A stretch of 22,885 nucleotides of DNA from a candidate division WOR-3 bacterium. Its GTDB lineage: Bacteria > Hydrothermota > UBA3072 > B12-G15. Location: the NCBI GenBank assembly GCA_965649055.1, contig CBFGJG010000033.1:1-22885 (forward strand), given 5' to 3'. The notes under the pieces are model-generated. The model had not been told where the DNA came from and searched no databases. It worked only from the letters and a program-made list of their open reading frames with translations. Both the position numbers and the translations under genes were made by a program. The first letter of the stretch is position 1; the number at the start of each line of letters is the position of its first letter. Below, piece after piece: positions 1-22,885 of the stretch.

Positions 1-979
1 AAAAATTCGTAACAAGTGGTTGTGCCATATTCATTAAGGATGACCTTAAAATGAAAGAAAGAAATGCAACTGGTAGACTTTTTGTAATACTTAAAATAAA
101 TAGAAAAGGAACAGAAAGTATCTGTGAAATAACTATGGTTATAACCTTACCCCTTTTTTTTGATATGAAAGGTGCAAGAAGCGTTCCAATTATCATTGTT
201 AATTGGGATAAAGAGAAGAAATACCCTATTGTTGAAGTGGATAAAGAGAACCTCTCCCTGAAATAAAGATTTAAGAAAGGGATTGATAGCCCAGCACCAA
301 AACCAACAAGTAAATGTGGTAATGAAAGTTTTATAATGAGCCCTATCTTTGTATGAATTCTGAATATATTGTCACCTTCATCAAAAAGCCTTGCATTTTT
401 TATAGAAAGAAAAGGAATAAGTGAGAATAGTGCAATAAAAAGATGTATTATAATAGCAACCTTCAATCCTGATTCATCTGTTATACTGAATTTTTTTAGA
501 AAAACAGGTAGATTCCCTGCAACGATATTTCCGAGGATACCCGATGTCAATGTTGTGGCAAAATTGAAACTGAAAAGTAGTGTTCTTTCTTCAGGACCAC
601 TCACTTCCATAATCAATGGTCCACCAACACAGGAAAATATTGCAGAACAAATACCTGCTATAATCATTCCAAGAACTATTCTACTCACAGATGCTGATAG
701 CACTGCTATAAGATAACCTGATATAAGACAAAGAACAGTAAATATAAAAATCTTCTTTAGACTGAATTTTCTTATAAGAATGGATGCCGGAATTACCATT
801 AGCATTGTTGAATAAGCACTCACAGAAAGTATTCTCCCGATATTCCCTTCACCAAATCCTTTTGTCTTAAGATAAAGATTGAACAATAAATTGAAACCTG
901 TTATGCCAAAACCATCAATAAAGTTTCCGGAAAGAAAAAGCCATGCATCCCTTGAAAATCCTGGTTTATATATTTTCAT
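1..979 (-). CDS. MFS transporter (runs off the window at its 3' end; absent from the ORF track)
   Basis: Translated by hand from the ATG at 979-977: MKIYKPGFSRDAWLFLSGNFIDGFGITGFNLLFNLYLKTKGFGEGNIGRILSV...GPLIMEVSGPEERTLLFSFNF...LLVGFGAGLSIPFLNLYFRERFSLSTSTIGYFFSLSQLTMIIGTLLAPFISKKRGKV... The two halves are MFS-like, with matching FNLYL/LNLYF segments and a motif-A-like loop. The start overlaps the end of the upstream GT gene by 14 nt. Confidence 0.88.
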   Translation of the reverse strand, partial: MKIYKPGFSRDAWLFLSGNFIDGFGITGFNLLFNLYLKTKGFGEGNIGRILSVSAYSTMLMVIPASILIRKFSLKKIFIFTVLCLISGYLIAVLSASVSRIVLGMIIAGICSAIFSCVGGPLIMEVSGPEERTLLFSFNFATTLTSGILGNIVAGNLPVFLKKFSITDESGLKVAIIIHLFIALFSLIPFLSIKNARLFDEGDNIFRIHTKIGLIIKLSLPHLLVGFGAGLSIPFLNLYFRERFSLSTSTIGYFFSLSQLTMIIGTLLAPFISKKRGKVITIVISQILSVPFLFILSITKSLPVAFLSFILRSSLMNMAQPLVTNF

Positions 980-2024
980 TTATCCTTTCCAAAATATGTC
1001 TTCCCACAACCATTGCATCATGGTATTTCTCAACCCATAACCTTCCATAAAGAGCTTTTTTCCTTCTTAATTCATCATCCTTTATAATCTCTTCAAGTTT
1101 CTCTTTTATGTTTTTATAAGAGGCATTTATAAAAGGATGGTCCGGTATGAATCTTTCATATTCAGGGTTTAAATAAGTAATACATGGTATACCCATACTT
1201 AATGATTCGAGGGAGTTCATACCATAACCAAAACCACCGTAATCTGTTAGCTGGTCTACAAGAATATCACATTCTTCAAACTTTATCTTAAGGACTTCTT
1301 TGTGTGGTAAATTCTCAAGTATCTTTAGTCTTACATGATATTTATCCTTCAATGCTTCATATGCATTTATAAGGAATTCCGTTCCTTTCAAGAATCTATT
1401 TGTAGGTGCCTGACATATGGTTAAATATTCCTTATTCTTAAATTCTTTAAGATTAAATGACCATACATCAAATGGAAGAAAAATATATTCTGCATCCGGA
1501 TGAAATAATGTATGGTCAAACTCAACCGTGAATATTTTATCTGCACATTCTTCAACACATCTTATAATTCCACGGAGTCTTAAATCGCTTCCAAGGTAAA
1601 TAATACCTATTTTTTTACGAATTCTTCTTAATTCCCTTATAATCTCGCAATTCCTTAAGATATCCATACCACCATAGAAAAGGTAAACATCAAAACTCTT
1701 AATAAAATCCATATATCTTGATACCTTTCTTTTCCAGAACTCATCCCTTACAGAGAAAAAAATTTTTTCTGGTATTTTAGGATTAAAGTATTTTAACTCC
1801 TGTTTACCTATTCTTTCGTATGTTCCAAGTTTAAAAAATTTTTTAAGTTTAGAAAAAGTTGAAAGTTTGGAAAATGGAAGATTTAATACAATATCTTCTT
1901 CAAATCCATAGGCATTTTTGAAAAAAGTAATAAGCCTTGCATAATGACCCAATTTTCTATGTGCATTAACCAGTGTTATCGGGACATTTGCAATATTCTC
2001 AGATGAGATATGGAGTATCTTCAT
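966..2024 (-). CDS. GT-B glycosyltransferase, GT4-like
   Basis: N-terminal MKILHI Rossmann strand; APTNRFLKGT; C-terminal CDILVDQL..GFGYGMNSLESLSMGIPCI nucleotide-sugar-binding motif. Confidence 0.85.
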   Translation of the reverse strand: MKILHISSENIANVPITLVNAHRKLGHYARLITFFKNAYGFEEDIVLNLPFSKLSTFSKLKKFFKLGTYERIGKQELKYFNPKIPEKIFFSVRDEFWKRKVSRYMDFIKSFDVYLFYGGMDILRNCEIIRELRRIRKKIGIIYLGSDLRLRGIIRCVEECADKIFTVEFDHTLFHPDAEYIFLPFDVWSFNLKEFKNKEYLTICQAPTNRFLKGTEFLINAYEALKDKYHVRLKILENLPHKEVLKIKFEECDILVDQLTDYGGFGYGMNSLESLSMGIPCITYLNPEYERFIPDHPFINASYKNIKEKLEEIIKDDELRRKKALYGRLWVEKYHDAMVVGRHILERINENI

Positions 2025-2709
2025 AGATATATTTTTTTATCTCATCAGGAGATTTTATCCTGAAAAATTTTATATCCTTTGGGATAAAAACATCCGTTTC
2101 ATCAGTTAAAAACATTGTAACATCCAATCCTCCAAGATATGCCTTTGCAGCTAACTCATTTTTTATAGTATAAAGATGACCTATTTTTTCAATATCTTCT
2201 TCACTTTTGATTTCAATCCATCCTTTCGGTAAATCAGTTTTTATTTCATAAATCCCTTTATTTTTTCTTTTTGTATGTATCCTTTTTATTTTCTTATTCT
2301 CTCCAAGCATACCAAGAACAAAATTTAAATTCCAGATAATATCACCCTTTAATAATATTTCTGATTTTTTCACTTCAGAGAAAGATATTTTTTTTTCAGG
2401 ATTAAATATTTTATTAAAAATATGATTATAATCAGTTATATCGATTGATAAATCAAATTTTAGATTTCTTAAATCTCTTTTAATACCTATTAGTTTTAAA
2501 AAATTTATTTTTTGTGGAATGGTTATTATCTTTACATTATCAAAAGAGTTTATACAATTATTTGTATCATATCCCAAGATTGTTAAATTAAATCTTTCTT
2601 TTAGAATATCAATAAATGGTTTTAGAATTGTTGCTTCAAAAATATGAGAAGGTGGATATATTATTATTTCTTTTATGTTTTCAATCTTTCCGTTTTTAAT
2701 TTTTATCAT
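1999..2709 (-). CDS. Short, degenerate GT9 (heptosyltransferase)-like protein
   Basis: IIIYPPSHIFEATILKPFIDILKERF and LRNLKFDLSIDI resemble the WaaC/WaaF N-terminal domain. It is only 236 aa and the canonical motifs are altered. It overlaps both neighbours, consistent with translational coupling. Confidence 0.5.
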   Translation of the reverse strand: MIKIKNGKIENIKEIIIYPPSHIFEATILKPFIDILKERFNLTILGYDTNNCINSFDNVKIITIPQKINFLKLIGIKRDLRNLKFDLSIDITDYNHIFNKIFNPEKKISFSEVKKSEILLKGDIIWNLNFVLGMLGENKKIKRIHTKRKNKGIYEIKTDLPKGWIEIKSEEDIEKIGHLYTIKNELAAKAYLGGLDVTMFLTDETDVFIPKDIKFFRIKSPDEIKKYIYEDTPYLI

Positions 2710-4217
2710 TTTTTTATTAATATGTATGTCTCGGGTGGGGAGGATTTATAGAATACAAGATATTTATCAGGTTCTTTCATTATCACAGGGATGAGATATC
2801 TTCTTGTTGTTCCTGTCCAGTAAAATGCATCAACAACTATATAATCAGCCTTATTTATGCTTTCTAATATCTTATTTTCGTCATTTATAAACGGATAACA
2901 AAAAGCCTTTCTTTCACTTGCAAGATAGAAAAGTTCAGGTTTCCGAACAAGGAATTTTGCATTTTGAGGTGTATGTTTTCTTGCATATTCAGCAGTCTCA
3001 TAAAATCTTATATAATCAGCTGTATAACCACTATACCTGTTCCCTTGAATATATCCTGAAAGCATTTGAAGATTCTTTAATGAAGAAGGTATCAGATTTA
3101 TAATTGCAGAAGTTATAAAAATTGAAGATGTAATATAGAAAAGCAAATCTCCCTTTATCCCCACTTTCTTTTTTATCCAATCAATAAGAATAAAAAAGAA
3201 GAAAAAAATAAGCGGGAGTAATGGAAGCAGGAATCTATCACTGCTCCATACAGAAGGCCATATAAGGCATAATCCAAAGAAAAAAACAAAATAAATAATA
3301 AAAAGTAAATTTTTCTTATTAAAACCTGTAATTAAACCTGATAGAATTAAAGATAAAAGAATCACACCTGAAATTATATAAATTGGATTGAATTTTATAT
3401 TTATTAGGAATGGGAAGAAAAAACGTGGATTAACTTCAAATAGATAAATCACAAGATTCTGTCCTATTCTTACCAGAAAATCCTTAAATGTTATTGTCCC
3501 TAAAGATAAATCATACATATTTTTTGCAAAAAGCTGTGTTTTGTATCCACCTTCACCACCAATCCTGCTACCCCTTATTATCCATGGTGTTATAATAATG
3601 ATAACAATAATTGAATAAAAAATCAAATCCCTGTATCTTTTGTTAAGAAGAAGGAATAGAAATATAGCAGCGACTAAAGTTATTCCTGCTGTTCTTAAAT
3701 AATAAGGGAATGTGCTTAATATCGAGATAATAAATAATATTTTCAAATTCCATTTCCTTGAATAGATATCACAGAGGTATAATGTGAGAAAAGAGAAAAA
3801 AATAAATGGTATCTCTGTGAGTATCCTGTGTGAATATTCAATGTATGTTGGATTTAGAGCAATTAAAAGGAGTAAAGAATAGAATAAAAATCCCTTTAAT
3901 CTGTTTTTAAATAACAGATAGAATATAAAGAGAGATAATGTTGAAAAGATAATATTTAATATCTTAAAAGGAACTGCATTTTTAATATTTGTAAATAAAA
4001 GTGGAATGGATAAGATAAGAGGATAACCAGGTGGATACTGTGTATGTAAAGGTTCATCAGGCTTATATATATCTCTGTAACCCTTAGATGTTATTAAAGA
4101 TTTTGCAAGTGAAAGGTATATTGCATTATCACCACCGGTATCATGTTTAGGGTCAAACAATAAAATACAAAAAACAATATGTAAAGAAAGTATAATTATT
4201 AAAATCTTGTCTTTCAT
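2706..4217 (-). CDS. GT-C fold membrane glycosyltransferase (ArnT/PMT-like, GT39/GT83-like)
   Basis: About 11-13 hydrophobic helices; acidic GGDNAIY after TM1; YPPGYP; ILTEIPF; YLRTAG; short soluble C-terminal domain. Confidence 0.85.
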   Translation of the reverse strand: MKDKILIIILSLHIVFCILLFDPKHDTGGDNAIYLSLAKSLITSKGYRDIYKPDEPLHTQYPPGYPLILSIPLLFTNIKNAVPFKILNIIFSTLSLFIFYLLFKNRLKGFLFYSLLLLIALNPTYIEYSHRILTEIPFIFFSFLTLYLCDIYSRKWNLKILFIISILSTFPYYLRTAGITLVAAIFLFLLLNKRYRDLIFYSIIVIIIITPWIIRGSRIGGEGGYKTQLFAKNMYDLSLGTITFKDFLVRIGQNLVIYLFEVNPRFFFPFLINIKFNPIYIISGVILLSLILSGLITGFNKKNLLFIIYFVFFFGLCLIWPSVWSSDRFLLPLLPLIFFFFFILIDWIKKKVGIKGDLLFYITSSIFITSAIINLIPSSLKNLQMLSGYIQGNRYSGYTADYIRFYETAEYARKHTPQNAKFLVRKPELFYLASERKAFCYPFINDENKILESINKADYIVVDAFYWTGTTRRYLIPVIMKEPDKYLVFYKSSPPETYILIKK

Positions 4218-4223
4218 AGAGAT

Positions 4224-4252
4224 TTTTTAATACAAAATTATTTAAATGTCAA
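4224..4252 (-). promoter_or_regulatory. Putative sigma70 promoter for the GT-C/GT9/GT4/MFS operon (likely leaderless)
   Basis: TTGACA (4252-4247), N17, TAAAAA (4229-4224), then 6 nt to the ATG at 4217. No SD. Confidence 0.5.
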
Positions 4253-4261
4253 GAAAAATGG

Positions 4262-4289
4262 TTGATTTTTTCGTAAGTTATAATAAGAT
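4262..4289 (+). promoter_or_regulatory. Putative sigma70 promoter for the TPR/DPY19-like/ZIP operon (likely leaderless)
   Basis: TTGATT (4262-4267), N16, TAAGAT (4284-4289), then 6 nt to the ATG at 4296. No SD. A perfect TATAAT also lies at 4279-4284. Confidence 0.45.
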
Positions 4290-4295
4290 AATGTT

Positions 4296-4814
4296 ATGAA
4301 AATTAGATATTCCTATATTTCTTTATCATTATTTTTCATTTTGTTAATATTTTTTCATTTTTTCCCATTCAGTTTTAAAAACAGAATTAAAGATAATTAC
4401 AAATCCGATGAATATTTCAGATTGGGAATTAAAAATATGAATGAAAAAGAAAAAAGCAATGGTATATTTTATTTAAAAGAAACAATAAGGATACAGCCAG
4501 AGTATGCCTTAAACCACTTCTATCTTGGATATTTCCTGTATTTATATGGTGATGTTGATAGCTCAGTAGTTTATTTTAAGAATTGTATTGAAAAAGACCC
4601 CGAATTTTATGATGCTTATTTTTTGCTTGGTAGGATTCTTTGTGAAAAGGGCAAGTTAAGAGAAGGTATCTCGTATCTTGAATCTGCAATTCAACTTAAT
4701 CCGTATTATTTAAATGCATATAAAGAACTTGGAAAATATTTTTTAAAAATAGGCAATCTCGAAGGTTTTAAAGAGGTTCAAAGGAGGATAGATTTACTTG
4801 AAGATAAAAGATAG
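4296..4814 (+). CDS. Membrane-anchored tetratricopeptide repeat protein
   Basis: N-terminal hydrophobic helix followed by 3-4 TPRs (YFRLG...IRIQPEYALNHFYLG...IEKDPEFYDAYFLLG...AIQLNPYYLNAYKELG). Confidence 0.9.
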   Translation: MKIRYSYISLSLFFILLIFFHFFPFSFKNRIKDNYKSDEYFRLGIKNMNEKEKSNGIFYLKETIRIQPEYALNHFYLGYFLYLYGDVDSSVVYFKNCIEKDPEFYDAYFLLGRILCEKGKLREGISYLESAIQLNPYYLNAYKELGKYFLKIGNLEGFKEVQRRIDLLEDKR

Positions 4815-6624
4815 TTTGATTATCATTTCATTGTTTATTTTTCTTTCAGGGGTTAAGTTCCTAAAGGTCTTTAATTCCAAAGGTTTTAATTATAGGGATG
4901 ATACTGGAGTTTACTGGACTGAATCAGCATTTCAGTATAAGATTGCAAAAGAGATTTCCAAAGGAAATTCACTTGAAGATTTTGATAAAAATGCACAATA
5001 CCCTGAAAGATACGGGATTAAAAAAAACATAACAATATTAATGATGTCTATTTCAGGAATTCTTTACAGATTCTTCATTCCAAAAAATATTCCGTTTTTG
5101 CTTTTTCTTACAATATTTATGTGTTTATATTCGTCTTTATCAGTATTCCCACTCTATTTTTTATCTTATGAAATTTACAGAGATAGAAATATTTCTATTC
5201 TTTTAACCTTACTATATTCAGTCTCCCTTTCTTCATATATTACGATTATAAATCTCGGATATGAATTTCAGGATTTTGCAGTCCCATTTATTTTTCTTCA
5301 TCTTTATTTTTTCATTAAAAGCATAAGAACAGATAAATTTATTTATGCATTTTTTTCTGGAATATTTCTTTTAATCGCTCTACTATCCTGGCTTTTGACT
5401 ATATTCTATTTTGTCCTTTTTGTTTTAATCTTGATTATAATTAATTTAATTTATAAAGAATTTAATATTTATCCTTTTTTTATAATTGTTTTAATATTAA
5501 GTATTGGTTCTTTCATATTTCCTGTATTAAGATCAGCAGGTTTTATATATTCTTTACCTATGCTTATCTCATATTCATTCACAGGATACTATTTTCTTCC
5601 TAAAAAAAAGATAATAAGAATCATTTCGCCATTTTTATTCGCACTCATTATAGGAATTATAACAATTTTTGTATCTAAATATAGAATAACAGGTTATGGT
5701 GTTGTTTACAAACTCATAATAGACAGAATAAAAGTCCTTTTTAATTTAGTAAAAAGGGAAGAACTTTCTTATGAAACACTTGTTATGTGGGTCTCCCCAT
5801 TCAGTTCACCATCTTTTAATATGGTTATTCACTCACTTGGTGTTTTGACAATTACAGGTATTTCTGGTTCATTTATTTTATTTGTTGATTTTTTAAAAAA
5901 GAAGGAAAATGTTTTCTTAATACTATCGTATTTTACATTTCTCTTTTTTATACTTTATCTTTTCTTTATAAGGATGGATGTATTCCTTGTTTTCTTCCTT
6001 TCTATCTCTTCAGGAATTCTTTTCAGATTCAAAAAGAAGATTATCTATCCTGTTTTTGTATTTTCAATAATTATCAATCTTTTTTTATTTTTATCATATC
6101 CTTCCGGCTCGAAGGCACCTGAAAGGACTTATCTTATAGATGTCTTAAAGTATATAAGGAATAACACGGAAGAAAACGAACCAATCCTTTCTTTATTCCC
6201 TTTGAGTGCAACAATCCTTGCTTACACAGATAGACCAATAATAGTTCATCCGAAATTTGAGGTTGAGGGAATAATAAAGAAGAATAAGGAATTTGAGATG
6301 TGTTTATTCTTTGAGGAAGAAAGCCTTTATAATTTCTGTAAGAAAAATGGTGCAAGGTATTTTATTTATCAAACTGATATACTTTTATCAGTAAAGAAGG
6401 AATCAGTAAGATACAGAACTCATAATTTTAAAATCGGAAAAGAAAATGTTGCATACAAGATGCATTTCAGGCCTCAAGAACTTAAACATTTCCAGCTATT
6501 ATTCTCAAATCCACATTACAGGGTTTATAAAGTTCAGGAAAATGCTGATTTCAATATAAATTTAGTATATTTAAGAATATACGATGAAAACAGGATAAAA
6601 CTTGAAGATTTCAATATCTATTAA
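4798..6624 (+). CDS. GT-C glycosyltransferase of the STT3/DPY19 superfamily, DPY19-like
   Basis: TTG start with AAGGAGG at 4781-4787, overlapping the TPR gene. About 13 TM segments plus a soluble C-terminal domain (YIRNNTEENEPILS...RPIIVHPKFE...GARYFI). There is no WWDYG motif. Confidence 0.75.
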   Translation: MKIKDSLIIISLFIFLSGVKFLKVFNSKGFNYRDDTGVYWTESAFQYKIAKEISKGNSLEDFDKNAQYPERYGIKKNITILMMSISGILYRFFIPKNIPFLLFLTIFMCLYSSLSVFPLYFLSYEIYRDRNISILLTLLYSVSLSSYITIINLGYEFQDFAVPFIFLHLYFFIKSIRTDKFIYAFFSGIFLLIALLSWLLTIFYFVLFVLILIIINLIYKEFNIYPFFIIVLILSIGSFIFPVLRSAGFIYSLPMLISYSFTGYYFLPKKKIIRIISPFLFALIIGIITIFVSKYRITGYGVVYKLIIDRIKVLFNLVKREELSYETLVMWVSPFSSPSFNMVIHSLGVLTITGISGSFILFVDFLKKKENVFLILSYFTFLFFILYLFFIRMDVFLVFFLSISSGILFRFKKKIIYPVFVFSIIINLFLFLSYPSGSKAPERTYLIDVLKYIRNNTEENEPILSLFPLSATILAYTDRPIIVHPKFEVEGIIKKNKEFEMCLFFEEESLYNFCKKNGARYFIYQTDILLSVKKESVRYRTHNFKIGKENVAYKMHFRPQELKHFQLLFSNPHYRVYKVQENADFNINLVYLRIYDENRIKLEDFNIY

Positions 6625-6633
6625 GGAGGTTTT

Positions 6634-7371
6634 ATGGTATGGTTATTTACTCTAATAAGTGTTATAATCGTAAGCATTGTATCATTTATTGGTATTTTAT
6701 TTGTATTAGCAAAAAATCTTGATAAACTTATATTGATTTTAATCAGTTTTGCAGCAGGTGCATTGATAGGTGATGCATTTATACATCTTATACCTGAAAG
6801 TGTGGAAGAGATAAGTAATATCAGGGTATTCTCTGTTTTGGTTATTTCAGGGATTTTGTTATTCTTTATACTCGAAAAATTTCTATGCTGGAGGCATTGC
6901 CATATACCTACATCAGAAAAACATCCACATCCACTGGCATTTATAAATATAATTGGAGATGGTCTTCACAATTTTATGGATGGTTTAATAATAGGTGCAA
7001 GCTATAGCGTGAATACAATGATAGGTTTAACAACAACCATAGCGGTTATACTCCATGAGATACCACAGGAGATAGGAGATTTTGGGGTTCTGATTTTTGC
7101 AGGGATGAAAAGGAAAAAGGCATTGATATTTAATTTTCTTTCCGCACTAACTGCAATTCTTGGGGCAATAGTTTCACTTATAATAGGACCGAATGTAAAA
7201 AATTATTCAATATATCTTATGCCTATAACAGCAGGTGGCTTTATTTATATTGCCTGTTCAGACCTTATTCCAAGACTTCAGGGATGGCAATTATTAAAAA
7301 CTGTTATAATTCAGTTTTTTGCAATGATAATGGGAATCCTTTTAATGTTTTTTCTTGCCTGTATAGGATGA
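6634..7371 (+). CDS. ZIP family divalent metal transporter (LIV-1-like HExPxEIGD type)
   Basis: GDAFIHLIPE, His-rich loop WRHCHIP..KHPH, GDGLHNFMDG, HEIPQEIGDF. GGAGG SD at 6625-6629. Confidence 0.93.
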   Translation: MVWLFTLISVIIVSIVSFIGILFVLAKNLDKLILILISFAAGALIGDAFIHLIPESVEEISNIRVFSVLVISGILLFFILEKFLCWRHCHIPTSEKHPHPLAFINIIGDGLHNFMDGLIIGASYSVNTMIGLTTTIAVILHEIPQEIGDFGVLIFAGMKRKKALIFNFLSALTAILGAIVSLIIGPNVKNYSIYLMPITAGGFIYIACSDLIPRLQGWQLLKTVIIQFFAMIMGILLMFFLACIG

Positions 7372-7392
7372 ATTTTATAGATTTAAAAATTA

Positions 7393-7420
7393 TTGACATT
7401 AAAGATAAATCAATTATTAT
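7393..7420 (+). promoter_or_regulatory. sigma70 promoter for dgt-lptFG (likely leaderless)
   Basis: TTGACA (7393-7398), N16, TATTAT (7415-7420), then 6 nt to the ATG at 7427. No SD. Confidence 0.7.
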
Positions 7421-7426
7421 AGAAAT

Positions 7427-8572
7427 ATGGAATTCAAAAGGGAAATTGAGAAGATAGAAAACGAAACACTCGCACCATATGCGATGAGAAGTTCAGAGTC
7501 AAAGGGAAGAAGATATAAAGAGGATAAACCAAGATTCAGAACCGATTTTCAAAGGGACAGGGATAGAATCATTCATTCAACTGCATTCAGGAGACTTGAG
7601 TATAAGACACAGGTCTTTGTTAATCATGAAGGGGATTATTACAGAACAAGGCTTACACATACCATTGAAGTCCAGCAGATAGCAAGGACTATTGCAAGGG
7701 CACTTAGACTTAATGAAGATTTAACAGAGGCAATAAGCTTGGCACATGATATTGGCCATACACCGTTTGGTCATGCAGGAGAAGAGAAACTTCACGAGCT
7801 TATGATTGATAAAGGTGGATTTGAACATAATTTACAAGGATTAAGGGTTGTTGATATACTTGAGAAAAAATACCAGGAATTTCCGGGTTTAAATCTTACA
7901 TATGAGACAAGGGAAGGAATAGTAAAGCATAAAACAAGTTATGACCAGCCACAGATACCTGAAGAATTTGAACCCGATAAGAGTCCAACACTTGAGGCAC
8001 AGATAGTAGACCTTGCAGATGAACTTGCATACAATGCGCATGATATAGATGATGGTTTGAAATCAGGGAATATAACACTTCATCAAATACTTGATAGTGT
8101 TCCCTTGTTTAAGGAACTTTATGATAAGACATCACACATTGAAAATACCGAGATGAGGATTTACGAGACAATCAGGGAATTTATAGGGGAACAGACACAC
8201 GACATAATAAATTATTCATATTCGCAGATAAAGAATGCAAATTTTAAGAATGTTGAAGATGTAAGGAATTCGCCTAAGATAGTCAATTTCAGCCCCGAGA
8301 TGAGGGAGAAGAATAAAAAACTAAAAGACTTTCTTTATAAAAATCTATACCAGCATTATAAGGTTGTTAAAATGCAGGAGAAGGCAAAAAGGTATATAGA
8401 TTCACTATTTAAGGTCTATATGGATAATCTAAAGCAACTTCCGCCACAATTCTATGAAATGATTGGTGAATTTCCGCCTGAAAGGGTTGTATGTGATTAT
8501 ATTGCTGGTATGACGGATAGATATTTACAGGATGAATACGAAAGGCTCTTCCTTCCTTTTGCCAAGATGTAG
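7427..8572 (+). CDS. dgt: Deoxyguanosinetriphosphate triphosphohydrolase (HD-domain dNTPase)
   Basis: FQRDRDRIIHSTAFRRLEYKTQVF, RTRLTH, AHDIGHTPFGHAGE, FEHNLQG, DYIAGMTDRY. Confidence 0.95.
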   Translation: MEFKREIEKIENETLAPYAMRSSESKGRRYKEDKPRFRTDFQRDRDRIIHSTAFRRLEYKTQVFVNHEGDYYRTRLTHTIEVQQIARTIARALRLNEDLTEAISLAHDIGHTPFGHAGEEKLHELMIDKGGFEHNLQGLRVVDILEKKYQEFPGLNLTYETREGIVKHKTSYDQPQIPEEFEPDKSPTLEAQIVDLADELAYNAHDIDDGLKSGNITLHQILDSVPLFKELYDKTSHIENTEMRIYETIREFIGEQTHDIINYSYSQIKNANFKNVEDVRNSPKIVNFSPEMREKNKKLKDFLYKNLYQHYKVVKMQEKAKRYIDSLFKVYMDNLKQLPPQFYEMIGEFPPERVVCDYIAGMTDRYLQDEYERLFLPFAKM

Positions 8573-9662
8573 AAAGATAGATTTATATATCTTAAAAGAA
8601 TCAATTGTTCCTTTCTTTTTTGGTTTCTTTGTTTTTACATTTGTTCTTCTTATGGATAATATCTTCAAACTAATTGATTATATAGTTGGGAAGAAAGTGG
8701 AACCTGTTTATATTTTACAGATTATTATTTATGTTTTGCCTTTCATTTTTTCGATGACAATCCCGATGGCGGTTCTTGTGAGTATGATATCTTCTTTTGG
8801 TAGATTGAGCAGTGATTCTGAGATTATTGCAGTTAAATCTTTTGGAGTAAATCCGTTAAGGATTTTATTCTTACCAATAATAACATCGGTGATAATTTTT
8901 TTATCTATGTCTTTATTCAGCAATTTTGTCGTCCCGGAAGCAAATTACAGGATGAAAAAGACACTGATGATAATAACAAGAAAAAATCCTTCATTGAATC
9001 TCAGGGAACATATATTCAATAAAATATATGAAAACTATACAATCTGGGCTGAAAAGATAGATCAGTCAAAAGGAAGGCTTGAGAATGTCCAGTTTATAGA
9101 AAGAATCAGGGGAAAAGAAAAAAGGATAATAATTTCAGGTGAATGTATTATGAAGGTTATGAATGATACATTGTTTTTAAATTTTAAAGATGGAGAAATA
9201 CACGAGATAGATGAAACTGTATTATCAAAATACAGGATATTGAATTTTAAAAATTACCTGTTCAGGATACCTTTACCGGAAGAAAGTTCAATAAAAAAAA
9301 TTTACAGGGGTAAAAGGGAAATGACTCTATTTCAGATTTTAGATGAGATGAAAAAAATAAAAGATAAGAATACAAGATGGAGATATTTAATAGAGATAAA
9401 TAAAAATTTTGCTATTCCGCTTGCATCGATACTTTTTGTCCTTGTTGGTTCCGGAATTGGTATGGGGGCAAGAGTAGGTGGATTAAGTATAGGTGTTACC
9501 GCAAGTTTTTTCATATTTATAATTTATTATATTCTTTTGGTATTTGGTGAAGAACTTGCAGAAAGGAATATACTTCATCCCGGTATAGGTATATGGATAC
9601 CAAATCTTTTCCTTTTAATTGTGAGTATTTATATTTATCATAGGGAAATATATGGGAAATAA
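8532..9662 (+). CDS. lptF: LPS export ABC transporter permease, LptF/LptG family (LptF by position); start codon uncertain
   Basis: KIDLYILKE, TIPMAVL, GRLSSDSEIIAVKSFGVN; three N-terminal TMs, a periplasmic domain, then C-terminal TMs with WIPN. Confidence 0.88.
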   Translation: MNTKGSSFLLPRCRKIDLYILKESIVPFFFGFFVFTFVLLMDNIFKLIDYIVGKKVEPVYILQIIIYVLPFIFSMTIPMAVLVSMISSFGRLSSDSEIIAVKSFGVNPLRILFLPIITSVIIFLSMSLFSNFVVPEANYRMKKTLMIITRKNPSLNLREHIFNKIYENYTIWAEKIDQSKGRLENVQFIERIRGKEKRIIISGECIMKVMNDTLFLNFKDGEIHEIDETVLSKYRILNFKNYLFRIPLPEESSIKKIYRGKREMTLFQILDEMKKIKDKNTRWRYLIEINKNFAIPLASILFVLVGSGIGMGARVGGLSIGVTASFFIFIIYYILLVFGEELAERNILHPGIGIWIPNLFLLIVSIYIYHREIYGK

Positions 9663-10722
9663 AAAAATTGAAAGATATATATTAAAATATTTTCTGCTCT
9701 CAATATTGTTCACATTAATAGGTATTGTTTTTATATATGTAATTGTAGATTTTTTCGAAAGGATAGGTATATATGTCGACAGAAAGGTCAATCCTTTAAA
9801 TATTATTGTTTATTATCTGTTATTCTCTCCATCACTTGTTATCCTTGTTTTACCACTTGTCTTTCTTTTGAGTGTTTATTTCTCACTTGGAAGGCTTACA
9901 AAGAACAATGAAATCCTTGCAATGAATAGCCTTGGAATTTCCTTATTTCAGATTTATAAACCAATATTTTTTTATTCTTTAATCCTATATATTTTCTTTG
10001 CATTATTCAACTCCTTTGTTGTCCCATACACGACATTTAAAAAAAACTACTGGTGGAGGAAGGAGATTTTAGGTAGTGATTATACACCTACAACCTATAG
10101 ACAGAGGAATGTCTCAATCATCACTGAATCAGGATGGTATCTTTATATTGAAAGTATACACAGGAATGAGATGGTAAATATTGACATGGTTTATATTAAA
10201 GATGGAAGGATTAAAAAAAGGATTATAGCAAGGAAAGGTGTTTATAATGAAAGATGGCAATTTTCTGATGTTTATATAAGGGAGTTTGAAGATGGAGAAG
10301 AAAGATATAATGCTTTGCCTATTTATTACGCTGATTTTTTAAAAGAAAGACCACAGGATATAATAAAGAAAAGGGAGACACCTGAAGAGATGAATTCTTT
10401 TATCCTGTATAAATATCTAAAAGCAATGTCAAGAAAGGGATTTCCTATGGAAAAAGAAACGGTTGAATTTTATTTAAGATACACATACACTATGATATCT
10501 TTAATACTTGTCCTTTATGGTTGTCCTCTGGCAGTTTCTGCAAAAAAAAGAGGTCTTTCATTCGGTTTAGGTTGGGGGCTTTTTTTATCATTTCTTTTCT
10601 GGGGTATTGTTCAGTATTTCAGGGCACTTGGTCTTAAAGGTGTCTTATCACCATTTTATTCAGTCTCAATCCCGATGTTTATTTTCTTGATAATAGGGAT
10701 TGTTCTGATGATAAAAAGTTAA
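9652..10722 (+). CDS. lptG: LPS export ABC transporter permease, LptF/LptG family (LptG by position)
   Basis: KIERYILK, GRLTKNNEILAMNSLGIS, PEEMN; same topology as the upstream paralogue, which it overlaps. Confidence 0.88.
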   Translation: MGNKKIERYILKYFLLSILFTLIGIVFIYVIVDFFERIGIYVDRKVNPLNIIVYYLLFSPSLVILVLPLVFLLSVYFSLGRLTKNNEILAMNSLGISLFQIYKPIFFYSLILYIFFALFNSFVVPYTTFKKNYWWRKEILGSDYTPTTYRQRNVSIITESGWYLYIESIHRNEMVNIDMVYIKDGRIKKRIIARKGVYNERWQFSDVYIREFEDGEERYNALPIYYADFLKERPQDIIKKRETPEEMNSFILYKYLKAMSRKGFPMEKETVEFYLRYTYTMISLILVLYGCPLAVSAKKRGLSFGLGWGLFLSFLFWGIVQYFRALGLKGVLSPFYSVSIPMFIFLIIGIVLMIKS

Positions 10723-10727
10723 TATTT

Positions 10728-12200
10728 TTATATCCTGTTATATATTTTAGTAAGTTTTAAAAGATTATCTGAGATTCTTTTTTCAAAATTTCCGTTGAAT
10801 CTCCATCGCCAGTTACCTTCATTTTTCCCCGGTATATTCATCCTTGCACCCGAATCAAGGTTGAAAATATCCTGTAATGGAATTATTGAATATCTTGAGA
10901 CTGACATCATAGCAAGCCTTATAAAAACCCAGTTTACAAATTCTTCTTTTACCTTGTATCCAACATAATAGTTTAGATTTTCCTTCTCTTCATCTGTTGC
11001 ATTTTTAAACCATCCTCTTACAGTATCAGTATCATGTGTTCCGGTATATACAACTGAATTCTCTATATGATTGTGTAGAACATATGGATTTTTTGATATA
11101 TCACCACCGAATGCAAATACAAGAACCTTCATACTCAAAAATCCAAAATCCTTTATTAATTCTCTAACATCAGGTGTTATAATTCCAAGGTCTTCTGCAA
11201 TCACTGGAATATTAGGATAGAAAAGTAAAACTTTTTTGAACAATTCTTCACCTGGACCTTTTTCCCAATGACCATTTATTGCTGTTTTTTCTCCATAAGG
11301 GATTTCCCAGAAACCACAGAATCCTCTGAAATGGTCTATCCTTATAAAATCAAAGTTTTTCAAATAAAAACCTATCCTTTTTATCCACCAATCATAATTT
11401 CTTTCTTTTAACCTTTCCCAGTTATAAACAGGATTACCCCATAGCTGCCCGGTATTGCTGAAATAATCAGGTGGAACACCAGAAACAAATATTGGTCTAA
11501 GATTATGGTCAAGTTTAAAGATATCCGGATTTGCCCATACATCCGGACTATCAAAACTTACATATATAGGTAAATCACCTATTATCTGAATTCCTTTTTC
11601 ATTGCAGTATCTTTTTAATTTGCTCCATTGTTTATAAAAAATATACTGGAAGAATTTATGTTTCTCTATTTCTTTTTTCAATTCATTGTTATAATAATTT
11701 ATGGTATCTGGATTTCTTCTTTTAAGACCATCTTCCCAATCACACCATACACTTCCATTATATCTTTCTTTAAGTGCACAGAATAATGCAAAATCTTCAA
11801 GCCAGAAATTATTCTCTTCACAGAAATTTTCGTATTCCTGATTTATCTTAAATCTTTCAAATGCCTTTTCTAATATTTCTCTTTTAAATCTATAAACATT
11901 GTTGTAATCTACATAATCTTTATTTTCATCATTAAATGAAATTTCATCTTCTCTTAAAAATCCATCCTGAATTAGTAATTCAGGTGATATGAAAATTGTA
12001 TTCCCGGCAAATGTTGAGTAATTATTGTAAGGTGAGTTACCAAACTCGTTCAAGGTAGGATTTACCGGTAATATTTGCCATAGTGTCTGTCCGGATGATA
12101 GAAGAAAATCTGCAAATCTGTATGCAGAATATCCTAAATCACCTATTCCAAATTCTGATGGAAGTGAACTTATATGCATTAGTATACCTGATTTTCTCAT
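10728..12200 (-). CDS. malQ: 4-alpha-glucanotransferase (amylomaltase, GH77)
   Basis: RKSGILMHISSLP, GVPPDYFSNTGQLWGNP, RIDHFRG, IAEDLG, YTGTHD, RMNIPG, NWRWR. ATGA overlap with the upstream gene. Confidence 0.97.
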   Translation of the reverse strand: MRKSGILMHISSLPSEFGIGDLGYSAYRFADFLLSSGQTLWQILPVNPTLNEFGNSPYNNYSTFAGNTIFISPELLIQDGFLREDEISFNDENKDYVDYNNVYRFKREILEKAFERFKINQEYENFCEENNFWLEDFALFCALKERYNGSVWCDWEDGLKRRNPDTINYYNNELKKEIEKHKFFQYIFYKQWSKLKRYCNEKGIQIIGDLPIYVSFDSPDVWANPDIFKLDHNLRPIFVSGVPPDYFSNTGQLWGNPVYNWERLKERNYDWWIKRIGFYLKNFDFIRIDHFRGFCGFWEIPYGEKTAINGHWEKGPGEELFKKVLLFYPNIPVIAEDLGIITPDVRELIKDFGFLSMKVLVFAFGGDISKNPYVLHNHIENSVVYTGTHDTDTVRGWFKNATDEEKENLNYYVGYKVKEEFVNWVFIRLAMMSVSRYSIIPLQDIFNLDSGARMNIPGKNEGNWRWRFNGNFEKRISDNLLKLTKIYNRI

Positions 12201-14608
12201 TCTTCCTCCAGATGAACATAAAGGTAATCCATAAGTGTTTCAAATATGTTTATCCAATTTTTGGCATCTTCTTCGCCTTTATCTGCCTTTTCAGATTTCT
12301 CCTTATAGTATTTTTCACCAAGATAAAAATATAGATTCTGGGCCTTCCAAAGGTTTAATTCAATATTATATTTTTTAGCAACCTTCAAGAATCCTTCTAT
12401 CTTTGAAAGAATCTCTATATTATCCGGGGTTTCCATAAGGCTATTAAACAGATTATTTACAGTATCGGTTAACAAAAATCCTAATTTTATTCTATCTATC
12501 TTTACAGACATCCTTTTTAATTCTTCAAGGATTCCATCTAACATTGAAGGGTCTGAATTTAACCTTATAGCGTCATTTGCCTTAGAATTCAGAACATATT
12601 CAATTGTATCCTGGATTATCTTCGGGAAAGGTGTCTTTGTTTCAAACAAGAAATTAAGAATCCCTGAATTTTTTTCATAAAATTCAATCAAAGAAAACCT
12701 GATTTCTTTGTATGTTTCCATCAGTATTGTATCAATTATCTTTCTCTGTTCATCTTTAAAAAGATTAAGTAATGAATAAGTGTGTTCATTGAATACTGTA
12801 TCAATTTCTCTTATAAGATTTGTAATCTCTCCTTTTTTGAATATATCAGCAAGTTTTTTTACTTTAAAATAATTTTCATTAGAATTTTCTATTATTCCGC
12901 ATAATACATTCTGATCTCCAAGATGTAAAACTGCATATATAAAATCTTTGAATTCATCGGTTCTTTTAGATTTTATCTTTATCTCTCCAATTCTTAACCT
13001 CATACTTCCTGAGAAATGGTCCTCTGATGTGAATGATTCAATTTCGTAGCAGTATAATTCTTTATTAGATTCCTGATTAAATATATTTGAAATAACAAAA
13101 TGTGCCGCTACCTTTTCAAGATTAAGTGCATTAGGAATAACAAAATTTCTGTAAATGAACTCACCATCCTTTAATTCGTTTATGTTACTTTTTGCATCTT
13201 TCAACATATTAATGAATATTTCTTCTATTCTTCCACCATTCAATTCCTCAGCAAGCTGAATTGCCCTTTTTGCGTACATCAATATCTGCTGTGTCTCTAT
13301 GTTTGAAATATCATCAAAGAACCATCCACAACTTGTGAACATCAGATTTCCCATCCTTTCCATCTCGAGAATCTTCAGGATTTTTATTCTTTCTTCATTA
13401 TTTATTTCCTTCTTTTTATATTTTGATATCAGTTCTTCAAATTTTACATTATTCATAAATAAGTCTATGTAATCATTCAACAAATCCTTTGGATTATTAA
13501 CAAATTCTATAATCTTCTCATTGTAAATCTTATCAATCTCGTCTTTTAGATAATCAAGTGCATTTCTTAAAGGTTTTCTCCATTTCTGATTCCAGCCAGG
13601 ATGAGAACCTGTATTACAGCCGCAATCATCCTTCCATCTTTCTATACCATGTGAACAGCTCCAGGATGTATTCTCTATTATCTTCACTTCATATTCAGGG
13701 GGAAATTTGTTCAGAAATTCTGAATAGTTTGTTAGTTTTGCTATCTTTTTTTCTTCAATGTAGTTCAGGCAATAGGATAAAGCCATATCTCCATATTTAT
13801 GGTGATGTCCATAGGTTTCACCATCAGTAGCAATATTAACAATCTGAGGTTCATTTGCATTTGAGAAGGATGAAAGCAATCTTTTAGCAAAATTTTCTCC
13901 GTTCTTCAATAATCCACCAAATGCAACATCGTGTGATATATCTTTATCGTAGAAAAATATAGAAATAGTCCTGTCATCAGGTAATATACAGAGATAAGGT
14001 CTCCTTGTATCTATTTTGCCACCTGAAACATCTATCCATCTTTCTTCGCCTATCTTCCTTATCATTTTAGCCTGATACGGTGAAAGTATAGTGAATCTTA
14101 TCCCATTCTCAGCAAGTATACATAACGTCTCTATATCAACAGCAGTCTCTGGTAGCCACATTCCTAAAGGCAATCTTTTAAATCTATTGTAGAAATCTTT
14201 TATTCCCCATTTAACCTGTGTTATTTTTACTTCCTTCTTTGAAAGCGGCATTATTATATGGTTATAACATTGTGCAATGGCAGAGCCAAAACCACTAAAG
14301 TTTTTTCTTGATTCATAATCTGATTCAATTATCTTATTATATAAATCATTCCTTTTTTTCTCCATCCAGGATAAAAGCGTAGGTCCGAAATTGAAACTTA
14401 TTTTTGTATAGTTGTTCAATATATCTATAATTTTCCCTTTATCATTCAAAATCCTTGAAGCAGTATTTGCCTCATAACATTCTGCTGTTATCCTTTCATT
14501 CCAGTCATGGTATGGATAAGCAGAATCCTGTATCTGGATATCTTCAAGCCAGGGATTCTCCCTTGGCGGCTGATAAAAATGTGCATGAATACATATATAT
14601 CTTTCCAT
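12197..14608 (-). CDS. Glycoside hydrolase family 57 with DUF3536 C-terminal domain
   Basis: HAHFYQPPRENPW, SFNFGPTLLSW, GMWLPETAVD (nucleophile Glu), ATDGETYGHH (acid/base Asp), SWSCSHGIERW, MFTSCGWFFDD. Confidence 0.92.
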   Translation of the reverse strand: MERYICIHAHFYQPPRENPWLEDIQIQDSAYPYHDWNERITAECYEANTASRILNDKGKIIDILNNYTKISFNFGPTLLSWMEKKRNDLYNKIIESDYESRKNFSGFGSAIAQCYNHIIMPLSKKEVKITQVKWGIKDFYNRFKRLPLGMWLPETAVDIETLCILAENGIRFTILSPYQAKMIRKIGEERWIDVSGGKIDTRRPYLCILPDDRTISIFFYDKDISHDVAFGGLLKNGENFAKRLLSSFSNANEPQIVNIATDGETYGHHHKYGDMALSYCLNYIEEKKIAKLTNYSEFLNKFPPEYEVKIIENTSWSCSHGIERWKDDCGCNTGSHPGWNQKWRKPLRNALDYLKDEIDKIYNEKIIEFVNNPKDLLNDYIDLFMNNVKFEELISKYKKKEINNEERIKILKILEMERMGNLMFTSCGWFFDDISNIETQQILMYAKRAIQLAEELNGGRIEEIFINMLKDAKSNINELKDGEFIYRNFVIPNALNLEKVAAHFVISNIFNQESNKELYCYEIESFTSEDHFSGSMRLRIGEIKIKSKRTDEFKDFIYAVLHLGDQNVLCGIIENSNENYFKVKKLADIFKKGEITNLIREIDTVFNEHTYSLLNLFKDEQRKIIDTILMETYKEIRFSLIEFYEKNSGILNFLFETKTPFPKIIQDTIEYVLNSKANDAIRLNSDPSMLDGILEELKRMSVKIDRIKLGFLLTDTVNNLFNSLMETPDNIEILSKIEGFLKVAKKYNIELNLWKAQNLYFYLGEKYYKEKSEKADKGEEDAKNWINIFETLMDYLYVHLEEE

Positions 14609-14610
14609 AA

Positions 14611-16494
14611 TTATCTTTCTAATTTAAGGTAAACCACTCCTAATGGTGGAAATGTTAATGATAAAGAGTATTTTCTTCCGTGTGAAGGAATATATTCTGT
14701 ATGTTTTCCTCCAAAATTCCCCTGCCCAGAACCACCATATTCAACTGCATCACTATTTAATATCTCCTTCCAGAAACCTTTTTCAGGGACTCCAATCCTG
14801 TAGTTATGTCTTGGAACAGGCGTAAAATTACATATTACAAGAATAATTTCCCCTTCTTTACTTTTTCTTAAATAACTTACAACACTTGAATCTGCATCAG
14901 AAAAGTCTATCCATTCAAATCCTTCAGGGGAAAAATCAAGTTCATAAAGTGCTTTTTCATTCCTATAGATTTTGTTTAAATCCCTGACATAGTTTTTTAA
15001 TTTTATATGCGTATCAAAATCCAAAAGATTCCATTCAATTTCTCTATCATGGTTCCATTCATTCCAGACACCTATCTCACCACCCATAAACAGTAATTTT
15101 TTACCGGGATGGGAAAACATATATCCATATAGACACCTTAGATTTGCAAATTTCTGCCATAGATCACCTGGCATTTTTGAAAGTAAAGAGCCCTTACCAT
15201 GGACAACTTCATCATGTGATAATGGAAGAATAAAATTTTCAGTGAATGCATACCATATACTGAATGTGATTAAATCCTGATGATATTTTCTGTGAACAGG
15301 CTCTTTTGAAAAATATCTTAATGTGTCATTCATCCATCCCATCTTCCATTTCATACCGAATCCAAGACCATTTAGATAAACAGGTTTTGTAACAGCAGGC
15401 CATGCAGTTGATTCTTCTGCTATTGTCTGTGTATCATTGAATCTTCCATAAATTTCAACATTAAGTCTTTTAATAAAATCTATTGCTTCAAGATTTTCCC
15501 TTCCACCATATTTATTGGGTATCCACTCACCTTCCTTCCTTGAATAATCAAGATATAGCATTGATGCAACTGCGTCAACCCTTATGCCATCTATATGATA
15601 TTTTTCAAACCAGAATACAGCACTGCTTATTAAGAATTCCCTGACCTCATTCCTTCCATAGTTGAATATTAGACTATTCCAGTCTGGATGGTATCCCTTT
15701 CTTCTATCCTGATGTTCATAAAGGTGTGTTCCATCAAAGAATGAAAGGCCATGTTCATCATTTGGAAAATGGGAAGGAACCCAGTCAAGTATAACACCTA
15801 TATCATTCTGATGTAATTTATCAACAAGGAACATAAAATCCTGTGGAGTTCCATACCTTGATGTTGGTGCAAAATATCCGGTTATCTGGTATCCCCACGA
15901 ACCATAAAATGGATGTTCCATGAGAGGTAAAAATTCAATATGTGTAAAGCCCATTTCTTTTAAATATTTTACAAGTTCCTCTGCAATTTCTCTGTAATTC
16001 AAGAAATGAAAACCTTTTCTTCTCCAGGAACCAAGATGAACTTCATATATTGAAATAGGAGCATCAAGTTTATTTTTTTCTTTTCTTTTTTCCATCCATT
16101 CCTTGTCCTTCCATTCGTAATCAAGTTCCCAGACTATTGATGCTGTCTTTGGTGGTGTCTCAAAGTAAAATCCAACCGGGTCTGATTTTAAGACACAATA
16201 ATTATTATATCTTGACCTTATAAAATATTTGTAAAGGCTTCCCCTTTTTACACCTTTAATAAAACCATCCCATATTCCCGAACCATCTTCACGGGGTTTT
16301 AATGGATTTTTTGAATTATCCCAGTTGTTAAAATCTCCTATAACAGAGACATAAACAGCATCAGGTGCCCATACTGCAAAATATACACCATCATTAACAA
16401 TATGGGCACCTAATTTTTCGTAAATTTTATAATGATTTCCCTGCTTAAAAAGGTAAATATCAAAATCAGTTAAAATTGAATATTTATTTTCCAC
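14611..16494 (-). CDS. glgB: 1,4-alpha-glucan branching enzyme (GH13_9)
   Basis: [55 protein letters not shown] start. Confidence 0.97.
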
Positions 16495-16508
16495 AAAAAA
16501 CTCTTATT

Positions 16509-17195
16509 TCAATCTCCTCCGAATCCACCGCCACCAATTACAAGGAAATGAATATATAGACCTTTTAATACAACATTAGGTCCACCAATTATATCAGTAT
16601 TTATCTCTGTAAATTTCCAGTCAGGTTTTGATGGTGAATATACATATCCACCCCTTATGCCGAAAAGTAAACCACCACCTGAACTACCAGTTTTACCAAA
16701 TGCAAGAAGATAGTCAATTCCAATTTCAGCCTTTAGAATAGTATAATTTGAATAGATGGTTGATGTCCTTCCAGGGTTTGAGAAAACACTATCAAATACA
16801 GGTGCTGAGAAACGTTCATCGACCCTTAAAGTAATAGAACCACCGCCAACACCAAAAATTCCTGATAGGCTTAAATCTCCTATCGAAAATAATGTATAGC
16901 CTGCTTCGAATCCACCATAACCAACTGTTAATTTACACAGATAATCATTGCTTGATATATCACTTGAAAAACCATATCCACCTCCACCTATCATAATCTT
17001 GCCAATCCTTGCATATCCAGTTCCACCTTCTGAAAAAATATACTTGTCAATAGAGCCAAAACCTCTTGCGTTAAGAAAGTTATTCAGTTCAGTAAAATCA
17101 AACGCATCAAAACCTATAACATATCCACCACCACCTCCACTACTACTACAGAAAACAACAAAACCTGCTAAAATAAATACAAGGAACTTTCTCAT
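16509..17195 (-). CDS. Exported glycine-rich protein, probable small outer-membrane beta-barrel
   Basis: Signal peptide MRKFLVFILAGFVVFC; alternating Gly/aromatic strands (IMIGGGGYG, VGYGGFEAGY, LSGIFGVGGG, LLFGIRGGYVY, GLYIHFLVIGG). AGGAGG SD at 17205-17200. Confidence 0.6.
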   Translation of the reverse strand: MRKFLVFILAGFVVFCSSSGGGGGYVIGFDAFDFTELNNFLNARGFGSIDKYIFSEGGTGYARIGKIMIGGGGYGFSSDISSNDYLCKLTVGYGGFEAGYTLFSIGDLSLSGIFGVGGGSITLRVDERFSAPVFDSVFSNPGRTSTIYSNYTILKAEIGIDYLLAFGKTGSSGGGLLFGIRGGYVYSPSKPDWKFTEINTDIIGGPNVVLKGLYIHFLVIGGGGFGGD

Positions 17196-17246
17196 TCAAC
17201 CTCCTTTTTTAAGGTTTGATTTAAAACTTTTAAATTTGTTTCAATA

Positions 17247-17275
17247 AATATAATTTGGTAAATTAAATATGTCAA
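17247..17275 (-). promoter_or_regulatory. sigma70 promoter for the barrel-glgB-GH57-malQ operon
   Basis: TTGACA (17275-17270), N17, TATATT (17252-17247). Confidence 0.65.
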
Positions 17276-17392
17276 GAAAAGGATTAAAATTTGTGATTAC
17301 TGTTAATTAATGTTATATAATTGAAGAATTTTGAAATGAAAAAAATATGAATAAAATTAAATTTTATAAATTTTGTCAAATGTCAAATACCT

Positions 17393-18703
17393 TTAATGGA
17401 TTATAATTATCTTCTTAATTTCATTATCTGTTTCTAAAATATAAATTCCTGAAGGAACATTTCCTATAAATATCTTACCTCGTCTACCTCTTATTTCCTT
17501 AACTATTTTACCTGTAATATCATATATCTTACAGTATCTTTTAACATCTATTTCTAATGTCTCAGAATATATTATTATTGATTCTTTCTTAATATCTTCA
17601 GGAACAAATGATGGATTATACTCTGAAATATAATAAATATCTATATTGTGATAATCCGGATAATGACCGCTAAAAATAAGATGAACCTTCCCTATACTAT
17701 CAAGTAGAACATTATTACGTATAGTGAAATTTACATAATCTCGTGGTATTGTCTCACAAACCCAAGAGTTCTCTATTTTTGCATAGTCTAATATATTTGT
17801 TTCAGTTAATGTTGTATCTACACTCCCAAGAATATGGGGTATGTGGTGTCCATCGGTATATACCTGTAAATAAATAAGTTTACTTTTTATCTCTTCCACT
17901 TCATCAAATGGATACTTACTGAAACAAATTGCTATTGAAACTCCTTTTTTGTTTTGCCACTTTTCCCTCCAAGCAACAATTGGAATATCCTCATTATCAA
18001 GATTAATTGTATATGCACAACTATTAGGGTAAAATCTATTTTCCCTTGATATTTTCTTTGGAGTTGACCAGACACCATTTACTCTCATTGAAAAATACAA
18101 ATGATAATAACCCATTGCATCCCTATTTAACCAGATAACATATACTATTCCATTCTTGCATTTTATTACCGGATAATAATTTGCTATTGGAATATTTGAA
18201 ATTAGTTCAGGTGTTGACCATTGATTATTCTTTTTAACAGAATAATATAATCCACCATCGTTATAATCATCAAATACTATATGAACATAAGAACTCTCAT
18301 CAATTGCTATGTTAGGTGTTGAACAGGGATGTAAAAATGAATCTGATAAATTTACAGGTCCTATCCATTGTGAACCATTATGAAACATATAATATATCCT
18401 ACCAGAAGTTGTTCCCATAAGCCTGCAGAATATAATATGTGGATTACCAAGTGTATCAACTGCTATCTTTGCATCCTGAAGTCCATAACCAGTTGTTGGG
18501 TGAAAAATTATCCTTCCTGAATCCGGCCATATACCATTCGTAGTCCTTGTATACCAGAGAAAACAGGAATCGTCATCAGGTCTTGTAGCATATACAACAT
18601 GTTTCTCTGAATACCTATCAATTGCTGCATGAGGATATTGAACCGGTAATTCACTATTTGAAATATTTAGTGGTATTGTCCAGTAAAAGAATAAAAAACT
18701 CAT
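17393..18703 (-). CDS. Secreted beta-repeat (propeller-like) protein with T9SS type A-like C-terminal domain
   Basis: Repeats of IAVD..G.PHI.F/W...IYY....G.WS.P..IS; C-terminal KIYDITGKIV...VPSGIYIL...KKIIIIH. GGAGG SD at 18712-18708. Confidence 0.75.
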   Translation of the reverse strand: MSFLFFYWTIPLNISNSELPVQYPHAAIDRYSEKHVVYATRPDDDSCFLWYTRTTNGIWPDSGRIIFHPTTGYGLQDAKIAVDTLGNPHIIFCRLMGTTSGRIYYMFHNGSQWIGPVNLSDSFLHPCSTPNIAIDESSYVHIVFDDYNDGGLYYSVKKNNQWSTPELISNIPIANYYPVIKCKNGIVYVIWLNRDAMGYYHLYFSMRVNGVWSTPKKISRENRFYPNSCAYTINLDNEDIPIVAWREKWQNKKGVSIAICFSKYPFDEVEEIKSKLIYLQVYTDGHHIPHILGSVDTTLTETNILDYAKIENSWVCETIPRDYVNFTIRNNVLLDSIGKVHLIFSGHYPDYHNIDIYYISEYNPSFVPEDIKKESIIIYSETLEIDVKRYCKIYDITGKIVKEIRGRRGKIFIGNVPSGIYILETDNEIKKIIIIH

Positions 18704-18714
18704 AAAACCTCCAG

Positions 18715-18741
18715 TAAGGTAGGGGGTTTCCCCCTACCTTA
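18715..18741. other. Perfect 12-bp hairpin spanning the peptidase stop codon
   Basis: TAAGGTAGGGGG (18715-18726), TTT loop, CCCCCTACCTTA (18730-18741). On the minus strand it is followed by CTGGAGG rather than a U-tract. Confidence 0.8.
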
Positions 18742-21652
18742 TTACTGTTATTTTGAAGATCTTTTCTTTGTTTATCCTCATTATGTATATTCCCGCAGGA
18801 AGTTCTTTTATCATCATCTCTCCTTCCACAACCCCTTCTTTTATTTTCCTTCCCTGAATATCAAATAATTCTATTTCACTTCTTAGATTATCTTTATTAA
18901 GAATTATCCTATCAAACACTACATTGCTTACAGGTTGAACATCTCTTTCTTCAATCCCAAATTTTTCAAAATCAAATATACTTGAACTCGCGTCATTCTT
19001 TATTATCCCAATAAGCCCCATCGTTACCTTCGCGTTCCCTTTTATCTTTATTATCCTTTCTCCATTAAACTTTTTCACCTTGTAAATCGAAACACCATTA
19101 CAAATAGTCTTAGATTCTTCATTTAAAAGTTCTTCGTCAAGATATATATTCCCTTTTTTCTCAGGTGTCCAGTAAACAATGTATTTTGCATTCTCCATAT
19201 TTATATTATATAATAAACTATCGCCAAAGTCAAGTGCTATACCTTCCTCTGTCCTTATTATACTTTCTCTCCAAACAACATCAGATGAACCCCCTATTTT
19301 CAATGGTTCAATAATAATACCTATTGCATAAATGACATTTGATGCAGGACCTTCCTGGTTTAACATATCATAACAGGTAACATAATAATAATGTTCTGAA
19401 CCAGATTGAACCCTGTGTGTATAATTTGAATTCCTTGTCTTTCCTAATAGTTCCCAGGCACCATTCGGAACCCTATGATAAACATTATATGCAACCCTAT
19501 CCTGTTCTGTATTATCATTCCAGTCAAGATTGATATTCACAACACCAGGTCTATAAGGCGTAACATTATAAGTTAATCCTGTTGGTGCATCAGGAGCAAG
19601 TCCATCATCCCATCCAATAAATGTATTATTTCCTATATTACCGATATCTGAATATTGTGGATGTTCAGGTGGTTTTATATACTCATAACAATTTCCTCCA
19701 CTACAATAATATAACTTTCTTCTGAATTTCTGACTGTCAAATGTATCCACATAATCATATACTTCTTTCATTGAGATAAGATAATCATTATAACCAGAAG
19801 GTCCTATATATGTGCTTCCATAAGGTGTTTCTCTCCTTACAACATTCATTGCATGGAATGAGAATTCTCCATGCGGGACTGTATCCGTTCCTATTATTTC
19901 ATTTTCAGAGCCATAAACCACATAATTTTCCCAGTTCTCTATAGGATTTGGGTCTCTCTGCCATTGATTTATATTATACCAAGGAATATCATCTGCCCTC
20001 CATGCTAATTCTGTCCCACTTGCAGATGTTAATATAACAGTGTTATCTGATGAAAGGTCATCTATAAAACCACCACTATAACATTGTTGCATCCAGTAAA
20101 CTTTCTTACCTGCATTTACATTACTGAATTTCTCAGAAAAATCCTCATCACTTATCACATAATCTAATAGACAGAGATATGAATTATCACCATTTGAACC
20201 AAGACCTGAAAGGAATAGATAATTACCCTGTTTTGCTAACCCACTTATATATGCACCTTCAGGCTGATAATGTGAAACCAGAGATGGTAAATATGGATTT
20301 GAAACATCTACAATATAAACACCACCATCATATCCCGCAACGAAAAGATAATTCCCATATTTCTTAATCTCCATAGTATAGCATCCTTCAAGTAATATCT
20401 CTGATATTTCAGATAAAAGCTCGTCTCTGTAAAGAACCTTTAAAAAACCATCTCCACCTGCGTAAAGATAAAAACTATCTACTTCTACATCAAAAATTGG
20501 AGGAGAAAAATTAAAATATGAAACTTGTTCAGGTTCAGATATGCTAATAACCCCAATAAAGCCTGAAGAAACTGATTGGGGAATTGCTAAATAACAAGTA
20601 TCAGTTGTCGTCCCTCTTCTTACTCCAATCATAGGCCTATTTGTTTTATTAAAATATATAGAAGATATTTGTTGTGGATCTCCTGGATTGGAAATATCAT
20701 ATATTTTTAGGTACGAGTATCCCCCTGAAACTGCATAAAGTCTATTTCCACATATCTCAAAATCCGTTATCTGATTTTGATTATCTGTATCAACAACATA
20801 TGGTGCATCTGGATTACTTATATTCACGGTCTTTAAACCACTATTATTTAGACCAACATAAGCATAATTTCCTGAAACTTCAATAGAGAATGCATTTTCT
20901 CCTAAACCAAAATCAAGAACACCTCTTTCAACAAGTTCATCAGGATTTGTAGCATCTGTTATTGTGAGAAATCCTTTAAATCCATTTCCCATTGAAACTG
21001 TATAAACATAATTACCTTGAACTTCTATCTGGTAGCCAAAGATATTTGGGAACGAATAGCTAAGAGGCTGTGGACTGTTTAAGTTAGTAATATCAACAGA
21101 GTGTGTTGTCCAACCTGCTGTTCCGTGGTCATGTGTTAATACATAAAGATAATCATCCTCATCCATTGGTTCATAACCATAATTTTCATCACCTTCTGAT
21201 AGATACCTTATAAGCGAATCAAGCCCTTCTTTTGTAGCCTTTAAAGGAAGACCATCCGTGATTTTGTCACCACTCCATCCTTGGAGCCAATGATTTTCTG
21301 CCTTATATCTTATCCAGTTACATTCTTCATCCTGTCCATGTCCATACAAAACAAATATATGGTCTGTTAAAGCATCATTCCCATATAAAGAGAATTTTTG
21401 ATAATACCAAAGTAATTCCCAGTAAAGATATGCATCAGTCCAGAATTCCCAATATTCACTTGTTCCCTTTGAACCTTCAGTTGTATCAAGATTTATTACT
21501 TCCTTTAAAAACTCACCATTATACAATGGAAGTATATTTCCATCTTTCTTAAAACCACTAACAGAATTTGATATCACAACACCTATGTTATTCCTTATCC
21601 CAAATAATGAGATAGAAATAAATATTAAGATCAAAATCAACATTTTTTTCAT
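18734..21652 (-). CDS. Secreted clan CD (legumain/C13-like) cysteine peptidase with inserted LVIVD beta-propeller, FN3 domain and T9SS-like C-terminal domain
   Basis: Signal peptide; EFWTD...HIFVLYGHG; YLYVLTHDHG (His176); YWMQQCYSGGFIDDL (Cys524); VILTSA..E.AW; 7 LVIVD-type repeats at aa ~181-484; FN3 (APDAPTGL..LDWNDNTE..AYNVY..YYYVTCYD); tail ELFDIQGRKI..LPAGIYIMRI..KITVIR. AAAGGAGG SD. Confidence 0.85.
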   Translation of the reverse strand: MKKMLILILIFISISLFGIRNNIGVVISNSVSGFKKDGNILPLYNGEFLKEVINLDTTEGSKGTSEYWEFWTDAYLYWELLWYYQKFSLYGNDALTDHIFVLYGHGQDEECNWIRYKAENHWLQGWSGDKITDGLPLKATKEGLDSLIRYLSEGDENYGYEPMDEDDYLYVLTHDHGTAGWTTHSVDITNLNSPQPLSYSFPNIFGYQIEVQGNYVYTVSMGNGFKGFLTITDATNPDELVERGVLDFGLGENAFSIEVSGNYAYVGLNNSGLKTVNISNPDAPYVVDTDNQNQITDFEICGNRLYAVSGGYSYLKIYDISNPGDPQQISSIYFNKTNRPMIGVRRGTTTDTCYLAIPQSVSSGFIGVISISEPEQVSYFNFSPPIFDVEVDSFYLYAGGDGFLKVLYRDELLSEISEILLEGCYTMEIKKYGNYLFVAGYDGGVYIVDVSNPYLPSLVSHYQPEGAYISGLAKQGNYLFLSGLGSNGDNSYLCLLDYVISDEDFSEKFSNVNAGKKVYWMQQCYSGGFIDDLSSDNTVILTSASGTELAWRADDIPWYNINQWQRDPNPIENWENYVVYGSENEIIGTDTVPHGEFSFHAMNVVRRETPYGSTYIGPSGYNDYLISMKEVYDYVDTFDSQKFRRKLYYCSGGNCYEYIKPPEHPQYSDIGNIGNNTFIGWDDGLAPDAPTGLTYNVTPYRPGVVNINLDWNDNTEQDRVAYNVYHRVPNGAWELLGKTRNSNYTHRVQSGSEHYYYVTCYDMLNQEGPASNVIYAIGIIIEPLKIGGSSDVVWRESIIRTEEGIALDFGDSLLYNINMENAKYIVYWTPEKKGNIYLDEELLNEESKTICNGVSIYKVKKFNGERIIKIKGNAKVTMGLIGIIKNDASSSIFDFEKFGIEERDVQPVSNVVFDRIILNKDNLRSEIELFDIQGRKIKEGVVEGEMMIKELPAGIYIMRINKEKIFKITVIR

Positions 21653-21707
21653 TTAAACCTCCTTTTTACTTTTTATTAAGCGGTAAAATTTTATAAAGAT
21701 ATATTTC

Positions 21708-21738
21708 ACCCTTTGCACCCACTTATGATGCAAAGGGT
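21708..21738. other. 10-bp perfect inverted repeat in the peptidase leader
   Basis: ACCCTTTGCA (21708-21717), 11-nt loop, TGCAAAGGGT (21729-21738). Confidence 0.7.
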
Positions 21739-21819
21739 ATCCTGAATAAATTTAAACCTCCTGAATAATCTGAATATCTTACAATGATTATTGTTTATCT
21801 TGAAAACACAGTATTTAAC

Positions 21820-21838
21820 GAGAGAGAGAGAGAGAGAG
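21820..21838. repeat. Dinucleotide microsatellite G(AG)9
   Basis: gagagagagagagagagag read directly, in the intergenic region between the divergent peptidase and zupT genes. Confidence 0.95.
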
Positions 21839-21877
21839 TTTAAATTTGTATATGATAAAACTTATAATCATAATTTA

Positions 21878-21905
21878 TTTATAATAAAAAATAAAAATTT
21901 GTCAA
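21878..21905 (-). promoter_or_regulatory. Putative sigma70 promoter for the peptidase operon
   Basis: TTGACA (21905-21900), N16, TATAAA (21883-21878). Confidence 0.45.
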
Positions 21906-21983
21906 GAGTAAACTATAAATGTGATTAATAGTTAATTTTCTCAGTAATAAATCTCAGCAGACCTTTTTGCATATAAAATTTCA

Positions 21984-22018
21984 TTGAAATTTGGAAATTT
22001 TTAATAATAATCATAATA
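21984..22018 (+). promoter_or_regulatory. Putative zupT promoter with overlapping Fur-family-like box
   Basis: TTGAAA (21984-21989), N16, AATAAT (22006-22011), then 6 nt to the ATG at 22018. Positions 22000-22018 match the 19-bp Fur consensus at 14 of 19 sites, but the background is very AT-rich. Confidence 0.4.
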
Positions 22019-22806
22019 TGAATTTAGAAAATGTATTTTTAGCGTTTTTACTCACAATGCTGGCAGGACTTTCAACAGGGATTGGTAGTTTAATAGCATT
22101 CTTTTCTAAAAAATTTAATCCTTTTTTTCTCTCTGTTTCACTTGGTTTTTCTGCCGGTGTTATGATATATATATCATTCGTTGAAATATTCCAAAAGTCA
22201 AATATTTTATTTTTAGATTCCTTTGGAGCGAAGACAGGCTACTTTATGACTATCTTATCTTTTTTTATTGGTATTTTTATTATTGCATTGATAGATAAAC
22301 TTGTTCCATCATTTGAAAATCCACACGAGATAAAAATTTTAAAAGATGATAATACAAAATTGTACAGGATGGGTTTATTTTCAGCATTAGCAATTTCAAT
22401 ACATAATTTCCCTGAAGGTTTTGCAACATTCATTTCAGCACTTGAAAATCCAAAGATTGGTTTTAGTATCGCAATCGCAATTGCAATTCACAACATACCC
22501 GAAGGGATTGCGGTTTCAGTTCCTGTTTATTATGCCACAAAGAACAGGAAGAAGGCATTCTGGCTTTCATTTCTTTCAGGTTTATCAGAGCCATTAGGTG
22601 CTATAATCTTTTTCCTGATTTTAAGAAATTTTTTAAATGGAATTATATCTGGGATTGTTTACGGGATAGTTGCAGGGATTATGGTCTATATATCACTTGA
22701 TGAACTCTTACCAACCGCTGAAGAGTATGGTAAACATCATATTGCGATAGGGGGGCTTATATGTGGTATGATTTTAATCGCATTCAGTTTATTTTTGTTT
22801 AAATGA
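22018..22806 (+). CDS. zupT: ZIP family zinc/divalent metal transporter ZupT (GufA type)
   Basis: AGLSTGIG, LGFSAGVMIYISFVEI, ENPHE, IHNFPEG, IHNIPEGIAV, SGLSEP, AGIMVYISLDELLP. The ATG at 22018 (MNLENV) is preferred over the track's TTG at 21991. Confidence 0.93.
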   Translation: MNLENVFLAFLLTMLAGLSTGIGSLIAFFSKKFNPFFLSVSLGFSAGVMIYISFVEIFQKSNILFLDSFGAKTGYFMTILSFFIGIFIIALIDKLVPSFENPHEIKILKDDNTKLYRMGLFSALAISIHNFPEGFATFISALENPKIGFSIAIAIAIHNIPEGIAVSVPVYYATKNRKKAFWLSFLSGLSEPLGAIIFFLILRNFLNGIISGIVYGIVAGIMVYISLDELLPTAEEYGKHHIAIGGLICGMILIAFSLFLFK

Positions 22807-22885
22807 AATTCGGGAAGATCAGGGACATGATGGTACAATTTATTATAATTAACATTTAAGTTTTGTCTAAAAATTTTATCATAAA

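Follow-up and report, generated by a model that had tools for sequence, protein, structure and literature searches.

A bacterial DPY19-related membrane enzyme with a rewired active site, a possible non-canonical tryptophan C-glycosyltransferase

Here, we describe what, from sequence comparison, is a large, unstudied bacterial family related to DPY19, the animal enzyme that links a sugar to tryptophan by a carbon-carbon bond, containing a subclade with a rewired active site. One subclade member is encoded in the window (the whole stretch of 22,885 nucleotides analyzed here). We favor, with a probability of roughly 0.38, the reading that this enzyme is a non-canonical tryptophan C-glycosyltransferase that modifies exported proteins and uses a polyprenyl-phosphate donor. 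It probably performs a variant of DPY19 chemistry.

Results

The enzyme is encoded by one open frame of 608 codons (positions 4798 to 6624, forward strand). The frame and the motifs quoted in the original prediction are all as placed there, with E42 in WTESAFQY and RPIIVHPKFE at residues 479 to 488. A multi-pass membrane domain followed by a C-terminal extracytoplasmic alpha/beta dome is predicted. The start codon is TTG, and the 5′ end of the frame overlaps the final 17 nt of the upstream gene, which encodes a TPR protein of 172 aa with a hydrophobic anchor at its N terminus (positions 4296 to 4814, forward strand; Pfam TPR). A Shine-Dalgarno sequence, AGGAGG, lies inside this TPR gene (positions 4782 to 4787, forward strand), 10 nt upstream of the TTG. 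This placement suggests translational coupling of the two genes. A promoter scan was uninformative (19 sites versus 23.6 in shuffles).

The nearest characterized family, as judged by sequence profiles, is DPY19. A profile of 50 family members matches Caenorhabditis elegans DPY-19 (CeDPY19) with 101.6 bits (HMMER; E = 3e-28) and STT3 with 75.5 bits, while PglB and AglB chains go undetected at E ≤ 1. Another profile gives 118.6 bits for CeDPY19 and below 91 for STT3, and a single Firestonebacteria member used as query gives 33.6 (E = 2e-7) versus 23.8 bits. Furthermore, Pfam Dpy19 matches 41 of the 50 members, and Pfam STT3 matches three, weakly. These results bear out the DPY19 kinship originally proposed. 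A subclade-dominated profile yields a near tie, with STT3A slightly first (55.4 versus 51 bits for DPY19). ESM features return STT3-annotated bacterial clusters at 0.98 to 0.99 and, from a different query, eukaryotic DPY19 clusters at 0.96 to 0.97.

The window's protein is itself a divergent member, with ~15% identity to CeDPY19. In a genome search it passes the curated Pfam Dpy19 (PF10034) cut-off of 27.2 bits with 29.8 bits, but in hmmscan it reaches only 12 bits (E = 0.059); its relatives score 80 to 102 bits. Its match extends to the model's final position at residue 579. The protein alone has no Pfam STT3 match at E ≤ 1, no Pfam TMEM260 or PMT match, no NCBIfam match, and, in a phmmer search of PDB sequences, neither DPY19 nor any other meaningful match. 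Its host genome (G000; 94% complete) has no Pfam STT3 match at E ≤ 0.001. None of 14 control genomes matches Dpy19; four of these are archaea with STT3 matches.

The family comprises 738 clusters. Many members carry an automatic Pfam Dpy19 label, and the homology is thus already visible in databases. We found no paper on bacterial DPY19 homologues, in agreement with the earlier statement that none had been characterized. In a FastTree phylogeny of 150 family cores and four AglB sequences (566 columns), the enzyme falls in a derived (Thr/Gln/Asp) subclade nested within a family whose members bear the Arg and Glu discussed below. The tree was built without eukaryotic DPY19 and orders the bacterial family only, with a weakly supported base (0.665). 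The suggestion that the enzyme links AglB to DPY19 evolutionarily is thus not borne out by its nested position.

The predicted model (pLDDT 94.4) has an STT3/DPY19-type GT-C fold. CeDPY19 gives the best Foldseek TM-score (0.76) and the best superposition (rmsd 3.0 Å over 565 residues), but by E-value Foldseek places an STT3A chain first, and the VIA Z-scores tie: about 28 to 30.5 for STT3/AglB (including 30.5, 30.1, and 29.9) versus 29.7 for CeDPY19. We therefore do not use the fold to discriminate DPY19 from STT3/AglB. Other GT-C enzymes have lower Z-scores (PglB, 22; Pmt, 19; ArnT, 17), and on these scores and the motifs, membership of AglB/PglB, ArnT, PMT, or Aft/Emb was rejected.

The DPY19 catalytic residues are largely retained. 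In the HMMER alignment to CeDPY19 (reference chain 7zlg), Glu42 (positions 4921 to 4923, forward strand) corresponds to the catalytic Glu71. This pairing lies in a low-scoring first alignment stretch, and the register is the same in the single-member Firestonebacteria alignment; among 150 family members, the position is Glu in 136 and Asp in seven. Trp198 (5389 to 5391, forward), which is kept in 148 of the 150, matches Trp262, a phosphate/polyprenyl contact. The EL5 segment at residues 328 to 335 (5779 to 5802, forward) contains Leu328, an invariant Trp331, and Phe335, equivalent to Phe401; in this sequence alignment, HMMER puts Tyr395 one residue ahead of Trp331. At 5971 to 5982 (forward), Arg392 corresponds to Arg471, which contacts the leaving phosphate, and Val395 to Leu474. 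Finally, His484-Pro485-Lys486-Phe487-Glu488 (6247 to 6261, forward) aligns with His575-Pro576-His577-Tyr578-Glu579, the DPY19 indole-binding loop, with Glu488 conserved in 142 and an aromatic residue (F/Y/W) at 487 in 139 of 150 members. These motif pairs of the original prediction hold in this alignment: E42 with Glu71, IRMDVF with the Arg471 motif, and RPIIVHPKFE with the His575-Glu579 loop.

Seven core residues (E/D42, W198, W331, F/Y/W335, R392, F/Y/W487, and E/D488) occur together in 114 of the 150 members. Within the subclade, six of them are present in 14/14 sequences and F335 in 12/14. None of the aligned STT3 chains has an equivalent of the HPx[FY]E loop. Conversely, the STT3 WWDYG motif is absent, as predicted: residues 465 to 470 (6190 to 6207, forward) occupy its position, and WWD occurs in 0/150 family members.

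Other active-site positions have been replaced. The EL2 motif at residues 149 to 159 (5242 to 5274, forward) carries Thr149, Glu156, Gln158, and Asp159. Thr149 stands at the position of Arg211 and Gln158 at that of Glu220; in CeDPY19, either R211A or E220A abolishes activity (PMC6801728). The proposed pairing of the enzyme's QDF with the DPY19 RESF motif was right in position, but the residues differ, with Arg211 nine residues before Glu220 also lost. Equivalents of both residues are present in 119 of 150 relatives and co-vary strictly (119/119), although the literal Rx6LRE motif occurs in ten. Lys473 is replaced by Asp394, and Lys is found at this position in none of the 150. Arg393 is replaced by Leu328, a loss of the family's Arg/Lys, and Arg584 by Ile. 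Overall, the subclade has lost arginines at 149, 328, and 493, and has gained carboxylates at 156 and 394 (both 14/14).

Glu156 aligns with Asp167, a metal ligand of STT3A, and occurs in 14/14 subclade sequences versus 10/119 Arg/Glu members. The second STT3 metal ligand (Glu169/Asp156) is Gln158 in the enzyme. The STT3 EL2 signature of Arg plus D-x-[DE] is not matched: Thr149 stands in for the Arg, and E156-F-Q158 supplies the first acid but lacks the second. The EL5-dome disulfide is also absent; the enzyme has Cys only at 109, 502, and 514, with none in EL5.

A TPR gene lies directly upstream of the enzyme gene in 22/22 subclade loci with room for one, versus 3/49 Arg/Glu loci, and many relatives instead carry a C-terminal TPR fused to the enzyme. 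The separate TPR protein is therefore a probable partner, substituting for the fused module, and gene order makes it a putative binder of the enzyme. TMTC1-4 and TMEM260 are GT-C protein O-mannosyltransferases that bear extracytoplasmic TPRs. They share with this family a GT-C domain with fused or adjacent TPRs but belong to different GT-C families. In one locus (L035), a TMEM260-like gene adjoins a family member of the Arg/Glu type.

The subclade form also coincides with a UbiA prenyltransferase, present in 12/12 genomes with this form and in none of the other 260. Among 272 genomes of the phylum, type 1 UbiA (E < 1e-60) occurs in exactly 10 and type 2 in two; these are the same 12 genomes that carry the Thr/His/Ser plus Gln form, including the host genome, where UbiA lies on another contig outside the window (G000:C16:30094-30921). 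A further 22 of the 272 are other carriers, and 238 are non-carriers. The 12 genomes represent one subclade in five families, not 12 independent events. UbiA lies within 20/21 subclade loci versus 0/41 Arg/Glu loci (7/8 versus 0/23 clusters at 60% identity). Its profile is closer to AfUbiA (59.7 bits) than to the donor-making DPPR synthase (34 bits), its first Asp-rich motif is altered, and its predicted model has a pLDDT of 82. This UbiA link fits no known protein C-glycosylation pathway. An “Aminicenantes” label on one locus (L034) was not relied on as an independent phylum, as its UbiA shares 93% identity with the G226 protein.

Genome G247 adds genes for a cis-prenyltransferase, a CruF-like hydratase, a geranylgeranyl-reductase-like protein, and an AglJ/DPM-like GT2; the CruF-like gene was rejected as a core part, since a strong match occurs in 1/272 genomes, which is one of the 12 carriers. 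In 19 subclade loci, a C25-peptidase gene lies upstream; it does not adjoin the window's enzyme gene and was taken as synteny. Some Arg/Glu members sit between two exosortase genes.

Finally, Trp motifs were examined in G000 (1794 ORFs, crude hydropathy classes, five offsets × 20 residues). Among 324 crudely predicted exported proteins, WxxW is weakly enriched (44 versus 31.7 expected; carried by 38 proteins), as is WxxxW to the same degree (43 versus 31.6). WxxR is not clearly enriched (67 versus 56.4), and WxxC is not enriched (13 versus 14.0). No Trp-flanking enrichment survives multiple testing; the top signal (W-T, z = 3.5) is raised in cytoplasmic proteins too.

Discussion

The original proposal of a DPY19-like C-glycosyltransferase stands as far as the catalytic Glu, the HPxxE loop, and the aromatic cage are concerned, but the enzyme does not appear canonical. 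Like the tryptophan C-mannosyltransferases C. elegans DPY-19 and DPY19L1-4 (PF10034; PDB 7ZLG/H/I/J), it has the GT-C fold without WWD and the equivalents of Glu71, Trp262, Phe401, Arg471, Pro576, Tyr578 (Phe in the enzyme), and Glu579. It differs in being bacterial, in the replaced residues listed above, in lacking an EL5 Cys, in having a separate or fused TPR module, and in its UbiA partner. From STT3/AglB/PglB (PF02516), with which it shares the overall fold, an EL1 acid, and an EL6 Arg, it is set apart by an HPKFE loop where those enzymes have D-N-N/D-G-G, and by lower STT3 scores in broad-alignment profiles.

We propose that the enzyme is a membrane-embedded, extracytoplasmic-facing GT-C that would move one sugar from a polyprenyl-phosphate to a Trp side chain by DPY19-type electrophilic aromatic substitution. 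By analogy with CeDPY19 (PMC10154233), the indole would pack in a cage of Trp331, Phe335, and Phe487, placing N1 on the carbonyl of Pro485. Arg392 and Trp198 would hold the leaving phosphate, and Glu42 would take the C2 proton. In the subclade, the +3 pocket for WxxW would have been rebuilt, as would half of the clamp around the phosphate. As three Arg are lost and two carboxylates gained, the missing positive charge would then have to come from another source; a divalent metal (the OST solution), a basic residue (Lys/Arg) close to the acceptor Trp, or a donor that carries an amino sugar could each provide it. Unfolded clients would be presented by the anchored TPR protein, and the co-inherited UbiA would most simply provide a dedicated lipid carrier or donor.

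A different role for UbiA leads to the best-placed rival, which we consider doubtful. Here, UbiA would make the acceptor, a prenylated aromatic lipid of the indole, phenol, or quinol type, and the enzyme would have kept the cage and catalytic Glu while dropping the peptide +3 pocket, yielding a C- or O-glycolipid. The exact co-occurrence of UbiA with the subclade form, its place within the loci, its AfUbiA-leaning profile, and the prenyl-lipid-type and GT2 genes added in G247 all favor a lipid. However, a protein client more easily explains the universal retention of the TPR partner and of the full dome, and the lipid case is also weakened by the rarity of the CruF-like gene among carriers, the altered UbiA motif, and the shared ancestry of the 12 genomes.

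Somewhat less likely again is a protein glycosyltransferase that works with the help of a metal, in the manner of OST/PMT, on a group more nucleophilic than indole C2 (Tyr-OH, Trp N1, Ser/Thr, or Asn). Glu156, regained at the STT3A metal-ligand position, points this way, as does the lack of an STT3 match in the host genome; loss of Arg211 may also weaken leaving-group activation, on which a heteroatom nucleophile would depend less. Yet the second ligand is Gln, the missing WWD argues against N-x-S/T, and the DPY19 indole loop does not vary within the subclade.

Loss of the Arg211 and Glu220 equivalents, together with Asp for Lys473, makes a WxxW/WxxC acceptor unlikely. These replacements, with the unenriched WxxC, render canonical DPY19 activity (metal-independent WxxW/WxxC mannosylation from polyprenyl-P-mannose) improbable despite the conserved catalytic and cage residues, the WxxW-bearing exported proteins, and the DPM-like GT2 genes of the host genome. 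Slightly less probable still is a scaffold or lipid-binding subunit devoid of catalytic activity, which would account for the loss of two CeDPY19-essential residues and for the Asn at position 42 in one G247 paralogue, but not for replacements fixed across the subclade rather than scattered, nor for Glu42, Trp198, Trp331, Arg392, His484, Phe487, and Glu488 persisting in 14/14 members about 36 to 77% identical to the query.

For the Arg/Glu-bearing majority, we consider Trp C-glycosylation likelier than for the window's enzyme, and somewhat more likely than not. At a strength just short of even odds, we suggest more broadly that bacteria own an aromatic C-glycosylation system. The family, several hundred clusters spread over uncultured phyla, would be the prokaryotic sister, and possibly the source, of eukaryotic DPY19, with the Arg/Glu majority C-glycosylating Trp. 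In the window's subclade, the active site would have turned from cationic to anionic while UbiA and an anchored TPR protein were recruited, giving a three-gene pathway to an undescribed C-glycoside (formed on protein Trp from a novel lipid donor, or on a prenylated aromatic lipid).

A bacterial family this widespread, with most DPY19 catalytic residues in place, bears directly on the origin of DPY19. The co-variation of Arg211 and Glu220, and the exchange of three Arg for two carboxylates in the subclade, form a natural mutagenesis series that tests C-C bond activation. Family members, if C-glycosylating, might also allow C-glycosylation in a bacterial host.

A bacterial family related to DPY19

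The 608-aa GT-C protein is encoded by an uninterrupted frame of 608 codons (4798-6624, forward strand), with a Shine-Dalgarno sequence 10 nt 5' of a start that overlaps the preceding TPR gene (4296-4814, forward strand) by 17 nt. All motifs quoted in the original prediction, which proposed a bacterial DPY19-like enzyme, are present where it placed them. A phmmer search of 1.84 billion representatives returned 738 clusters at E ≤ 0.001, of which 232 reached 1e-30; the best 150 of the 738 were listed. Alignments comprised 150 proteins (A2), a subset of 50 shorter ones (A3), and 105 for folding (A4). Named family members come from WOR-3/Stahlbacteria, Firestonebacteria and Kiritimatiellia (for this last group, from a set in which 1/10 clusters has a taxon); a relative 67% identical to the query carries a UniRef WOR label, and those at 40-43% identity are Candidatus Stahlbacteria. 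Judged by these relatives, the host is probably a WOR-3 bacterium. The matching ESM Atlas cluster (61 members) is entirely bacterial, Planctomycetota being commonest among the 22 with known phylum. Another Atlas cluster, AglB/STT3-like and with 115 proteins, is 53% viral; most of its 19 proteins with known phylum are from Uroviricota, and it probably represents phage-borne oligosaccharyltransferase-like genes. Of the 272 genomes of the host phylum, 53 contain a match at E ≤ 0.001, which is strong (E < 1e-60) in 34 and weak in 19. C-terminal extensions, usually TPR, occur in 104/150 family members.

In the open-access literature, we found no publication that treats a DPY19 homologue from bacteria; supplementary alignments and CAZy GT98 lists might include some, and many family members already bear automatic Pfam Dpy19 labels. 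A passage of a 2026 review (PMC12990085) describes the DPY19 modification as confined to metazoans and alveolates.

Fold and sequence profiles

DPY19 and STT3/AglB are level by fold and separated by sequence. For the predicted structure of the query (pLDDT 94.4, pTM 0.93), Foldseek and VIA-align gave model-based Z scores of 30.5 for yeast Stt3, 30.1 for another STT3/AglB, 29.9 for AglB and 29.7 for DPY19, with lower values for PglB (22), Pmt (19) and ArnT (17). By TM-score (0.76) and by rmsd/length (3.0 Å, 565), the model is closest to C. elegans DPY-19 (CeDPY19).

The A3 profile scores CeDPY19 at 101.6 bits versus 75.5 for the best STT3, and A2 scores DPY19 at 118.6 bits, with no STT3 among the 60 matches listed, down to 91 bits. 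A single Firestonebacteria protein also ranks DPY19 (33.6) over STT3 (23.8), and Pfam Dpy19 matches 41/50 members, compared with 3/50 for Pfam STT3. A 17-member profile drawn mostly from the query's own subclade counts against DPY19 (STT3A 55.4, DPY19 51), as does the low score of the query alone against Pfam Dpy19 (12 bits in hmmscan, 29.8 in the genome search); nor do ESM features favor DPY19.

Active-site residues

Aligning the A3 profile with CeDPY19, numbered as in the residues given by Bloch et al. (PMC10154233), equates E42 with Glu71 (catalytic base), R392 with Arg471 (phosphate arginine), and P485, F487 and E488 with Pro576, Tyr578 and Glu579 of the indole-binding loop, as well as W198 with Trp262, F335 with Phe401 and V395 with Leu474. 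W331, one residue off Tyr395 in the alignment, is kept in 149/150 family members. Thus, the catalytic base is kept in the query, as are one of the phosphate arginines and the indole-binding loop, whose Glu579 is called essential in a passage of a review (PMC8433626). The STT3 motif WWD occurs in 0/150 members. The correspondence drawn with DPY19 motifs was sound for E42 and the HPKFE loop, but overlooked the replacement of Arg211 by T149, Glu220 by Q158 and Lys473 by D394. R211A, E220A and R471A each abolish CeDPY19 activity, according to an excerpt of PMC6801728. Because the query departs from DPY19 at Arg211, Glu220 and Lys473 and also lacks the STT3 motifs, we file it as a member of neither; its core probably works like DPY19.

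We find that R149 is present in 119/150 members, always with E158 (119/119), while Q158 is confined to members without R149 (20/20). In a tree rooted on four AglB proteins, the query lies inside a 22-member clade (support 1.0), 21 of which lack R149, and additional independent losses occur elsewhere. The Arg-less state is thus derived. Separate A2 lineages that also lost the Arg211 equivalent comprise P0023, P0030 and P0047 on the one hand and P0086, P0087, P0116, P0131 and P0135 on the other, most of them altered at the Glu220 position too.

The active-site change in the 14 nearest Thr/His+Gln members is concerted. They have lost R149, R328 and R493 (present in 119, 92 and 112 of 119 Arg/Glu members) and gained D394 (14/14 versus 1/119) and E156 (14/14 versus 10/119), the latter at the position of the leading acidic residue in the D-N-E metal motif of STT3A. 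E42, W198, W331, R392, H484, F487 and E488 are kept in 14/14.

Gene neighborhoods

At 22/22 subclade loci with enough flank, the gene immediately upstream encodes a membrane-anchored TPR protein; this is so at 3/49 Arg/Glu loci, and there is some redundancy among the loci counted. Subclade loci contain a UbiA-family gene in 20/21 cases and Arg/Glu loci in 0/41 (7/8 versus 0/23 clustered at 60% identity). UbiA type 1 occurs in 10/272 genomes at E < 1e-60 (next best, 1e-20) and type 2 in 2/272; together they coincide exactly with the 12 genomes that carry the Thr/His/Ser+Gln enzyme form. The query's own genome (G000) is one, its UbiA gene lying on contig C16 (30094-30921), apart from the enzyme gene. 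Neither type, at those thresholds, occurs in the other 22 strong-match genomes (21 verified as Arg/Glu type, one fragment too short to call). Since the 12 genomes are akin (five families), they represent one inherited module rather than 12 events. No UbiA gene accompanies separate Arg211-loss lineages at the two locus types examined (L112 and L114).

The UbiA proteins resemble AfUbiA more than DPPR synthase. That of G000 has an altered first Asp-rich motif (N-E for N-D, middle Asp missing), and another (L030:9853-10392) has a premature stop. The UbiA of L034, a record labelled Candidatus Aminicenantes, is 93% identical to that of G226 (L160), from the window's own family, reflecting either a mislabelled record or recent transfer. 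Locus L037 (G247:C64) carries two tandem paralogues, each with an upstream TPR gene; one of the two has Asn where the catalytic Glu is expected. The pair is preceded by three phosphodiesterase-family genes, and AglJ/DPM-like GT2, UbiA, cis-prenyltransferase, CruF-like and geranylgeranyl-reductase-like genes follow.

Neighbors of Arg/Glu members are mainly housekeeping genes. About a dozen related loci share the arrangement of L130 (2192-5389 to 9535), where secretin and 5'-3' exonuclease genes precede the gene and coaE follows it immediately, with genes resembling, by eye, rho, tig and clpPX further on. At L120, a short member is flanked by two exosortase genes (5768-6727 and 11333-12313), with a sugar transferase gene nearby; the same neighbors recur at related loci. 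In G117 (L167), an Arg/Glu-type gene is in two frames.

Divergent from the query gene is a second GT-C gene (PMT_2-like, 503 aa; 2706-4217, reverse strand), followed by an unassigned 236-aa ORF (1999-2709, reverse) and a GT4-like glycosyltransferase (966-2024, reverse). Next to the corresponding gene of the 67% relative (L078), no such arrangement was seen.

Proposed function

We propose, with a probability of about 0.38, that the query is a Trp C-glycosyltransferase for exported proteins that would recognize a sequon other than WxxW and use altered donor activation. This reading is favored because the DPY19-specific aromatic loop, catalytic Glu and TPR module are all kept; the sugar donated, the acceptor and any use of metal are inferred. 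The strongest rival, itself rather unlikely, is that the acceptor is a prenylated aromatic made by UbiA. Protein glycosylation on a heteroatom is somewhat more doubtful; E156, which recalls the STT3A metal motif, counts for it, and the absence of WWD argues against an N-x-S/T acceptor. Canonical DPY19 activity is improbable, and a dead scaffold is marginally the least probable. The genome reveals no clear sequon: WxxW occurs 44 times in predicted exported proteins of G000 (31.7 expected) versus 31 in predicted cytoplasmic ones (31.5 expected), and WxxxW is equally raised in the former.

Possible clients are two exported window proteins with weak Por secretion-tail matches (17393-18703 and 18734-21652, reverse strand). 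In the 972-aa exported protein, LVIVD repeats occur together with a weak match to C13 peptidase and a single WxxW, which begins at residue 68.

The Lys473 equivalent is present in 0/150 family members, so the Arg/Glu majority, too, is probably unlike WxxW at +3. One genome (G107; L165 and L010) holds both an Arg/Glu and a Thr/Gln copy, which suggests that the two enzyme forms do different jobs.

Follow-up and report, generated by a model that had tools for sequence, protein, structure and literature searches.

A predicted secreted clan CD peptidase from a WOR-3 bacterium in which an LVIVD beta-propeller lies between the predicted catalytic His and Cys

The window analysed here is the whole 22,885-nt stretch of contig CBFGJG010000033.1 (assembly GCA_965649055.1) from a candidate division WOR-3 bacterium, and on its reverse strand lie a gene for a predicted secreted peptidase and, next to it, a partner gene, with the following features.

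21694..21920, reverse strand: promoter-like leader with TTGACA-N16-TATAAA, a (TC)n tract and a CCCTTTGCA..TGCAAAGGG hairpin
18734..21652, reverse strand: whole peptidase gene, 972 aa (ORF call and domain searches); order signal peptide, predicted split clan CD peptidase, LVIVD propeller, FN3-like domain, unnamed middle domain, T9SS-type tail
21596..21652, reverse strand: likely signal peptide, aa 1 to ~19 (hydrophobic stretch preceded by basic residues, read by eye from the sequence)
21113..21592, reverse strand: peptidase N-half, aa 21-180 (profile positions 69-173, E 7.5e-20)
21125..21127, reverse strand: His176, predicted catalytic His (His in 14/14 inserted and 86/88 other rows)
20201..21112, reverse strand: inserted 7-bladed LVIVD beta-propeller, aa 181-484 (Pfam, models, fold search)
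20081..20083, reverse strand: Cys524, predicted nucleophile (Cys in 14/14 inserted and 86/88 other rows)
19604..20200, reverse strand: peptidase C-half, aa 485-683 (profile positions 175-338, E 1e-56)
19319..19597, reverse strand: FN3/Ig-like domain, aa ~686-778, limits approximate (weak Pfam GH85_C and a shared pattern)
18737..18913, reverse strand: T9SS type A sorting-type tail, aa 914-972 (TIGR04183)
18713..18743, no strand assigned: hairpin of 14 pairs that spans the stop codon of the peptidase and lies immediately ahead of the partner's ribosome-binding site
17393..18703, reverse strand: partner gene, 436 aa, with a signal-type start, BNR/Asp-box-type repeats and a T9SS-type tail

The tails of both proteins pass the TIGR04183 cut-off of 23 bits (24.6 for the peptidase and 24.2 for the partner), Pfam PF18962 on the T9SS-type tail is under its cut-off, and there are 51 ORFs with such a tail genome-wide (E up to 1e-3). 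The GH85_C match, over aa 707-744 of the peptidase protein, is weak and below cut-off (E 0.0012). Further copies of the promoter-like leader are found elsewhere in the same genome, a promoter scan came out at chance level (34 vs 33.8), and nothing in Rfam matched within the window. The peptidase gene is present as a single copy in this draft genome, where no close paralogue was found, only one distant caspase-like ORF on C27.

The sequence-only reading of this locus had placed His176 (nt 21127-21125) and Cys524 (nt 20083-20081) 348 aa apart, and this is confirmed on the 972-aa ORF, with the two residues lying in THDHG (residues 173-177) and QQCYSGG (residues 522-528). It is also the case, as had been claimed, that without aa 181-484 the spacing is 44, which compares with 42 in the uninterrupted homologue P0071 and 42 in VyPAL2 (dyad His172/Cys214). 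On an HMM for which only uninterrupted members were used, the two flanks adjoin, at positions 69-173 and then 175-338; the N-half contains the first strand, an FWxD motif (Asp73) and then a strand that closes with His176-Gly177, and the C-half carries the motifs MQQC, ENE, HGEFxxH and PQYSD. His176, Gly177, Gln523, Cys524, Glu583, Asn584, Glu585, His594 and Glu596 are invariant in all 14 inserted rows. Asp73, which aligns with the ND of 6w8s, is kept in 13/14 inserted and 81/88 other rows, and Gln522, two residues before Cys524, is Gln in 13/14 and 78/88 respectively; the residues at His+2/+3 are unconserved in inserted and uninterrupted forms alike. As His, Cys and the core are kept in all 14 inserted forms, the predicted enzyme is likely to be active.

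Against PDB sequences the family profile matches metacaspase-4 best (4e-8), followed by VdiPAL1 (6e-5) and legumain (1e-4), and it also matches another asparaginyl ligase; His and Cys are in register with metacaspase-4 and the legumains, His176 aligning with the catalytic His of metacaspase-4 and legumain. A phmmer search of the PDB with the single protein left the peptidase part unmatched, and Pfam C14 matched neither this protein nor the homologues tested. It had been anticipated that domain searches would miss the peptidase, and this is true in part: the precomputed label is LVIVD only and Pfam C13 (PF01650) falls under its cut-off (19.5 vs 22.8 bits), but C13 does weakly find the C-half, and its cut-off is passed by 4 of the 7 inserted homologues tested, with P0071 reaching 40.7 bits. 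Taken with the uninterrupted homologues and the structure model, the profile matches support the earlier proposal that the peptidase is clan CD and split, its loop downstream of the His holding an entire, circularly closed LVIVD propeller; the assignment of the flanks as the predicted two halves of one legumain/metacaspase-type domain is thus supported.

The insert itself is recognised by Pfam LVIVD (PF08309) with 68.5 bits (3e-19), and the seven repeat starts read from the sequence were located at residues 185, 230, 275, 317, 368, 404 and 447, with the half-blade GLAKQGNYLFLSG at the insert end at residues 471-483. Both AlphaFold2 models place 28 strands, equal to seven blades, over residues ~181-484; by our own lettering of the strand list the propeller opens with strands C-D and closes with A-B of the same blade, so that the modelled closing blade is made of 2+2 strands, one pair from each insert end, and the earlier claim of a closed propeller that begins with a second half-blade and ends with a first is borne out in the models. 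A fold search aligned the insert with the 7-bladed propeller 1l0q (Z 31.3, rmsd 2.2, 269 aligned), and the top structural match among those listed is an archaeal surface-layer propeller. The deep-alignment model, covering both domains, has a pLDDT of 86.6 and a pTM of 0.84, the latter being an indirect guide to domain arrangement, and its order of secondary structure fits a caspase fold; the shallow-alignment model (12 rows) has a pTM of 0.63 and a poorly folded peptidase of low confidence. When the full model was used for fold searching, every match listed was a propeller and none a caspase-fold chain, the peptidase part being barely probed in this way, and with Foldseek no listed match spans both domains (top listed query TM-score 0.36).

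The same split layout recurs in another 13 proteins with 28-50% identity, each known from an assembly of its own, which speaks against chance or a misassembly, and in 5/201 genomes of the phylum; those inserted forms that have names are mostly WOR-3. In the survey of homologues with and without the insert that had been proposed, covering 159 family proteins, the His-Cys spacing is 37-61 in 107 and 336-410 in 14, the inserted forms, with 38 unmapped. In the 13 inserts examined the insert starts directly after His-Gly, with a constant repeat phase and a length of 295-369. The insert is dispensable, because it is absent from about nine in ten of the mapped members and insert-free close relatives nest among insert-bearing ones in the tree. 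The C-terminal extensions of the family are diverse and run up to ~1300 aa.

The history of the insert was followed on a tree of 15 inserted and 28 other rows, all 43 chosen from a quick tree. The inserted forms do not make up one clade, and a single origin without later change was rejected (3-4 changes on the peptidase tree; AU p=0.004); none of 200 bootstrap trees had only one insert change. In-register similarity between inserts was best in 25/56 between-group pairs vs 21/104 control pairs, the pairs not being independent, and for every insert some stand-alone LVIVD window, from controls selected for similarity to this protein, outscored the inserts of other groups. There may have been one gain followed by losses or gene conversion, or several gains. 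The propeller diverges faster than the peptidase: it is 38% identical between P0001 and P0002 (halves 59/63) and 29% between P0059 and P0139 (halves 53/50, with a tail that is 99% identical), although lower identity is expected of any repeat domain. Conserved propeller columns number 26 at a threshold of at least 10/14, all of them structural LVIVD repeat residues, and no insert-specific functional residue stands out among those of the 14 inserted rows.

A conserved neighbouring propeller gene, the partner, is newly noted here; like the fast divergence of the insert and its scattered placement in the tree, it had been overlooked in the sequence-only reading. Its BNR-type repeat domain (aa ~8-361) is a predicted propeller, its homologues carry BNR_2 in 41/60 and Por_Secre_tail in 57/60, and the Atlas gives it no family name. 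A partner homologue lies within 400 nt of the peptidase on the same strand at 51 of 64 loci in several phyla, upstream in 48 of these 51, and within ~1.1 kb of all eight peptidase copies in five whole genomes. There is no partner at L032, L043 and L076, despite at least 1.9 kb of upstream flank each, and 2-4 divergent partner copies stand beside one peptidase at L021, L025, L028, L029, L031, L041, L042, L045 and L048. We ruled out that the insert takes the partner's place, as the window, L080, L081 and L083 carry both. A G/C hairpin similar to that of the window occurs at the equivalent junction of L080 (7077-7106). A complex prediction for the uninterrupted L034 peptidase with its partner (alignments A4 and A5) scored 0.02, the mark being 0.32, and is uninformative either way.

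Whilst the family resembles several known systems, it departs from each of them. It shares with the C13 legumains and plant asparaginyl enzymes (PF01650) a His-Gly...Cys dyad with a core spacing of ~42-44, but in the window protein a propeller of 304 residues parts His from Cys and an FN3-like domain and T9SS-type tail take the place of a legumain prodomain, for which Pfam gave no match (E up to 1), and the family has conserved ENE and HGEFxxH motifs and a partner gene. The RHQAD segment, of which the Arg-His are S1 residues in legumain, is swapped for (E/A/S)FWxD, so that these S1 residues are missing; the predicted P1 preference is likely not Asn/Asp, with a basic residue as no more than a weak guess. 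The match to Arabidopsis metacaspase-4 (C14, 6w8s) spans the first strand, the ND Asp, His and Cys, but metacaspases have Asp where Gln stands here two residues ahead of the Cys, and the present proteins have no Pfam C14 match and a secreted-type layout. In prolyl oligopeptidase and oligopeptidase B (S9) the peptidase domain likewise comes in two segments with a propeller between them; S9 enzymes are serine alpha/beta-hydrolases with the triad in the C-terminal segment and their propeller is fixed, whereas the insert here parts the two catalytic residues and is LVIVD-type, variable and optional. The window protein matches no S9 domain, its core being His-Cys clan CD, and the resemblance is a parallel without family membership. 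P0055 and P0057 do have LVIVD propellers and C13 in one chain, but the propellers are wholly N-terminal to an intact peptidase, and an Atlas cluster with C13 and NHL in one chain (score 0.87, NHL on 50% of members) is a lead only. No prior description of a propeller-split clan CD peptidase was found in the literature searched.

We give about an even chance to the reading in which this is a secreted clan CD peptidase with refolded halves and the propeller serves as a variable prime-side cap or exosite. The protein would be exported by Sec and then delivered to the surface through its T9SS-type tail, and the two halves would refold into a single domain with a His176-Cys524 dyad. The propeller would be tethered by two short links at the B-C turn of one blade, in the prime-side loop that follows the His, and would therefore be placed beside the S1'/S2' side, at the LAD2 position of plant ligases; in VyPAL2, according to 10.1101/2021.12.09.471967, this dipeptide at His+2/+3 maps to the primed side and changes the preference of the enzyme. 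There it could bind or filter substrates, different propellers giving different preferences to a constant catalytic core. By analogy with oligopeptidase B, where a propeller inserted in the peptidase domain restricts substrate size (PMC3827171), a gate or exosite role is likely. The BNR-type propeller protein would be the likely older working partner of the family, as substrate, adaptor or inhibitor, and the LVIVD insert a WOR-3 add-on made with the partner retained.

The most serious competitor, which we regard as less probable but by no means remote, is that the peptidase is real and active while the propeller plays a passive part, as a spacer or for adhesion, in a surface loop that tolerates it; it would anchor the enzyme to surfaces or particles and leave specificity unaffected. 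Uninterrupted members differ in the length of the loop at His+4 (spacing 37-61), many different C-terminal extensions occur in the family, the archaeal surface-layer propeller tops the structural matches listed, and the restriction of conservation to structural LVIVD residues is also expected of a passive module. However, all 13 inserts examined sit at one loop and in one phase, although C-terminal addition is common in the family, and the pTM of the deep model suggests a fixed arrangement of the domains. That the gene is a misassembly or a dead chimera, as its single copy in a draft genome and sub-threshold C13 score might suggest, is highly improbable and is effectively refuted, since the layout recurs in 13 other clusters and in the 5/201 phylum genomes and the catalytic and core residues are invariant.

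Two further readings concern the partner. It would seem unlikely that the locus is a polymorphic conflict module, in which the peptidase would act as a secreted effector or process itself, the tandem partners would be immunity proteins or inhibitors and the insert a variable targeting domain; the multiple divergent partner copies at several loci and the tails swapped between paralogues are in keeping with this, as are the caspase-like processing or toxin domains of polymorphic systems described in PMC3482391, but the partner bears export signals of its own and is usually upstream, and the window protein ends in FN3-like and sorting domains with no recognised toxin domain. It is likewise improbable that the enzyme is a transpeptidase or ligase, of which GPI8 and PorU are examples like the plant asparaginyl ligases, that processes or cross-links its partner at the cell surface whilst the propeller governs how the incoming amine gains access to the prime side. 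The profile matches to VdiPAL1 and another asparaginyl ligase, the insertion at the LAD2 position and a co-secreted partner as ready substrate all fit, yet His+2/+3 is unconserved in either form and such matches cannot separate ligases from hydrolases.

If the cap or exosite reading is taken further, it is possible, though we hold it only tentatively, that the locus belongs to an undescribed two-gene secreted module of legumain/metacaspase-like peptidase and dedicated propeller protein in Bacteroidota, Cloacimonadota, Ignavibacteriota, Calditrichota and WOR-3, and that in WOR-3 a swappable LVIVD propeller was taken into the prime-side loop on at least two occasions or through recurrent exchange of cassettes. 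The gene pair is widespread but unannotated in bacteria with T9SS-type secretion, and the label of the window protein exposes an annotation blind spot. The caspase fold evidently tolerates a domain of 300-370 residues between its catalytic His and Cys, in the very loop that tunes hydrolysis against ligation in legumains, and as forms with and without the insert both occur naturally, the effect of a propeller cap is directly testable. If the proposed role is true, it would mean that gating in the manner of prolyl oligopeptidase arose again, by convergence, on a caspase fold and right between its two catalytic residues, and would offer a natural route for reprogramming a clan CD protease or ligase.

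The split peptidase carries its catalytic-type residues where the sequence-only reading placed them, at His176 (nt 21127-21125) and Cys524 (nt 20083-20081), and the seven LVIVD repeats it recognised start at residues 185, 230, 275, 317, 368, 404 and 447, with the half-repeat that closes the propeller at residues 471-483.

21652-18734, minus strand: ORF of the split peptidase, 972 aa

Pfam returns an LVIVD match for this protein (3e-19). Its matches to Peptidase_C13 (499-551), an FN3-like domain (707-744) and a sorting tail (919-964) stay under their cut-offs; the tail is above the cut-off for TIGR04183. That the two flanks of the propeller (residues 181-484) are a single clan CD domain is supported by P0071, a family protein of 535 aa that lacks the insert (His170-Cys212, Pfam C13 2.6e-10) and to which both flanks align (31% over 137 columns, 33% over 251). 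On a profile built from 88 uninterrupted members only, the segment before the propeller occupies positions 69-173 (E 7.5e-20) and the segment after it adjoins at 175-338 (E 1e-56), and a family profile of 103 rows picks up metacaspase-4 (4e-8), VdiPAL1 (6e-5) and legumain (1e-4), the His and the Cys lining up. We have very little doubt that the split architecture is real.

None of the 14 inserted rows departs from His176, Gly177, Gln523, Cys524, Glu583, Asn584, Glu585, His594 or Glu596, which argues that the inserted forms have very probably retained peptidase activity. The protein belongs to clan CD, close to C13 and C14, its membership of either being not clear. RHQAD in legumain and the Asp preceding Cys in metacaspases have roles in the S1 region, whereas in this family FWxD and Gln stand at those places, and the S1 region is a full fit to neither enzyme. 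Conserved acidic residues hint faintly at a basic P1 preference. A distant caspase/metacaspase-like domain is found elsewhere in the host genome.

G000:C27:4927-5817, plus strand: lipoprotein-type ORF (SGHG ... DAC)

With a 12-row alignment AlphaFold2 folded the propeller and not the peptidase (pTM 0.63); with 103 rows it gave a 670-residue model (mean pLDDT 86.6, pTM 0.84) in which strands and helices alternate on both flanks and the propeller has 28 strands, superposing on seven-bladed propellers (1l0q: Z 31.3, rmsd 2.2, 269 aligned). The high pTM suggests that the modelled peptidase and propeller sit in a defined arrangement. Read from the strand list, the insert does begin and end on half blades, strands C-D of one blade coming first and A-B of that blade last, so that both links would exit one B-C turn. 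Stand-alone LVIVD arrays such as that of P0055 start with D and end with C, and we infer that the insert resembles a piece taken in phase out of a repeat array.

The survey of homologues with and without the insert covered 159 proteins: of 381 matches to the C-terminal half the best 150, plus nine from earlier searches, seven of the nine chosen for carrying the insert. His-Cys spacing is 37-61 in 107 and 336-410 in 14, the motif rule failing to map 38. Among the best 150 of 381, seven mapped as inserted and P0125, a fragment with propeller then C-terminal half, is one further case. Pfam labels LVIVD on 11 of the 14; P0129, P0139 and P0146 were classed by eye. The host phylum was covered by 201 genomes; a C-half match is present in 11, and five of those, the host included, have the insert. 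Inserted proteins are named at source as WOR-3 (four) or "bacterium" (two), and one cluster member bears the name of an Altiarchaeales archaeon, which may reflect a binning error. A genome-wide scan gave 64 loci, 31 with short spacing, two with the insert (one by eye) and 31 left unmapped; all mapped loci with a named phylum are uninterrupted. An ESM Atlas cluster of 98 members bears the Peptidase C13 label, and half of them have NHL repeats too.

The insert is 295-369 residues long and in 13 of 13 examined proteins starts directly past His-Gly in the same phase. In the peptidase tree inserted forms lie in one region with uninterrupted ones interleaved, and a single inserted clade is rejected (AU p=0.004); neither one gain followed by losses nor several gains is favoured. 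The propeller diverges most of all parts of the catalytic region. P0059 and P0139 have tails that are 99% identical on peptidase halves of 50-53% and propellers of 29% identity, a pattern which points to segment exchange between paralogues. By eye, P0125 and P0019 also have near-identical C-terminal tails on unlike peptidase and propeller, and P0124 (892 aa) holds the peptidase domain twice in tandem, then another caspase-like region.

Directly beside the peptidase gene lies a partner.

18703-17393: partner gene, 436 aa, with signal-type start, BNR/Asp-box-type repeats and sorting tail

Its relatives carry BNR_2 (41/60) and Por_Secre_tail (57/60), and its PDB matches are only brief Asp-box stretches of sialidases and tails. 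At 51 of the 64 loci a same-strand homologue of the partner sits no more than 400 nt from the peptidase (48 upstream, 3 downstream), counted with a profile seeded from that same set, although the window's partner alone already matches many. Of the other 13, the upstream DNA is shorter than 1 kb at nine, a partner stands at 612 nt at one, and three lack a partner where the flank is ample. In five whole genomes, picked for holding a known peptidase locus, a partner match lies within ~1.1 kb of all eight peptidase copies (two of them new), and 12 of 13 partner-like genes are a few kb from a peptidase. In inserted forms the partner's position varies: downstream in the window and at L080 (32% identity), upstream at L081 and on both sides at L083; none was seen at L082, where the upstream flank is just 36 nt. 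The host genome has partner-like sequence at two places by tblastn and in eight ORFs by profile. Gene order suggests a link between the two genes, and a role for the partner may be supposed.

Some loci (L021, L025, L028, L029, L031, L041, L042, L045, L048, L056, L079) have two to four divergent partner genes, mainly in upstream tandem. At L003, L008, L049, L050, L051, L054, L070 and L078 the peptidase gene is in at least two ORFs beside an intact-looking partner, which may reflect frameshifts, stops or sequence errors. G/C-rich hairpins of unlike sequence (window 18713-18743; L080:7077-7106) stand at the peptidase-partner junction of both loci, directly ahead of the partner's ribosome-binding site.

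Other features of the window include a leader and two transporters.

21694-21920, minus strand: promoter/leader of ~230 nt, TTGACA-N16-TATAAA, (TC)n tract, CCCTTTGCA..TGCAAAGGG hairpin
6634-7371, plus strand: ZIP-type metal transporter (by eye)
21991-22806, plus strand: second ZIP-type metal transporter (Pfam)
10728-16494, minus strand: three adjoining genes, presumably of glucan metabolism (4-alpha-glucanotransferase-like, glycoside-hydrolase-57-like, branching-enzyme-like, named by motif)

The leader has no Rfam match; whole or partial copies (77-96% identity) occur elsewhere in the host genome at C34 (twice), C81, C32, C20, C70, C56 and C17, differing in (TC)n length and in several cases preceding genes with signal-peptide or lipoprotein-type starts; a common regulatory leader and a small mobile promoter are both conceivable.

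In a full-text literature search, with supplements, subscription journals, MEROPS and InterPro outside its scope, no title or abstract opening among the papers listed describes a propeller-split clan CD peptidase or the peptidase-partner pair; comparative-genomics supplements could list such architectures.

The insertion point lies directly past the His+2/+3 dipeptide. In the VyPAL2 paper (10.1101/2021.12.09.471967) this dipeptide is LAD2, which maps to the S2' pocket and changes enzyme preference, and PMC3827171 attributes the size limit of oligopeptidase B to its inserted propeller. The split protein would resemble a propeller-capped peptidase in manner, yet is not an S9 member. Against a substrate-selecting propeller count conservation limited to structural repeat residues and a majority of the family without it. 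A propeller serving passively as an adhesion module is a possible, though rather doubtful, explanation. A conflict effector with an immunity array, for which PMC3482391 gives background, appears improbable, a surface transpeptidase about equally so, and an artefact hardly credible. The most probable reading, with about an even chance, is that the Cys peptidase is secreted and that its propeller, an optional and rapidly changing module, would lie on the cleft's prime side and select or filter substrates there.
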